Source: Acidobacteriota bacterium (GTDB lineage: Bacteria; Acidobacteriota; B3-B38; Guanabaribacteriales; JAGGZT01). From it: DNA of 64,000 nt. The stretch covers positions 11,092 through 75,091 of the forward strand of contig JAGGZT010000009.1 in assembly GCA_021161905.1 (NCBI GenBank). Reading direction: 5' to 3'. Positions 1 through 64,000 of this stretch are shown here, piece after piece; within the stretch, counting starts at the first letter, position 1, and each line of letters begins with the position of its first letter. A program made the position numbers and the translations under genes. The notes under the pieces were generated by a model, which was given only the letters and a program-made list of their open reading frames with translations, was not told the DNA's origin and ran no database searches.

Positions 1-1539
1 ATTGAGCGGACTGTTAATGGGAACCACTTTTACTCCCATCTGATAGGGGAGGGTCCAGCCGCAGAGATCGTAGGGAAAGAGGGGAGGACCACCAGGATAA
101 ACCCTGATATCAGGATAACTCTGTGGTTCGAGGAGATCTTTGACATATCTTCCGTAGGGTTGAGCAGTAAGGATTACATAGGTACCAGCAGGGTAAGTAA
201 TCCCTTCAATAGTGAAGGGCTCTTTTGCTTTATGGATCTTCACTCCAGTCTCTTTCAAGAGGGTGAGCATCTTCGTTGCTACTGGTGGGTCCCACTGTTC
301 TTTAGGAATTAGGAAGGCAAAAGGAGGCTCCTTTTTTCCTTTTTCTATCGCATCTTTCCCCATCAGATAGTAGTTATACTTGAACTCTTCCTTATATCTG
401 GAAGCGGTATCGAGGAGGGAGTAAGAGATAATAAGCTCGTAGCGAACGATATCCCTAAGACGCCACCAGCCGCCCTCCCAAGGGTGAGGGAAATTTATAT
501 GAGGAGCATAAGTGGGAAGCCCGCGGCGAGACCCCCGAAGCTCATCCTTGTTCTGGAAGATTGGAGAAGCGATCCTTACTGAAGCAGCCTCACTGAGCAG
601 ACCCACTATATTGTGCCACCAAGGGGATTGAAGAAACGCCCCTTCCCACCAACCAGTATAGTAGGCGAAGTTAACCACCCCAGTACACCCTGCGGCTTCA
701 AGATCGGTTGCCATATGAGCTCCGATTATCTCCATCTCTCTCCAGATTAAAGGGTTGATATTGGGATTAATCGGATCACACATCGGAGGGATAAAGAGAC
801 GAGCCCCACGGTTTCCCATTTGATGCTCATCGAGAACTATCTCCGGAAACCACTCCTTGTAGAGGACATCGTTCACCAACCTCGTTTCCTTCTGGGTAAG
901 CATATAGGCATCACGGTTGTTATCGTGCCCCACATATTTATGGTAAAGCCAAGGAAGAGGGCAGCCTTCATATTGGGTTCCCAACCATTTGTTGTACCAA
1001 TCGACCACCATAATTTGCCCATCGGGATTATGGGAGGGTATGAGGAGAAGAATTACATCATTTAGGATCCTTTTCGTCTTAGGCGAATTGTCGGTGGCGA
1101 GTTGATAGGCAAACTCAAGGGACATCTGGCTCGAGGCGATCTCGGTAGAGTGAATATTACAACTAATCAGGACAACGACCTTTCCCTCTTTAGCGAGTTT
1201 CCTTGCCCGAGCGTCGGAAAGGCCAGTGGGATCAGCGAGCATCCTCTGAATACGCTTGTACTTATCAAGGTTTGCCAAGTTCTCCTTTGATGAGATGATT
1301 ACCATAATGAAAGGATTACCCATCGTCGTTTTGCCGAGCTCAACCACCTTAACTCGATCCGACTGAACATCGAGCATCTTGAAGTATTCCACCATCTTGT
1401 CCCAGCGAACCAGTTTGTAGTCCGCGCCCATCTCGAAACCGAAGACATCCTTGGGAGACCTTCTTATCTGAGCAAGGGAGAGAGAGGCGGTTAAAAGAAA
1501 CGCTAAGCCTAATATTGCCAATATCTTAATTCTTCGCAT
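1..1539 (-). CDS. M14-family zinc carboxypeptidase-like protein (N-terminus complete, C-terminus runs off the window)
   Basis: Absent from the ORF track because the frame is open to the window edge. My minus-strand translation from ATG 1539 (AGGAGGAGGA immediately upstream) stays open for all 513 codons. It shows a signal peptide (MRRIKILAILGLAFLLTASLSLAQ), then NIHSTE (HxxE zinc motif), LIPSHNPDG and GHDNNRD. Confidence 0.75.
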   Translation of the reverse strand, partial: MRRIKILAILGLAFLLTASLSLAQIRRSPKDVFGFEMGADYKLVRWDKMVEYFKMLDVQSDRVKVVELGKTTMGNPFIMVIISSKENLANLDKYKRIQRMLADPTGLSDARARKLAKEGKVVVLISCNIHSTEIASSQMSLEFAYQLATDNSPKTKRILNDVILLLIPSHNPDGQIMVVDWYNKWLGTQYEGCPLPWLYHKYVGHDNNRDAYMLTQKETRLVNDVLYKEWFPEIVLDEHQMGNRGARLFIPPMCDPINPNINPLIWREMEIIGAHMATDLEAAGCTGVVNFAYYTGWWEGAFLQSPWWHNIVGLLSEAASVRIASPIFQNKDELRGSRRGLPTYAPHINFPHPWEGGWWRLRDIVRYELIISYSLLDTASRYKEEFKYNYYLMGKDAIEKGKKEPPFAFLIPKEQWDPPVATKMLTLLKETGVKIHKAKEPFTIEGITYPAGTYVILTAQPYGRYVKDLLEPQSYPDIRVYPGGPPLFPYDLCGWTLPYQMGVKVVPINSPLN

Positions 1540-1643
1540 CTCCTCCTCCTATTATTAATTTGTAATCTCTTGATATAATGTTACCGTAGTCTTTTTTCTT
1601 TTTCAACGAGCTTTTGAGAAGAGGCAACAAGGAGAGAAATTGT

Positions 1644-2405
1644 ATGGTAGTAAAACCACTACTTAAACACATCATCCCTAAGCCCCTCCATCCTTTGGCT
1701 AAACGGGTTTACACAAAGCTCAAGAGGCTATGGTACTTTGGGTTCAAGTTCACCTGTCCTTGTTGTGGAGGACACTTCCGAAAATTTCTCCCCTACGGGG
1801 TCCAGCCAAGACCAAACGCCTTATGCCCTAAATGTGGCTCCTTGGAACGTCATCGCCTCCTTTGGCTCTATTTGAAGAATAGAACCAATTTCTTCCAGAA
1901 GAGGCTGAAGGTCCTTGATATTGCTCCGATGCCCTTTTTTAAGGAGAAATGTGAGGCTCTTCCTAACATCGACTATATCAGTGCCGATATAGTCTCTCCT
2001 TTGGCTATGGTAAGGATGGATGTTCAAGAGATACCTTTTCCTGATGATCAATTTGACTGTATTATATGCTACCATGTTCTTGAGCACCTTCTTGATGACC
2101 AAAAGGCTATGGGGGAATTATACCGTGTTTTGAAACCAGGAGGCTGGGCAATAATCCAATCTCCTATTGACATAAATCGGGAAAAAACCTACGAGGATCC
2201 GAGCCTTCCTCCGGAAGAGCGGGGGCGTATTTTCGGAGGCAGGGAGCATATAAGGATATATGGGAGAGATTACAAAGATAGACTTGAGAAAGCGGGTTTT
2301 GTGGTGAAAATCGATAGTTATGTGCGGCAGTTAGGAGATTCTACAATTAAAAAATACGGTTTGATGAAAGGTGAGGACATATATTTCTGTTCAAAACCCC
2401 GATAG
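1644..2405 (+). CDS. class I SAM-dependent methyltransferase with N-terminal zinc ribbon
   Basis: The track ORF is 1614..2405, but ATG 1644 has AAGGAG 9 nt upstream and is preferred. A CPCCGG...CPKCGSLERHR zinc ribbon is followed by MTase-fold motifs VLDIAP, DCIICYHVLEHL and LKPGGWAI. Confidence 0.85.
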   Translation: MVVKPLLKHIIPKPLHPLAKRVYTKLKRLWYFGFKFTCPCCGGHFRKFLPYGVQPRPNALCPKCGSLERHRLLWLYLKNRTNFFQKRLKVLDIAPMPFFKEKCEALPNIDYISADIVSPLAMVRMDVQEIPFPDDQFDCIICYHVLEHLLDDQKAMGELYRVLKPGGWAIIQSPIDINREKTYEDPSLPPEERGRIFGGREHIRIYGRDYKDRLEKAGFVVKIDSYVRQLGDSTIKKYGLMKGEDIYFCSKPR

Positions 2406-2608
2406 TATTTCTAAGATGGTTCTTATACTTTACTGTATCTCCATATCACAAAATATTTTTTACTTGACATTCAAAGAAGGGCTCATAGCGTCCGCATTAA
2501 TGGCTGTTTTGATGTTTACTTCTGCTTTTTATCCTTCTTCCCTTCCTAATAACGATCGCTAACTCGTACAATATCAGCTCTAAAAGAAACCTTCACACCC
2601 CAATTGAT

Positions 2609-3523
2609 TTGATCCTTTTCACCCTAAATTCCAACAATATGTTAGATAAAATATTTAGTGAACGGCTAAGCACCTACTGGAAGGTGGGGATGGAAATGAT
2701 AAAAGACCACCCACTTTTTGGGGTAGGGGTGGGCTCCTTCATCGTTCATTTTAAGGATTACAAGAACAAGATAAAGTATTCTCAGCACCCAGAAAATGCC
2801 CATAACTATTTCCTCCAGATCGGAGCAGAGTTGGGCTTGGTGGGCTTAGTGGCATTCTTCTACCTTATCGGGATGATATTCAGCTACGGGTTTACTGCTT
2901 TGAGGTTTTCCTCCGAGGCTTTTTGGGAAACCACCTCGTTAGGTATATTAACCGGTATATTTGGCTTTATTGTCAGCTGTTTAGCCCAACATCCCTTACT
3001 GTTGATAGAGATTCAATTCATCTTTTGGCTCTTTGTCTATTTGATCTTCCTAATGGGAACCCCCTACAGGGTAAAAGGGGAGCAATACCTTTGTTCTTTT
3101 TCAAAAAAGCTTTATTTAATCATTATATTTGCCATTTTCGCAAGTATTCCCTTTAGAATCGTTTGCCTCCCAAAAAATAAAATTATAGCCAACCACGGCT
3201 TTTATTCCTGGGAGAAATGGGGGGGTAAAGTCCCATTTCGATGGACCAAACGAGTTGCTTCAGAGAGAATAGAGATTAAGGGGAGGGTACTATATCTGCC
3301 AATATTGGCTTATCGGCCGGACATATCCAAAAACCCAGTAAAGCTAACTATATATTTTGACGGACAAAAGGTTGACAGCATCACTCTTAATAAGAATGGG
3401 TGGCGGATCTTTAGTTATCCAATTGCGAATAAGAATAAAAGGCTTATAATCTCTTTCATAATCGATAGGACCTGGAATCCACTAAAATCTGGTTTAACAA
3501 AGACAGCCGTAACCTCGGGATAG
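2609..3523 (+). CDS. O-antigen ligase/Wzy_C-domain protein, apparently N-terminally truncated (possible pseudogene), with C-terminal soluble extension
   Basis: ERLSTYWKVGMEMIKDHPLFGVGVGSF...HPENAHNYFLQIGAELGLVG is the conserved Wzy_C loop and helix. The start is TTG and only about 200 nt separate it from the upstream gene. Upstream TM-like fragments lie in another frame. Confidence 0.5.
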   Translation: MILFTLNSNNMLDKIFSERLSTYWKVGMEMIKDHPLFGVGVGSFIVHFKDYKNKIKYSQHPENAHNYFLQIGAELGLVGLVAFFYLIGMIFSYGFTALRFSSEAFWETTSLGILTGIFGFIVSCLAQHPLLLIEIQFIFWLFVYLIFLMGTPYRVKGEQYLCSFSKKLYLIIIFAIFASIPFRIVCLPKNKIIANHGFYSWEKWGGKVPFRWTKRVASERIEIKGRVLYLPILAYRPDISKNPVKLTIYFDGQKVDSITLNKNGWRIFSYPIANKNKRLIISFIIDRTWNPLKSGLTKTAVTSG

Positions 3524-3707
3524 GGGTTGGAGAACCTTCTTGGGACGAAATCCCATCCTGTTTTAAATGTCTAAACTCAGAGGGAATGGCAATGGGGCAG
3601 ATCAAACCCTCGAAGGAGATAATCTTTACTTTCAGTAGACTTTTATTCCCTTTTATTTAAAAAATCTTTAACTTTTCAAATTAAACTCTTGATAAGAACG
3701 GAGAAAT

Positions 3708-4577
3708 ATGTTATCATTGTCTTACAAAAGGGAGGAAACAGTGGGGAAAGGGGTTATTCTTGTCATTCACGAAGATGATAACTTCGTAAAGAAGATTAAG
3801 GATAGCTTTCCTGAGGAATTTGAGATATATACGGCGAGTAGCAGTAAGGAGGGGTACGAGTTATCCTTAAAGCTTATCCCGGATGTTGTCCTTTCCAACA
3901 CATCTTCACCAGAGATCGATGGTTGGGCTCTTATAAAACAGTTGAAGGAAGAGAACAAAACATCTCATATTCCTTTCATTTTTCTCTCTGAAGAGAAGGG
4001 GATCTCTCCCCGGATAAAGGCGTTTGAGCTTGGAGCTTATGATTACATAACCAAACCGTTTGACTTGGATGAGCTGAGGGCGAGAGTAGAAATAGCACTT
4101 AGGCGAAGTAAGCGGGTAGATACGACTCCTCCTCCAGAGAGAAAGAATATATCGGGAAAACTGGGGCAAATGAGCCTTGCTGATATCCTCCAGATCTTGG
4201 GGATGAACCGGAAAACTTGCACCGTAACTCTGGAGAAGGGTGGAGTGAAGGGGAAAATATTCTTTGAGCATGGGAAGATACTCCATGCTTATGTGGGGAA
4301 TATCGAAGGAGAAAAGGCGGTTCATCTTCTCCTTCGGTGGCAGGATGCCGATTTTCTAATAGAGGATGGGATCACCGCTATCTTCGATGTCACCATAGGG
4401 AAAGACCCTCAATCTCTTCTTCTCGACGGGATGACCCAATCAGATGAAGAAAGGAGGAAAAAGGGGGAGGAGCTATTGGAGGACTTTCTCTTTCCTGAAA
4501 GTGGAGATAACACTGAGGTCATAAGGGCTCTTGAGAAGTTGGAAGCTATGGGATTGATAAAGAGAGTGGAGGGATAA
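3708..4577 (+). CDS. response-regulator receiver-like domain fused to a DUF4388 (PATAN-type) domain
   Basis: CheY-like layout (IHEDDN, ITKPF). C-terminal LGQMSLADILQILGMNRKTCTVTLEKGGVKGKIFFEHGKILHA is typical of DUF4388. The phospho-acceptor position reads Asn (VVLSN). Confidence 0.8.
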   Translation: MLSLSYKREETVGKGVILVIHEDDNFVKKIKDSFPEEFEIYTASSSKEGYELSLKLIPDVVLSNTSSPEIDGWALIKQLKEENKTSHIPFIFLSEEKGISPRIKAFELGAYDYITKPFDLDELRARVEIALRRSKRVDTTPPPERKNISGKLGQMSLADILQILGMNRKTCTVTLEKGGVKGKIFFEHGKILHAYVGNIEGEKAVHLLLRWQDADFLIEDGITAIFDVTIGKDPQSLLLDGMTQSDEERRKKGEELLEDFLFPESGDNTEVIRALEKLEAMGLIKRVEG

Positions 4578-4583
4578 AAAGAT

Positions 4584-7025
4584 ATGGAGGAGGAAAAGAT
4601 AAAGGTAGCCATAATCGGGGGGGATTATCCGGGTCTTGAGCTGATGGCATTAATCAAGAAACTTCCTTCTCCCTCATTTGAGGTAGCTGCGGTGATTGAC
4701 CCTAACGAAGACGCTCTCCTTTTCCACCTCGCGGATTATGGTTATCAGTTTGCCGACCCTCCCGAAGCTATCTTCTCTTCTGATTTAAGGACTTTAGAGA
4801 AGATAGAGGGGCTTTCTCTAATTATCGACACCACGGGGAATAAGGATATCCATCAGGCTCTTTATAATTTAGATCTTCACCAGGTAAAGATCTTAAACCG
4901 AGAAAGTGGCAATTTTCTTATCCGAATGAAGCTTTCCGCAGGGGAACCCAATGAAGAAGGGGAGGTTGACTTAGCCAAAAGGCGGATATTTATCTTCCAG
5001 AACTTCATTGGAGCTGCGAACTCGATCAATCTGGCGGAACATCAAGATGAGTTCTACGAACTCTTTCTCACCACTGCGATGGAGGCTACCCAGGCTGATA
5101 CAGGTTCGGTGATGCTCCTTAATCGGAGCAGGGAGTATCTTTATTTAGTGGTAGCGAGAGGACTATCTCCAGATTATATAAATGCTCTCGGTCGTTTCCC
5201 TAGAATAGGGGAGGGGATCGCAGGGCGGGTCGCTCAGATTGGGGAACCACTACTCCTTTCCGGGAGGTTTGAGGATCTCCGCTTTGCCCGAGTAGAAGAG
5301 AAGAACGGGATAAAGTCCTCCATTTGCGTGCCCATAAAGGTGGGTGGTAATAATGTGCTGGGCGTCCTCAATGTGGGGAACAAAAGATCGACCTCCGCTT
5401 TCAGTCGGGAGGACCTGGTTTTTCTCTCCCAATTCTCCAACTTAGCGGCAAAATATATTATGGAGATCGCCACCCATCAGGAACTCAAGATCACCCAGCT
5501 CGAGCAACAGTTGACCAAAGCAGTAGGAAAGATAGTGAGCCTCTCCCTTCCCTTAAAGGATAAGCTTCAGAAAGCGATCCTTGAGATAGCCAATGTCCTT
5601 AATCTGGAATCCTTAAACCTCTACTTGAAGGAATCTCCAGCTGATGAGCTCACCCTTCGCGCCTCCACCGATATCACCCCTTCCTTATTTGGCATTCTCA
5701 AACTTAGGGAGTTAAAAGGCGCCATTGGAAAGGTAGTAAAGACAAAAAGGCCCCTTTTGCTAAAGGAACAGTCGAGTTATTTGATCTTCGATGAAGATAA
5801 GAAAGAAGGTGATAGGGATATGGGTGAGGCGTATCAGTTCATCCTTCCCCTTCTCCATAAGGATAAACTTCTCGGCGTGATGAGCATCCTTTTCTCCGAA
5901 AGGATCGATCGCTCAGATTATCGGCTTTCCCTTTGTCAGCGTCTCTCTAATACCCTTGCTGATACCATTCATAATCAGCTGGAGACGGAGAGCCAACGGG
6001 AGGCGGCGGTACGCCTTACCACTGCCAACGAAGCGGGAATGTCCCTCGTCTCCATAATAGACCGAGAGAAGCTCGCCTTTACCATAGCCGTTTCCGCAGT
6101 TCAACTTGTTAACGCCGAATTCGTCATCCTCAGAATCTACAACAAAAAGGAGAACAAACTTCCCATCTCCTCCTTTTATCATCGAGGAGGGGATAGGCTC
6201 TCGGATGAGATAAGGCGTTACGACGGGGAGCTTTGCTTAGCCACCTTCCAAAGCCAATCGGTGGAGACAGAAGCGTCAATCCCTTCTAAGGTAGAGGCGA
6301 TAAAATCGGCGATAGCCTTCCCCTTAATTGTGGAGGAAGAGATATTAGGGGTACTTTCCGCCTATAACCGCCAGGACGAAGAATCCTTCTCGCCCATTCC
6401 TTTTACTGAGAACGATCGGATTGTACTGGATAAGTTCGCCTTCTATGCTGCGATGTCCTTGAGGAACCTGCGTGATTTTGAGGAGCGAAAGCAGTTCTCC
6501 TCTGTCAATGAGCTCACTGGGATGTACACCAAGAAGATCCTAGAAGCTCGTCTCCTGGAAGAGGTGAAGAGAGCAGATCGAACACAGGGCAAATTTAGTC
6601 TACTGATGTTTAAAATCGCCAACCTTAACTCCCTTGAGGTAAATATAGGGATCTCTAAAACTCAGCTCATTAAGTTGGTTGCTTACGAGATCGAACGCCA
6701 CTTCAGAAAAAGCGATATCCTTTTCCATTTAGAGGACGATGTCTTTGCTGTCCTTCTTCCCGAAATTGGGATGCAAGTTGAGGAGGCACTGGAACGGTTC
6801 CGCTCCTATCTATCGAGAAGGAACCTCCGAATTAGAGGGTTAAGTGAACCGTTAACCCTACTTGCCGGCTACAGCTCCTATCCAGTTAACGCCTTTTCCC
6901 CCGAAGAATTACTTGAACAAGCCTCTCAATATAAGGAAAAGTTGTCCTTCGGCGGAGGAGAAGGTAGGGTTAAAGGGATTTCTCCCTTCACCCAATTTGA
7001 GGAAGAGAGCTCAGCTGGCGCCTGA
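4584..7025 (+). CDS. multi-GAF signalling protein with C-terminal degenerate GGDEF domain
   Basis: GAF-like repeats (for example GSVMLLNRSREYLYLVVARG...GIAGRVAQIGEPLL). The C-terminal GGDEF fold runs NELTGMYTK...RKSDILFHLEDDVFAVLLPE. The active-site GGDEF is replaced by EDDVF while RxxD is retained. Confidence 0.8.
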   Translation: MEEEKIKVAIIGGDYPGLELMALIKKLPSPSFEVAAVIDPNEDALLFHLADYGYQFADPPEAIFSSDLRTLEKIEGLSLIIDTTGNKDIHQALYNLDLHQVKILNRESGNFLIRMKLSAGEPNEEGEVDLAKRRIFIFQNFIGAANSINLAEHQDEFYELFLTTAMEATQADTGSVMLLNRSREYLYLVVARGLSPDYINALGRFPRIGEGIAGRVAQIGEPLLLSGRFEDLRFARVEEKNGIKSSICVPIKVGGNNVLGVLNVGNKRSTSAFSREDLVFLSQFSNLAAKYIMEIATHQELKITQLEQQLTKAVGKIVSLSLPLKDKLQKAILEIANVLNLESLNLYLKESPADELTLRASTDITPSLFGILKLRELKGAIGKVVKTKRPLLLKEQSSYLIFDEDKKEGDRDMGEAYQFILPLLHKDKLLGVMSILFSERIDRSDYRLSLCQRLSNTLADTIHNQLETESQREAAVRLTTANEAGMSLVSIIDREKLAFTIAVSAVQLVNAEFVILRIYNKKENKLPISSFYHRGGDRLSDEIRRYDGELCLATFQSQSVETEASIPSKVEAIKSAIAFPLIVEEEILGVLSAYNRQDEESFSPIPFTENDRIVLDKFAFYAAMSLRNLRDFEERKQFSSVNELTGMYTKKILEARLLEEVKRADRTQGKFSLLMFKIANLNSLEVNIGISKTQLIKLVAYEIERHFRKSDILFHLEDDVFAVLLPEIGMQVEEALERFRSYLSRRNLRIRGLSEPLTLLAGYSSYPVNAFSPEELLEQASQYKEKLSFGGGEGRVKGISPFTQFEEESSAGA

Positions 7026-7224
7026 TTTTCAATCATCTCCAAAAGGAAAGAAACGGAAACTGAAATAAAGTGGTTTTATATTTTCCTTCCTCATAATTTA
7101 ACATAATATATATTATCAGACATTAAAATTGAGGGGGAAAAGCTTTAACTAAGGTTTATGAGGATGCGGTTTACAGAGAAGACTTCAGATGGTATTATCT
7201 TAAGGAAAGAAATGGGAACCTTAA

Positions 7225-9903
7225 ATGCGGTTAATTGAACGATATCTCTTAAAAGAGATCTTTCCTCCTACCTTGCTCTCCCTTTTTATCTTCAGCTTTT
7301 TGCTTCTTATGAACACCATTCTCCATTTGGCTGACCTTCTTATCCGCCGTGGAGTAGATTTGAGGCATATCCTTCAGATGATGCTCTATCTTACGCCAAG
7401 CATTGTCGTCTTTACCATCCCTATTGGGGTGCTACTTGGAATAATGGTGGGATTGAACAGACTCGTCTCCGACGGAGAAGTGACTGCTATCCTTGCTGGA
7501 GGGATCAGCCCCTATCGATTTCTCCGTCCCATTATGATATTTGCCCTTCTCTTCTTTCTCATCGATCTATGGCTAATGAACTACGCCCTTCCCTGGGGGA
7601 ACCAATCATTTCGGGAACTCGATTTCAAGATCCTTTCCGGACGAATCATCTCAGGAGAAGTAAAACCAAGGGTATTCAATGAAGATTTTCCCGGAAAAGT
7701 CCTTTATATCTCGGAAGTAGACGAAAAAACTGGCTTGTGGAAACGAGTATTCATATTCGACCAGGGACATCCTGGCGAGTCCCAGGTGATCCTGGCCAAA
7801 GAAGGGCTCCCTATTTTTGAGAAGCGAAAGAGGCGTCTTATCTTGGAACTATCCGAAGCGAAACTATATCAGACCTCTAACATCGATCCAGAAAAAAGAA
7901 CAAGCTTCGCCAACTTCAAACATATGTATTTGGTGCTTCTTTCTATGCCTTCGTTAGCTGAGTTGAACTTAGGAAAGGATGAACGCTCTATGCGAGCGGA
8001 TGAGTTAAGGGAAGAGATATGGAGAACGCGAGGTGAAAGCAGATTAACAGGAATATTAATAAACAAAAGCAGTGAAAAAAAATCTCTTCAAATTAGATTA
8101 AAATTTGTCCAAAATTCCTCAGAGAAGGAGTATACCTTCCCCCTTTCCCTCTTACCCAAGGAGAGGAAGTATATTTCTCTGCCGTTTATCGCCCCCGCCT
8201 TTCCCCAAGATAGCTCTTCCGTAATTATTTCTCTTATTTTTTCGGGAAAACTTGTTTTTTCTCGAGAATTTACTTTAAACAAACTCCCCCCTACCCTTCT
8301 CCGTCATCTTCGAATAAATGGTGATTTGATCGTAGCCAGTCTTGGCTTTCAAGAATTGAACCCAAAAGGCAACCATTTCCATTTTGAGGTAGAATATCAC
8401 AAAAGATATGCCATCCCCTTTGCTTGTCTCGTCTTCGGCATCCTTGGGTTTAGCTTTGCCCTCAAATTCCGGCGGAGTGGAAAGGCAGGAAGCTATGTTA
8501 TTGGACTTATTGTTTTTGTTGTCTATTGGGCTTTTTTCATCAATGGCGAAGCATTCGGGGACAAAGGAATAATTCCTCCCTTCCTTGGAATGTGGGCGGC
8601 CAATATCTTTTTTGGAGCCATTGCCCTCCTCCTGTTAGCCAAAATAAAGTTTAGCGAAGGAACCAGATCTTCTTTACTTAGATTTCTTAGCAACCAATCG
8701 TTGGTATTCGTAAGCAACATTCGAAAGATCTTTAGAAATCGACGAAGAGCGAAAAGGAGAAGAATGATTAATAGCGAAGCCTCCTTCTCTTTTTCTAAAA
8801 AAATCCCCTTCCCCAGCATACTCGATCGGTATATAACCAAGAATTTCATCACTATCTTCTTCTTAGTACTATTCGGGGTGTATTCCATATTTGCCTTAGT
8901 AGATTTCATAGAAATGAACCAAGAAATAGAGAAAAATAACCTATCACACATCCTTCTTGTCGATTTTTTCAAATTCAAGTTACCTCAAATACTTATCTTT
9001 ATTATTCCGATCTCCATCCTAATGGCGACTATGGTTACTTTGGGAATTATGGCGAAAAACAAAGAAACAACAGCAGCTAAGGCGGGAGGTATAAGCATTT
9101 ATCGCCTTTTCATCCCCTTTCTTGTATTTGCCTTAATAGGAAGCGGAATAGTCTTCCTCATCCAGGATCGGATCCTTCCTTACTCCAATCAACGACTTAG
9201 TGAGATAATCCAGATAATTAAAGGAGCTCCTCCTCAAACCTACCGTCAGGCAAAAGGAAGCCGGTACCTATTCGGTAAGGGTAACCGGATCTTCCACCAT
9301 GAAGGGTACGACGAAGAGCACGGAGTCATCAGAAGATTCACTGCCTACGAATTTGATCAGGAAACTCTTTCCCTTAAAGAAATGATATTCGCCCTCTCAC
9401 TCAGATGGGACAAGGCATCCGGTAGATGGTTAAGTTACAATGATGGTTGGCTCTCTCGTTTTTCAGCCAATAAGGTAACCGTTAAGAGGTTCCATAAATT
9501 AAGAAACCACTTTCCCCCTGAGGAACCTTCCTATTTTAGTCGGATAATTCGAGAACCAGAGGAAATGAGTTTTAATGAATTGAGGCTCTACATAAAAGAA
9601 CTCAAAGGATCGGGCGTAGATACCACCAGGGAAGAAGTGGAGCTATATTGGAAGACAGCTTTACCCTTCCTTACCCTGATCATCACCCTCATTGGTCTTG
9701 CTTTTTCCCTAAGGGGAGAAAAGGGAGGAGCGATAACGGGTATCTTCTTTAGCATAACCATAGTAGTAATCTACTGGGTTTTCTGGAGTGTCTTTAAAAA
9801 CCTGGGCTATCTTGGAATACTCCCCCCCTTTCTCGCCGCCTGGAGCCCAAATCTCATCTTTGGAGCAGGAGCATTATATCTCATCCTCACCTTAAGAACT
9901 TAA
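7225..9903 (+). CDS. lptFG: fused LptF-LptG lipopolysaccharide export permease
   Basis: Two YjgP/YjgQ-type halves sit in one 892-aa ORF. The N-terminus is MRLIERYLLKEIFPPTLLSLF. A second module starts near aa 535 (ILDRYITKNFITIFFLVLF). Each half has multiple TM segments and a soluble insert, joined by a basic linker RNRRRAKRRR. Confidence 0.8.
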   Translation: MRLIERYLLKEIFPPTLLSLFIFSFLLLMNTILHLADLLIRRGVDLRHILQMMLYLTPSIVVFTIPIGVLLGIMVGLNRLVSDGEVTAILAGGISPYRFLRPIMIFALLFFLIDLWLMNYALPWGNQSFRELDFKILSGRIISGEVKPRVFNEDFPGKVLYISEVDEKTGLWKRVFIFDQGHPGESQVILAKEGLPIFEKRKRRLILELSEAKLYQTSNIDPEKRTSFANFKHMYLVLLSMPSLAELNLGKDERSMRADELREEIWRTRGESRLTGILINKSSEKKSLQIRLKFVQNSSEKEYTFPLSLLPKERKYISLPFIAPAFPQDSSSVIISLIFSGKLVFSREFTLNKLPPTLLRHLRINGDLIVASLGFQELNPKGNHFHFEVEYHKRYAIPFACLVFGILGFSFALKFRRSGKAGSYVIGLIVFVVYWAFFINGEAFGDKGIIPPFLGMWAANIFFGAIALLLLAKIKFSEGTRSSLLRFLSNQSLVFVSNIRKIFRNRRRAKRRRMINSEASFSFSKKIPFPSILDRYITKNFITIFFLVLFGVYSIFALVDFIEMNQEIEKNNLSHILLVDFFKFKLPQILIFIIPISILMATMVTLGIMAKNKETTAAKAGGISIYRLFIPFLVFALIGSGIVFLIQDRILPYSNQRLSEIIQIIKGAPPQTYRQAKGSRYLFGKGNRIFHHEGYDEEHGVIRRFTAYEFDQETLSLKEMIFALSLRWDKASGRWLSYNDGWLSRFSANKVTVKRFHKLRNHFPPEEPSYFSRIIREPEEMSFNELRLYIKELKGSGVDTTREEVELYWKTALPFLTLIITLIGLAFSLRGEKGGAITGIFFSITIVVIYWVFWSVFKNLGYLGILPPFLAAWSPNLIFGAGALYLILTLRT

Positions 9904-9963
9904 AAGAGCCCTCCCCTCTCGCTCCTCCCGATGCAGAAAAAAACATCGCCCCAATCAATCCAA

Positions 9964-12267
9964 TCACCTTGGTCCTGGAGGAAGATGCTTCAGTAGATAA
10001 CGGAGGAGAAGCGTCCTCAGGTGGACGGTAGTGTTCTTACCCTCAAAGATTCCATGGGACCGATTGGGATAGATCATCACGCTAAACTGTTTATTATTCT
10101 TGATCAACTCGTTTATCAACTTTGCGGTGCCCTGAAAGTGCACATTATCATCGCCAGTGCCGTGAACCACCAAAAGGTTCCCCTTCAGCTGATGGGCAAA
10201 TGTAATGGGAGAGCCTTTTATATATGCCTCCTTATTCTCGCTGGGCAAACCGGTGTACCGCTCTTGATAGATGGTGTCATATAGCCGTATATCCGGTACC
10301 GGCGCAACAGCCATCCCGGTTTTATAAAGGTCAGGATAGCGGAAAAGGAGGTTTAGTGTCATCGAGCCACCACCACTCCATCCCCAAACGCCGATCCTCT
10401 CTGGATCCACATAGCTCCATCTACGGATGATTTTTCTCACCGCTGCTGCCTGATCAGCGGAATTCAAAACTCCGATCTTCCCATAAATGCACTTCCGCCA
10501 TTCACGACCCCGGGGGCAAGGTGTTCCTCGGTTATCAAGCGCCATAACAATATAACCTCTTTGGGCGATCATCAGGTGCCAGAGATCGGTTCTTCCTCCC
10601 CAGGCATCCCTTACGATTTGACCCGCTGGCTCACCATAGACATAAAACAGGACCGGATACTTCTTACCGGGATCGAAGTTATAAGGTTTGATTTGATAGC
10701 CATCGAGAACAACGCCGTTGCCGATATCCACCCGGAAAAACTCTATCGGGCGATGTTTAAGTGCCTCTACCTTCTTCTTCAACTTATCGTTCCTCACCAG
10801 GGTACGAACAACCTTATGACTTGGGAGTTCAATGAGGTCAACGGTTGGAGGGATAAATTTCTTGGAGAAGGTATGAAACGCCCACCTGCTGTTTCTGGAA
10901 ATCTGATAACTATGGGTCCCGCTTTGAGACATTGGGGTTATCCGTTGAAGCTTTCCCTTCCCATCTAACCGAACCCGATAAAGATATCTCCTTAGAGGAT
11001 CGTCAGGAGAGGCGATGAAATAAACCCAACCATCCTTTTCATCGACATTCGCAATGCTGATCACATCGTAAGGACCGGGGGTAATACAACTAACATCTCT
11101 TCCATCCCGGGAGACAACATAAAGATGGCGCCACCCATCTCTCTCGCTTACCCAGATGAACCTTTTCCCCTTATCAAGCCAATAAATCCTATCTACCACC
11201 TCCACCCAGGCATTATCGCGTTCAGTAAGGATCGTTCTCACCTCACCAGTAAGCGCATCGCCGATCATAACCCTATCGGTATTCTGCTTCCGGTTGAGCA
11301 CCTGAAAGATAATCTCCTTAGGGCTTTTTGCCCAGTCCATTTGGGCGATATACTGATTCCGTGGGTCACCTGGCACCTTCATCCATACGGTCTTCCCCCC
11401 GGAGGCGCTTATCACCCCTACCCGACAGGCAGAGTTAGTGGTTCCCGCCTTTGGATAGCGAATGGGAATCAACTTAGGATAAAGGGAATCGGTGTAATTG
11501 ATTAGATAGAAAATTTTTACCTTCGAGGAATCAAGTTGCCAATAGGCTATGAATCGGCTGTCCGGACTCCAGCGAAAACCGTCCCTTAAGCTGAACTCCT
11601 CCTCGTATACCCAGTCGAAGGTACCGTTGATGATCGTGTCTGAGCCATCTTTTGTAAGCTGGATTATCCTGTGATCCTCAAGGTCCTCAACATAGATGTT
11701 GTGCTCCCGGACATAGGCCACCTTTTTGCTATCTGGCGAAAATTTGGCGAACATAAGGGTTGAGGGTTTGGCATCACCACCGAGCTTTTTTAGCTCCCAG
11801 TTCTTAAGATCGAGTACATAGTAGTCCCCCCTCGTATTACGACGCCAGACCCGCTTCGAATTGGTATAGATAAGAAGATACTTAAAATCGGGAGAAAAAG
11901 CAAAATCATCAATCCTTAACGGTTTCGATCCCCCTGTAGGTATCAGCTTCGATGCGGAAACGAGTACCTCCCGTTTTCCGGTCTTGGCGTCATAGCGAAC
12001 GATATCCCTTCCGCCCTTTATCTCCTTGGATGGCTCAAGAACAACATACCCATTTCCATCCTCAAGCCACCTTGCTCGGAAGTACTTGGCGCTGAACTCC
12101 CTACTAGCGTAGATCCTCTCGATGGATAAAAGTCCGGTATCTTTCCCCACCGTTTGTGAGAAGGCAGAGGAAAAGGCGAAAACAACCCCACCGATTAAGA
12201 GCAAAGATGCCCATAACAAAACTCTTCTTCCAGCGGTGGTTAAGCTGTTATTGTAGTTTTTCCCCAT
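9964..12267 (-). CDS. S9-family dipeptidyl peptidase IV-like serine peptidase (secreted)
   Basis: N-terminal signal/TM segment and a long DPPIV-type propeller region. C-terminal alpha/beta hydrolase carries the nucleophile elbow GVWGWSGGGSMT plus HGTGDDNVH. Confidence 0.9.
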   Translation of the reverse strand: MGKNYNNSLTTAGRRVLLWASLLLIGGVVFAFSSAFSQTVGKDTGLLSIERIYASREFSAKYFRARWLEDGNGYVVLEPSKEIKGGRDIVRYDAKTGKREVLVSASKLIPTGGSKPLRIDDFAFSPDFKYLLIYTNSKRVWRRNTRGDYYVLDLKNWELKKLGGDAKPSTLMFAKFSPDSKKVAYVREHNIYVEDLEDHRIIQLTKDGSDTIINGTFDWVYEEEFSLRDGFRWSPDSRFIAYWQLDSSKVKIFYLINYTDSLYPKLIPIRYPKAGTTNSACRVGVISASGGKTVWMKVPGDPRNQYIAQMDWAKSPKEIIFQVLNRKQNTDRVMIGDALTGEVRTILTERDNAWVEVVDRIYWLDKGKRFIWVSERDGWRHLYVVSRDGRDVSCITPGPYDVISIANVDEKDGWVYFIASPDDPLRRYLYRVRLDGKGKLQRITPMSQSGTHSYQISRNSRWAFHTFSKKFIPPTVDLIELPSHKVVRTLVRNDKLKKKVEALKHRPIEFFRVDIGNGVVLDGYQIKPYNFDPGKKYPVLFYVYGEPAGQIVRDAWGGRTDLWHLMIAQRGYIVMALDNRGTPCPRGREWRKCIYGKIGVLNSADQAAAVRKIIRRWSYVDPERIGVWGWSGGGSMTLNLLFRYPDLYKTGMAVAPVPDIRLYDTIYQERYTGLPSENKEAYIKGSPITFAHQLKGNLLVVHGTGDDNVHFQGTAKLINELIKNNKQFSVMIYPNRSHGIFEGKNTTVHLRTLLLRYLLKHLPPGPR

Positions 12268-12599
12268 TTTTCCCTCCTTTTTTATGCGGTATATGAAAGT
12301 ATTATATCCCGAAGTGGATGGCTTACGAAATCTTTTTTAAGGAGTTCCTTACTGGATGAAAATCCGAAGAATAAAAAAATAAAAATGGGAATCATCCCCC
12401 TCTTCAAATATCCTCATACTCTAACAAATTTCTTCTGCCTTTACACTCTATCCAAGCTTTTAAACAATCCTTCCTCACACTTATAATACGCCTCTGTGCA
12501 TTCTATTTACACAATCGCCGCTCTTTCCCCTCTGCAATTTATTATCCTTGGGAAACGGTATTATACAGCTTGCACCAACAAAAATTAAAAATAAGTGAT

Positions 12600-13874
<1,275 letters not shown>

Positions 13875-13889
13875 TCAGTTTCTTCGCAG

Positions 13890-15041
13890 TTATAATCCTG
13901 CCTCCCTCCTAAGGGTCTCGGCCAAGTCGGTTCTCTCCCAGGTGAAATCTTCGTCCTCTCTACCGAAATGACCGTATGCCGCCGTCTTCTTAAAGATGGG
14001 ACGGCGAAGCTTCAGATAATCAATGATCTCAAACGGCTTCAAGGGGAAATGCTCCCAGATCAACTCCTTTATCTTATCCTCTGAGATCTTCCCTGTCCCC
14101 AAGGTATCGACCATTATGGAGACGGGATCAGCTACCCCAATGGCATAGGCAAGCTGGACCTCTACCTTATCGGCAAGCCCTGCTGCTACGATGTTCTTCG
14201 CTATGTAACGAGCCATATAGGAGGCGGAGCGATCGACCTTGGTCGGATCCTTGCCGGAGAAACAACCACCACCATGGCTACCTACCCCACCATAAGTATC
14301 GACTATTATCTTTCTCCCAGTGAGACCTGTATCCGCCTGGGGACCGCCGGTGACGAACCTACCAGTAGGGTTTATATGATAGATGGTATCCTTATCCCGA
14401 AATTCCTCAGGGATTACCGGGAAAATAACCGTCTCCCTAAGTTCTTCCTTTAGTCTATCGGTGCTAACCTTATCGCTATGCTGGGCAGAAAGGACAACCG
14501 TCGTCACCCTCCTTGGCTTTCCCCCATCGTACTCCACCGTGACCTGAGTCTTTCCATCGGGACGAAGATAGTCAAGGATCTTCTGTTTCCTCACCTCAGC
14601 CAGCCTCATCGCCAACTTATGGGCAAGCATAATGGGGAGGGGCATAAGCTCCTTTGTCTCATTACAAGCATAACCAAACATAATACCCTGATCGCCTGCT
14701 CCACCAGTATCCACCCCCTGAGCAATATCCCGGGACTGCTCATCAATAGAGGTAATCACCGCGCAGGTATCCCCATCGAACCCATACTTCGCCCTGGTAT
14801 AACCGATATCCAATATTGTCCGGCGCACGATCTTGGGAATATCAATATAGCAATTGGTGGTTATCTCACCCGCCACTACCGCCAACCCTGTAGTTACCAA
14901 TGTCTCACAGGCTACCCGACCAAAGGGATCCTGCTCCATAATGGCATCGAGGATGGCATCGGATATCTGATCCGCGATCTTATCCGGGTGCCCCTCGGTT
15001 ACCGATTCAGAAGTAAAAAGAAACCTCCCTTCCTTGCTCAT
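13890..15041 (-). CDS. metK: S-adenosylmethionine synthetase
   Basis: [33 protein letters not shown] and [16 protein letters not shown] are hallmark MetK motifs. Confidence 0.97.
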
Positions 15042-15250
15042 ACGTGCCTCCCTCCAATAGAAATCTCACATTCCGAAAAAATAACTTTATCACGCCCCAA
15101 TTTCGAAATCAACAAAAAAAGAAAAGGATGTATAAGGGTGATTATTACCCCCTCCTCCTGAATTGTCCGTCCAGCAATCTATCCAAACGAGGACGCCTCT
15201 CTTGAAAAGAGTACTCTTTAGAAAACGACTAATTCAACCCTTATATCCAA

Positions 15251-15742
15251 CTATAATCGCAAAACAACCCCTCTCAGTAAGGATAGGCTATGGATGTTAT
15301 CTGGCGTCGAAACTATGATCGCATATCTAAGATCGAACCTCAATCCCGCAGTTTGATCCAGAAACCAGCAAAATCCTCCGCCCATATTAATTATGGGATC
15401 AACCGTCCTTTCCGGCGTTAAAATCTCCACCGTATCTCGATCAGAAGGATCCTCTCTTCTCACCTTGGAAGAAAAACAAACTCCTCCATTAAACTCAATC
15501 GCTATCTGTTCCTTGAGGAGATAGGCAATGCCCAACCCTATGTTTGGAGAGGAATGAGCAGGGGTAACCGGAAAATCATTTCCACCGGAGATATAATCGT
15601 CTTGAGATCCGTACTGGAATGTCCGAGTTAATCCACCGAAAAAGATCAATTGGAACTTCTTTTCTTGCCCATACGAGATACCACTCCCTACCAAAGAGAA
15701 GAAAAAGATAATAAATCCTGTCTTTACTCTCTTCTGTCTCAT
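15251..15742 (-). CDS. small outer-membrane beta-barrel protein (OmpW/OprF-N-like porin-family fold)
   Basis: Signal peptide (FIIFFFSLVGSGISYGQ), alternating-hydrophobic strands and a C-terminal aromatic-type ending. GGGGGGAGGTGA RBS lies upstream. Confidence 0.6.
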   Translation of the reverse strand: MRQKRVKTGFIIFFFSLVGSGISYGQEKKFQLIFFGGLTRTFQYGSQDDYISGGNDFPVTPAHSSPNIGLGIAYLLKEQIAIEFNGGVCFSSKVRREDPSDRDTVEILTPERTVDPIINMGGGFCWFLDQTAGLRFDLRYAIIVSTPDNIHSLSLLRGVVLRL

Positions 15743-15743
15743 A

Positions 15744-16400
15744 TCACCTCCCCCCCTTTAATTTCTTCACCTTCTTCACCCTTATCTCCACCTCTTCTCT
15801 ATCCACATACCAACCACCGGTAACGATGAGATAAACTTTATAGGTTCCCGATTGGGTGAAATCCGGTGTCCAAGAAAAGAAACCATATACGGATAGTAGA
15901 GGGTAAATGAATTACCGACGCCGGCGGTTCCAGTAAGTAATCCCGTGTCGTGGGGAAGGCCCTTTATATGAGGCCATCTATAGAGCCGAGGCCAACAATA
16001 CCTTATCTTAATCCTAAGGAAAGCCTTCTATAACTCACTCCAAATCCAGAAATCAGCTGCAAATCTCCTTTCCTGATATTTGTTATCGGTTTTATAACGA
16101 TATCGTTCTTCCTGTCCACCATCTTGCTTGTCAGGCAAATATCAAACTCCACCCCTAAGGTGGTAAAAATGCTAAACCCTGAAAGAGGTAAGCGATAATG
16201 GGCTAAAAGTGGTAGGGCTAAGTAAGTGAGCTTATAAAATGTATCCCCCCACTTCACCCCGGAAAATTCAACAAGTTCTGACCTCTTCTCTTTATACAGG
16301 AAACATCGGTTTCTAAGAAAAACCTCTTAGAGAGGTCGAAGCTAACCCCCACACCAGCACAATATCCCAGCTTCGCTTCATGCCTCGGAGGAGGAATAAG
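15744..16400 (-). pseudogene. decayed gene remnants: Ig-like-repeat fragment plus frameshifted OMP beta-barrel fragment
   Basis: My three-frame translation of the minus strand shows LPHDTGLLTGTAGVGNSFTLYYPY in one frame. It continues as YGFFSWTPDFTQSGTYKVYLIVTGGWYVDREEVEIRV in another frame, an Ig/cadherin-like signature, with no start codon. Upstream, EAKLGYCAGVGVSFDLSKRFFLE in one frame is followed by the 84-aa track ORF 16003..16257 (KLTYLALPLLAHYRL, OMP_b-brl-like) in another. Confidence 0.4.
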
Positions 16401-16405
16401 AGGGT

Positions 16406-16891
16406 TCACTCCCTCACTGTAGCCGAAATTTTGATTGTATTCGAGTCATCCTCTATTAAACCAGCGTTCTTTAACTGACAGAAAAGGCACCAAACCTCTT
16501 TACCTTTCTCAAAAAGGGCATCAACTAAGTCCTTCCTTCCCTTAACAGTAGCAAACTCCTCAACCCCTTTAGCTTCAGGATAACTGAAATCCCAATAAGC
16601 ATCGCTCCAATCTATGTCTTCGAACCCCCAATAAGCAATGACACCACCCCTTTCGCCCCCATAGTTCTCGTCATCGATGTTTGCTATCCAGCAAACCGTA
16701 TATAGATGCTTCGGGTAAGGGAAAATCCCTTGCGTTGACTCTCCCCTTACCCAGCCATAATTCGGGATCCAGATTTCCACTATATAATGTGACGAGGGTT
16801 TCCTCCTCTTCTGAAAAGGAAAAGGAACAAAAAGCGAAGAGAAGGAGGAAACAGCTATAACGAGAAACCGCCTTCTAACTTTTAGCCCCAT
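16406..16891 (-). CDS. hypothetical exported protein with a transglutaminase-core-like His/Asp segment only
   Basis: N-terminal signal-like segment. HYIVEIWIPNYGWVRGEST resembles the H-x-W-x-E-x5-GW...D/E part of transglutaminase-like cores. No catalytic Cys segment precedes it. Confidence 0.4.
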   Translation of the reverse strand: MGLKVRRRFLVIAVSSFSSLFVPFPFQKRRKPSSHYIVEIWIPNYGWVRGESTQGIFPYPKHLYTVCWIANIDDENYGGERGGVIAYWGFEDIDWSDAYWDFSYPEAKGVEEFATVKGRKDLVDALFEKGKEVWCLFCQLKNAGLIEDDSNTIKISATVRE

Positions 16892-17114
16892 TTTTAGCTC
16901 CTTTCCCTGAAGAAGAATAAAGAGATATTCAGATTCCTTTTTTGTAGAGCAAAAGTTATGCTATCTTCCTTAATTGACTCAGAGATATTATCTTAATAAA
17001 TTTTTTATACTTAGACAATAAACCAGGTAAGAACGATCGGCATAATGTATTCTATCGGATACAACAATCGTCACCTCTTGAGGACAGTTTCAAATAAGAA
17101 TGCTATTTGAGATA

Positions 17115-18278
17115 TTATCTCCTGCGTTCGAGGCGGTTTCCCGCTCGCTCGAGGAAGGTGATAAGAATGAGTATTGTAGCCCCTTGACCAAGAAGGATCA
17201 ATGCATCCTTGGTGGTCGCCGAGCGGAGAAGAAGGGCGGTAATACCAAGGCAAATGCTTATAAGGTAAATGAAAAGAACACTCTGTTTTTTACTGCGGAA
17301 GAGAGATTCAAACCGATGATGGATATGATCCCGTCCCACATAAGCAATCCACTCCTTCACACTCTTTACCTTTCCCGTAAGAACACGGCTCACCGTGATA
17401 TGAACCATATCATAGATCATCACCGCAAATATAAGAAGAGGGGCGGTAAGAGAGACGATGGGATTGTTATCCGCCCACTCCCCTTTTACCGCGATCGAAG
17501 CGAGGATGAAACCGAGGAAGGTGCTTCCCGAGTCCCCCAAGAATATCTCCGCATCTCCTCTTATCTTAAAGTTATAGGGAAGAAAACCGACCGAACTTCC
17601 TAATGCAGCCACCGCCAACCAGCCAAGATAGGGCTGATTGGTCTCAAAGGCGACCATTCCAAGAAAAAAAGCAGTGATCCCGGAAAGCCCTGCAGCAAGA
17701 CCATCCATACCATCAAGGAAATTAAAGGCATTGGTTATTCCAATAACCCAGAGGTAGGTGAGGACGGCATTTACCACCATCCCCCACCAAAGATAGGGAG
17801 GAAAAAGAACAAGATAGACCCCATATTTAAGAAGCAAAGAAACAGCGAGTATCTGCACTCCTAACCGGAAGGCAGGTGAAAGTCGTCTTATGTCATCGAT
17901 AAGGCTAAAAAGAAACACAACCGTTGCTCCAAGAAGAACCGCTTTCATCCCTGGATCGAGGATAAAGTTCTTCAAAAGGGAAAAGGTGAACGCAGAATAA
18001 ACTGCAACTCCACCCAAGATGGGAGTGGGATGGCGATGAATCTTCCTTGCCGAAGGGAAATCGAGGAGCTTAAACTTGAGGGCGATCCGCTTCATAATTG
18101 GAGTAAGAGAGAGAGATAAGGAAAGAGAGAAAATAAGGATGTAAACCCACCTCAATCCTGCTCTCCGGAAGAACGATTCCACCGAAGGAAACCAAAGCGA
18201 TATAAAAACAACCAAAGCAAGCGGGTAGCAAAACTTGATAGGTATGATGTTCAGACACTTCCTCTCGACATTCATCAA
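17115..18278 (-). CDS. WecA/MraY-family polyprenyl-phosphate N-acetylhexosamine-1-phosphate transferase (initiating glycosyltransferase)
   Basis: Polytopic membrane protein with HRHPTPILGG, LIDD and NAFNFLDGMDGLAAG motifs of the MraY/WecA family. It is the last gene of the EPS operon. Confidence 0.9.
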   Translation of the reverse strand: MMNVERKCLNIIPIKFCYPLALVVFISLWFPSVESFFRRAGLRWVYILIFSLSLSLSLTPIMKRIALKFKLLDFPSARKIHRHPTPILGGVAVYSAFTFSLLKNFILDPGMKAVLLGATVVFLFSLIDDIRRLSPAFRLGVQILAVSLLLKYGVYLVLFPPYLWWGMVVNAVLTYLWVIGITNAFNFLDGMDGLAAGLSGITAFFLGMVAFETNQPYLGWLAVAALGSSVGFLPYNFKIRGDAEIFLGDSGSTFLGFILASIAVKGEWADNNPIVSLTAPLLIFAVMIYDMVHITVSRVLTGKVKSVKEWIAYVGRDHIHHRFESLFRSKKQSVLFIYLISICLGITALLLRSATTKDALILLGQGATILILITFLERAGNRLERRR

Positions 18279-19318
18279 CCGACTGCCTCAATTACTGCAG
18301 AAAGTACCCCTTTTATCTCCCCCTCCTTTAAGTCAGGATAGATGGGGAGGGACACCGCCTTGCTAAATGCCTCATCGGTTCTGGTAAAACCGGATAAACC
18401 GAGATATGAGGAAAGGGGACGGAAAACCGGCTTCCTCGCCTCTATGCCTCGCTCTTTTAGGGAATGAACAAGCTCATCTGCTCCCTTATTTTCAGCCCGG
18501 ATAACAAAGCGAAAGAATATACCCTCCCTCTCCGAAGATGTTTCTGGAAGAATTAAGGGCAGTTTCTCAAAAGCGGAAATATACCTTCGCGCTATCTTTC
18601 TTCTTTTCTCGATAAACCGGGGAAGCTTCTTAAGCTGTATCAACCCTATCGCTGCCTCTATGTCGTTCATCTTGAAGTTGAAGCGGGGGATAAAATCTTC
18701 TTTCTCATCGTACTCTCGCATCTCCTTCACCCTTTCTATTATCCGACGAGAATGAGAAAAAACCATCCCCCCCTCCCCAGTGGTGATGACCTTGGTGGCG
18801 TAAAAGGAAAATATCGAAACCACCCCAAAGGAGCCCACCGGCTTACCCTGATAGCTTGCCCCGATACTCATAGCACAGTCCTCAATCACCGGGATGCCGA
18901 GCGACAAAACCTCATCTAAGCTCGCAGGAAAGCCGAACATATGAGGAAGAATAACCGCTTTTGTCCTCTTGGTAATCTTCTTTCTTAAATCGGCAGGGTC
19001 GAGATTAAACCCTGAGGGCTCTATATCGATCAACAAGGGGGAAGCACCACAGGAGATTAAAGCATAAAGGGGAGCGGTACAGACGAAGGCGGGAAGCGCC
19101 ACCTCATCGCCCTGCCCTATCCCGAGTGCCTTTAAGGCGAGGAATAAAGCAGCAGTTCCCGAAGAGCAAGCAGCGGCAAATCCCCCCCCCAGCGATTGGG
19201 CAAGGGCTTCTTCAAATTGGACTACCTTCTCTCCCCCTGCTATCATCCCCGAGCGGATAACCGCATTAACCGCCTCTATCTCCTCTTTACCTAAGCTCGG
19301 TTTTGAGTGCGGTATCAT
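18275..19318 (-). CDS. DegT/DnrJ/EryC1/StrS-family PLP-dependent sugar aminotransferase
   Basis: MIPHSKPSLGKEEIEAVNAVIRSG...SFYATKVITTGEGG (Schiff-base Lys region). ATG 19318 (GGAG upstream) is preferred over the track start 19360, which overlaps the upstream gene. Confidence 0.9.
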   Translation of the reverse strand: MIPHSKPSLGKEEIEAVNAVIRSGMIAGGEKVVQFEEALAQSLGGGFAAACSSGTAALFLALKALGIGQGDEVALPAFVCTAPLYALISCGASPLLIDIEPSGFNLDPADLRKKITKRTKAVILPHMFGFPASLDEVLSLGIPVIEDCAMSIGASYQGKPVGSFGVVSIFSFYATKVITTGEGGMVFSHSRRIIERVKEMREYDEKEDFIPRFNFKMNDIEAAIGLIQLKKLPRFIEKRRKIARRYISAFEKLPLILPETSSEREGIFFRFVIRAENKGADELVHSLKERGIEARKPVFRPLSSYLGLSGFTRTDEAFSKAVSLPIYPDLKEGEIKGVLSAVIEAVG

Positions 19319-19328
19319 TGTAGCTCCG

Positions 19329-19943
19329 CTATATATTGATGAACAGACGAAGAGAAACAAACCCCTCGGCGTACTGAACCTTTGCCTGGGTTCCTCGGAA
19401 ATGAGCAGTGGCTCGAGCTATATCCAATATGGAAAGACCCTCTACATTGGTCTTGGTTATCTGGGAGCTATGGGCTTCAAGGGAAGCGAGCTTTGCCTCG
19501 AATGTCTGTTTTATATCTATAAACACATTGGGTGAGAAATTGACCGTGGTCGGAACCTCATAGAAAAGCACATTGCGAATGTATCTGGTAGCGGAAAGGG
19601 ATGCTTTCGCCAGGGCTACATGGTCTTGGTGGGTATCCTCATAATAATTGACGAAGATAAAACTCGGCTTCACCCTTTCGATAACCTCCTCGATCTTGTG
19701 AATAAGGGGTAAACTCATCGTTAGCTCGGTATCCCTATACCCACCAAAAAAGACCTCTTTTGCTCCGATAATCCGTTTTGCCTCAAACTGCTCCCTCCTT
19801 CTCACCTCGGGATCCCCACCCAACTCTCCCAAGGTTAAGATAAGAAGATAGATATCACATCCCTTCTTCCGATATTTTATCAGGCTACCCCCACAGCCAA
19901 ACTCGATGTCATCGGGATGGGCACCTATCGCCAATATATTCAT
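19329..19943 (-). CDS. PIG-L/LmbE-family N-acetyl-sugar deacetylase
   Basis: MNILAIGAHPDDIEFGCGG...HQDH motifs. Confidence 0.9.
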   Translation of the reverse strand: MNILAIGAHPDDIEFGCGGSLIKYRKKGCDIYLLILTLGELGGDPEVRRREQFEAKRIIGAKEVFFGGYRDTELTMSLPLIHKIEEVIERVKPSFIFVNYYEDTHQDHVALAKASLSATRYIRNVLFYEVPTTVNFSPNVFIDIKQTFEAKLASLEAHSSQITKTNVEGLSILDIARATAHFRGTQAKVQYAEGFVSLRLFINI

Positions 19944-20629
19944 AGCTTCCCTCCCTCAAGGATTATTTTGCCACTTTCCTCTCCCAAGTTAAAGAGCAGG
20001 TCTACCACAGAGAGATAAGGTTCAAACTCTCCATAAAGTTGAGGATATACTGGATGCTTGAATTCCTGAAAGATTACCTTTATCCCTGCCTTTTCAAACT
20101 TCGTTAATTCAAGATAACCTCTCCCCCCAGCGCCGGATATGTAGGTGTTTCCACCAAGCTTTTGGCAGATAGCCACCAATCTATCCGTCGCCCCCTCTGG
20201 AAGGGATTCAAGCTCAGAGGCCACTACAAACCTTTTCTCTATAGCCAGCGCTTCGGCTATCTTTTCAACGAAGTAAACATTAAGGGGAGAAAGGTAAACC
20301 CATTCCTTCTCAAACCCTTCAACAAATATGGGGAAAAAACGCTCAAAGTACGGCGCCTTGCGGTAGTTTATCTCGAGCGTCCTCAGATGCTTTTTTCTCC
20401 AATTCTCCCGATTGTTTATCATCACTTCAGAGATAAGTTGAGGAAAACGGTGAATAACGGGTACGGTGAGCCAGATCACCCTGTCCTTTGTCTTTATCCG
20501 ATTCCTGTTTTGGAACTCGTTCTTCTTGAACTGGACATTATCGAGAAAGACGAAGACATCAGCCATCATCATCTTATGGAAATAACCGAGCCAGGGTAGA
20601 TACTGCGGTTGGTGAATAGCGATCTTCAT
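19940..20629 (-). CDS. WbqC-family protein
   Basis: MKIAIHQPQYLPWLGYFHKM...FLDNVQF...NRNRI is the WbqC signature. It overlaps both neighbours by 4 nt. Confidence 0.85.
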   Translation of the reverse strand: MKIAIHQPQYLPWLGYFHKMMMADVFVFLDNVQFKKNEFQNRNRIKTKDRVIWLTVPVIHRFPQLISEVMINNRENWRKKHLRTLEINYRKAPYFERFFPIFVEGFEKEWVYLSPLNVYFVEKIAEALAIEKRFVVASELESLPEGATDRLVAICQKLGGNTYISGAGGRGYLELTKFEKAGIKVIFQEFKHPVYPQLYGEFEPYLSVVDLLFNLGEESGKIILEGGKL

Positions 20630-22089
20630 TCCTTCATTCTCCGCACAAATATCGGGTTGCTAACGATGGTATGAGGGTAATGGGTAGTTGCCTCAATACG
20701 ATAATACCCCTTTTTCATCCCCGCTGGAGGCACATCGACAAAGCTTATCTCGAGGCTCCCTTTGCCGCTTGCCGTCTTTATAACTTCACCATCTCTTATT
20801 ACCTTTACCGTTATCATCTCATCAGGCTGCGGGGGGATGAGCGACAGGGATATATTGACCCTCACCAAAGAGGAAAAAGAAACGGTGTCCCCAGATATGC
20901 CCCTGCCTTTTTCCCCTTCCAAACTGAAATCATCAAGCACCATCTTATATTCCCTTGTCCTTCTTAAGGCGTACATTCTCCCCCGCTTAAGGGCAGATAT
21001 TACACTCTTCTTGTCAATTGTATCTATCAGAAATACCGTCTGCACATCATCAATTCTTTTACCTCCCTCCCCTTCATAATGATAATCGAGCTCTCCTATA
21101 GTGAAGGGAGGATTCGCTCTTAATCCCATTATATACTCTTTAAGCGCCTTATCCCAATATCCTCCGGGGTTAGCACATTCCTTCATCCCCTCGTAAAGCG
21201 AGGCAAACCCGGTATAGTTCTTGGTCTTAATCAGCATTTCTGGATATTTCCTGGTCCTGAAAAAAGCCAGCCGGTAATCCCTGGTTGCCTCTGCCTCTGG
21301 ATGAGCGATAAAAACCACCCCTCCCTTCCCCGTCACATAGTCTATGAAAAACTGATATGGCTTCATCCCTTGATCCCCATGATATTGATCGAAAGGAGCA
21401 ACCTTAAATGGGAAATTGTTAGCTAAGAAGATAAGGGAAAGGACAATGAGCGATATCCCCCAACCCCGATATCTCTTCACCACCTTAACCTGAACCAATC
21501 TCAACTTTATTATCTTCGTCTTCTTCCTTTTGGTGAGAAATAAGCCGAAGAACAAAAGAACAAGGGGCCAAAAAAGGAGGATGGAACGAAAGGAGTAATG
21601 GTAAAGCCGTGAATTGCCAACCATTGGTAAATTAAGGATATCTTCCTCTTTCTCAAGGCCTATTACCAGAAGGTGCTTGGACCAAGAATTGACTTTAAGT
21701 CTTCCGGGAAGGGGAAGTCCGCTAAAATAGTAAAAGGGCGCTGCCTCTAAGCCGGGGATAACCAACACCTGAGGATGAGTTCTATCTACCCTTCTGATCT
21801 CCGCGAGGTACCGCCCAACCCCCTTGGTGAAGACCGAACTCTCCATCACCTTCTTCTTCACAATATTACGGAGAAGGGGGACACCATACTCAAACTCGGC
21901 TAAAGGGTGATCAGTGATAATTACCACCTTTATTCCTCTTTCCTCGGCGAGTTTAACTATCTTCTCAACGGAATATCTACCCGTGCTATAGGTAGTATGG
22001 ATGTGGATTATCCCTGGCACCTGGTTCACCAGCGCCATTAAAGGGAAACCAACAATACTAAACAAGAAAGAGAGTAAAATCCTTTTCAT
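20626..22089 (-). CDS. PHP-domain metal-dependent phosphoesterase, membrane-associated
   Basis: Signal/TM at the N-terminus, GIIHIHTTYSTGRYS...VVIITDH PHP motifs, and central TM segments (ILLFWPLVLLFFGLFL; ISLIVLSLIFL). Confidence 0.65.
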   Translation of the reverse strand: MKRILLSFLFSIVGFPLMALVNQVPGIIHIHTTYSTGRYSVEKIVKLAEERGIKVVIITDHPLAEFEYGVPLLRNIVKKKVMESSVFTKGVGRYLAEIRRVDRTHPQVLVIPGLEAAPFYYFSGLPLPGRLKVNSWSKHLLVIGLEKEEDILNLPMVGNSRLYHYSFRSILLFWPLVLLFFGLFLTKRKKTKIIKLRLVQVKVVKRYRGWGISLIVLSLIFLANNFPFKVAPFDQYHGDQGMKPYQFFIDYVTGKGGVVFIAHPEAEATRDYRLAFFRTRKYPEMLIKTKNYTGFASLYEGMKECANPGGYWDKALKEYIMGLRANPPFTIGELDYHYEGEGGKRIDDVQTVFLIDTIDKKSVISALKRGRMYALRRTREYKMVLDDFSLEGEKGRGISGDTVSFSSLVRVNISLSLIPPQPDEMITVKVIRDGEVIKTASGKGSLEISFVDVPPAGMKKGYYRIEATTHYPHTIVSNPIFVRRMKE

Positions 22090-23246
22090 TCCCTTCCCCC
22101 TTCTCCGACAAGCTCAAGGTAAACCTTTTCTATCTCTTTAACCATACGAGAGGCGCTGAAAAGACTTGCCCTCTCCCTTCCTTTCCTCCCCAATCTTTCA
22201 CCAAGATCAGGATAACGAAGTAGGCTCAATATCGCCTGTGCTAAAGCATCGGGGTCAGCCGGGGGAACAAGAAAACCGGTCTCCCCCTCCACTACCACCT
22301 CAGGAAGCCCGCCTACTTTAGTGGCTACTACCGGCTTTCCCATCGCCATCGCTTCGACCGCTGCCCTTCCCATTCCCTCGTTTAGCGAAGGGAGAACGAA
22401 TATATCGACGATAGCGAGGTAAGGACGGATATCATCCTTCATCCCGGTAATAGTAAGAGGAAGAGAAGCCCTACGAGCCAACTCCTCAGCCCTCGCGCGG
22501 AGAGGACCATCTCCTACCCAGATAAAGTGGATTTCCGGATACTCCTTCGCTATTCTTTCTCCTGCTATTATTAGATTGAGTGGATCCTTTATTGGGACCA
22601 GTCTTCCCACACTACCTATCACCTTGGCTTTAGCCGGTATATTCAGCTCTTTCTTCACCTTCTTCTGATCGACATCGAACTTAAAAAAACGCTCAAGCTC
22701 AACACCACTTGGAATGACAACGAACCTGCTCTTCTTACCGATCTTCCTCTCCAGATGTTCCTTCACCTCCCTTCCGGTTAAACCGATTATCACATCGGTA
22801 AACCTGGATACAAACCTCTCAAGGAGGATGAAGAGCCAACTGATAATCCTTCCGTAATAGCCGTAAAATATATGACCGTGAGGGGTATGGACGATATACG
22901 GCGTTCCAGCGAAATAGGCGGCAAGACGCCCTAAAAAACCGGCTTTCGAAGAATGGGTATGAACGATATGATATCTCCCCTTCCTAATCCTCCTGAAAAG
23001 GGCGAAGAAGGAAACGATATCTTTCACCGGATTGACCGGGCGAATGAGTGAGGAAAGTTCTTCATATTCTACTTTGTTAACTGCCTGGGAGAGCTTAGGT
23101 GAGGGATTAGTTGTCCTTCCCGCTATCAAGGCTACATCAAACCTCCTCCTATCAAGGCGGGAGACAGTGATCAAGGTATTATCGGCAGAACCACCGCGAT
23201 CGAGCCTAGTAATGATATGAAGGACCCTTATTTTATCATCAGCCAT
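22086..23246 (-). CDS. GT4-family (GT-B) glycosyltransferase
   Basis: RVLHIITRLDRGGS N-terminus. C-terminal PSLNEGMGRAAVEAMAMGKPVVAT (E-x7-E region). Confidence 0.9.
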   Translation of the reverse strand: MADDKIRVLHIITRLDRGGSADNTLITVSRLDRRRFDVALIAGRTTNPSPKLSQAVNKVEYEELSSLIRPVNPVKDIVSFFALFRRIRKGRYHIVHTHSSKAGFLGRLAAYFAGTPYIVHTPHGHIFYGYYGRIISWLFILLERFVSRFTDVIIGLTGREVKEHLERKIGKKSRFVVIPSGVELERFFKFDVDQKKVKKELNIPAKAKVIGSVGRLVPIKDPLNLIIAGERIAKEYPEIHFIWVGDGPLRARAEELARRASLPLTITGMKDDIRPYLAIVDIFVLPSLNEGMGRAAVEAMAMGKPVVATKVGGLPEVVVEGETGFLVPPADPDALAQAILSLLRYPDLGERLGRKGRERASLFSASRMVKEIEKVYLELVGEGGRE

Positions 23247-24387
23247 AGAGCTTCCTCTTCACCTCGGTGAAAACTTTCTCCCCTACCTTTTCCCAACTCG
23301 ATGCTAAGGCTATCCTCCTTCCACCCTCACCCAATTTCCTCGCAAATTCTGGATTTTCAAGCAACCCTATCACCGCTTCTGCTACCTTTCCCACATCTGC
23401 CTCAGGGAGAAGAACCCCATTTACCCCATCGATCACCGCATCTTCAACACCTCCATAACGCGAGGCGATAACCGGTTTACCACAAGCACCTGCCTCGAGG
23501 AAGACCAAACCGAACCCTTCGAAATCCACCTCATTTACCACCTGATTTACCATTAGGAATATGTCGCAGGCATTGTAATAAAGAGGAAGAAGGGCATCAG
23601 ATACCCTTCCCACCAATTTGACTTCAGCTTCTACCCCAAGTTCTTCAATAAGCTTGAGAAGTTTCTTTCTCTCTGGTCCCTCACCCACGATAAGATAGGT
23701 AATATTAGGTATCTTCCGCTTAATAAGAGGGATCGCCCGAATAACGATCTCCTGCCCCTTTCTCGGAATGAGCCTTCCTACGGTTAGAAGTACCTTTTTC
23801 CCATTCAGGTTATACATTTTCTTGACGACATCACTGGCATCCATCGGTTTGAACCGATGGATATCTACCCCGTTGCCAATGACCAAGACCTTTTCCCTTG
23901 GCAAGTTAAGGGAATAAAGAAGTGAAGCGGTATAATTACTTACCGCAAAGGTAAGCTCCCCCCCCGCAAAAACCTTCTTCATCCAATTCCTTACAAAGGG
24001 CTTCCTCTGATATCTGCTTATCTCAAGTCCATGGGCGAATACGAAATAAGGAGGACCATTTCCTCTCATAAGGTAAGCCAAGCTACCCCCATAAAGCCAG
24101 GAGGTAGCGATTATTGCCTCTGGCTTATGGGTATTTATGATCTTTTTCAAGTTCACCCATAAAGGGATTGCTTTGAGATACCGAAGGGCATCCCATCCTG
24201 CCCTCAATATCCTTAGATCATCCTCCCTTTCATCGAACTCCTTATAACCGGAGGCTTTAGTAGCGAGTACCACCGTTTCCGGAAAGCCTTGCTTAATTGC
24301 CTCCTTCGCCAGATAGTAAGAGACCACGCCAATTCCTCCCGGAAGCGGAGGAAATTCAGTGGTGAGTATGAGGAGTCTTCCTCTCAT
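23239..24387 (-). CDS. GT4-family glycosyltransferase
   Basis: LLILTTEFPPLPGGIG. EGFGLVFLEAGACGKPVIAS. Confidence 0.9.
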   Translation of the reverse strand: MRGRLLILTTEFPPLPGGIGVVSYYLAKEAIKQGFPETVVLATKASGYKEFDEREDDLRILRAGWDALRYLKAIPLWVNLKKIINTHKPEAIIATSWLYGGSLAYLMRGNGPPYFVFAHGLEISRYQRKPFVRNWMKKVFAGGELTFAVSNYTASLLYSLNLPREKVLVIGNGVDIHRFKPMDASDVVKKMYNLNGKKVLLTVGRLIPRKGQEIVIRAIPLIKRKIPNITYLIVGEGPERKKLLKLIEELGVEAEVKLVGRVSDALLPLYYNACDIFLMVNQVVNEVDFEGFGLVFLEAGACGKPVIASRYGGVEDAVIDGVNGVLLPEADVGKVAEAVIGLLENPEFARKLGEGGRRIALASSWEKVGEKVFTEVKRKLYG

Positions 24388-25496
24388 CGTACCCTTTCCA
24401 ACACCTCGATAAATAAACTCAATATTCCCTCTGTCATTTTCTTCGTGGTGAACATAGCTGCCCGCCTTCTCCCTTTAACGGAAAGTTCCTTCCGTAAGTT
24501 ACGATCGGCAATAAGCAATTTTATCTTCCCCGTAAGTTCATCAGGATGAGTAGGGGGGAAATAGAAACCAGCATCTCCTACCACTTCAGGAAGAGATGAG
24601 GAGGAGGAAACAATTACTGGAGTACCACAAGCCATCGCCTCAAGCGGAGGATAGCCAAAGCCTTCATATAAAGAAGGGAAAATGAAAATAGAGGCGGCGG
24701 AGTAGAAATAGGAAAGCTCCTCATCAGGAACGAAGTGGAGAAATTTCACCTTTAGCGAAAGGCTATCGGCCATTTTCTTCAGCGGACGGGCACTCTGTTC
24801 ATCGCCTCCCACAAGGAGCAAGGGGTGTTTCTCCCTGATTTTATCCGGGAGCTTGGCATAAGCGGAGAAGAGTAAAGGAAGGTTTTTGTGCGGTTTGAAA
24901 TTACCTACATAGAGGAGGTATCCTTTCTCCAAGCCATATTTTTTTAGGATTGGCTCCGTCTCTTTCTCATTCTTCGGCGCGAAGCTCGAATCTATCCCCG
25001 GATAGATTACTTTAATTTTATCCTCTGGCAGGAGGAAGTGTTCCAATATATCCCTTTTCGAACAATTGGAATCGGTGATCACCGCTTGAACCTTTCGGAG
25101 GATAATACTTGCATACCGCTTAAACAGCGGATTCTTCAAAAAACGCTCCCCGAAGTTCTTTGGAAAATGGAGAAAAAGGAGGTCATGGATGGTTACTACA
25201 GCAGGACAGGGAGGATGAATCGGTGCTTTATAGTAAGGCGAGAAGAAAAGGTCGACCTCATCCTCCTCGAGTGCTCGAGGGAGATGATACTGGTCCCATA
25301 ACGGGGTAAGCCATCCAGGAACGACTTTTAGCCTCGTTCGCGGAAGATTGAACCCTTTGATATCCGAATCGGCATAAAGCCAAAACTCAAAATCAGGAGC
25401 CATTCTCGTTGCTTCAGAAAGAAAAGAGAGGAGATAACGCCCAATGCCGGTGCGTCTCCCGGGAACCAACTCCCTAAAATCTATTCCCACCCTCAA
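24384..25496 (-). CDS. GT4-family glycosyltransferase
   Basis: PSLYEGFGYPPLEAMACGTPVIVS. Confidence 0.9.
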   Translation of the reverse strand: MRVGIDFRELVPGRRTGIGRYLLSFLSEATRMAPDFEFWLYADSDIKGFNLPRTRLKVVPGWLTPLWDQYHLPRALEEDEVDLFFSPYYKAPIHPPCPAVVTIHDLLFLHFPKNFGERFLKNPLFKRYASIILRKVQAVITDSNCSKRDILEHFLLPEDKIKVIYPGIDSSFAPKNEKETEPILKKYGLEKGYLLYVGNFKPHKNLPLLFSAYAKLPDKIREKHPLLLVGGDEQSARPLKKMADSLSLKVKFLHFVPDEELSYFYSAASIFIFPSLYEGFGYPPLEAMACGTPVIVSSSSSLPEVVGDAGFYFPPTHPDELTGKIKLLIADRNLRKELSVKGRRRAAMFTTKKMTEGILSLFIEVLERVR

Positions 25497-26614
25497 CCTT
25501 TGCTCTCCATTATGGTGCGATATAGTTTCTTTATCTCTCTGCTATGGCATTCCGCACTAAACAGTCTCTCTACCTTTTTCCTTCCCCGCTTCCCCATCTC
25601 CAATCTCTTTCTTTCATCCTCAAGCAGGGATAAAACCGCTGAAGCCATCATCTCAATATCACAAGGAGGAACAAGGATACCCTCTTCTCCATCCTCTACA
25701 ATCTCCGGGATCGCCCCTGAACGATAGGCAACAACGGGAAGGGAACCCGCCATCGCCTCAATAACCACCCTACCAAAGGGCTCATCAAGCGAAGTGATAA
25801 CAAAAAGATCGAGACTCCTTACAATTTTCGGTATATCCTTCCGGAAACCAAGGAAGAAAACCTTCTTTCCAATTCCAAGTTCTGAGACGATTTCCTTAAG
25901 TCTTGAGAGATACTCACCACCAGTGATATCCGCTCCCACCACTACAAATCTAACATTGGGGCAATCCCTTATCACCTTGGAAGCGAGAAGGATAAAGTCC
26001 TTAATCCTCTTTTTTGGTTGGAGTTGGGCGATGGTTCCGATCAACAAATCGTCCTCACCAATCTTCAGTTCTTCTCGTAAGGTAGGCTTTGCTCGATCAA
26101 ATGGCAAAAGATCAACCCCGTTGTAAATCACAGTTAGCTTCTTTTCGGACAGCCAGGGGAACCTTCTTTCTGCCACAAACCTTGAAATGGCGATCACTCT
26201 GGTAGAAAGTGAAGCCAAGACCCTATCGATAAACCCATCGGATTCCGCTATCCGCACATGCCATATCACGGGCAACCGAAGAAGTCTTCCCACTATCCCT
26301 CCGTACCACATCGCTCTTGAGGTGTTGGCATGGATTATATCCACCTTCTCCCTTCGGCTGATCCTCCATATTTTAAGTAAACTCTTGAATATAGCAATTA
26401 AGTTGAGGTTTTTTAGGCTAACCAAGGGAAATACTTCAAGTGATACATTAAGTTTTCTCGCCCTCGAAGCTACTTCACTTTCCGAAGAAGGAGCAACGAG
26501 TATAGGACGAAAATCCCCACCCGCGAGATAGGAAAGAAGGGTGAGTAAACTTATCTGCCCTCCCCCCTTAACCCATCCAGTATGGTCGAGAAATAAAACC
26601 GTAATTTTATTCAT
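25493..26614 (-). CDS. GT4-family glycosyltransferase
   Basis: ATG 26614 (MNKITVLFLDHTGWVKGGGQ) is preferred. The longer track start 26809 runs about 200 nt into the upstream GT2 gene. TSLDEPFGRVVIEAMAGSLPVVAY. Confidence 0.88.
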   Translation of the reverse strand: MNKITVLFLDHTGWVKGGGQISLLTLLSYLAGGDFRPILVAPSSESEVASRARKLNVSLEVFPLVSLKNLNLIAIFKSLLKIWRISRREKVDIIHANTSRAMWYGGIVGRLLRLPVIWHVRIAESDGFIDRVLASLSTRVIAISRFVAERRFPWLSEKKLTVIYNGVDLLPFDRAKPTLREELKIGEDDLLIGTIAQLQPKKRIKDFILLASKVIRDCPNVRFVVVGADITGGEYLSRLKEIVSELGIGKKVFFLGFRKDIPKIVRSLDLFVITSLDEPFGRVVIEAMAGSLPVVAYRSGAIPEIVEDGEEGILVPPCDIEMMASAVLSLLEDERKRLEMGKRGRKKVERLFSAECHSREIKKLYRTIMESKG

Positions 26615-27404
26615 CCCCTTTAATCTGCTTTTCCCAGACCTTGGCATAAGCGATAAAGATGGTGAGCCCGGAGGAAAAACTGATGAAGAAACCATAAAAA
26701 CCGTCCCCCACACCCCACTTGACCAAATACTTGTAGAAGAAGAAATAAAGCGGTTTAACAAAGAAAAACAGAGGAATGTTATACCACCGAACCCTAACCC
26801 CCTGATCATATAACTCTTTTGCCATCTCTGTAGTGTACCGGTCCAGCTTACCCAAATATTGAGAAAGAGAGGAGTAAGAGAGATGGATTAAAGCATTTTT
26901 AAGATATCCGCATTTTCCTTTAGGTATCCCATGGGAATGAACGGTCGGGGGGAAATCAACAAAACCTTTTTTAACTAAACGGAGGATATAGCTCGGATAC
27001 CAGCCACATCCCCTTATCCATTTTCCCAAGAAGTGATTCTTTACGGGAATATAGTAGCCTATCTCGTCACGGGTAGGATCGTTCACCAGACCAAGCATCT
27101 CCTCGGCAAGCTCTGGACTTACCCGCTCATCTGCCTCGAGGAGAAGGACCCATTCGTTTCTCGCCTTTTCTATGGAAAACATCCGATCAGGGTTACATAT
27201 CCCCTTAGGTTCAGTAACGAATACCCTATCAGTGAACCTTTTTGCGATCTCAACGGTCTTGTCCTCACTCGACTGATCAACCACGATGATATCGTCCGAC
27301 CAAACTACGCTCTTCAGGCACTCTTCAATATTCCTTTCTTCGTTCCTCACAATAAGGGCTATCGATATCCCCTTTTTGTTCTTATTTTTCATCGTCTTCT
27401 CCAT
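26607..27404 (-). CDS. GT2-family glycosyltransferase
   Basis: ISIALIVRNEERNIEECLKSV...VVDQSSEDKT...LEADE. Confidence 0.9.
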   Translation of the reverse strand: MEKTMKNKNKKGISIALIVRNEERNIEECLKSVVWSDDIIVVDQSSEDKTVEIAKRFTDRVFVTEPKGICNPDRMFSIEKARNEWVLLLEADERVSPELAEEMLGLVNDPTRDEIGYYIPVKNHFLGKWIRGCGWYPSYILRLVKKGFVDFPPTVHSHGIPKGKCGYLKNALIHLSYSSLSQYLGKLDRYTTEMAKELYDQGVRVRWYNIPLFFFVKPLYFFFYKYLVKWGVGDGFYGFFISFSSGLTIFIAYAKVWEKQIKGDE

Positions 27405-28375
27405 AAATCAATAAGATAAGAAATCCTTCCCCATTCAAGTCCAACATCCATCACGAGCTTCACCAAAGGCAACACCAATAGGGGCGATAAACTACCGAGG
27501 TACCTATAACCAAAGCGATACCGATAGATCATCAAAATATAATAAAGCAAACCCGTTGCTGCGATGATAAACCAGAAGGGGAAGGGAAGAAAGGATCCAA
27601 AAGCAAACAGCAGAAGCAACTTAAGAGAAAGCGAACTTCTCACAAACCACCGATAAACCTCTCTTCTTGGGAAAAAACGAGCAAGGTCCATATCGGTTTT
27701 CCCTCTTACAGAAAACCAACGAAATATTTTTCCTAAACTACCTCGAGGAAGATGATATACCTTCGCCTCAGGATTATAGAGCAGAGGATATTTTGAAGAA
27801 ATACGGAAGGAAAGGAGAAAATCTTCCCCAAAATAGCGAAGCCCTCTCTCAAATCCTCCTGCCTCTATAACTTTCTCCTTAAGATAGGCACAGTTACAAG
27901 TGGAAAGATATCTTGTCTTTCGCCAGTTTCCACCTGCTTGGTGATAGTACTTAAGCCCTCCTCCAGGGAAACCGAGTAGATTTTCAGCATAACCTATAGC
28001 CCCCGTGTCTTTGACAAACACTGATCCTCCGACACCAACGGCTTCACCAGCAACGATGGGAGAAACGAGTTCTCTTAGCCAATCCCTTTCCACCTCACAA
28101 TCATCGTCGGTGAAGGCAACTACACCAAACTGGGCGTTCTCTAAAGCGATGTTGCGAGAATAGGCTATTCCCCTACCCTCTTCTGGTATAGGGATATACT
28201 TCACTCCCTTGATAGGTTGAGGGCAACTGGTTTCTTCCACTACTACCACTTCGTACCTATCCCGAGGGTAATCCATCCTAAAGATGGATGAAAGGGCTTT
28301 GTCAAGGAGTTTCCTCCTTCCCTTAGTGCTTATTAGGATAGAGACATAAGGCAATTCGGTATCTCTCATATACAA
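27389..28375 (-). CDS. GT2-family glycosyltransferase with C-terminal TM segments
   Basis: VSILISTKGRRKLLDKALSSI...FTDDDC. Hydrophobic C-terminus. Confidence 0.88.
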   Translation of the reverse strand: MYMRDTELPYVSILISTKGRRKLLDKALSSIFRMDYPRDRYEVVVVEETSCPQPIKGVKYIPIPEEGRGIAYSRNIALENAQFGVVAFTDDDCEVERDWLRELVSPIVAGEAVGVGGSVFVKDTGAIGYAENLLGFPGGGLKYYHQAGGNWRKTRYLSTCNCAYLKEKVIEAGGFERGLRYFGEDFLLSFRISSKYPLLYNPEAKVYHLPRGSLGKIFRWFSVRGKTDMDLARFFPRREVYRWFVRSSLSLKLLLLFAFGSFLPFPFWFIIAATGLLYYILMIYRYRFGYRYLGSLSPLLVLPLVKLVMDVGLEWGRISYLIDLWRRR

Positions 28376-29403
28376 AACACCCCGAGTTTCAAAGAGGAGT
28401 AAATCCGTCCCAAGGTCATCGCGAACGATTTGAGGAAAAGAAGACCAACAATACCCATCTGCTCAACTATATCGGCTCGGAAGACTTCGTCTTTAAGCCT
28501 TTTCCTCACATCAACCAGTAAATACAGAAAATAAGCAGGGATTAAAAGGAAAAACAAATGATAAATCAACCCGGCAACAAGAAGAGACAATAGCTTTTTA
28601 TCAGCCGAGTTAAAATTGAACCATATCCTTGCGGGAAAGCGGAAATTCATTATGGTCTTTCGGGGAAACTCTATTACCGCTGCTTTATCAAAGTGCTTCC
28701 TGAGCATTCCCCCCTGCCTCTTACCGAAAGCGAAACTCTGCCGGATCATACCTAATAAAGTTTCCCTATGGATGTGGTAAACAAGGGGTTTTGGTGAATA
28801 GAGTATCATATATCCCTTCTTATAAATCCGAGCACATAGATCGTGGTCCTCAGGAATAACCGGATTTTCATCGAACGACCCAACCTCATTAAAAACCCCC
28901 TTCCTTATCGCCAGATTGGTTGTAGCGAACCCTCCAAAGACCAGGTTATAGTTCCGCACCTTTATCTCCCGGGTAGGAGTATGCAGGGTAAAAAGGGAGA
29001 GAAACTTCTGAACCGTGTTCCTCGGTCTATATCCTCGTATCATCCCGGCTACTCCAGCAAGGAGGGTTGACTTCTCCCTCAAAAAAATCTGCTCCAACTC
29101 ATAAAGCCAATCCCTATGAGGAACGCAGTCGGAATCGGTAAACACGATGATATCACCTTTAGCAATTGATATGGCTTTATTCCGAGGAGGAGCGAATCCC
29201 CTTTTCTTTTCAGTGGTTATAACGATTTTGAAACCAGGATCGCTTCTTAAAAATTCATGCGCTATCCTCAGGGAGGAATCGGTGGAGCTATTATCGACTA
29301 AGATAAGTTCATCTGGCTTCCGGAATTGATTGGCGATAGCGGTAAGACAAAGGGGAAGGGTCTTTTCGGAATTATAGAATGTGACCACTACCGATAACTT
29401 CAT
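28366..29403 (-). CDS. GT2-family glycosyltransferase with C-terminal TM segments
   Basis: LSVVVTFYNSEKTLPLCL...VDNSSTDSS...FTDSDC. Confidence 0.88.
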   Translation of the reverse strand: MKLSVVVTFYNSEKTLPLCLTAIANQFRKPDELILVDNSSTDSSLRIAHEFLRSDPGFKIVITTEKKRGFAPPRNKAISIAKGDIIVFTDSDCVPHRDWLYELEQIFLREKSTLLAGVAGMIRGYRPRNTVQKFLSLFTLHTPTREIKVRNYNLVFGGFATTNLAIRKGVFNEVGSFDENPVIPEDHDLCARIYKKGYMILYSPKPLVYHIHRETLLGMIRQSFAFGKRQGGMLRKHFDKAAVIEFPRKTIMNFRFPARIWFNFNSADKKLLSLLVAGLIYHLFFLLIPAYFLYLLVDVRKRLKDEVFRADIVEQMGIVGLLFLKSFAMTLGRIYSSLKLGVFCI

Positions 29404-30857
29404 TATCTCCCTCTTGGAACAAAGAAAGACATCAATTCCATCCGCTCCTCTTTAGGAATGGCTCCCGAAACAAGGAGAAAAAATAAATAGAAAAAAGCGG
29501 CTACAGGGATAGAAAGAAAAAGGGAATAACCTCTTAGAAGATATGTAATTAACGACATAAGGAACACTCCTATCCCTCCCCTTACGGAAAATATCTTTCG
29601 GAGAGAAAGCGGGATCTCTCCCCTCACTACCAAGAAAGAGGTTAAGAAAAGGAAGATCTCGGTAAAAAGGGTGGCTACCGCTGCTCCTCTCGCCCCCAAA
29701 GCGGGGATCAATTCCATATTAAGAGCAACATTTATCCCAAGGGCAATACCGCTTATCAACGCTACCTTCTTCTCTTTACCCATTGAATTCAAGGTAGTTA
29801 TAAGAGTGTAGTTCAGCCAGATGAGTGCCACCACTAAAAGAAGGATGGAGAAAACAGGAATGGAGGGAACATATTCCTTCCGATAGAAGAGAAGGAGTAG
29901 CTCCTTTCTCAGGATAATCCCACCAAAGACAATGGGAAGACTTAGAAGGAGAAGATACCTCAAGACCCGGGAAAGGGCGTGGAGCAATTTTCCTTTATCC
30001 TCCTCAGAATATCGAGAAAACCTGGGGAAAAGCGCGGCGGTAAGAGAGGCAGGGAAAAAATTTAAGGCATAAATGAGATTATAGGGGGCGTTGTAATATC
30101 CCACTTCTTTAACCCCCTTTAGCAACTTTAGCATCACACTATCAACCCGAAAATAGACAAAAAGGAATATCCCAGAAAGGGCGAAGGGGATGCCACGACG
30201 AATCAAAAAGCCAAAAAAGGTCCAATCGAATTTAAACATCGGCTTGGTGAGCCTACTCGGACTTATAGATACCCAAGCGAGAAGCCCGACAAGGCTCATC
30301 ATCAGATAAACAGATCCTACTGCGATGAGGCCTCTATTCGTGAGAAGCACGAACATAATCCCTAAAAGCAAAAGAAGCTCTCTTCCTGTATTGATGATGG
30401 CGTTTATCTCCATCCGTTCAAAGGCGGTCGAGATATTTTCGAAGCAATTGGCAAAGGCGTTTGCCACCATCATCCCAGCTATCAAGGCAATAAGGATGAG
30501 TGATGCGCCTGTTTCCTTAAGCAGAAGGGCAATAACGATTATCAAAAAATAGGTTACAAGCGATAACCCTCCTCGCAAAAAGAGACTGGCACCGAGATAC
30601 CGAGCTCCCTCTTCCCTTCTCCGTGCCACTTCCCTGATGGTGAGGGTAGAGATGCCGAGATCAGAAAGAAACACGAACAAAGTAACCAAGGATATGGCAT
30701 AGGCTATTTTTCCATATCCTGAAGGACCAAAATGGTTGGCGATAAGGAGAGAAACAATAAAAGAAATCAGTTTATTTGCTAAGCTACTCCCGCTAAGGAA
30801 TAAAGTGTTTTTTAAAACCTTCCCGTTTGTCTTATTGTTTTTTCCTATTAGAATCAT
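29403..30857 (-). CDS. wzx: Wzx-type (MOP superfamily) polysaccharide/oligosaccharide flippase
   Basis: 484 aa and highly hydrophobic with many predicted TM helices. The N-terminal KNTLFLSGSSLANKLISFIVSLLIA pattern is typical of polysaccharide biosynthesis flippases. Its stop overlaps the next start (TAATG). Confidence 0.85.
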   Translation of the reverse strand: MILIGKNNKTNGKVLKNTLFLSGSSLANKLISFIVSLLIANHFGPSGYGKIAYAISLVTLFVFLSDLGISTLTIREVARRREEGARYLGASLFLRGGLSLVTYFLIIVIALLLKETGASLILIALIAGMMVANAFANCFENISTAFERMEINAIINTGRELLLLLGIMFVLLTNRGLIAVGSVYLMMSLVGLLAWVSISPSRLTKPMFKFDWTFFGFLIRRGIPFALSGIFLFVYFRVDSVMLKLLKGVKEVGYYNAPYNLIYALNFFPASLTAALFPRFSRYSEEDKGKLLHALSRVLRYLLLLSLPIVFGGIILRKELLLLFYRKEYVPSIPVFSILLLVVALIWLNYTLITTLNSMGKEKKVALISGIALGINVALNMELIPALGARGAAVATLFTEIFLFLTSFLVVRGEIPLSLRKIFSVRGGIGVFLMSLITYLLRGYSLFLSIPVAAFFYLFFLLVSGAIPKEERMELMSFFVPRGR

Positions 30858-32227
30858 AGTATTAAATCTGGCCGCTTTTCAGTTGGACGAAGTAGATCAG
30901 GAAGCATGATAACTATAGCGGTGAAGAGCCAGAATGGCTCCATAATTCTAATGATGATAAAGGTATTAGCCCCTATTCCATGGAATATTAAGCCAACGAA
31001 GCCAGCAATATACCCCATAACAATCCCACGATAAAAAGGAGAAGAAAGCTTTCTATATACCTTAATCGCCTCCCGATATATTCGAAAGAGGAGATAAAGG
31101 AATATGAAGAAACCAACCAATCCTGTCTCTACCAGAGTCCTTATATACTGAGCATCCATAAAGGCAAAACCGGTAACCCCATAGCCGAATAGCGGATGCT
31201 TGGTCCAACCGTTCAAACCAAATCTCCATGATCTTATTCTCGCTGAAGCCGAGGTATCGAGTTTAACACCTCCAACTTGGATCTGTCCCCTCGCTGGAGG
31301 CTGGTTGAAGGTGTAGTCGATCCGCTTTCTCACTTTAGACGGAGCAAAGATGACGAGCCCCACTACCAGAAAGATCAACAAAAATAAGACGGGAATCCTT
31401 TTATCACTGAGAATAAGAAAGACAATTGCCGCAGGGAGAGCTGCCAACCAAGAGGTACGAGATAATGTATAAAGGAAGGGAACTATCAAAACCAGCGCAA
31501 ATATACCCCAGCGAAACCTTTCTTTCGAACTTCCCGTAGTGAGAAATATCCCTCCAGCAAGGGCTATCATAAATAAAAGATATCCTCCCAAGGTATTTGG
31601 TTCTCCAGTCTTTCCTTCAAAGGGTGCGGTCACTCTTTCTCCAGACGGAATCTGAGAGATGGCAAAAATCGCTATAAGAAAAGCGGTAAGAAAAGCGATG
31701 AATATAAACCTTTTTGCTTTTCTTTCACTATCGAGATTGTTAACCACCATAAAATAGATGAGAAAATACTCCACATATTTCAACACATAAAGGAGACCTA
31801 ACTTCAGGTTCAGCCTACCAGCGAGTCCTCCTAAAAAGGTAGAGAGGAAACAGATGCTGATGTAAGCGAAAATGGGACGGTTTAATGGGGTCTTCAAGAA
31901 AAGTCCCAGCTCTTTATAAAATGCGGTCTTGGCAAGCCAGCTCAATCCTATAAGGAGGATTAGGATATCGTCCAACCTAACTATCAACTGCCTACTTGCC
32001 TCAAGGCTACCTCCGCCTGCTGCTGGAGCTATTGCAAATTCTGGTGAAAGAAGCATTGACAGAATAAGGAGGTAAATGGCGTATTCCGTCTTAACCAAAG
32101 CGAGTAAAGCAATGGCTATCCCAAAAAGGGAGAGCAACACCACCTTGGGAGAAAACTTGGCTATTCCAAAAGAAACTGCTAAGGATATGACCAAAATTAT
32201 AATTGCAGGAAGAAAGACCTTCCTCAT
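30854..32227 (-). CDS. O-antigen polymerase/ligase-family (Wzy-like) membrane protein
   Basis: Polytopic, with a large loop containing TLSRTSWLAALPA and a later HPLFGYGVTGF-type motif characteristic of the Wzy_C family. Confidence 0.8.
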   Translation of the reverse strand: MRKVFLPAIIILVISLAVSFGIAKFSPKVVLLSLFGIAIALLALVKTEYAIYLLILSMLLSPEFAIAPAAGGGSLEASRQLIVRLDDILILLIGLSWLAKTAFYKELGLFLKTPLNRPIFAYISICFLSTFLGGLAGRLNLKLGLLYVLKYVEYFLIYFMVVNNLDSERKAKRFIFIAFLTAFLIAIFAISQIPSGERVTAPFEGKTGEPNTLGGYLLFMIALAGGIFLTTGSSKERFRWGIFALVLIVPFLYTLSRTSWLAALPAAIVFLILSDKRIPVLFLLIFLVVGLVIFAPSKVRKRIDYTFNQPPARGQIQVGGVKLDTSASARIRSWRFGLNGWTKHPLFGYGVTGFAFMDAQYIRTLVETGLVGFFIFLYLLFRIYREAIKVYRKLSSPFYRGIVMGYIAGFVGLIFHGIGANTFIIIRIMEPFWLFTAIVIMLPDLLRPTEKRPDLIL

Positions 32228-33195
32228 TTTCCCCTTTCTTTATAGCCAAGTCCTTCGTATTGAATAAGTCTATTAGCGATATCCCAAATCGCCCTTCCCG
32301 CATCACTCCTCGGCTTCCTGAGGAAGAAAGGCTCTTTTTCTCTTACTGCATTCATAACCTTTTTATCAAAAGGAACTGCTCCTAAGAATCTCACCTCAAT
32401 AGCAAGGTACTTCCTTACTACCTCCTGAAATCGTTCATACAGTTTAAGTTGAGCTTTGTTTTGAACCATATTAAAAACCAGATAAGGGCGGAAACTGTGG
32501 ATCAGAGTTTCTACACTCTGGGCGGAAATGGGGTCTTCCATCCTTATCCTGACTATTAGCTCGGCTATCGTGCGAACCCGCTGCTGGCTATTTCTCATTG
32601 AGGCATTCTTTACCAACGAAAGAACTATCGGATTTTTCCGGAATATTCGATTTAATTTACGATAAATGGCGCTCCGGAGAAAGAGATAGGTTGCCTGAAT
32701 CGATGTTGGCTCTGGAGTGGTGACCAAAATGCCCCTCGTGGAGGTTCCGAAAAAGTCAATAGTATTATAACCACAACCCGGGCTGAGATCGAGAAAGAGA
32801 ATCTGGGACGGTAAGGAGCGTAAGGCATTGATGATCCGCATCTTCTGTTGATAGTTAGGATTGGCGAGATAAAGGATACCATTAGCACCACTTATGAGTC
32901 CAAGGTTGTTGAGCTCCGTTTCCTCGATAATCTCGGACAGCGAGGAAACGGTACGTCCCAGAAAATCGTTCAGGGTGAGCTGGGGATATCTTATTCCGAG
33001 AAAAAGATGAAGATTCCCTATTCCCAAATCGGCATCGAGGAGGAGAAGTTCCTTTTCCGGCAAGATAGTAGCCAATGCCATACCCAAGTTCGCGGTGAGA
33101 AAACTCTTTCCCACCCCCCCCTTTCCACTTCCTACAGGGAAGACAAATCTCCCCTCCGCGGTGTCATCATACCGCCTATCTTGGACCTTGGACAT
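32224..33195 (-). CDS. MinD/ParA-superfamily P-loop ATPase
   Basis: Deviant Walker A GSGKGGVGKSFLTANLG, plus LLLDADLGIGNL. Confidence 0.8.
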   Translation of the reverse strand: MSKVQDRRYDDTAEGRFVFPVGSGKGGVGKSFLTANLGMALATILPEKELLLLDADLGIGNLHLFLGIRYPQLTLNDFLGRTVSSLSEIIEETELNNLGLISGANGILYLANPNYQQKMRIINALRSLPSQILFLDLSPGCGYNTIDFFGTSTRGILVTTPEPTSIQATYLFLRSAIYRKLNRIFRKNPIVLSLVKNASMRNSQQRVRTIAELIVRIRMEDPISAQSVETLIHSFRPYLVFNMVQNKAQLKLYERFQEVVRKYLAIEVRFLGAVPFDKKVMNAVREKEPFFLRKPRSDAGRAIWDIANRLIQYEGLGYKERGK

Positions 33196-33203
33196 CTTAT
33201 CAA

Positions 33204-35483
33204 TTATTCTTCGGTGATATCGAGGACATCTCGGTACTCAGAATCCGCCCCCTCCCCTTTCTTCTTGGGACCTCTTCTCTTAACACCTTTAGGAGGTTTC
33301 GGAGGTCGTTTAACCGTTTTCTTTAACCTTCCGAGTAAAGCTGACAATTTCTCAGAGAAGTTTCTCTCTTCCATCGGTGTGTAGTATTTGTAGTAGTATT
33401 GGGACTCCGGAGCAAACTCGCTCACCTCAGCCCTGAGATCATTCAGCACTACCCCAAGAACAGAAGCCCTTACTGCATCGAGATGTGCCTTAGCCCTTTT
33501 CAGTACTCCTCTTCCCACTTTACCCAGCTTATAAACAAGAATGGTTCCATCGACCTTTGAGCCGAGGATTAACGCATCGGCAACCGGCAAGACTGGTGGC
33601 GAATCGGCAAAAACTATGTCAAACCTCTCTCTAACCTCCTGAAGCACCTCTTCCATCCTTCCCGAACTGAGCAATTCCGCCGGATTAGGGGGTATGATGC
33701 CACAGGTAATGATGTAGAGATGATCCAATCCTGAGCTTGTGGCTATCTTCGCTATATCCTCTACATTCCCCTGGAAGAAGTCAGTGAAGTTATGGATCGT
33801 CTCCTCTAAGGTGGTAGTCCCTAAAAGCACATCGGTCAAACCGGGCTCTCGTGGCAAACCAAACATTCGATAGACGCTGGGACGCCGCCAATCACAGCCG
33901 AGGAGCAGGGTTTTCCTGCCCATCTGAGCAGTGGAAAGGGCGAGGTTGGAAATAACGGTTGATTTTCCCTCCTCAAGAGTAGAACTGGTGACATTGAAAA
34001 GCTTGCCCCCTCTTTCTATCTTGGTGAATTCTACATTGGTCCGGAGGGAACGAAAGGCTTCAGCGACTGGGGAGTTCGGCTGATAAAGGGTTACCAGATT
34101 CGCCATCCAATCGAGGGAGGAGCTTCTACCAACAGTGGGGAGAGAACTGAGGATTACCTCCTTCATCTCCGAGGTATCGATGTGAGGAATAACCCCTAAG
34201 ACCTGGAGGTTGAGATATGTTTCCACATCCTCAATGGTGCCGATTGAGGTATCCAAGGTCTCCACAACAAAAGCCAACACCACCCCTAAAAAGATACCTA
34301 CTAACACACCTAAGAGGGTTCTCGTTCCCTTGGTTGATTTCCTCAGTGGAATGGCGTTGGTGGCGCGATGAACTATCTCCACCTCCTTTATCTTCTCTGA
34401 CTCCTGTATCAGCGCCTCTTGATACTTGCTTTTCAGCAAGAGATAGCTTTCTTCGTTAAGTTTCAGATCCCGTTCCAGTTCCGCAAGTTTCATCGACTTC
34501 TCTGGTATTTGTGCCAACCGAGCACTAAGTTCTCTCTCCCTTCTCTCAAGGGTCGATAAGTGAACTCGGTACTCCCGGATTATGTTGCTGATTATCTCCC
34601 TTATTTCCTTCTCTATCGCTACTACCTCGGGTGCTTCTTCCGTATAGTGCTTGAGAAGCTCTTCCTCCCTTAGCTGAAGATCGATCAACCTCGCATTCAA
34701 CTTCTGCAGTGTAGGATTACCCTTATCCTCAAGAACCCAATCGATCCTTCCTTTTTTCCTCCCCCTCTGTCTCTCCTCAAGTTGGGCGATCTGGGTCGCA
34801 AGGGTGCTCTTTTCCTTCCTTACGGCATCGAGCTCTTTTTGAAGGTAGGACACCTCATCAGCAGAAAGGCTGAGGCTTCCTAAGTTCCTCTTCTTAAAAG
34901 CCTTAAGGCGTTCTTCGGCTTGCTTCAGCCGCTCCTCATAAATGGCGAGCTGACGCTCAATGAACTTCCTCTTTTCGATCGCCTGACGATTCCGTTCATA
35001 GGTACTCCTCTCTTGATATACCTCAGCAGTGGTATTGACCAATTTAATTGCCATCTCTGGGGTCGTAGCAGTTGCCGAGATCTCCACGATGCTTGTCTTC
35101 TCCGCTGGCTCCGTCTTTATCATCTGTTGGAGCCTGGAGACGACCTGAACATATTCCTTCCTCTTCAACACCTCTTCATCCGGGATATCGGGGATCAGCT
35201 TCAGTTTCTTGGCTACCTCGATCATAATGGGTTGGGATTGGATAATCCGAGCCTGGGTTTCAAGGGTATCTCCAGGAGCGAAAGTAAAGGTTTGAAGGAG
35301 GAAACCGGCGATCGAGGTGACCTTGGTTATCTTCACGCTGGAGGTGGCTCGGTAAAGGGGTTTGGTGGCGGGGGTAAGGAGAAAAGTAAATAGCCCAACA
35401 AGGATGGGCATGGTGAAGACATAAAACTTCCGCTTTCTAAGGATGCGGAGGTAATCTCGAAGGTTCATTTCATATTGAGCCAT
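33204..35483 (-). CDS. Wzc-like polysaccharide co-polymerase (Wzz domain) fused to a BY-kinase domain
   Basis: N-terminal Wzz (LRDYLRILRKRKFYVF plus TM), long coiled-coil periplasmic region and a second TM. P-loop SSTLEEGKSTVISNLA, Walker A-prime LLLGCDWRRP, and tyrosine cluster YYYKYY near the C-terminus. Confidence 0.88.
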   Translation of the reverse strand: MAQYEMNLRDYLRILRKRKFYVFTMPILVGLFTFLLTPATKPLYRATSSVKITKVTSIAGFLLQTFTFAPGDTLETQARIIQSQPIMIEVAKKLKLIPDIPDEEVLKRKEYVQVVSRLQQMIKTEPAEKTSIVEISATATTPEMAIKLVNTTAEVYQERSTYERNRQAIEKRKFIERQLAIYEERLKQAEERLKAFKKRNLGSLSLSADEVSYLQKELDAVRKEKSTLATQIAQLEERQRGRKKGRIDWVLEDKGNPTLQKLNARLIDLQLREEELLKHYTEEAPEVVAIEKEIREIISNIIREYRVHLSTLERRERELSARLAQIPEKSMKLAELERDLKLNEESYLLLKSKYQEALIQESEKIKEVEIVHRATNAIPLRKSTKGTRTLLGVLVGIFLGVVLAFVVETLDTSIGTIEDVETYLNLQVLGVIPHIDTSEMKEVILSSLPTVGRSSSLDWMANLVTLYQPNSPVAEAFRSLRTNVEFTKIERGGKLFNVTSSTLEEGKSTVISNLALSTAQMGRKTLLLGCDWRRPSVYRMFGLPREPGLTDVLLGTTTLEETIHNFTDFFQGNVEDIAKIATSSGLDHLYIITCGIIPPNPAELLSSGRMEEVLQEVRERFDIVFADSPPVLPVADALILGSKVDGTILVYKLGKVGRGVLKRAKAHLDAVRASVLGVVLNDLRAEVSEFAPESQYYYKYYTPMEERNFSEKLSALLGRLKKTVKRPPKPPKGVKRRGPKKKGEGADSEYRDVLDITEE

Positions 35484-35512
35484 TTCTCCCCGGCTCCTTT
35501 CGCAAAGTTTCC

Positions 35513-37657
35513 TTAACGCTCGCTCAATTTCTTCATCGTGTATATCGTATAAACGCTTGTTAGAGCGGGATGAAATACCTTTATAAAATCACTAATCTTC
35601 GCAAAGAAAGAGCGAGGTACATATACGATGTCATCCCTGCTAAGGGGGATATTCTGGGTTACATCCACCCCCTTAAGGACCTTTGTAAGGTCAACTACTA
35701 TTATCTCTGGCTTCTTCAGATAGTTTCCCCGAACCACGAAAACCTGCTTCAGATTGGCGTCCTTGGTAAAGCTTCCCGCTTTAGATATAGCCTCAAGAAG
35801 TCGCGTCCCTTCCCTCAGTTCTATGATCCCAGGTTTGTTAACCTCTCCTAAAACCAACGCTCTATTTTCGCTCAGGATTAGGGAGGGGATATAAATCACA
35901 TCCCCATCATCCAATATTGGGTTCTGGGTTAAATCTCCTTGGGAGATAGCCCGGAAGAGATTCAGGACTACCGTCTTCCCCCTCCTGGTTAATCTCACCC
36001 GACTGAGATCACCCCTTGGGGTGGCTCCTCCATGTTGGGAGATAAACGATATAAGGTCGGTCTTACCGGTCAACGGGTACTTGCCAGGACCTGTTCCCGC
36101 TTGAGCAGTAGCCATCACCTCACCGAGGATGGAGACCCTATGTCCAACATATTTAGTAACTTTTACCTCTACCGCAGGAAGTCGAATAAATTTCCTTACT
36201 CTCTTCAATAGCTCCTGTTTCAATTCGGTGGCGGAAAAGCCCGCCACTTTGATCGTCCCTATGTTCATAAAGGGGATAAAAATGGTGCCGTCATTCTCCA
36301 CAGTGAACTTAAAGCTTTTTTCCTCAGCTCCAGTCCAGAAATTTATCCTCAGCTCGTCCTGAGGGGCTATTCGATACTCGGGGAACCCCATCTTGGTAGT
36401 AAAAACCATATTTTCAGTAACGAGATGGGAAAGAATCATCCTTTTCTCTTTTTTAATCGGTGGAGAGAAACGAGAGGTAACCTCGTTTAAAACCTTTATC
36501 TTGCCACCTACTGTTTGAAGCCAGACCTGAACCCCCTCGTCATAACTTCCAGCAATGATATCAAGAAGACCGTCTAAATTTAAATCACCAAGGGTTATCC
36601 CATAGTACACATTCTCTTTAGCCAATCCCAACTTCATCTCTTTAAACCCTTTCCCCCGAAAAGAAAATACAATGATCCCCTGAGAGGTCAATGAGCTCGC
36701 TAATACCTCTAACCCTGCTCTTCGATCTATATCACCAGCAACTATACCATAAAAAGAACCTTTATCCGTTATCATCCTCGGCTTGGGATTAAAACTCCCC
36801 TTATGGTTGAAAAAAACCGCTAACCCCTCAGGATAGAGGGAAGCCAACACATCAAGCCAACCATCACCATCAATATCGGCAAGAGAGAGACCAGAAAACT
36901 TACCCTTGGAGATGAATATCGAGGGGGACCAACCTCCCTTCCCATCTCCCAACCAAACGAGAAGAGCTCCTTTTAATCCCAGTTCGGTTGCTACTATATC
37001 TAAATGTCCATCATGGTTGAGGTCTCCAGAGGCAACTGCCCTAAAGCTTCCAGAAGAGCGAGGTCCCCTTCCAGAAAGCCAATTCCTATCCCCTCTATTC
37101 AGCCAGACATACACCCCTCCTTCAGAACCAGGGCTTAGATTGGCAGCAGCCACATCGGGTTTTCCATCTTCATCGAAATCACCTATCGCTACACCTTCAA
37201 AACCATTTTTGGTGCTTAAATATAGAGGAGCCTCCCATCTGCCATCACCTTTGGAGATAAATACTGCCACCCCTCGTTCCTCCCCAGTAAAGGAGGCAAC
37301 CAAATCAGAATTTCCATCCTTATCAAAATCAATCGCTTTTACCGAATGTACCTCAGCTCCAGAAAGGGGAGAATTGATTTCAACGAAACTACCATCTCCC
37401 TTTCCTACCCAAACCCTTATTCCGCCAGGCTGAAAAGAGCCGGCAGCAAGATCAGGGATCCCATCACCATTGAAATCGCCTACCGCAACCCCGTAATACC
37501 CTCCACTACTCACTGGACCCAACTCTTCTGACCAATCTCCCCATGGCAGGCGGGAGGAAAGCTTAATCCCCGAGGCACAAGAAAGCACAAAAAGAGCCGA
37601 AAGAACAAAGGCGATCAAACCAAAAATCGCTTCACAAGAAGAGGGGTTTCTCTTCAT
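35513..37657 (-). CDS. lipoprotein: seven FG-GAP/VCBS repeats fused to a Wza-type polysaccharide export module (Poly_export + 2 SLBB)
   Basis: Lipobox FVLSC. Seven repeats of the D-x-[DN]-x-D-G-x-x-D type (for example GDFNGDGIPDLAAG, GDFDEDGKPDVAAA, ADIDGDGWLDVLAS). Then YRIAPQDELRINFW... (Poly_export) and two SLBB-like units (GDVIYIP, DDIVYVP). The C-terminus is amphipathic. Confidence 0.8.
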   Translation of the reverse strand: MKRNPSSCEAIFGLIAFVLSALFVLSCASGIKLSSRLPWGDWSEELGPVSSGGYYGVAVGDFNGDGIPDLAAGSFQPGGIRVWVGKGDGSFVEINSPLSGAEVHSVKAIDFDKDGNSDLVASFTGEERGVAVFISKGDGRWEAPLYLSTKNGFEGVAIGDFDEDGKPDVAAANLSPGSEGGVYVWLNRGDRNWLSGRGPRSSGSFRAVASGDLNHDGHLDIVATELGLKGALLVWLGDGKGGWSPSIFISKGKFSGLSLADIDGDGWLDVLASLYPEGLAVFFNHKGSFNPKPRMITDKGSFYGIVAGDIDRRAGLEVLASSLTSQGIIVFSFRGKGFKEMKLGLAKENVYYGITLGDLNLDGLLDIIAGSYDEGVQVWLQTVGGKIKVLNEVTSRFSPPIKKEKRMILSHLVTENMVFTTKMGFPEYRIAPQDELRINFWTGAEEKSFKFTVENDGTIFIPFMNIGTIKVAGFSATELKQELLKRVRKFIRLPAVEVKVTKYVGHRVSILGEVMATAQAGTGPGKYPLTGKTDLISFISQHGGATPRGDLSRVRLTRRGKTVVLNLFRAISQGDLTQNPILDDGDVIYIPSLILSENRALVLGEVNKPGIIELREGTRLLEAISKAGSFTKDANLKQVFVVRGNYLKKPEIIVVDLTKVLKGVDVTQNIPLSRDDIVYVPRSFFAKISDFIKVFHPALTSVYTIYTMKKLSER

Positions 37658-39507
37658 TTTGGAAGCTCCTCCTCATCTATTGACTTCTCTATAAATAGAA
37701 ACGGCATTTCCTTTAGGTTAACGGTCTTGGGTGGTTCAACTTTGTTCCCCTTAGCATCGTAAACGATCTCTACCTTCGGCCGAAGGAGATTATCCCTCTC
37801 TATCTCGACGACCCGCCCTATCTCACCATTGTTAAGTTGAACATAGCTATTTAAGGGAAAGAGGCTAAACTCGTTGACCATCGCCTTCACCACCTGGCTG
37901 GGAAGATAATCTTCTTTCAATCTTATCACCTTCTGTAGGGCATCGTGGGCGATAAACTTCCTCCTCCAAGCTCGGGGATGAGAAAACGCCTCAAAGATAT
38001 CCGCTGCTTGGATTATACTGGCAAAGGGGTGGATCTCCTCTCCCTTAAGACCTCGCGGATAACCCTGTCCTTGATGCTTCTCATGTTCTTGGTAGGCTAT
38101 CTCAGCTATCCAGTGAAACTCCTCTCCCGCTTCCCGTATCATCTCATAAGTATACCGGGGGTGTTCCTTGACCAATTCAAACTCCTCCGGAGTGAGCCTC
38201 CCCGGTTTGTCCATTATGCTTCGAGGTAGTCTCGCCATTCCCAGATCATGCACCAAAGCTACCTCTGCCAGTCTTACCAATTCACTCTCCGGGTAATTCA
38301 GCCCAAACCCGATCTTAGTGGCAATTATCCCCACATTAACCATATGTCGAGGGAGATGATACTCCGGCATAGGCTGTAATGCTCTAAAGATCAATTCGCT
38401 TCCCTCCCGTAAAGAGGAAACTATCCTTCTCGCATACCCCTCAAGTGGCTTTAAATTCAGCCTTTCCCCTTTCTCCGCTTGGGATACCAGACTCGAAAGA
38501 TAAGAGAGAAGTTCAGAATAAAGTACCGAATCGCCTCCCTTCTTCTCTTTAGCTTTTGCTTCTGAAGGCGCCCCTTCCTTAATTAAAGGAGTACTTCCTC
38601 CCCCACCTTCCACCGATCCTTTAAACAGGGTGAGCATCTCCCCCACTACCCGGGCAGAAGCGCTTCTTTCCCCAAAAAAGTTCTCTCTCTCCGGGAGAAT
38701 GGCAGTCACTAAATCGCTATATCTCACCAATAGTTCCTTTAATATCTCCGGTGTTACCTGCTTAACCTGCTTTTGAGCAGCAGCCATCAATCCTAATTCA
38801 GCAAGTAAGTTAACCCTCTTCAAATCACCCTGGGTGTAAGCATAAATAAGGGAAATGGTCTCCTTAGGGAAGACATCGGAGGTTCCTCCACTCTTAACTA
38901 ATCTGAACTTGAAATAGTCAACAAGGAAATCAACAGAGATAGCCGGCAGGCTAAGCTTCAAACTGATATCCGCCAACATAGGAGCTTGGGATTTCATCAA
39001 CGGTAGAAGCTCGGGCAGACCAGTTAGAAATACCGTTAGTGGAAAGTCTACAGTCACCGTTGCCCTTATAAGCTCTTCGAGTTCAGTAAATATCTTTTCG
39101 TCAGAGATATGATGGGCGTCTTCAAGGATGAAAACCACGGGGGAAAAATTGAAAATGTTCCGAAAGGAAGAGAAGATGAGCTCGGAAAGACCAGCGGGAA
39201 CCCTCTTCCTCTCCCTTTCTCCCCGAAGTTTATCCGCCAATTGGGAAATAAATTCTCCCCTTGATAGATTGGGAAATAACTTGAGATGAAGGAACTCCTT
39301 GTAGGGAAATCTTTGCTCAACCATTTGGACTAAGGTGCTTTTCCCCCCGCCCTTAGCGCCGGTTAGAATAACTACTTCCCTCCCCTCCCCAATGGCGAGG
39401 GATAGAAGTTCCAAAACCTCGACCTCCTTTTCAGAGAGATAAACAAGGTCAGGGTTAAACATATTGGCAAAGGGATTCTTTTTTAGGTTAAAGTAATCTC
39501 GATACAT
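37654..39507 (-). CDS. ExeA-like AAA ATPase fused to an HD-GYP-type domain
   Basis: N-terminus YFNLKKNPF...VVILTGAKGGGKSTLV...FILEDAHH matches ExeA/GspA-like secretion ATPases found in EPS loci. The C-terminus reads HMVNVG...ALVHDLGM...LTPEEFELVKEHP...QEHEKHQGQGYPRGL...AADIFEAF (HD-GYP). Confidence 0.8.
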   Translation of the reverse strand: MYRDYFNLKKNPFANMFNPDLVYLSEKEVEVLELLSLAIGEGREVVILTGAKGGGKSTLVQMVEQRFPYKEFLHLKLFPNLSRGEFISQLADKLRGERERKRVPAGLSELIFSSFRNIFNFSPVVFILEDAHHISDEKIFTELEELIRATVTVDFPLTVFLTGLPELLPLMKSQAPMLADISLKLSLPAISVDFLVDYFKFRLVKSGGTSDVFPKETISLIYAYTQGDLKRVNLLAELGLMAAAQKQVKQVTPEILKELLVRYSDLVTAILPERENFFGERSASARVVGEMLTLFKGSVEGGGGSTPLIKEGAPSEAKAKEKKGGDSVLYSELLSYLSSLVSQAEKGERLNLKPLEGYARRIVSSLREGSELIFRALQPMPEYHLPRHMVNVGIIATKIGFGLNYPESELVRLAEVALVHDLGMARLPRSIMDKPGRLTPEEFELVKEHPRYTYEMIREAGEEFHWIAEIAYQEHEKHQGQGYPRGLKGEEIHPFASIIQAADIFEAFSHPRAWRRKFIAHDALQKVIRLKEDYLPSQVVKAMVNEFSLFPLNSYVQLNNGEIGRVVEIERDNLLRPKVEIVYDAKGNKVEPPKTVNLKEMPFLFIEKSIDEEELPK

Positions 39508-39522
39508 AAACCCTCCCCCAGC

Positions 39523-39759
39523 TTATCTACCCTTCCTCGATCCAAATGACCCTCCCTTCCTCTCCGCAAGCCAATCATCAATAAGATCCCGCCGAAAACG
39601 CCACTGATTCCCTACCTTAGTAGCAGGTATCATATCATTTTTCGCTAATCTGTAAATAGTAGAACGATGAACCCGGATATATCTCGCTACTTCATCCACC
39701 GTCATAATCTGGGGATCATTTTTTCTTTCTATTGCCTTCTCTCCTTCTTTCTTTATCAT
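39523..39759 (-). CDS. excisionase-family (MerR-like) helix-turn-helix DNA-binding protein, first gene of the EPS operon
   Basis: MTVDEVARYIRVHRSTIYRLAKNDMIPATKVGNQWRFRRDLIDDWL. Confidence 0.8.
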   Translation of the reverse strand: MIKKEGEKAIERKNDPQIMTVDEVARYIRVHRSTIYRLAKNDMIPATKVGNQWRFRRDLIDDWLAERKGGSFGSRKGR

Positions 39760-39833
39760 TTGGTATCAATTATTAGCAATATTAACCATCATTACCCAAT
39801 AAAAAACCCCTTTACTTCTACATTATATTATTT

Positions 39834-39861
39834 ATTTTACCAAATTAAGTTGAATTGTCAA
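39834..39861 (-). promoter_or_regulatory. sigma70-like promoter candidate for the EPS operon
   Basis: The minus strand reads TTGACA, a 16-nt spacer, then TAAAAT. It lies in the AT-rich 148-nt gap upstream of the HTH gene. Confidence 0.4.
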
Positions 39862-39907
39862 GCATTTTCTCTAACTGAGAGAAAAATAAAGTCTTAACGG
39901 TAAATCT

Positions 39908-41329
39908 TTAGATTTTCTTTTCCAGATGATCCCCAAGTAGCTTTCTCACATATTCGATCGCCTCCCCTTTATTCCTCACCATCTTTAAAACCTGCGCCTC
40001 TCTTACCGCCTCAAGAAGTTTACCTATCACTCTCCCTTGCGGAAGGTGAAACCACTTAATAAGCTCGTCCCCATTCACTAAAAGCTGACTTTCAATCGCT
40101 GGAAGGTAGAAAGCGTAATATCCCAGGAGAAGTCTTTCGACCAAGGTGAAAACTGGTTCACCCTTCAACGCCACAAAAAGAAGAAGGGCAGAAGGAAATT
40201 CACTTCCCACCCTCCTTAAAAGATGGAACAGCTCCCTTTTCGATCCTGAAAATTTAGGAGATAGAAAGAGAAGAGAACGATAACCGCGTAAAACATCAAG
40301 CAGAAACCTCCTCTCTTCCCGACTAAGCCGAAAGCCTTCTCCCAATCGTTTAATCCTCTCCTCGGTGGGAGGAAGAAGTTCCCCTTGGTGGGAGGTAAAT
40401 AATAGAGAAAAAAACTTTAGAAGTAAAAGCTTAGGACGGGCGTAGACAAGCTCCTGGGACAGTTCCTCCCTCAACCTTTGGAAAAACCGGGGGAAAACCT
40501 CAGCGAGGCTGGAGATAACCTCTTCCAGCCTTCCCAGTGGTGAAAGTTCCACCCTCATCGCCTCAGCAGAGAGGAAAGGGGAGAGAATCTGGAAAAGAAG
40601 CCCCTTTGCCTCGGTCATCCCTAATATAGAACAAGCCCTTTCCCCTTTAAGGATGGTCATAAGTTCAAAGGATACCCTCTCTGGAGAGGCTTCTTTGATG
40701 TTTTCCTTATCCCTGGATATCAGAAATAGAGTAGTGTTCTCTATCTTGAACTGAAGTTCTTCCGCCAGACGAAAGGCGCGAAGGAGCCTTACTGGATCAT
40801 TCACAAAAATATCCTCCCCAACCGCCCGAATGAGCTTCCTTTTAAGGTCAAAACAGCCTCCTTGCGGATCAATTAGATCCACTTCAACACTTCCTCTTAG
40901 GGCAGATAGAGGAACCGCCATTGCATTTATAGTGAAATCTCGAGCGAGAAGATCAAGTTCTATTCCTCCTTCCGATAATCGGGAAATATCGATGCTGAGA
41001 CGCCTTCCTTCTTTCACTACCACTCGAATCACCTCTTTCTCTTTCCCCAGCTTGAAGAAAGAAGCCTTAGAGAAAAGGCGGCCTATTCTCGATCCCAACT
41101 CCATCGGTTCCACATCCACCGCCAGATCAAAATCAGCTACCTCTCTTTTTAAGAGGATGTCTCGCACCGCTCCCCCAACAAGATATATCTTTCCTCCCTT
41201 AGCAATTTCTGCCACCTTCCTGAGGATATCCCTTAATTCTCCCGGTACCCCGACGAGGCTCACCCTCATAACAAACGGTATCTTACCACCAAGATGAGCA
41301 AGGGACAAACTTGACCCAATCTCCTCCAA
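39908..41329 (-). CDS. cca: CCA-adding tRNA nucleotidyltransferase / poly(A) polymerase-family protein
   Basis: IYLVGGAVRDILLKREVADFDLAV head domain plus RDFTINAM. The start is uncertain: ATG 41329 or the internal Met at 41266. Confidence 0.85.
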   Translation of the reverse strand: MEEIGSSLSLAHLGGKIPFVMRVSLVGVPGELRDILRKVAEIAKGGKIYLVGGAVRDILLKREVADFDLAVDVEPMELGSRIGRLFSKASFFKLGKEKEVIRVVVKEGRRLSIDISRLSEGGIELDLLARDFTINAMAVPLSALRGSVEVDLIDPQGGCFDLKRKLIRAVGEDIFVNDPVRLLRAFRLAEELQFKIENTTLFLISRDKENIKEASPERVSFELMTILKGERACSILGMTEAKGLLFQILSPFLSAEAMRVELSPLGRLEEVISSLAEVFPRFFQRLREELSQELVYARPKLLLLKFFSLLFTSHQGELLPPTEERIKRLGEGFRLSREERRFLLDVLRGYRSLLFLSPKFSGSKRELFHLLRRVGSEFPSALLLFVALKGEPVFTLVERLLLGYYAFYLPAIESQLLVNGDELIKWFHLPQGRVIGKLLEAVREAQVLKMVRNKGEAIEYVRKLLGDHLEKKI

Positions 41330-41357
41330 TATGCTATCTTTCCTGCGGTGAAAAATT

Positions 41358-42560
41358 ATGACCGTGAGGCTTTATCTGGATAATTCCTATTGCAAAAAGT
41401 TCACTGCCACCGTCAAGAAGGTAAAACGGGAGAATGATCTTTGGGCAGTTATTTTGGATAAAACCGCCTTCTTCCCCACCTCTGGTGGGCAACCTCATGA
41501 TACCGGATGGCTTGATGGAAAGGAGGTAATCGATGTATTTGAAGATGGAGAGGAGGTTGTTCATTTGATCAAGGAGGAGATAAAGGAGAAAACGGAGGTA
41601 GAGGGAGAAATAAACTGGAAACGTCGCTTCGATCATATGCAACAACATACTGCTCAACATCTTCTCTCCGCTGTCCTTCTCGAGCTCTATCGCCTCCAGA
41701 CGGTAGGTTTCCACCTCGGCTCCGAGGTTACCACTATCGATCTTCCTTTACCCAACCTCGAGGAGAGAGCACTTATTAAAGCAGAGGAGATGACAAATGA
41801 ATTGATTACGCGTAACCTCGGAATAAGGGCTTATTTTATGCCCCGGGAGAAAATATCGGAGCTGAATTTGAGAAAAAAAGAGGAGATCCCTAAGGGTACC
41901 TTCCTCCGGGTAGTGGAGATAGAAGGGGTCGATCGCTCCCTCTGCTGTGGCACTCACCTCGCTCACACTGGGGAAATCGGGATGATAAAGATAATCCAAA
42001 AAGAGAAGGTGAAGGGGAACACTCGGATAGGCTTCCTCGCTGGTTTCCGCGCCTTAAGGGAATATCAACGGGAACATCAACTATTAAAAGAGCTTTCCTC
42101 AGAACTTAACTTTAGCTTTGATGAACTGAAAAAGGCGATAGAGAACCTCAAACTCAAAGGAAAAAGACTAAAGAGAGAGAATAAGGAATTAAGGAATAAG
42201 TTAGCGGACCTTCTGGCGGAGAGGATGATCAGCGAGGGGGAAGAAGAAGGAGATATTTTGGTATATTCTGGGATCTTAAAAGGTATAGATAGGGAAACCC
42301 TTAGGCTTTCGGTAATAAAAGGGGCGAACAAGAGAAAAGCGGTTCTTCTCGTCGGAGGGATAACGGGGGAAGAAGTTCATCTGATCTTCGCCTCCTCCAA
42401 AGGATTAGGTCTCCCAATGCACGAAGCTATGGAAAAGGTGGTGCCTCTAATAAAAGGAAAAGGCGGCGGTAGTAAGGAATTTGCCTCAGGTGAAGGAAAC
42501 GATCCATCCCGGCTTGAAGAGGCGCTCCTATTAGCGAGAAAAACCTTAAGAATCGGTTAG
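41358..42560 (+). CDS. alaX: AlaX-L type alanyl-tRNA editing protein
   Basis: N-terminal LYLDNSYCKKFTATV. Zinc/editing motifs HTAQHLLSAV and CCGTH (tRNA_SAD). C-terminal DHHA1-like KGKGGGSKEFASG. Confidence 0.88.
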   Translation: MTVRLYLDNSYCKKFTATVKKVKRENDLWAVILDKTAFFPTSGGQPHDTGWLDGKEVIDVFEDGEEVVHLIKEEIKEKTEVEGEINWKRRFDHMQQHTAQHLLSAVLLELYRLQTVGFHLGSEVTTIDLPLPNLEERALIKAEEMTNELITRNLGIRAYFMPREKISELNLRKKEEIPKGTFLRVVEIEGVDRSLCCGTHLAHTGEIGMIKIIQKEKVKGNTRIGFLAGFRALREYQREHQLLKELSSELNFSFDELKKAIENLKLKGKRLKRENKELRNKLADLLAERMISEGEEEGDILVYSGILKGIDRETLRLSVIKGANKRKAVLLVGGITGEEVHLIFASSKGLGLPMHEAMEKVVPLIKGKGGGSKEFASGEGNDPSRLEEALLLARKTLRIG

Positions 42561-43111
42561 TTTCTCCTCTCAAAAAAGGATAGGAGTCGGAGTGGTAAGC
42601 GATAGATCCTTTCCGAGAAACGGAGGAACCCTCTCTTCCATCCGGAAGAAGGGGGGTTATCCCAGAAGGTGCGATAGAAATTGGATCTTCCTAAAGTTCG
42701 GTATAGGATATGGGAGTAAAAAGCGATAAGGAGGGGAAGGTATCTATTTTTCTTCCTAAGGGTTATCTTTCTTCCCTCCCTTATCACCCCTTCAACCCTC
42801 CCTATGATAGCAGAAGAAGGGATATAGCCATCTATATCGAGAAGGACATCCCCTTTAATGACGAATTTCAGCTCACCATCCCCTTCTATTACCCTTATCA
42901 CCCGATGAGAGAAGAGCTTTCCCTCCTTCATAAAAAGGACGATGTCCCCACGACTTATCTCTTTTGGGGGTATATAACGCACCTCCATCAGTTCGCCATC
43001 ACGGATGGAATAACCCATACTCCTCCCCCGACATCTGAGGAAGAGGGGCTTCTTTCTCATTATCTCCCTTAGAAGCTCGGTTTCTACCTCTATGGGGATA
43101 TCCCTTTTCAT
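42557..43111 (-). CDS. S26B (SipW/archaeal-type) signal-peptidase-like serine peptidase; candidate leader peptidase
   Basis: CRGRSMGYSIRDGEL...GDIVLF...SHRVIRV...FVIKGDVLLDID matches the G-SM, HRV and KGD-x-D blocks of SipW-type peptidases. There is no N-terminal TM anchor. A hydrophobic segment lies near the C-terminus. Confidence 0.6.
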   Translation of the reverse strand: MKRDIPIEVETELLREIMRKKPLFLRCRGRSMGYSIRDGELMEVRYIPPKEISRGDIVLFMKEGKLFSHRVIRVIEGDGELKFVIKGDVLLDIDGYIPSSAIIGRVEGVIREGRKITLRKKNRYLPLLIAFYSHILYRTLGRSNFYRTFWDNPPSSGWKRGFLRFSERIYRLPLRLLSFFERRN

Positions 43112-44526
43112 TCTGGCGATTTTTTCTTAATAAGCTGGGAATAAAGGAGGGAAAGGGTGGTATGATAATTTGTATATCGTTCCATTAGGATCCGATCGAT
43201 CTCCCGCTCCAGTTTCCTTCGGAGCTCAATAAGTTTCTCCATAGGTAACGAGGTGAGATTGACCACCGGTCTATTGGTAAAATCTGGCCTTAAGCTGAGG
43301 AATTCCTTCACCCCTTTTATCTTCCCCCGTTTCACCGCCTCCATAAAAAGAGGAGTGCCCGGTATGGGAGTGAGATAGAAAAAATGGACCTGAGGAAAAA
43401 CACTCCAGTAGGAAAGAGGGCGAAAGGCTTCATCGACAAACCTTATTGTATCCTCTACTGTCTCTTCATTCTCCTCAAACATCCCGATCATAAAGTACAT
43501 TACTGGGGTAAGTCCGGCGTCAACCGTAGCTCTTATCGCCTCGATAGCTCGCTCTACCTTTACTCCTTTCTTAAAGGCATCGAGTATCCGCTGGCTACCA
43601 CTTTCGATCCCATACCTTATTGAATAACAGCCAGCCTCTTTCATTTTACGGTACATCTCGAGGTCAGCGGTATTGACATGACCATTACAGGTCCAAAATA
43701 TCTTCAAGCCCTCGCTAAGAACCCTCTCACAGAACTCCATCACTCGATCCTTATTGAAAGTGAAGATGTCATCCCAGAAGTAGAAATTGTTCAGCTTATA
43801 TCTTTTATAAAGCTCCTTTATCTCCGCTATCAGGTTCTCTATTGAGCGAGCACGGATTTTGTTACCTTTAATATTATGGTCGCAATAGGTACATTGATAA
43901 GGACACCCTCTACTCCCTATAACCGCCATTTGCCCAGATACATAACGCTCCTTAGTGGAAAGATCAGGGTCGAAGAAAACATTCCTTCGATAAAACTCTA
44001 TCGGAAAGAGATCCCAAGAAGGAAAAGGGATAGAATCGAGGTCCTCGAGAAACCGACGGGGCGAGGTGAAAATCGCCTCCCCTTCTTTCCTATAGGCAAT
44101 CCCGGGAATGGAATCAAAGGTTCCCCCGGAAGCGATTGCTGAGAGAAGTTCCGGAGTAGTCTCTTCACCCTCCCCGATTACGATAAAATCAACCGGTAGT
44201 TGCTCCAACAGATAGCGCGGAATGGCGGTAGCTAAGCTTCCACCAAGAACTATCTTCGTCTCTGGATGATAATGCTCAAAGGCTCGGATAAGACCCTCAA
44301 TGTACCCATAGTTCTTGATCATCCCAGTAATACCAACCACATCATAGCCTTTGGCAGAACGAATCTGAGCAACCGCTTTATTAAGAGAAACCTGGGGAGC
44401 ATTAAGGTCCCATACCTCTACCTTTATCCGCCGGGAAAGAAGGGAAGAAGCAACATAAGCAAGGCCCAAGGGGAAACTGGGGACTATATCCTCTCCATAA
44501 GAGGGATTAATAAGAAGAACCTTCAT
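43108..44526 (-). CDS. class B (B12-binding domain) radical SAM enzyme
   Basis: N-terminal Rossmann-like B12-binding region (VVGITGM...VLGG). Radical SAM cluster motif GCPYQCTYC. Typical class B length (472 aa). Confidence 0.85.
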   Translation of the reverse strand: MKVLLINPSYGEDIVPSFPLGLAYVASSLLSRRIKVEVWDLNAPQVSLNKAVAQIRSAKGYDVVGITGMIKNYGYIEGLIRAFEHYHPETKIVLGGSLATAIPRYLLEQLPVDFIVIGEGEETTPELLSAIASGGTFDSIPGIAYRKEGEAIFTSPRRFLEDLDSIPFPSWDLFPIEFYRRNVFFDPDLSTKERYVSGQMAVIGSRGCPYQCTYCDHNIKGNKIRARSIENLIAEIKELYKRYKLNNFYFWDDIFTFNKDRVMEFCERVLSEGLKIFWTCNGHVNTADLEMYRKMKEAGCYSIRYGIESGSQRILDAFKKGVKVERAIEAIRATVDAGLTPVMYFMIGMFEENEETVEDTIRFVDEAFRPLSYWSVFPQVHFFYLTPIPGTPLFMEAVKRGKIKGVKEFLSLRPDFTNRPVVNLTSLPMEKLIELRRKLEREIDRILMERYTNYHTTLSLLYSQLIKKKSPE

Positions 44527-44532
44527 TTCGTC

Positions 44533-44688
44533 TTAACTTCTTATCACTGCGCTACCCGGTCCCTTCCTCGGACAACAGGTCATTTGCGGTGTCTGAGTGG
44601 GGGTGTAGTTAAAGGTACATTGAAGAGCCGCTTCCTCAAATACCTTTTCCGAGGTAATTTTAGGTTTTTGATAGGGTTTTTTCGCCAT
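44533..44688 (-). CDS. 51-aa candidate RiPP precursor peptide (not in ORF track)
   Basis: My translation gives MAKKPYQKPKITSEKVFEEAALQCTFNYTPTQTPQMTCCPRKGPGSAVIRS, then a stop. GAGGGAG lies 4 nt upstream of the ATG. The ORF fills the only non-coding gap in the operon; its start lies 29 nt inside the SPASM gene's 3' end and its stop 6 nt before the B12-rSAM ATG. Confidence 0.65.
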   Translation of the reverse strand: MAKKPYQKPKITSEKVFEEAALQCTFNYTPTQTPQMTCCPRKGPGSAVIRS

Positions 44689-45754
44689 TTTTCTCCCTCA
44701 CCTTGTTCTCATTTTCTAATTTATTGACTATTTTTGCAATACGGCAAGCCTCCCGATAGGGAGAGCGGACATCCCCCTCCTCAAGCTCTGCCAGAGCAGG
44801 ACAGCGGAGACATTTCAAAAAGAAGGGGCACTTTCTACATTCAGCGAGATCCGAAAGATGGATCTCCCGCAGTCTCAGAAAGATGGGGGATGAAGCCCAA
44901 ATCTTAGAAAAATGATCTATTTTAAGGTCACCAGCTGCTCTAAGAAATTGGGCACAAGGGAAGACAAGCCCATTAGGGGAAATCCTTGCCGAGTTCACTC
45001 CCGCCCCGCAAGGATGAGTGGTAGCAAGATACTCCTCATCCATTGAGGGTTGCTCTTTAGATTCACAAACAGGATCTTCCCTGGTGGGAGTAGTCGTTTT
45101 GAATAGAAAATAAAGCTCCTCATCGGTTAATCGGAGTGAGAGGGGTGATCTATCTCCGTTATTCCTTGGGGAAATAATAACCGAACCGCGGAAGCCCGCG
45201 CCGATCTTCTCAACCAGATCCAGTAGTTCCCTGGCTTCATTAATATTTTCCCTCATCCAAAGCGTTTTCAACACCACCCTGACCCCCATCTCCTTAAGGA
45301 GCTTAGCACTTTCTATCGTTTTCTCAAACGATCCAGCTACCCTCGTTATCCTCTCGTGAGTGCGTGCTTTTGCTCCGTAAATGCTTATCTCCACTGACCA
45401 AGGGGAAAAGGAGGCTATTCTCTTAGCAATATCTCTGGTTATAAGAGTGCCGTTGGTGAAAATGGTGATAGCAAACCGTTTTTTTCTAAGGTACTCTACT
45501 ATATCAAAGAAATCGCTTCTAAGAAGGGGCTCACCCCCAGTCAAGGTGAGAAAAAGGGTTCCTGCCTCAGCCAGATCGTTCGCTATCTCCTTTATCTTAG
45601 ACAGGGGAAGCTCCTCCTCTTTCTCTCCAAGAAGATAACAATGGCGACACTCGAGATTACAGCGATAGGTGAGCTCCCAAATAATGGAAAAGGGCAGAGC
45701 CTTCTCCCTCGTTTTTGCGATAAAGTGGGATAAAACGCCCTCCTCAACCTTCAT
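44660..45754 (-). CDS. radical SAM enzyme with C-terminal SPASM domain (peptide-modifying type)
   Basis: YRCNLECRHC (CxxxCxxC). FLTLTGGEPL. The C-terminal auxiliary-cluster cysteines are HPCGAG...FPC...CRKCPFFLKCLRC. Confidence 0.88.
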   Translation of the reverse strand: MKVEEGVLSHFIAKTREKALPFSIIWELTYRCNLECRHCYLLGEKEEELPLSKIKEIANDLAEAGTLFLTLTGGEPLLRSDFFDIVEYLRKKRFAITIFTNGTLITRDIAKRIASFSPWSVEISIYGAKARTHERITRVAGSFEKTIESAKLLKEMGVRVVLKTLWMRENINEARELLDLVEKIGAGFRGSVIISPRNNGDRSPLSLRLTDEELYFLFKTTTPTREDPVCESKEQPSMDEEYLATTHPCGAGVNSARISPNGLVFPCAQFLRAAGDLKIDHFSKIWASSPIFLRLREIHLSDLAECRKCPFFLKCLRCPALAELEEGDVRSPYREACRIAKIVNKLENENKVREKNGEKTLSKT

Positions 45755-46043
45755 CTCCTGCCCCTTGTATTACGATTATTCCCTTCTCCTTTAGTTCCCC
45801 GAGGAACTCAAGCACATCTCTTTCTGCCTGTCTTTCATCTACTTCGTACTCTTCGCATATCTTGGCGATCAAATCGCCAACCTTTATCCCCGTGTCTATA
45901 AGCTCCCAAATTCTCGTTCCTACTTCGTTTAGGGTATGGATCACTCGGTCTTTAGCGGTGAGGATTATCGCCTCTCCCTGGATTACCCGAAAGGCGAGAT
46001 CATCGCTCCGAGATACAAAGTCATCGGGCTTTATCATCGGCAA
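45744..46043 (-). CDS. PqqD-family peptide chaperone (RRE)
   Basis: 99 aa. FRVIQGEAIILTAKDRVIHTLNEVGTRIWELIDTGIKVGDLIAKICEEYEVDERQAERDVLEFLGELKEKGII is a typical PqqD winged-helix pattern. Confidence 0.85.
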   Translation of the reverse strand: MPMIKPDDFVSRSDDLAFRVIQGEAIILTAKDRVIHTLNEVGTRIWELIDTGIKVGDLIAKICEEYEVDERQAERDVLEFLGELKEKGIIVIQGAGDEG

Positions 46044-46908
46044 TCACCTTCCATAATTCCCTCGTGGGCTTAAAATGAAGCTTATAACAGGGAACGCTCA
46101 AGATCAACTCCTCAGCTGTCCCCATAAACTCCTCGATTCGGGTAGAATCGGTTTCAAAAAGGAGGGAATTACTCACCACTTCTTTAAGAGAGAAGGGAAG
46201 AGAGGCTGGTTCAAGGTAATTCAGTTCATCCTTCTGGTTGAGAAATAAGGCACCAAGGGGAACACCGAAGTTTGCTCGAAACCTCCGGCTAAAACCGGCA
46301 AAGGGGGTGCCGAAAACCCAGAAGTCTCCATTCTTCTTAACCACCAATGAAAGTTCATCGGTCAAAACAGTGTAAGATGGAGGAGTAAGTTTGGCTATGG
46401 TGGACTTGCCGCTTTCTGAGGGACCAATGAACAACGCCCCCCTTCCCCCCATCCTAACCCCCGCAGAATGGATAAGTAAGCCTTTATGTCTCAAGCTCAA
46501 TCGGGAAAAGAGGATCCTCATAAGGGAATCGAGAGCTGTTGGATTTATATCCTTAAACAAAGCGTACCCCACATCCCCATCCTCTCCAATAATGGCAAAA
46601 GCCCCTTGCAGATGGACGAGTGTCTCATTATCCCTTTTTAATAACTGTGGAGGCATATCCGGAGGCAGCTCCTCAAGACCAAGGTTTATAAGCTCCCTTT
46701 TGTACCTTTCTTTATCCACTTCTATTAAGATCGAATATTCCCCAACTCTATCATTTATAAATGGATGATAATAAGAACGCACACTCTTTAAGAAAGAAGG
46801 CGAGGAGAAGGATAAAGTAAGGCCTATCCCTCCAATATCTAAATTTAACCCCCTCTTTTTATTTTTTACAAATTGCCACATTTCCCTATCCAGTTTTAAT
46901 TTTATCAT
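46021..46908 (-). CDS. HPr-kinase-like (HprK-related) P-loop kinase
   Basis: LLIHSAGVRMGGRGALFIGPSESGKSTIAKL resembles the HPrK/P C-terminal catalytic domain, with the Walker A preceded by HxxxV..G.G.l..G. Confidence 0.7.
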   Translation of the reverse strand: MIKLKLDREMWQFVKNKKRGLNLDIGGIGLTLSFSSPSFLKSVRSYYHPFINDRVGEYSILIEVDKERYKRELINLGLEELPPDMPPQLLKRDNETLVHLQGAFAIIGEDGDVGYALFKDINPTALDSLMRILFSRLSLRHKGLLIHSAGVRMGGRGALFIGPSESGKSTIAKLTPPSYTVLTDELSLVVKKNGDFWVFGTPFAGFSRRFRANFGVPLGALFLNQKDELNYLEPASLPFSLKEVVSNSLLFETDSTRIEEFMGTAEELILSVPCYKLHFKPTRELWKVIADDKAR

Positions 46909-46918
46909 ACACCGTAGC

Positions 46919-48079
46919 TTAGGTCAATCGAACCTTTTTCTTCAATAGGTTAGCACACAAGTTTAACATCATAAAAAATATCTTCATTAACCGTAAAGGA
47001 TAAGCAAGAAAAGAGAGTCTTGAATAAAGGGGGACCATCTCCCTCATTATTTCGGGACGAGGAAAGGCGGTTTCCAGAGCGAAATGAAATCGATTTCTAA
47101 AACCCTTTATTGAAAGAAGAAAAAGGAGATCGCCAAAATAGGGAAGAGGTGCAAAAGAAAGAAGCTTCCTATATCCTATCTCCTCGAGGAGATTCAAGGG
47201 TGGTTTCGTTAATGAATGGATTAAATCCTCTGAAATATTGGGGTTCAGATGGGTTTTAATAAAACCCAAGGAGAAGAGGAGGCTCCGGTCCAGATTTAGC
47301 CTTCCTGCTAACTTCCGAAGAACATCTAGGTCTAAATTGCTCAAACGAATTAGCTCGCTCAGATCGACGAACCAAATAAGACGGGAGAACGAATGCCTCT
47401 GGAGATGGGAAGCAAGATAGAGAAATTCATCCTCCGGGGAAAGGTAGAGGGCATAAGGGAAAGGACCCTCTTTAGTCCTTGCTTTCTCCCAAATCTCATT
47501 TATATCGAAGGAGAAGACAAACCTCCTCGCTTTAATCCGGCTCACATTACCGAGCTCTTGATGGATGTCGAGCAGAAGCTCTCCATCGGAAAAAAGATGG
47601 GTGTATCTTCCCACCTGTTCGAACCCGAGCTCGGCAATGATCGAGACTACTCTATCCATATCTCCTTCTCTTATCAAGAGGTCAACATCACCTATTGGGC
47701 GAAGCCCGGGATCAGGATAAAGGGTTCCGATAAGGGCAATGCCTTGTAGGAGAATAAAATCTACACCCTTCTTGGCAAATATCTCTCCTATCTCAGCGAA
47801 AGCTTGTAGGGTAAACTCATTCGTTCGCTTTGTGCGCCAATAAAGCGCTTTTAGGGTATCAACTACCTTTTGAGGTATCCCCTTATCTTTAAGGTTGTGA
47901 TAAAGAAGAGGAGCCACTCCCTCTATTTCTGCCCGCTTCACCAACAGCTCCCAATCAAGCGGGGAGTTTAGAAGCCTCCTCAAATCCCTCTCAAGCTCTG
48001 GGGTTAGCTCAAGGTGGGAACAAGCAAGGATTAAGCTCTCCTCCCTGGAGAGAGATAGAAGATCTCTTTTTATCATCAT
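46919..48079 (-). CDS. PF14907-type (NTP_transf_5) nucleotidyltransferase-family protein
   Basis: GVAPLLYHNL...FILLQGIAL...PIGDVDLLIREGDMDRVVSIIAELGFE is the characteristic uncharacterised-nucleotidyltransferase core. Confidence 0.7.
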   Translation of the reverse strand: MMIKRDLLSLSREESLILACSHLELTPELERDLRRLLNSPLDWELLVKRAEIEGVAPLLYHNLKDKGIPQKVVDTLKALYWRTKRTNEFTLQAFAEIGEIFAKKGVDFILLQGIALIGTLYPDPGLRPIGDVDLLIREGDMDRVVSIIAELGFEQVGRYTHLFSDGELLLDIHQELGNVSRIKARRFVFSFDINEIWEKARTKEGPFPYALYLSPEDEFLYLASHLQRHSFSRLIWFVDLSELIRLSNLDLDVLRKLAGRLNLDRSLLFSLGFIKTHLNPNISEDLIHSLTKPPLNLLEEIGYRKLLSFAPLPYFGDLLFLLSIKGFRNRFHFALETAFPRPEIMREMVPLYSRLSFLAYPLRLMKIFFMMLNLCANLLKKKVRLT

Positions 48080-48103
48080 ATCCTACAGAGAGGTAAAATA
48101 AAA

Positions 48104-48179
48104 TGGTGGGCGGTACTGGACTTGAACCAGTGACCTTTGGCTTGTCGAGCCAACGCTCTCCCAACTGAGCTAACCGCCC
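48104..48179 (-). tRNA. tRNA-Val (anticodon GAC), CCA encoded
   Basis: The minus strand is GGGCGGTTAGCTCAGTTGGGAGAGCGTTGGCTCGACAAGCCAAAGGTCACTGGTTCAAGTCCAGTACCGCCCACCA. It folds as a 76-nt cloverleaf. The acceptor is GGGCGGT/ACCGCCC and the D arm GCTC/GAGC. The anticodon stem is TTGGC/GCCAA with loop TCGACAA. The T arm is ACTGG/CCAGT with TTCAAGT. Confidence 0.9.
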
Positions 48180-48193
48180 ACACTCTCTTTTGG

Positions 48194-48223
48194 ATTATAG
48201 GGAGAAGGGCGCTCTTTTGTCAA
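48194..48223 (-). promoter_or_regulatory. near-consensus sigma70 promoter for tRNA-Val (and possibly the downstream operon)
   Basis: The minus strand reads TTGACA, an 18-nt spacer, then TATAAT. The -10 hexamer ends 14 nt before the tRNA 5' end. Confidence 0.6.
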
Positions 48224-48262
48224 GGATATTTCGATAGGCGATGATTGAGGAGAAGATGTAGG

Positions 48263-48292
48263 TTGACAACCGAATTATTCCTTTGCTAATAT
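48263..48292 (+). promoter_or_regulatory. sigma70-like promoter for thrS operon
   Basis: TTGACA (48263-48268), an 18-nt spacer, then TAATAT (48287-48292). This implies the thrS start is ATG 48333 rather than 48291. Confidence 0.5.
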
Positions 48293-48332
48293 GGGTGGGC
48301 TTTTTATTTGGTTCGTTAAAGAGAAGACGGAA

Positions 48333-50261
48333 ATGGAAGAGATAAAGATAGAACTTAGCGGGGGCAAAGAAATAACCGTTTCCAAAGGAACCACCCTTAA
48401 GGAGGTCGCCTCCTTAGTCGGAATTGTGGATGCTATCGCAGCGAAGAGCGGAGAAGGGAGGTTGATCGATTTGTCCTCCTCGTTAACTACCAGCGCCCGA
48501 GTGGAGTTCATCACCCCCTCTTCACCGGAGGCAGTGGAGATACTTCGCCATTCTGCTGCCCATGTGCTTGCCCAAGCGGTTTGTGAGCTGTTCCCTGGAG
48601 TAAAGGTAGGCATTGGACCCGCCATCGAGGACGGTTTCTATTACGACTTCTTGAAAGATACCCCCTTCACCCAGGAAGATTTGAAGAGGATAGAGAAGCG
48701 AATGAGGGAGATAATCTCCGCAGACATTCCCATAAGGAGAAAGGAGCTTACCAAGGAAGAAGCAATAAAGCTATTCTCAGATATGGGACAGGATCTCAAG
48801 GTAGAGCTCATCGAGGAAAGAGGCGGCGAGGTGGTAAGCGTCTATGAACAGGGAGGGTTCATAGATTTCTGTCGCGGACCCCATCTCCCCTCGACCGGAT
48901 TTATCAAGGCGGTAAAGGTGCTCAAATCCTCAGGCGCATATTGGAAGGGAGATGAGCGGAACCCAATGCTTCAAAGGATCTACGGCACCGCTTTCTTTTC
49001 GGAAGAGGAGCTCGAAGAATACTTAAATAAGGTTGAAGAGGCAAAAAAAAGAGATCACCGCCTTTTAGGCAAAGAGCTCGAGCTCTTCTCCATCCCAGAG
49101 GAAGGCGGTCCTGGTCTGGTATACTGGCATCCCAGAGGGGCGATGATCTACCAGATCATCGAGGATTTCTGGAAGAAGGAGCATCTCGCCCGAGGGTATA
49201 AGCTCGTCAAAACCCCCCATATTGCTCGAGCAGATCTCTGGAAGGCTTCAGGCCATTATGAATTTTACCGTGAGTTTATGTATACCCTTTCTATCGAGGA
49301 CGAGGAATATGTGCTCAAACCGATGAATTGTCCTCTCCACATCCTTATCTATAAATCAAAGCGGAGAAGCTACCGCGAACTTCCCATCCGGTTTGCGGAG
49401 ATGGGCACAGTGTATCGCTACGAGCGTTCTGGCGTCCTCCACGGTACTCTCCGGGTGCGAGGATTCACTCAGGATGATGCCCATATTTTCTGTACCCCAG
49501 AGCAACTTCCGGAGGAGATCTTGGGTGTCCTTGATTTAGCCAATCATATCCTCTCAACCTTCGGTTTTGATAGGTTTGATGTCGAACTTTCGGTGAGAGA
49601 CCCAGCCAAAAAGGAAAAATACGCGGGAAGTGATGACGAATGGCTGCAGGCGGAGAATGCTCTCGAGCAAGCCCTAAAAAAACGGGGAATCTCCTACCGC
49701 CGGATGGAGGGAGAGGCGGTATTTTACGGTCCCAAAATAGATATTAAGTTGATCGATTCTTTGGGGAGAGGATGGCAGGCAACTACCATCCAGTTCGATT
49801 TTAATCTCCCTCGTCGGTTAGGGGTTTATTACATCGGTTCCGATTCTAAAGAGCATCCGGTATTTATGGTTCATAGGGCGATACTCGGTTCGCTTGAGCG
49901 GTTTATCGGCACCCTGATAGAGCATTATAAGGGTGCTTTCCCCGTGTGGCTTTCGCCGGTTCAAATAATTGTCATTCCAATCGCGGATCGGCACCACCCT
50001 TATGCCCGCAAGGTAGCCGAGGTCCTCAAGAAGGAGGGCCTAAGGGTGGAGATTGATGATCGCTCGGAAAAGGTAGGTTATAAGATCCGGGAGGCACAGC
50101 TTGCTAAGATACCCTTTATGCTGATTCTGGGGGATAAAGAGGAGGCTGAGGGAAATGTGGCGGTGAGAAACAGGTTGAAGGGAGATATTGGCAGATTTAG
50201 CTTGGAGGTTTTCATCTCCGAGATAAAAGACCTTATTGACAAGAAGGCTCTGACTCCCTAA
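48333..50261 (+). CDS. thrS: threonyl-tRNA synthetase
   Basis: TGS-like N-terminus (IKIELSGGKEITVSKGTTLKEVA), editing motif HSAAHVLAQA, class II core (YRYERSGVLHGTLRVRGFTQDDAHIF) and an anticodon-binding C-terminus. Start chosen downstream of the predicted promoter. Confidence 0.95.
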   Translation: MEEIKIELSGGKEITVSKGTTLKEVASLVGIVDAIAAKSGEGRLIDLSSSLTTSARVEFITPSSPEAVEILRHSAAHVLAQAVCELFPGVKVGIGPAIEDGFYYDFLKDTPFTQEDLKRIEKRMREIISADIPIRRKELTKEEAIKLFSDMGQDLKVELIEERGGEVVSVYEQGGFIDFCRGPHLPSTGFIKAVKVLKSSGAYWKGDERNPMLQRIYGTAFFSEEELEEYLNKVEEAKKRDHRLLGKELELFSIPEEGGPGLVYWHPRGAMIYQIIEDFWKKEHLARGYKLVKTPHIARADLWKASGHYEFYREFMYTLSIEDEEYVLKPMNCPLHILIYKSKRRSYRELPIRFAEMGTVYRYERSGVLHGTLRVRGFTQDDAHIFCTPEQLPEEILGVLDLANHILSTFGFDRFDVELSVRDPAKKEKYAGSDDEWLQAENALEQALKKRGISYRRMEGEAVFYGPKIDIKLIDSLGRGWQATTIQFDFNLPRRLGVYYIGSDSKEHPVFMVHRAILGSLERFIGTLIEHYKGAFPVWLSPVQIIVIPIADRHHPYARKVAEVLKKEGLRVEIDDRSEKVGYKIREAQLAKIPFMLILGDKEEAEGNVAVRNRLKGDIGRFSLEVFISEIKDLIDKKALTP

Positions 50262-50285
50262 ACTAAAAAGGGGAGGTGATTGCAT

Positions 50286-50801
50286 ATTCAACATCGAGAT
50301 TTAAGGATTAATCATCAGATAAGGGCAAAAGAAGTAAGAGTAGTAGACGAGTCAGGTAAGCAGATAGGGATAATGCCTATTGAGGAAGCGAGAGCGCGGG
50401 CAGAAGAAGCAGGGCTTGATTTAGTGGAAATAGCGCCAAATGCAGATCCCCCTGTTTGCAAGATAATAGATTACGGGAAATTTAAGTACCAACTAAGCAA
50501 AAAAGCACAGGAGGCGCGAAAGAATCAGAAAACGACACAGCTTAAGGAGATAAAATTCCGCCCTAAGATAGATGAGCATGACTATCAGTTTAAGAAGAAC
50601 CATATAATAAGGTTTCTCACTGCTGGTCATATGGTAAAGGTTACCGTGATGTTTCGAGGAAGGGAGATGGTTCATACCGAGATGGGGAGGAGGATTTTGG
50701 ATCGGCTCATCGTGGATTTAGAAGAATTGGCTCGGGTGGAGCGGGAACCGAAGTTGGAAGGAAGAAATATGTCGATGATCTTCGCTCCTAAAAAGAAATA
50801 A
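50286..50801 (+). CDS. infC: translation initiation factor IF-3
   Basis: INHQIRAKEVRVVDESGKQIGIMPIEEA...KEIKFRPKIDEHDY. The likely ATT start at 50286 lies 9 nt after GGAGG. The track's TTG 50280 is only 3 nt after the SD. Confidence 0.9.
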   Translation: MQHRDLRINHQIRAKEVRVVDESGKQIGIMPIEEARARAEEAGLDLVEIAPNADPPVCKIIDYGKFKYQLSKKAQEARKNQKTTQLKEIKFRPKIDEHDYQFKKNHIIRFLTAGHMVKVTVMFRGREMVHTEMGRRILDRLIVDLEELARVEREPKLEGRNMSMIFAPKKK

Positions 50802-50802
50802 T

Positions 50803-50854
50803 CCTTTTCCCCAAGAAACAACCGTTTTCTTGAAGGGGAAAAAGGTTTTTTTTT
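50803..50854 (+). terminator. intrinsic terminator/attenuator-like hairpin between infC and rpmI
   Basis: CCTTTTCCCCAAGAAA, a 7-nt loop, then TTTCTTG(AA)GGGGAAAAAGG. This imperfect stem of about 20 bp is followed by nine T residues. Confidence 0.55.
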
Positions 50855-50879
50855 GAAAAAGTGAAAGGGAGATGAACTA

Positions 50880-51080
50880 ATGCCTAAGATGAAAACACAA
50901 AGAGGGGCGGCAAAGCGATTTAGGTTCACCGCCCGGGGTAAGGTGGTGCGGAATAAGGCTTATGACAGCCATCTTCTCACCAAGAAGAGCGCTAAGAGGA
51001 AAAGAAATTTAGGTAAGAAAGAGATAATCACTACCCCTGGGGAGGTAAAACGGGTAAGAAAGATGCTCCCCTATGGGTAG
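50880..51080 (+). CDS. rpmI: 50S ribosomal protein L35
   Basis: [22 protein letters not shown]... Confidence 0.95.
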
Positions 51081-51118
51081 CTATTGGGAAGCCGTCTAAA
51101 TGGATATGAGGTGCCAGG

Positions 51119-51475
51119 ATGCCGAGGGTAAAAAGAGGAAGTAACCATCTTAAAAGAAGAAAGAAGATCCTAAAGCTCGCCAAGGGTTATTACGGAGCAA
51201 AGAGCAAGCTCTACCGGACGGCGGCTGAGGCAGTAGATCGCGCCTTGGCCTATGCTTATCGCGACAGACGGGTAAAAAAGCGCGATTTCCGCAAACTCTG
51301 GATAGTGAGGATAAACGCTGCTTGTAGGACCAATGATCTGAGTTATTCCCGATTCATCTGTGGCCTCAAGAAGGCGGGGGTAACTCTCGATCGAAAGGTC
51401 TTGGCTGATATGGCGGTATCCGATCCTGATGGGTTTAGCCGTTTGGTAGAAGTAGCGAAAAACGCCCTTTCCTGA
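51119..51475 (+). CDS. rplT: 50S ribosomal protein L20
   Basis: [33 protein letters not shown]... Confidence 0.96.
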
Positions 51476-51482
51476 GCCAAGG

Positions 51483-52520
51483 GTGATAAAGGTGCGCGAA
51501 AGGATCGTCAGGATAAAGGAGGAGTTCATTCAGGAGACGAGCTCGGAATCTGCCCCTCTCAAAGTGGAGGAGCTAACTGCTAAATATTTAGGGAGAAAAC
51601 GAGGGGTGATAACCGAGCTTATAAAGGAGCTTTCAAAGCTGCCAAAAGAACTCCGTCCGGAGATGGGGAGAGCGATAAATGAACTCAAGCGATTTGCCGA
51701 GGATAAACTCGCTGAACTTGAGGTTAAGAAAAAGGAACTCATAAGGAAAAAAGAAGAGAGGGAAAGGAGAATAGACATCACCCTTCCCGGAAGGATACCA
51801 GAAGTAGGAAAAGCCCACCCTATAATGGTTATTAAAGAGAAGATAGAGCGTATCTTCCTCGATATCGGTTACACCATAGAGGAGGGTCCGGAGATAGAGA
51901 CCGATTATTATAATTTCGAAGCCTTGAATATGCCTCCAGAGCATCCAGCACGGGATAGCTGGAGCACCTTCTTCATCACCGGAAAAACTATGCTCCGAAG
52001 CCACACCTCCCCTGTTCAGATACGGACGATGGAAAGGAAAAAACCTCCTATCAGGATAATAATACCAGGAAGGGTGTATCGTCCTGACTGGGACATCCGT
52101 CATACCCCGATGTTCTATCAACTGGAAGGCTTGGTGGTAGATGAAGGTATAACCTTTGCCGACTTCAAGGGTACGATGGAATACTTCCTAAAGAGGCTCT
52201 TTGGGGAGAAAACGAGGACCAGGTTCCGCCCCAGTTTTTTCCCCTTTACCGAACCCTCAGCAGAGGTGGATATCGCTTGCTTCTCCTGTAACGGTAGTGG
52301 CTGTCGCCTCTGTGGTGGAAGCGGTTGGATCGAGATCCTCGGCTCGGGGATGGTCGATCCCTTCCTCTTTGAGAAGGTGGGCTACGATCCAGAGCGATAC
52401 ACTGGATTTGCCTGGGGAATGGGGCTCGATAGGATAACCCTCCTTTTGTATGGTATTGAGGATACGAGACTGTTTTACGAAAACGATCTAAGATTAATAT
52501 CGCAATTTCCCGACTACTAA
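51483..52520 (+). CDS. pheS: phenylalanyl-tRNA synthetase alpha subunit
   Basis: GTG start. HPARDSWSTFF, LRSHTSPVQIR, FRPSFFPFTEPSAEVD and GMGLDRI. Confidence 0.95.
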   Translation: MIKVRERIVRIKEEFIQETSSESAPLKVEELTAKYLGRKRGVITELIKELSKLPKELRPEMGRAINELKRFAEDKLAELEVKKKELIRKKEERERRIDITLPGRIPEVGKAHPIMVIKEKIERIFLDIGYTIEEGPEIETDYYNFEALNMPPEHPARDSWSTFFITGKTMLRSHTSPVQIRTMERKKPPIRIIIPGRVYRPDWDIRHTPMFYQLEGLVVDEGITFADFKGTMEYFLKRLFGEKTRTRFRPSFFPFTEPSAEVDIACFSCNGSGCRLCGGSGWIEILGSGMVDPFLFEKVGYDPERYTGFAWGMGLDRITLLLYGIEDTRLFYENDLRLISQFPDY

Positions 52521-52521
52521 G

Positions 52522-54585
52522 ATGAAGGCATCATTAAACTGGCTTAAGGACTACATCAAGATAGAAATCGAACCGAGCCAACTCGCCGAGCGGTTAAGTA
52601 TGATAGGGCTGGCGGTGGATGCGGTAGAGCGCGTTGGCGATGACTACATCTTCGAGATAGATGTAACCACCAACAGACCAGACTGCCTCAACCATATCGG
52701 GATCGCTCGGGAGTTATCCGCCCTTACTGGCAAGGAACTTACCCTACCCTCCACAAGTTACCGGGAAGTGGGATCACCCATCGAGGAGGATGTCTCGGTT
52801 GAGATCGCCTATCCTGAGGGATGCTTTCGTTACTCTGCCCGTTTAGTTCGTGGGGTAAAGGTAGGACCTTCCCCTTCGTTCATCAGGGAAAGACTTCAAG
52901 CAGTGGGACTTCGTCCAGTAAACAATGTGGTAGATATAACCAACTATGTCCTCCTTGAATTGGGCCATCCCCTCCATCCGTTTGATCTCGCTAAGGTTAA
53001 AGAAGGACGCATCATTGTTCGTCGAGCAAAGAAGAAAGAAACGATCATCACTCTGGATGGAGTTGAACGCACTCTTCCTGAGGGAACTGTGGTCATCGCT
53101 GATCCAGAAAAAGCTATAGCTATCGGGGGTATTATGGGGGGGGCAAACAGCGAGATTACTGAAGGGACCACCGATGTCCTCATTGAGAGTGCTTATTTTG
53201 ATTCCATTTTAGTCAGGCGTGCAACTCAGAGATTGGGACTTTCCACTGAAGCCTCTTATCGCTTCGAACGGGGAGCAGATCCAGAGATAACCCTCAAGGC
53301 TCTTGATAGGGTCTGCGCTCTGCTCGAAAAATACGCTGGGGGTGAGGTGGCCCCTGGTTTCATCGATGTTTATCCTCAAAAAGCAAAAGAGAAGGAAACG
53401 ATAATCCGATTGCCCCGCTTGAATAGCTTCCTTGGGATAGAAATTCCTGAATCTTTCGTGGTCTCCGTTCTTGAACGTTTGGGCTTCAAGCTTCAGAAGA
53501 AAGAGACGGGTGTTTATCAAGTGAGGATCCCCAGCTTTCGGGTGGATGTTTTTCGCGAAGTGGACCTCTTCGAGGAAGTGACCAGATTTTACGGATATGA
53601 TCGAATCCCCTCCCGGATGCCCTCATTTACTGGAGAAGAGGTAACCACAAACATAAAGTATGAACGAGAGAGATTAATAAGAAGATTACTCCTTGGAGCA
53701 GGTTATTACGAGGTTATGACCTACAGCTTCATTGCTCCCGATGAGAATAGACTCTTCAGCTTCCATCCGGAGAGGGAGCTTCGGATCCAAAACCCCATCT
53801 CCGAAAATATGGCAGTGATGCGGGGCAGCATGCTACCGGGGCTCTTAAATACTCTCCGCTACAACCTCGCCCGAGGAAAAAGAAACATCCGCCTATTCGA
53901 ATTGGGAAGGGTCTTCTTCGAAAGAGAGAAAGGAGAGCTACCTGAAGAACGGGAAACCTTGGGGTTAGCCATAACCGGCTTGACCGGAGAAAAATTTTGG
54001 AAGGATAAAGAACGGGAGGTCGACTTTTTCGACATCAAGGGGATCGTTGAGCTTATCTTCAACCGGTTGACCTTTAAAGATATCCGTTTTATCGCCAAGG
54101 AGATCCCTTTCCTCCATAAAGGCCAATCAGGGGTAATCCTGTTTGAAGGGGAGGAAATAGGAAGAACAGGCTTACTCAAGCCGGAGATCGCCGAGAGATA
54201 TGAAATACCTCCTGCAACCTTTGTGGCAGAGTTTTATCTCGATACGATCTACCAACTCCCCCCACTCGAAGTAAGATACAAACCGCTTCCTAAGTTCCCT
54301 TCGGTGAGGAGAGATATTTCGCTCATATTCTCCGAGGGGGTTAGCTATGAGATGATAGTCTCCACTATTTCTTCCCTGTCTATTCCCATCCTCACTCAGC
54401 TTCGGGTGATCGATCTCTATCGGGGTAAAGGCATCCCCGAAGGGGCGAAAAGTATAACTTTAAGCCTCTACTATCAGCATAAGGAACGCACCCTTACGGA
54501 AAAAGAGGTAGAAGAGGCGAATCAACGGATAATATCCCACCTCGAGAAAGAGCTTGGAGCAAAACTCCGCTTTAGCGATGGGTAA
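52522..54585 (+). CDS. pheT: phenylalanyl-tRNA synthetase beta subunit (short form lacking the B2 OB-fold domain)
   Basis: MKASLNWLKDYI... B1, then directly FEIDVTTNRPDCLNHIGIAREL. B3/4, B5 and C-terminal FDX-ACB (SITLSLYYQHKERTLTEKEV) are present. Confidence 0.93.
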   Translation: MKASLNWLKDYIKIEIEPSQLAERLSMIGLAVDAVERVGDDYIFEIDVTTNRPDCLNHIGIARELSALTGKELTLPSTSYREVGSPIEEDVSVEIAYPEGCFRYSARLVRGVKVGPSPSFIRERLQAVGLRPVNNVVDITNYVLLELGHPLHPFDLAKVKEGRIIVRRAKKKETIITLDGVERTLPEGTVVIADPEKAIAIGGIMGGANSEITEGTTDVLIESAYFDSILVRRATQRLGLSTEASYRFERGADPEITLKALDRVCALLEKYAGGEVAPGFIDVYPQKAKEKETIIRLPRLNSFLGIEIPESFVVSVLERLGFKLQKKETGVYQVRIPSFRVDVFREVDLFEEVTRFYGYDRIPSRMPSFTGEEVTTNIKYERERLIRRLLLGAGYYEVMTYSFIAPDENRLFSFHPERELRIQNPISENMAVMRGSMLPGLLNTLRYNLARGKRNIRLFELGRVFFEREKGELPEERETLGLAITGLTGEKFWKDKEREVDFFDIKGIVELIFNRLTFKDIRFIAKEIPFLHKGQSGVILFEGEEIGRTGLLKPEIAERYEIPPATFVAEFYLDTIYQLPPLEVRYKPLPKFPSVRRDISLIFSEGVSYEMIVSTISSLSIPILTQLRVIDLYRGKGIPEGAKSITLSLYYQHKERTLTEKEVEEANQRIISHLEKELGAKLRFSDG

Positions 54586-54886
54586 ATTCCCTATGGACCC
54601 GCTTATAGAGCGTCTTAATTCTCTTGAAAAGAAGCTATCTCAAATGGTAGAATATATCAAAAGAGCCAAGCGGGAAAGAAACGAAGCCTTTTGTAAGGTG
54701 GAAGAATTAACGGCTCTTTTAAGAAACAAGGAACAAGCTCTTAAAGAGCTTACGCAAACAAAAGAAAGGGAGTTAAAACTGAGGGAAAACCTAAAAAGAT
54801 TTGAAGAAGAAAGGGAGAAAATTAAATCGAAGATAAAGACGATACTAAGAGAGATTTCAGAACTGGAGAAAAAACAGGGAATATAA
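54578..54886 (+). CDS. coiled-coil protein (ZapB-like cell-division factor candidate)
   Basis: Continuous heptad-rich sequence LIERLNSLEKKLSQMVEYIKRAKRERNEAF...LRENLKRFEEEREKIKSKIK, lying immediately upstream of zapA. The start is uncertain (ATG 54578 or 54593). Confidence 0.55.
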   Translation: MGKFPMDPLIERLNSLEKKLSQMVEYIKRAKRERNEAFCKVEELTALLRNKEQALKELTQTKERELKLRENLKRFEEEREKIKSKIKTILREISELEKKQGI

Positions 54887-54903
54887 GCCAACTTGCCGAT
54901 GCT

Positions 54904-55200
54904 ATGAGAGGGGAGCGGAATACTCCAATAGAGGTTGAAATTGGGGGACAAGTTTATCGAATCCAGGGGGTAGGCAGTAAGCGATATCTTATGGAGCTCG
55001 CCTCATATGTAGACAGGAAGATCCAAGAGATCGCAGAAGCAACACAAGCGGTTGATTCGGTAAAACTGGCTGTTCTTGCTGCCTTGAATATTGCCGATGA
55101 ATACTTCCGGATGAAAAAGGATTATCAACTTCTTTGTCGAAAAGCGCTTGATAAGTTGGAACGAATGGAGAACCTATTAGCTGAGGTAGGGAAAGAGTGA
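54904..55200 (+). CDS. zapA: cell division protein ZapA
   Basis: IEVEIGGQVYRIQGVGSKRYLMELASYVDRKIQEIAE...KLAVLAALNIADEY. Confidence 0.85.
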   Translation: MRGERNTPIEVEIGGQVYRIQGVGSKRYLMELASYVDRKIQEIAEATQAVDSVKLAVLAALNIADEYFRMKKDYQLLCRKALDKLERMENLLAEVGKE

Positions 55201-55238
55201 GTTTTACCAATCGAATAAAGAGAAAAGTATTATGCTTT

Positions 55239-55423
55239 CTCCCCTACGAAGCCGGCGTTGAGATGAGAAAACTGAGCCAACACCTCTGAAATGGGAGTCC
55301 GGGTCTTTTCACGGTGTGCAAGCCCTCCTCCTCTTTATGAGAGGGAAGCCTAAAGTGAAAAGCAGGACACCCACCTGGGAGACCAGGTTCAGATGATTAT
55401 CTCAACGCAGCTCCGTGGGGGAG
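55239..55423 (+). ncRNA. ssrS: 6S RNA candidate
   Basis: About 185 nt in the 332-nt zapA-rny gap. 5' CTCCCCTACGAAGC..GCGTTGAGAT pairs with 3' ATCTCAACGC.GCTCCGTGGGGGAG, giving a closing stem of about 24 bp. An inner helix forms from CTTTTCAC/GTGAAAAG and CCCTC/GAGGG. Unpaired central segments include a small 3'-side hairpin CCTGGgagaCCAGG. A TATTAT -10-like box lies 5 nt upstream. Confidence 0.65.
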
Positions 55424-55532
55424 TTTATATTTAAACCTTGCAAGTGCTTCCCCAGAGGCAAAGTGGTTTTATATTCCCCTCGGAAGATTTCCACGAAAAT
55501 ATTATGAGCGTTGAGAAAGGGGTGAGAAGAAG

Positions 55533-57098
55533 GTGAAGGGTTACTTGATAGAACTACTAATCGCACTAGCAGTAGGTTTTGGCTTTTTTCTCACTTGGTA
55601 CTTAGTGAGAAAATACAAGATAAACGAGATCATAAAGGAAGCGAAGAAAAAAGCAGAACAGATAATCGAAGAAGCAAAAAGAGAAGGAGAAACCTTAAAG
55701 AAAGAAGCTGCCCTCGAAGCGAGGGAGCAGATGATAGCTTTGAAAGCTGAAACCGAGGAACAACTTAGAATAAGAAGGAGAGAGCTCCAAAGCTATGAGA
55801 GGAGGCTTCAGCAACGCGAAGAGCAATTGGAGCGGAAGAATTACCAGCTTGAAGTCAAAGAGCGGGATTTGCGGGAAAAAGAGAAACGAATCTCTTACAA
55901 TGCTCAAAAAATAGCCAAGATGGAGCAGAGATACAACCGTCTCATCCGAGAACAAGAAGAGCAATTGGAGCGGATTTCGGGAATGAGCGTGGAGGAAGCA
56001 AAAGAAGCGTTGATGAAGATCATAGAGGAAGACGCGAAAAAGGAAGCAGCGAAGATAGTAAAAAGCATCGAAGAAGAAGCAAGGGAACAGGGGCTCGCTA
56101 AGGCGAAGGAGATAATTGCCCAAGCAATCCAGCGTTGTGCTTCAGAACATGTAGTGGAGACGACCGTATCGGTAGTGGACCTTCCCAATGACGATATGAA
56201 GGGGAGGATCATTGGTCGTGAGGGAAGAAACATCAGAGCTTTAGAGATGGCTACCGGAATTGATCTAATAATAGACGACACACCGGAAGCGGTGATCATA
56301 TCGAGCTTCGATCCTCTTCGTCGGGAGATAGCTAAGGTATCTCTCGAAAGGCTTATCGCCGATGGGAGGATACATCCCGCCCGAATCGAGGAGGTGGTGG
56401 AAAAGGTAAAAGCTGAGTTCGAAGAAAAGATGAAAAAGGAAGGAGAGACCGCAGCACTCGATCTCGGGATCCAAGAGGTCCATCCGGAACTGCTCAAACT
56501 ATTGGGCAAACTTTATTACCGCACCTCCTATGGTCAAAATACCCTTCAGCATTCTAAAGAGGTAGCCATTTTAGCTGGCTTGATGGCGGTGGAGCTTGGG
56601 GCAGATGTTCAGGTAGCGAAACGGGGAGGGCTTCTGCACGATATAGGGAAGGCAATAGATCGAGAAACCGAGGGGACTCATACCAAGTTGGGAGTGGACA
56701 TCTTAAAGCGATATGGAGAGGACCCCCGGGTGATCCACTGTGTTGAGGCACACCATTCCGATGTCGAACCCCAAACAATAGAGGCGGTATTGGTCCAGGC
56801 TGCAGACACCCTTTCCGCTGCCCGTCCCGGTGCTAGGCGGGAGATATTGGAAAACTATATCAAGCGGTTGGAAAAACTTGAGAGTATTGCCGATTCTTAC
56901 CATGGGGTATCAAAAGCTTACGCCATCCAGGCAGGAAGAGAGGTTCGAATAATAGTCGAGAGCGATAAGGTAACTGACGATGAGGCAATCTGGCTCTCCA
57001 AAGATATCGCCCGGCGGATAGAAAGGGAACTCGATTATCCCGGCGAGATCAAAGTCACCGTGATACGGGAGACAAGGGCGATAGATTATGCTAAATGA
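55533..57098 (+). CDS. rny: ribonuclease Y
   Basis: GTG start. N-terminal TM, long coiled coil, KH domain ([15 protein letters not shown]) and HD domain (GLLHDIGKA...HH). Confidence 0.95.
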
Positions 57099-57110
57099 AG
57101 GCGGGGTTTA

Positions 57111-57926
57111 ATGAATATCCTCTTTATAGGCGACATAATGGGAAAACCGGGGAGGCGTGCTCTAAAAGAGCAATTCCAAAAGCTGATCGACGAGTTCAAT
57201 ATAGACTTCACCATAGTGAATGTAGAAAATGCTGCTGGTGGCTTTGGGATAACCCCCAAAATAGCTGAGGAGTTTCTTTCCTTGGGAGCGAATGTCCTCA
57301 CTTCGGGTAATCACATCTGGGATCGACGAGAGATATACGAGTACCTGGAAAAGGAACCGAGACTCCTCAGGCCGGAAAACTACCCCCCAGAGAGCCCAGG
57401 GAAGGGGATCTATTTAGGTAAAGCGGCTGATGGAAATCTGATAGGAGTAGTAAATTTGCTTGGCAAAACCTTTATGCGCTGTTTCGAATGTCCCTTTCGG
57501 GCAGCAGAGCGAATCACCTCGGAGCTAAAGGAGATAACCAACATCGTGGTAGTCGATTTCCACGCTGAGGCGACTTCGGAGAAGGTAGCTATGGGGTGGT
57601 TTCTCGATGGGCGGGTCAGCGCAGTGATCGGCACTCATACCCATGTTCAGACCGCTGATGAGCGGGTGCTGCCCGGAGGAACCGCTTACATCACCGATGT
57701 AGGTATGACCGGACCCCACGATTCAGTAATCGGAATAAAGAAGGAAATAGCTATCGAGAGGTTTCTCACCTATCTTCCCAATCGATTTGAGGTGGCTAAG
57801 GGGGATGTTCGACTCTCGGCAGTGGTTATCGAGATCGACACAGAAACCGGGCTTTCCCGAACGATTAAAAAAATCCAATATCCTATAGCTTCCAAAACCG
57901 AGCAAGAGGGAAACGAGGGATTATAG
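57111..57926 (+). CDS. ymdB: YmdB-family (TIGR00282) metallophosphoesterase
   Basis: MNILFIGDIMGKPGR...VNVENAAGGFG...DFHAEATSEK...GTHTHVQTADE. The rny-ymdB pairing is conserved. Confidence 0.9.
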   Translation: MNILFIGDIMGKPGRRALKEQFQKLIDEFNIDFTIVNVENAAGGFGITPKIAEEFLSLGANVLTSGNHIWDRREIYEYLEKEPRLLRPENYPPESPGKGIYLGKAADGNLIGVVNLLGKTFMRCFECPFRAAERITSELKEITNIVVVDFHAEATSEKVAMGWFLDGRVSAVIGTHTHVQTADERVLPGGTAYITDVGMTGPHDSVIGIKKEIAIERFLTYLPNRFEVAKGDVRLSAVVIEIDTETGLSRTIKKIQYPIASKTEQEGNEGL

Positions 57927-59288
57927 ATGGAAGACCTTCCCGGATGGGAGAGGAAAATATATTCCGTCTCCGAGTTAAATAGACTGGTTCGTTTTCAACT
58001 TGAGACTGAGTTTCCCAATATCTTTGTCGAAGGGGAGATATCCAATCTCCGTTCCCCCATATCAGGACATCTCTATTTCACCTTGAAAGATGAATTTTCC
58101 CAACTAAAGGCGGTTATGTTTCGAAGTTACACCGAACTCCTCCGGTTCGTACCAGAAGATGGGATGAAGGTCATCGCTCAGGGAACCCTCACCCTTTATG
58201 AGCCGAGGGGAGAATATCAACTGAATGTATCCCTTCTCGAGCCAAAAGGGATAGGTGCTCTTCAGCTCGCCTTGGAACAGCTAAAAAGAAAGCTAAAAGC
58301 AGAGGGATTGTTCGATGAAAAGCACAAGAAAAAGATCCCCCTTTATCCTAAGAAGATCGGGATCATAACCTCCCCCACCGGTGCCGCCATAAGGGACATC
58401 TTGAGGATAATCAAGCGAAGATTCGCTGAGGTCGAAATTTTAATCTTCCCTACCCGGGTTCAGGGAGAGGAGGCGGCAAGGGAGATAGCCTTTGCCATCG
58501 AGTATATGAATACGAGGGATGATATTGATGTTCTCATCTTAGCAAGGGGTGGTGGCTCTTTCGAAGATCTGCTTCCGTTCAACGATGAGACCGTTGCCCG
58601 AAAGATATTCGCCTCTCGCATCCCAGTGATATCAGCGGTAGGACATGAGATAGACTATACCATCGCCGATATGGTCGCCGATCTACGCGCCCCTACCCCA
58701 TCTGCTGCTGCCGAGCTGGTGGTTAGAAATAAAGAGGAGGTCATTGAAAATCTAAGAAGCCTCGAACAGCGGTTGATAAACTCCTTCTCATACATCCTCG
58801 AAATTAAGCGAAGAAAAACGACTGAGCTTATGAACCGCCCTGCCCTCCTTTCGCTGCCTGGCACCCTTAGTCAGTATCTCCAGCGGGTAGATGAGCTTCA
58901 CTATCGTCTATCTGCCAATCTCGAGGGTTTCATCCATACAATACAAACCCGTCTCTCCTTAGCCAATAAGGGATTAAGGAGGATAGACCTCAAACGGATG
59001 ATAGGTGAAAAACGAAAAGAGATTCAGCTTTATCTCACGAAGATATCGAACCTTACCGAGGGTTCCTTCAGGGAAAAGGAGAAAGTTATCAGTACCTTGG
59101 GGGGGAAATTGGAGAGCCTTAACCCAACCGCTATCTTAAACCGAGGATATGCCATCTGCACCAAATCAAAAGAAGAAAAGCCGCTTCTCGCCGCCTCCCA
59201 AGTGAAGTCAGGGGAAAGGGTCAATGTAAGGCTCTCTTTGGGCAAACTCGGTTGTACCGTTGAGGAAACCTTTCTTGGGGAAGGCTAA
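57927..59288 (+). CDS. xseA: exodeoxyribonuclease VII large subunit
   Basis: SVSELNRLVRFQLETEFPNIFVEGEISN...GHLYFTLKD...ARGGGSFEDL. Confidence 0.95.
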   Translation: MEDLPGWERKIYSVSELNRLVRFQLETEFPNIFVEGEISNLRSPISGHLYFTLKDEFSQLKAVMFRSYTELLRFVPEDGMKVIAQGTLTLYEPRGEYQLNVSLLEPKGIGALQLALEQLKRKLKAEGLFDEKHKKKIPLYPKKIGIITSPTGAAIRDILRIIKRRFAEVEILIFPTRVQGEEAAREIAFAIEYMNTRDDIDVLILARGGGSFEDLLPFNDETVARKIFASRIPVISAVGHEIDYTIADMVADLRAPTPSAAAELVVRNKEEVIENLRSLEQRLINSFSYILEIKRRKTTELMNRPALLSLPGTLSQYLQRVDELHYRLSANLEGFIHTIQTRLSLANKGLRRIDLKRMIGEKRKEIQLYLTKISNLTEGSFREKEKVISTLGGKLESLNPTAILNRGYAICTKSKEEKPLLAASQVKSGERVNVRLSLGKLGCTVEETFLGEG

Positions 59289-59539
59289 TGAGTAATAAAA
59301 AGAAAGAAAAGAGCTTCGAAGATGCTTTAAAAAGACTGGAAGAAATAGTCGCCCTCCTTGAAAAAGGGGGGCTAAGTCTTGAGGAATCCCTCTCCCTCTT
59401 CGAGGAAGGGGTTAACCTCTCCCGTTTCCTCCATAAAAAGCTGAAGGAGGCGGAAAGGAAAGTGGAGATACTAAAGCAGACCGAAACTGGCGATTTTACC
59501 GAAGCCCCATTCGAAGAAGGGATAGAGGAGGAAGAATAG
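59288..59539 (+). CDS. xseB: exodeoxyribonuclease VII small subunit
   Basis: SFEDALKRLEEIVALLEKGGLSLEESLSLFEEGVNLSRF. Confidence 0.93.
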   Translation: MSNKKKEKSFEDALKRLEEIVALLEKGGLSLEESLSLFEEGVNLSRFLHKKLKEAERKVEILKQTETGDFTEAPFEEGIEEEE

Positions 59540-59547
59540 AGCGAAAG

Positions 59548-60435
59548 ATGAATTTAGCTTCCTATCTGGCATCAAAAAAAGAAAAAATAGACAGGACTCT
59601 TGACACTATATTACCCAAGCCAGATGAGTACCCCGAGATCATCCACCGGGCGATGCGGTACTCGGTCTTTGCCGGAGGGAAAAGACTCCGTCCTATCCTC
59701 GCCCTCGCCTCCGCCGAGGCGGTCGGCGGTAAGGAGGAAGAAATACTCCCCATCGCCTGTTCCCTGGAATTGATCCATACCTACTCCCTCATCCATGATG
59801 ACCTCCCAGCGATGGATAACGACGACTTCCGCCGAGGGAAGCCAACCTCCCACCGGGTTTTCGGCGAAGCAATAGCCATCTTAGCTGGCGATGCCCTTTT
59901 AACCCTTGCCTTCGAACAGTTGGCGGCAGTTCCAGAAGATCTGGTACCCCCCAAAAGAAAGATAAAAGTAATAAAAGAGATAGCTTCTGCCTCCGGTAGC
60001 CGAGGAATGGTGGGAGGACAGGTGGTCGATATCGAATCTGAGGGGAAAAAGGTAAACCTTCCCACTGTAACCTACATCCACCAAGCGAAAACAGGAAGAT
60101 TGATCACCGCCTCGGTACGAATAGGAGGCATTGTAGCAGGTGCCACTCCCTCTCAGCTCGATGCCCTCTCCGTCTATGGAGAAAATGTTGGTCTTGCCTT
60201 CCAGATAATCGACGATATCCTCGACATCACCGGCTCCAAGGAGAAGTTGGGGAAAGAGGTTGCCAAGGACGCTATCCGAGGTAAGGCTACCTATCCTGGG
60301 GTAGTAGGTATTGCAGAAGCAAAAAAACGGGCTTTTGAAGCGGCAGAGGAAGCGATAAAGGCTCTCTCTCAATTTGGGGAGGCTGCCCGCCCCCTTAGAG
60401 AGATAGCAAAGTTCATTATCTCCCGGGAGACATAA
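59548..60435 (+). CDS. ispA: farnesyl/geranylgeranyl diphosphate synthase (polyprenyl synthetase family)
   Basis: First and second Asp-rich motifs LIHDDLPAMDNDDFRRG and FQIIDDILD. Confidence 0.92.
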   Translation: MNLASYLASKKEKIDRTLDTILPKPDEYPEIIHRAMRYSVFAGGKRLRPILALASAEAVGGKEEEILPIACSLELIHTYSLIHDDLPAMDNDDFRRGKPTSHRVFGEAIAILAGDALLTLAFEQLAAVPEDLVPPKRKIKVIKEIASASGSRGMVGGQVVDIESEGKKVNLPTVTYIHQAKTGRLITASVRIGGIVAGATPSQLDALSVYGENVGLAFQIIDDILDITGSKEKLGKEVAKDAIRGKATYPGVVGIAEAKKRAFEAAEEAIKALSQFGEAARPLREIAKFIISRET

Positions 60436-60487
60436 CTTTGCCTATTCGTCACTATTTGAGGTATGATATAAGAAGGAGTCCGTTAAG

Positions 60488-62383
60488 ATGGAGAAAAGGA
60501 TGCTGGAGAAGATAAATTCGCCTCAAGACCTAAAAAAACTCTCCATAAACGAGCTTGCCCAACTTGCCAAGGAGATACGGGAATTCATCATCGATGTGGT
60601 ATCGAAAACTGGAGGACATTTAGCATCAAATCTTGGTGCTGTGGAACTAACATTAGCCCTCCATTATGTTTTCGACTTCAGTAAGGATAGAATCATTTGG
60701 GATGTAGGACATCAGACCTATACTCATAAGATAATAACTGGGAGAAGGGAAAAGTTCCCCACCTTAAGGCAATATGGAGGAATAAGCGGCTTCCCGAGAA
60801 GAGAGGAAAGTCCCTACGATCACTTCAACACGGGACACAGCAGTACTTCTATCTCAGCAGCGCTTGGGATGGCAGCTGCCAGGGATTACAAGAAAGAAAA
60901 CCATTATGTGGTAGCGGTGATCGGCGATGGGTCAATGACCGCAGGTTTGGCTCTCGAAGGACTAAACCAAGCAGGGTATTTGGGGAAAAACCTGATCCTC
61001 ATCCTAAACGATAACGAGATGTCCATCTCCCCCAATGTGGGTGCCATTTCGAGGTATCTCCATCAAATCATAACAGGTCAGGTTTACAACAAGCTGAAGG
61101 AAGATATTAAAACCCTCCTTGGCTTTATCCCGGTATTCGGGGAACAGATGATCCGTTTTGCTCACAGTATCGAAGAGGCGGTTAAACGGATATTCGTACC
61201 CGGTATGCTGTTTGAAGAGCTTGGTTTCAAATATATAGGACCGGTGAAAGGTCATAATCTCCCTCAACTCATAGAGGTTTTGAACGAGATAAAAAAGATA
61301 GAGGGACCAATCCTCCTCCATATAACAACCAAAAAGGGGAAAGGGTATCCTCCAGCAGAGAAGAGCCCCACCCTTTTCCATGGAGCCTCTCCCTTCGTAA
61401 TAAAAGATGGGACATTTATCAAAAAGAAAGACGCTCCTCCCACTTACACCAAGGTCTTCGGTGAGACGATAACAGAATTAGCCGCCAAAGACAAAAATAT
61501 CATCTGTATAACCGCAGCAATGCCAGAAGGAACTGGTCTTAACAAGTTCGCTGAGAAATTTCCCGATCGTTTCTTCGATGTAGGGATAGCGGAACAGCAT
61601 GGTATAACCTTCGCTGCAGGCTTGGCCTGTGAGGGTTTGAAACCAGTGGCTGCGATATACTCTACCTTTCTCCAACGAGCGCTTGACGAGGTCCTTCACG
61701 ATGTGTGCCTGATGGACCTTCCGGTTACCATCGCTATGGACCGGGCTGGTATCGTCGGCGATGACGGACCAACCCACCATGGGCTCTACGATCTCTCCTA
61801 CCTCCGCTCCCTCCCCAACATAATAATCATGGCGCCCAAGGATGAAAATGAACTAAAGCATATGCTTTATACCGCCATAGAAACGCCTCATCCTGTAGCT
61901 ATCAGATATCCTCGAGGAGAAGCGGTGGGGGTACCATTGGACCCTGAATGTAAACTCCTACCTATTGGACGGGGGGAAATACTTCGGGAGGGAAAGGAGT
62001 TAGCGATTTTCGCCATTGGCCATATGGTGTACCCCTCTTTGGAAGCGGCGGAACGCCTATCCAAGGAAGGAATTGAGGCTTTCGTGGTCAACGCTCGGTT
62101 TGTAAAACCCCTTGATGAGGAACTCATCTCCCAATTGGCGAGTAAGGTCACCTTGGTCGTCACTGTGGAAGAGAATTCACTTCTCGGCGGATTTGGGAGT
62201 GCAATCTGTGAACTCCTTGCAGACACCAATGTAAGAGAACCGAGGATATTACGAATTGGAGTGCCCGATGAGATAATCCCCCACGGCTCCCAGCATATCC
62301 TGCGTCATAGATTGGGGCTTGATGGGGAGGGGATCTACCGTCGAATATCAAAGTTCCTGAAAGAAACAGAAAAAAACAAATAG
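60488..62383 (+). CDS. dxs: 1-deoxy-D-xylulose-5-phosphate synthase
   Basis: [10 protein letters not shown]...[21 protein letters not shown]...GDGSMTAG...IAEQH. Confidence 0.96.
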
Positions 62384-62388
62384 AAGCT

Positions 62389-63126
62389 ATGGGAAAAGAG
62401 CGAGCAGACCTCCTCCTCGTGAGGAAGGGTTTGGTGGAAACTCGAGAGAAAGCAAAAAGGCTCATTATGGCAGGAGCGGTAAAAGCAGGGGAGAAAAGGA
62501 TAAAAAAGCCGAGCGAGCTCATAGAAGAAAACGAAGAGCTCAAAGTAACAGAAACGCTCCCTTATGTAAGCCGAGGGGGGATCAAACTTGCTTTTGCCCT
62601 CGATCATTTCGGAATAGAGATCCGGGGGAAGGTGGTACTCGATGTGGGCGCCAGTACCGGAGGCTTCACCGATTGTCTTATAAAGCGGGGGGCAAAAAAG
62701 GTTTACGCCCTTGATGTGGGCTATGGTCAGCTCGACTGGCGCCTTCGCAAAGACCCAAGGGTAGTACCGATCGAAAGGCAAAACATACGCTACTTTATCA
62801 AAGAACAACGGCCCCAACCGGTGGATCTCATCACAGTGGATGTCTCCTTCATCTCCCTAAAGAAAGTTCTCCCCCACCTTATCCCTCTCGTCATAGAAGG
62901 AGGGGAGATCCTCTGCCTGATCAAACCCCAATTTGAGGTGGGAAAAGAAGAGGTAGAGAAGAAAGGGATTATCAAAACACCGGAAAAACATAAAAAAGTG
63001 GTTGAGGAAATATCCATATTTGCTCAAAATATTGGGTTGGTGAGTAAGGGAATCATCCCTTCACCCATTCTCGGGGTTAAAGGAAATAAGGAGTTCTTTA
63101 TCTATCTGGTAAAGCCAAAAGGGTAA
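62389..63126 (+). CDS. tlyA: TlyA-family rRNA 2'-O-methyltransferase
   Basis: S4-like N-terminus (RADLLLVRKGLVETREKAKRLIMAGAV), then VSRGGIKL...LDVGASTGGFTD. Confidence 0.92.
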   Translation: MGKERADLLLVRKGLVETREKAKRLIMAGAVKAGEKRIKKPSELIEENEELKVTETLPYVSRGGIKLAFALDHFGIEIRGKVVLDVGASTGGFTDCLIKRGAKKVYALDVGYGQLDWRLRKDPRVVPIERQNIRYFIKEQRPQPVDLITVDVSFISLKKVLPHLIPLVIEGGEILCLIKPQFEVGKEEVEKKGIIKTPEKHKKVVEEISIFAQNIGLVSKGIIPSPILGVKGNKEFFIYLVKPKG

Positions 63127-63133
63127 GGTACCG

Positions 63134-63994
63134 ATGGAGATAAGATGTGCGGGAATCATAGCCAAGCCAAAAGCAGAGGTGGCAAAGAAGGTCATCGCTG
63201 AGCTCCTCAGCTGGCTAAAGGAAAAGAAAATAGAGGTTATCTTCGACAATCAAACCGCTGCCCTTGCTGAGGGGGTTACCGGCGAATCACGAGAGATCCT
63301 TGCCAATAAAGCTGACCTTATCATCGTATTGGGAGGTGATGGAACCCTTTTAAATGTCGCTCATTCGATAAAGGGAAGCAAAACCCCTATCCTGGCAGTA
63401 AATTTAGGGAGTATGGGCTTTCTCACCGAGGTGAGTTTGAACGATCTTTATCCCATGCTCACCAAGGTACTTGAGGGAGAATATCGCCTTGATCCGCGGA
63501 TGATGCTATACTCCCGCCTCTTTCGCCATAGTGAGGAGATGCTCAGCTATCATGTGCTCAACGATGTAGTGATAAACAAGAGTGCTCTCGCCCGGATAAT
63601 AGACATAGAGGTACGCATAGATGGCCACCTGGTAACTGTGTTTAAATCGGACGGACTAATCATTGCTACTCCTACCGGTTCAACCGCTTACTCCTTAGCC
63701 GCGGGAGGTCCTATAATCTTTCCCAGTATGGAGGCGGTCATAATAACCCCTATCTGCCCCCATAGTCTCACTAATCGATCATTGGTAGTGCCGCCCGATT
63801 CAACCATCGAAGCGACCTTAAAAACCACCGATGAAGAGGTCTACCTCACCCTCGATGGACAAGAGGGACTATTCTTGAGACCAGGAGATAAAATAGAGAT
63901 AGTAAAAAGCCCGCATATTCTTTACCTCATCCATTCACCCCGGAAGAACTATTTTGAAGTATTAAGAAACAAACTAAAATGGGGCGAAAGATAA
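63134..63994 (+). CDS. nadK: NAD kinase
   Basis: LIIVLGGDGTLL, NLGSMGFLTE and GLIIATPTGSTAYSLAAGGPI. Confidence 0.95.
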   Translation: MEIRCAGIIAKPKAEVAKKVIAELLSWLKEKKIEVIFDNQTAALAEGVTGESREILANKADLIIVLGGDGTLLNVAHSIKGSKTPILAVNLGSMGFLTEVSLNDLYPMLTKVLEGEYRLDPRMMLYSRLFRHSEEMLSYHVLNDVVINKSALARIIDIEVRIDGHLVTVFKSDGLIIATPTGSTAYSLAAGGPIIFPSMEAVIITPICPHSLTNRSLVVPPDSTIEATLKTTDEEVYLTLDGQEGLFLRPGDKIEIVKSPHILYLIHSPRKNYFEVLRNKLKWGER

Positions 63995-64000
63995 GACGAG

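What the first reader, a model, noticed from the sequence alone, without database searches (positions are those of the whole stretch)
46021..48079. HPr-kinase-like enzyme and nucleotidyltransferase paired with a precursor ending in Ser, without a lasso cyclase
Seen: the candidate precursor terminates in ...AVIRS. The operon opens with a PF14907-like nucleotidyltransferase and an HPrK-like P-loop protein.

Established: in paeninodin-type lasso peptide clusters an HPr-kinase homologue phosphorylates the C-terminal Ser of the precursor. In some clusters a nucleotidyltransferase-family enzyme further decorates that phosphoserine.

Inference: the same C-terminal Ser O-phosphorylation, possibly followed by further phospho-linked decoration, may be grafted here onto a radical-SAM-modified peptide rather than a lasso. 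That would be a new scaffold for this tailoring chemistry.
Basis: inference. Interest (0 to 1): 0.7.

Follow-up and report, generated by a model that had tools for sequence, protein, structure and literature searches.

The report
Kinase-equipped radical-SAM peptide gene cluster
A seven-gene operon for a modified peptide combines radical-SAM enzymes with the kinase, nucleotidyltransferase, chaperone and signal-peptidase-like protease known from phosphorylated lasso and linear peptides, and related precursors almost always end in serine, the likely phosphorylation site.

Summary
Window 42557-48079 (minus strand) is one compact operon. It encodes a PF14907 nucleotidyltransferase, an HPrK/PEPCK-fold P-loop protein of Pfam family ScmC, a PqqD-type RRE, a radical-SAM/SPASM enzyme, a 51-aa precursor ending AVIRS, a B12-radical-SAM enzyme and an S24/S26 SipW-like peptidase. 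The window has no lasso cyclase or B2 protease.

The kinase-like protein keeps His147, Lys168 and Asp184 of the His-Lys-Asp-Asp motif of lasso-peptide kinases. The fourth residue is Glu185.

Of 120 listed precursor homologues, 119 end in Ser. All 51 recognisable precursors next to ScmC homologues in 80 metagenome loci end in Ser. One divergent locus ends in Cys.

C-terminal Ser phosphorylation is therefore the best-supported reading, but the evidence is in silico only.

A cyclase-less cluster with the same four proteins was published in 2026 as the linear polyphosphorylated peptides (LPPs) of Bacillota. There the kinase phosphorylates core Ser3. ScmC with PqqD and rSAM/SPASM has long been a named but uncharacterised cassette.

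What appears undescribed is the fusion with radical-SAM chemistry, the invariant C-terminal Ser, and a large soil-metagenome family. I rate this a new variant of a known kind.

The parts
46919..48079 (-). PF14907 (NTP_transf_5) nucleotidyltransferase-fold protein, 386 aa, the first gene of the operon. The putative catalytic residues D131 and D133 lie in the motif GDVDLL.
   Evidence: Pfam E 4.8e-46. D131, D133, H173 and D239 are invariant in 32 homologues. The AF2 model has pLDDT 90, and its best PDB matches are ANT(2'')-Ia (4wqk, 5cfu, 4xje, 5cfs), MenT1 and LnuA. PsmN D134/D136 are essential (PMC6993621).
46021..46908 (-). ScmC-family protein with an HPrK/PEPCK-like P-loop, 295 aa, the putative peptide Ser kinase. 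Key residues are H147, Walker A G162-T170 (K168) and D184-E185.
   Evidence: In 150 diverse representatives, H147 is kept in 150, K168 in 149 and D184 in 149. Position 185 is Glu in 140 and Asp in 10.
45744..46043 (-). PqqD-type RiPP recognition element (RRE), 97-99 aa. Gene callers place the start 6 nt downstream of the TTG.
   Evidence: Pfam PqqD E 6.8e-20. The best NCBIfam hit is lasso_PqqD_Bac, 56.8 bits, below the cut-off of 80.
44660..45754 (-). Radical SAM/SPASM peptide maturase, 364 aa. It probably cross-links Cys residues of the core.
   Evidence: Pfam Radical_SAM E 1e-25 and SPASM E 1.5e-6. No NCBIfam family reaches its cut-off. A homologue is conserved next to ScmC and PqqD in most related loci.
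44533..44688 (-). Precursor peptide, 51 aa. The leader has a YxxPx[I/L/F] RRE-binding motif and ends ...VFEE. The predicted core is AALQCTFNYTPTQTPQMTCCPRKGPGSAVIRS, with 3 Cys and a C-terminal Ser51.
   Evidence: ORF and Shine-Dalgarno sequence. The family profile A2 hits only this ORF in the window, at E 6.6e-13. The leader is homologous to more than 170 precursors. The peptide is identical in three 99%-identical contigs, with one synonymous change. Gene callers do not call it there.
43108..44526 (-). B12-binding radical SAM enzyme, 472 aa, probably a C-methyltransferase. Among the loci compared, it occurs only in this operon and its three 99%-identical copies L020-L022.
   Evidence: Pfam B12-binding E 8.6e-19 and Radical_SAM E 3.5e-28. 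The NCBIfam hits ApyD and RiPP C-methyltransferase fall below their cut-offs. It is absent from the other loci.
42557..43111 (-). S24/S26 archaeal-type (SipW-like) signal-peptidase homologue, 184 aa, the putative leader peptidase. Candidate catalytic residues are S31, H69 and D88-D94.
   Evidence: Pfam Peptidase_S24 25.8 bits, above the cut-off of 23.3. NCBIfam sigpep_I_arch E 3e-10 and SipW E 2e-5, both below cut-off. A homologue is conserved in most related loci. LppS is the experimentally shown SpI-like leader peptidase of LPPs, with catalytic S29/H68/D93 (PMC13381572).
48194..48223 (-). Sigma-70-type promoter-like site (TTGACA-18-TATAAT, 12 of 12 matches). It lies upstream of tRNA-Val (48104-48179) and may also drive the operon.
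   Evidence: This is a consensus match only.

Best explanation
The operon makes a ribosomal peptide natural product. The following steps are inferred, not shown.

1. The PqqD-type RRE binds the Y-Q-K-P-K-I motif of the leader and presents the 51-aa precursor to the other enzymes.
2. The ScmC-family HPrK-like P-loop enzyme uses ATP to phosphorylate the side chain of the C-terminal Ser51, once or several times. Paeninodin-type lasso kinases do the same.
3. The PF14907 nucleotidyltransferase-fold enzyme then caps that phosphate with a further group. In pseudomycoidin this group is a hexose; the identity here is unknown.
4. The rSAM/SPASM enzyme cross-links core Cys residues, most likely as thioethers.
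5. The B12-rSAM enzyme C-methylates the core.
6. The SipW-like peptidase, helped by the RRE, removes the leader. By homology with LPP leaders (F-3, E-2, T-1), it most likely cuts after ...VFEE.

The gene content, homologies, conserved residues and invariant terminal Ser are shown. Every chemical step is inferred.
For: - Fold: the kinase-like protein matches only PEPCK and HPrK/P among the significant PDB hits. Its sequence profile hits PEPCK at the HA..GxSGxGKT region.
- Homology to lasso kinases: hhalign gives 96% probability against the kinase of a true lasso cluster, L007. L007 has Asn_synthase, PqqD and PF14907, and its precursor ends TFS. H147, K168, D184 and E185 align to that kinase's H, K, D and D.
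- Conservation: these residues are near-invariant in 150 representatives that share less than 50% identity. His-Lys-Asp-Asp is the published catalytic motif (PMC9266682). PsmK D158/D159 are essential.
- Terminal Ser, database set: 119 of 120 precursor homologues end in Ser. The exception is a read-through.
- Terminal Ser, metagenome set: 51 of 51 precursors within 3 kb of a ScmC gene end in Ser. Position -2 varies over at least 6 residues, and 13% of background small ORFs end in Ser.
- The Ser tracks the kinase rather than the rSAM enzyme. L003 has ScmC and PqqD but no rSAM, and its precursor ends DGS. The lasso locus L007 ends TFS.
- No conserved Ser lies at the LPP-type +3 position.
- NTase linkage: a PF14907 gene is present in 15 of 33 loci with enough flank. 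S24-peptidase-PF14907 fusion proteins exist. The NTase shares the DxD motif and the ANT(2'')-like fold reported for PsmN.
- An experimentally studied cluster with the same four proteins, the LPPs, does phosphorylate its peptide and uses the SpI-like peptidase with the RRE (PMC13381572).
Against: - No experiment has been done on this family.
- In the closest cyclase-less system, the LPPs, the kinase targets core Ser3, not the C-terminus.
- The second acidic catalytic residue is Glu, not Asp.
- One divergent ScmC locus, L002, has a precursor ending in Cys.
- Many 38-aa homologues that end in Ser have no maturase within 8 kb, so the Ser could serve another purpose.
- In 6 loci with enough flank, no precursor was recognised.
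- The precursor profile contained the terminal Ser column, which adds a small detection bias.
- LppN was inactive in heterologous expression, and PsmN's chemistry is unresolved. The NTase step is therefore the weakest inference.
Confidence: 0.55

Rival explanations
1. The enzyme is a peptide kinase, but its acceptor is not the C-terminal Ser. It phosphorylates an internal Ser or Thr, as LppK does at core Ser3. The invariant terminal Ser then serves another step, such as recognition by the rSAM enzyme, an exporter or the neighbouring C25 peptidase.
For: LppK phosphorylates Ser3 just after the FET cleavage site. The window core holds several Thr residues and Ser46. 38-aa homologues keep the terminal Ser in loci with no kinase nearby.
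Against: No Ser or Thr is conserved at +3/+4 across the families: the window has AAL, the soil family has MAL[S/A] and the 38-aa family has RAV. The terminal Ser is the only hydroxyl residue invariant across otherwise unalignable cores. It also occurs in ScmC loci without rSAM (L003) and in the lasso locus L007.
Confidence: 0.17
2. Phosphorylation of the terminal Ser is a transient activation, not a decoration. The phosphate is eliminated to give a C-terminal dehydroalanine. That residue is then captured by the Cys usually found 7 residues upstream to form a lanthionine-like ring, or it is hydrolysed to a C-terminal amide.
For: A Cys sits at position -8 in 44 of 48 soil-family cores and in 79 of 119 38-aa cores. 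The NTase is absent from about half of the loci, so a phosphate-capping step is not obligatory. Kinase-then-eliminate logic is established for class III/IV lanthipeptides (own knowledge).
Against: No lyase homologue was recognised in the cassette. In the window peptide the nearest Cys is at -13/-14, not -8. In paeninodin, pseudomycoidin and the LPPs the phosphate persists in the products.
Confidence: 0.1
3. The ScmC-family protein is not a protein or peptide kinase. It could be an ATPase or scaffold for the RRE/rSAM complex. Alternatively it could activate the C-terminal carboxylate or another substrate, as PEPCK-fold enzymes act on small molecules.
For: The best structural matches are PEPCKs (E 1e-8) rather than HPrK/P (E 3e-5). 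NCBIfam HprK-related and ScmC models are hit far below their cut-offs. No ScmC-family member has been characterised; searches for SynChlorMet and for HPr kinase with SPASM returned no papers.
Against: The full His, Walker A Lys and Asp-Glu/Asp set used by HPrK-type Ser kinases is near-invariant. The protein aligns with lasso-cluster kinases. A terminal carboxylate acceptor would not explain selection for Ser specifically.
Confidence: 0.1
4. The pairing is a chance juxtaposition or a decayed cluster, and the 51-aa ORF is not a real gene.
For: Gene callers did not call the 51-aa ORF in three near-identical contigs, and it overlaps the rSAM gene by 29 nt.
Against: The cassette recurs in over 80 independent loci with a homologous precursor. 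The ORF has a strong Shine-Dalgarno sequence. All enzymes keep their catalytic motifs. The operon is tightly packed between housekeeping genes.
Confidence: 0.02

Closest known systems
Linear polyphosphorylated peptides (LPP; lppA-K-B-S-D-N of Paenibacillus alginolyticus; Popov et al., Nat Commun 2026, PMC13381572)
   Same: It has the same four-protein module without a lasso cyclase: an HprK-like kinase, a discrete RRE, an archaeal-type (SipW-like) signal-peptidase leader protease and an uncharacterised NTP transferase. The leader has YxxP and an F-E-x end; the soil relatives have exactly FET and the window has FEE. The clusters lie close to polysaccharide biosynthesis loci.
   Different: LPP clusters have no radical SAM enzymes; the term does not occur in the paper or its supplements. 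LppK phosphorylates core Ser3, and LPP C-termini are highly variable. Here there is no Ser at +3 and the C-terminal Ser is invariant. LPPs are reported as restricted to Bacillota and have an MsbA-like exporter, which this operon lacks. I could not test whether LppK belongs to Pfam ScmC or to Hpr_kinase_C.
Phosphorylated lasso peptides (paeninodin PadeK, ThcoK, SyanK; pseudomycoidin PsmK/PsmN)
   Same: An HPrK-like kinase acts on a C-terminal Ser of an RRE-bound precursor. A PF14907-type NTase is needed for hexose addition to the phosphate. The RRE is of the lasso type. The published kinase motif is His-Lys-Asp-Asp.
   Different: The window has no macrolactam cyclase (Asn-synthase-like) and no B2 cysteine protease. 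The last catalytic Asp is Glu. The kinase is a core gene here rather than an accessory gene. The peptide is probably cross-linked by rSAM chemistry instead of being threaded.
SynChlorMet (SCM) cassette: ScmC, ScmD (PqqD) and ScmE/ScmF (rSAM/SPASM); NCBIfam TIGR04248-TIGR04251; Pfam PF27840 ScmC
   Same: It is a conserved neighbourhood of a ScmC-family P-loop protein, a PqqD homologue and rSAM/SPASM enzymes. The window protein's database twin is assigned to Pfam ScmC.
   Different: The window proteins score far below the NCBIfam equivalog cut-offs: ScmC 25.8 against 125, ScmD 20.8 against 100 and ScmE 125.9 against 400. The window has one SPASM enzyme rather than two. It adds a B12-rSAM enzyme, a SipW-like peptidase and an NTase. 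The SCM cassette has no assigned function or precursor (own knowledge of the TIGRFAMs description).
HPr kinase/phosphorylase (HPrK/P) and ATP-dependent PEP carboxykinase
   Same: They share the P-loop fold and the arrangement of His, Walker A Lys and an acidic pair.
   Different: The window protein has no Pfam Hpr_kinase_C match and a different N-terminal domain. Its genomic context is a RiPP operon, not PTS regulation.
Sactipeptide and ranthipeptide maturation systems (PqqD/RRE plus rSAM/SPASM acting on Cys-containing cores)
   Same: Both have an rSAM/SPASM enzyme, an RRE, short Cys-containing cores and a YxxP-type leader.
   Different: No NCBIfam sacti- or ranthipeptide maturase model reaches its cut-off. 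In the literature searched, none of these classes is described with an HPrK-like kinase.

Membership tests
Lasso-peptide tailoring kinases (PadeK/ThcoK/PsmK type) | HPrK/PEPCK-like P-loop fold | tested here: met
   In the Foldseek PDB search, the 50 hits with E <= 1e-3 are PEPCKs and HPrK/Ps, apart from one respiratory-supercomplex chain, 8iuf_E2. hhalign to the lasso-cluster kinase of L007 gives 96% probability.
Lasso-peptide tailoring kinases (PadeK/ThcoK/PsmK type) | Catalytic His-Lys-Asp-Asp motif | tested here: inconclusive
   H147, K168 and D184 are present and near-invariant. The fourth position is Glu185, with Glu in 140 and Asp in 10 of 150 relatives. This is a conservative change whose effect is unknown.
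Lasso-peptide tailoring kinases (PadeK/ThcoK/PsmK type) | Encoded in a cluster with a lasso cyclase (Asn-synthase homologue) and a B2 protease | tested here: not met
   No SGGxDS motif and no phmmer hit to a lasso C or B2 protein in the 64-kb window. The neighbours are housekeeping genes.
Lasso-peptide tailoring kinases (PadeK/ThcoK/PsmK type) | Cognate precursor ends in Ser | tested here: met
   The window precursor ends AVIRS. 119 of 120 database homologues and 51 of 51 metagenome homologues end in Ser.
Lasso-peptide tailoring kinases (PadeK/ThcoK/PsmK type) | Phosphotransfer to the C-terminal Ser of the precursor | not testable with these tools
   This needs an in vitro kinase assay or heterologous expression with MS.
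LPP (linear polyphosphorylated peptide) clusters | Core gene set of SpI-like peptidase, discrete RRE, HprK-like kinase and NTP transferase, without a cyclase | tested here: met
   All four are present in one operon. The definition is taken from PMC13381572.
LPP (linear polyphosphorylated peptide) clusters | MsbA-like exporter in the cluster | tested here: not met
   There is no transporter gene in the operon or directly flanking it.
LPP (linear polyphosphorylated peptide) clusters | Leader consensus YxxPxVLxHQxIxFET followed by xxS, the phospho-acceptor Ser3 | tested here: not met
   YxxP and F-E at positions -3/-2 are present. The spacing is 2 residues shorter, and the core starts AALQC with no Ser at +3.
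LPP (linear polyphosphorylated peptide) clusters | Linear product, with no other backbone or side-chain cross-linking enzymes | tested here: not met
   The operon contains rSAM/SPASM and B12-rSAM genes.
ScmC family / SynChlorMet cassette | Match to Pfam PF27840 ScmC | tested here: met
   This is the precomputed assignment for the 99%-identical P0001 and for all relatives. The model is not in the local Pfam copy, so I did not recompute it.
ScmC family / SynChlorMet cassette | NCBIfam TIGR04249 equivalog cut-off (125 bits), and a cassette with ScmD, ScmE and ScmF | tested here: not met
   ScmC scores 25.8 bits, ScmD 20.8 against 100, ScmE 125.9 against 400 and ScmF 104.8 against 400. Only one SPASM enzyme is present.
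PF14907 NTase (PsmN/LppN-like) | Pfam PF14907 match and a metal-binding DxD motif | tested here: met
   157.8 bits against a cut-off of 31.2. D131 and D133 are invariant. The fold is ANT(2'')-like, as reported for PsmN.
PF14907 NTase (PsmN/LppN-like) | Adds a group to the peptide-bound phosphate | not testable with these tools
   PsmN-dependent +162 Da adducts are known only for pseudomycoidin. LppN was silent in heterologous expression.
HPr kinase/phosphorylase proper | Pfam Hpr_kinase_C or NCBIfam TIGR00679 match | tested here: not met
   No hit at E <= 0.1.
Sacti-/ranthipeptide maturases | Radical SAM core, SPASM domain and an RRE partner | tested here: met
   Radical_SAM E 1e-25 and SPASM E 1.5e-6, with an adjacent PqqD gene.
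Sacti-/ranthipeptide maturases | Membership of a characterised maturase family (PapB, AlbA, StsB and others), or shown thioether formation | tested here: not met
   All NCBIfam matches are far below their cut-offs, for example PapB 78 against 340 and StsB 115 against 625. The chemistry is not testable here.

The most novel reading that the evidence does not exclude
The ScmC-type kinase acting on an invariant C-terminal Ser may be the class-defining step of a large uncharacterised RiPP class. That class is common in soil and peat metagenomes (Acidobacteriota and others) and is distinct from both lasso peptides and LPPs. Its products would be rSAM-cross-linked (here also C-methylated) peptides carrying a C-terminal O-(poly)phosphoserine. 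Where a PF14907 enzyme is present, the phosphate would be converted into a phosphodiester-linked glycosyl or nucleotidyl adduct. Given the recurrent neighbourhood with polysaccharide export loci, that adduct might tie the peptide to exopolysaccharide biology.
Probability: 0.35. Interest if true: 0.75.

Novelty: new variant of a known kind. Interest (0 to 1): 0.55.

Why it matters
Phosphorylation is rare in natural-product biosynthesis. Until 2026 the HPrK-like kinase and NTase pair was known only as a tailoring step on lasso peptides, and it was then found on linear Bacillota peptides.

This operon and more than 80 related loci show the same RRE, kinase and signal-peptidase module fused to radical-SAM chemistry in other phyla. 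The profile search counts about 1,900 kinase relatives at E <= 1e-30 among representatives clustered at 50% identity.

The strictly conserved terminal Ser gives a concrete and cheap hypothesis to test. Confirmation would do four things:
- Define a new RiPP class.
- Assign a function to the long-orphan ScmC family.
- Show that the module is a portable unit that different RiPP scaffolds have recruited.
- Provide thermostable-looking enzymes for site-specific C-terminal phosphorylation of peptides.

Tried and rejected
- Lasso cluster: rejected. The window has no Asn-synthase or B2 homologue.
- True SCM cassette, GeoRSP, mycofactocin, PQQ, or a named sacti-/ranthipeptide system: rejected. All NCBIfam scores are far below their cut-offs.
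- Genuine HPrK/P: rejected. There is no Hpr_kinase_C match.
- A sequence search of the kinase profile against PDB sequences mostly returned generic P-loop hits, with PEPCK the only informative one. The fold search was needed.
- The genome-contig scan was swamped by the generic Walker A pattern and gave only 5 true loci.
A 6-sequence alignment worked.
- The paeninodin paper (PMC4919450) is not held, so I could not align PadeK and ThcoK directly. The kinase of the Mesorhizobium lasso locus L007 served as proxy.
- Literature searches for SynChlorMet, for 'HPr kinase' with ranthipeptide, for 'HPr kinase' with SPASM, and for PF14907 found nothing relevant.
- I looked for precursors in six loci with adequate flank and found none recognisable.
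- The 240-aa and 400-aa proteins next to the orphan 38-aa precursors have no Pfam match and no similarity to the cassette enzymes.


Full report
**Anatomy**

The finding's coordinates match two adjacent minus-strand ORFs exactly. These ORFs open a compact seven-gene operon (42557-48079). The operon lies between tRNA-Val (48104-48179) and a convergent AlaX-like gene.

The genes, in order of transcription, are:

| Coordinates | Product |
|---|---|
| 46919-48079 | PF14907 nucleotidyltransferase (E 4.8e-46) |
| 46021-46908 | 295-aa P-loop protein |
| 45744-46043 | PqqD-type RRE |
| 44660-45754 | radical SAM/SPASM enzyme |
| 44533-44688 | 51-aa precursor |
| 43108-44526 | B12-binding radical SAM enzyme |
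| 42557-43111 | S24/S26 peptidase, closest to archaeal-type/SipW signal peptidases |

The precursor reads MAKKPYQKPKITSEKVFEEAALQCTFNYTPTQTPQMTCCPRKGPGSAVIRS and follows a good Shine-Dalgarno sequence.

The same operon occurs at 99.2% identity in three other samples. Its precursor there differs by one synonymous change.

The 64-kb window has no lasso cyclase and no B2 protease.

**The kinase-like protein**

A single-sequence search found only 11 relatives, all assigned to Pfam PF27840 'ScmC'. A profile of these relatives found 1,898 representatives at E <= 1e-30 and 13,678 at E <= 1e-10, in a library clustered at 50% identity. The family is therefore large.

NCBIfam gives weak hits, all below cut-off, to ScmC (TIGR04249) and to HprK-related kinases A and B.

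An AlphaFold2 model (pLDDT 88, pTM 0.85) matches ATP-dependent PEP carboxykinases (best E 1.3e-8) and HPr kinase/phosphorylases (E 3e-5 to 1e-3). With one exception, a respiratory-supercomplex chain at rank 36, these are the only 50 PDB hits with E <= 1e-3. The sequence profile also aligns to PEPCK across the HA..GxSGxGKT segment.

Profile-sequence alignment to the kinase of a genuine lasso cluster gives 96% probability. That cluster is L007 from Mesorhizobium amorphae. It has Asn_synthase PF00733, PqqD and a PF14907 NTase, and its precursor ends ...ELTFS. The alignment superposes H147, K168, D184 and E185 on that kinase's H, K, D and D.

A Bacillota homologue that passes Pfam Hpr_kinase_C aligns in the same way.

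Across 150 diverse representatives the counts are:
- His147: 150 of 150
- Lys168: 149 of 150
- Asp184: 149 of 150
- position 185: Glu in 140, Asp in 10

The published catalytic motif of lasso kinases is His-Lys-Asp-Asp (PMC9266682). PsmK D158A/D159A is inactive (PMC6993621). So three of the four catalytic residues are kept, and the fourth is conservatively changed to Glu.

**The nucleotidyltransferase**

D131 and D133 (in GDVDLL), H173 and D239 are invariant in 32 homologues.

The model (pLDDT 90) best matches ANT(2'')-Ia (4wqk, 5cfu, 4xje, 5cfs), MenT1 and LnuA. Zyubko et al. reported two of these entries, 5cfs and 4xje, for PsmN, whose D134/D136 are essential.

Two database homologues are fusions of an S24 peptidase with PF14907. 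This ties the NTase to the same pathway as the peptidase.

Precursors found by eye in related loci share the leader K-K-x-Y-x-K-P-x-[I/F]...E..[F/I]E and one to three Cys residues.

A profile search returned 255 peptides, of which the 120 best were listed. Of these, 119 end in Ser. The single exception is the same peptide read through its stop codon.

A metagenome scan with the C-terminal half of the kinase returned 80 loci. They share a remarkably uniform cassette: precursor, S24 peptidase, ScmC, PqqD, rSAM/SPASM, and often PF14907.

All 51 recognisable precursors within 3 kb of the kinase gene end in Ser; 48 of them have distinct C-terminal sequences. Position -2 varies over at least six residues. 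Of the background small ORFs in the same loci, 13% end in Ser.

The Ser follows the kinase rather than the rSAM enzyme:
- A Chloroflexia locus has ScmC and PqqD but no rSAM enzyme, and its precursor ends ...GSDGS.
- The lasso locus ends ...TFS.

Several caveats apply:
- One divergent locus, L002, has a precursor ending ...RHNC. It has two rSAM enzymes, a transglutaminase-type protease and a weak peptide-arginase match.
- Six loci with adequate flank have no recognisable precursor.
- The L001 precursor lacks an in-frame stop, unless a 1-nt indel in a GGGG run is assumed. That would give ...KKNS*.
- A subgroup of 38-aa homologues keeps the terminal Ser in a different neighbourhood (ECF sigma, anti-sigma, FG-GAP, TPR) with no maturase within 8 kb.

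The NTase is present in 15 of 33 loci with enough flank. It is frequent but optional.

**What is already known**

PadeK, ThcoK and PsmK phosphorylate the C-terminal Ser of lasso precursors, and PsmN is needed for hexose addition to the phosphate.

That paper describes the 'linear polyphosphorylated peptides' (LPPs) of Bacillota. [quoted passage not shown] They have no lasso cyclase.

The LPP kinase polyphosphorylates Ser3 of the core (FET|AQS). The peptidase needs the RRE and leader residues F-3, E-2 and T-1. The clusters sit in capsular-polysaccharide loci. Radical SAM enzymes are not mentioned in the text or in the supplements held.

The window operon contains the same four-protein module. 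Its relatives' leaders end in exactly FET, and the window's ends in FEE. This gives a homology-based prediction of the cleavage site. The window also lies beside a polysaccharide synthesis and export locus.

The ScmC + PqqD + rSAM/SPASM neighbourhood is itself an old, function-less annotation, the SCM cassette. None of these proteins reaches the NCBIfam equivalog cut-offs.

Searches for HPr kinase together with SPASM or ranthipeptide, and for SynChlorMet, found no paper.

**Mechanism proposed**

All of the following steps are inferred.
1. The RRE binds the YxxP leader.
2. The ScmC-type kinase phosphorylates Ser51.
3. The PF14907 enzyme caps the phosphate.
4. The SPASM enzyme cross-links Cys residues.
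5. The B12-rSAM enzyme methylates the core.
6. The SipW-like peptidase cuts after VFEE.

The main rival is an internal acceptor, as in the LPPs. No Ser or Thr is conserved near the junction across the families, whereas the terminal Ser is the only invariant hydroxyl residue.

The other rivals are transient phosphorylation for elimination or ring closure, and a non-kinase role. The evidence does not exclude either, but both are less likely.

**Verdict**

The functional inference is well supported by comparative genomics but remains untested.

The novelty claim must be narrowed. This is not the first cyclase-less use of the kinase and NTase pair. It is an apparently undescribed and very widespread variant in which that module is combined with radical-SAM maturases and a strictly C-terminal Ser.

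I rate it a new variant of a known kind, with moderate-to-good interest because it is directly testable.

Noticed in passing
window 48104-48223 (minus strand): tRNA-Val(GAC) is preceded by a perfect sigma-70 consensus promoter (TTGACA-18-TATAAT). It ends only 24 nt before the NTase start codon. The peptide operon may be co-transcribed with the tRNA.
   Followed up: partly
window 17100-39507 (minus strand): This is a large polysaccharide synthesis and export locus: Polysacc_synt flippase, Wzy_C, Wzz/GNVR tyrosine-kinase-like protein, Poly_export fused to FG-GAP repeats, and an AAA_22+HD_5 protein. It lies about 3 kb from the operon. The divergent locus L002 is flanked by AAA_22, HD_5, Poly_export and Wzz genes, and LPP and paeninodin clusters are reported inside capsule loci. 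This may be a recurrent association.
   Followed up: partly
L008-L013, L018, L019 (precursor at about 8001-8117 in each): 38-aa precursor homologues that end ...GPITS, or a close variant such as ...GPIQS, sit in a conserved neighbourhood with no ScmC, PqqD or rSAM gene within 8 kb. The neighbourhood holds an ECF sigma factor, a TSP_3 protein, an FG-GAP protein, a zf-HC2 anti-sigma factor, two proteins without any Pfam match (about 240 and 400 aa) and TPR/PMT_2 proteins.
   Followed up: partly
L003 9363-12527; L004 7502-12010; L014-L017: Very large Peptidase_C25 (gingipain-like) proteins of 1054-1502 aa lie directly after the precursors in the Acidobacteriota and Chloroflexia versions of the cassette. 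L003 and L015-L017 were confirmed by Pfam; L004 and L014 were identified by phmmer similarity to L003.
   Followed up: no
P0319, P0329 (NTase homologues): These are natural fusions of a Peptidase_S24 domain with the PF14907 NTase domain. They are Rosetta-stone evidence that the two act in one pathway.
   Followed up: no
L002 4861-11716: This divergent cluster has a Transglut_core3 protease, PqqD, ScmC, two rSAM genes and a precursor MKKKKKKKYEKPEMSVKKLKVFFAACQNSAPCTPLRHNC that ends in Cys. It also has a weak peptide-arginase-like protein, a NosD-like protein and a PF14907 NTase. It is the one clear exception to the terminal-Ser rule.
   Followed up: partly
L001 12107-12757: The precursor ORF has no in-frame stop and overlaps the S24 peptidase gene. 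A 1-nt indel in a GGGG run would give ...GACKAVKKNS*. This is probably an assembly error in a long-read contig.
   Followed up: partly
L006 22-2754: A Bacillota contig carries two HPrK-like paralogues, one ScmC-like and one passing Pfam Hpr_kinase_C. They flank an S24 peptidase and a PqqD gene and are followed by an ABC exporter. This may be an LPP-type cluster.
   Followed up: no
window 44660-44688; L020-L022: The 51-aa precursor overlaps the end of the rSAM/SPASM gene by 29 nt. Gene callers did not call it in any of the three near-identical public contigs, so automated annotation would miss it.
   Followed up: yes
L039 2630-6493: This metagenome locus has the window's gene order: NTase, ScmC, PqqD, rSAM/SPASM, precursor. 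Most other loci place the precursor and peptidase first. Its precursor ends ...AAPRRS.
   Followed up: no
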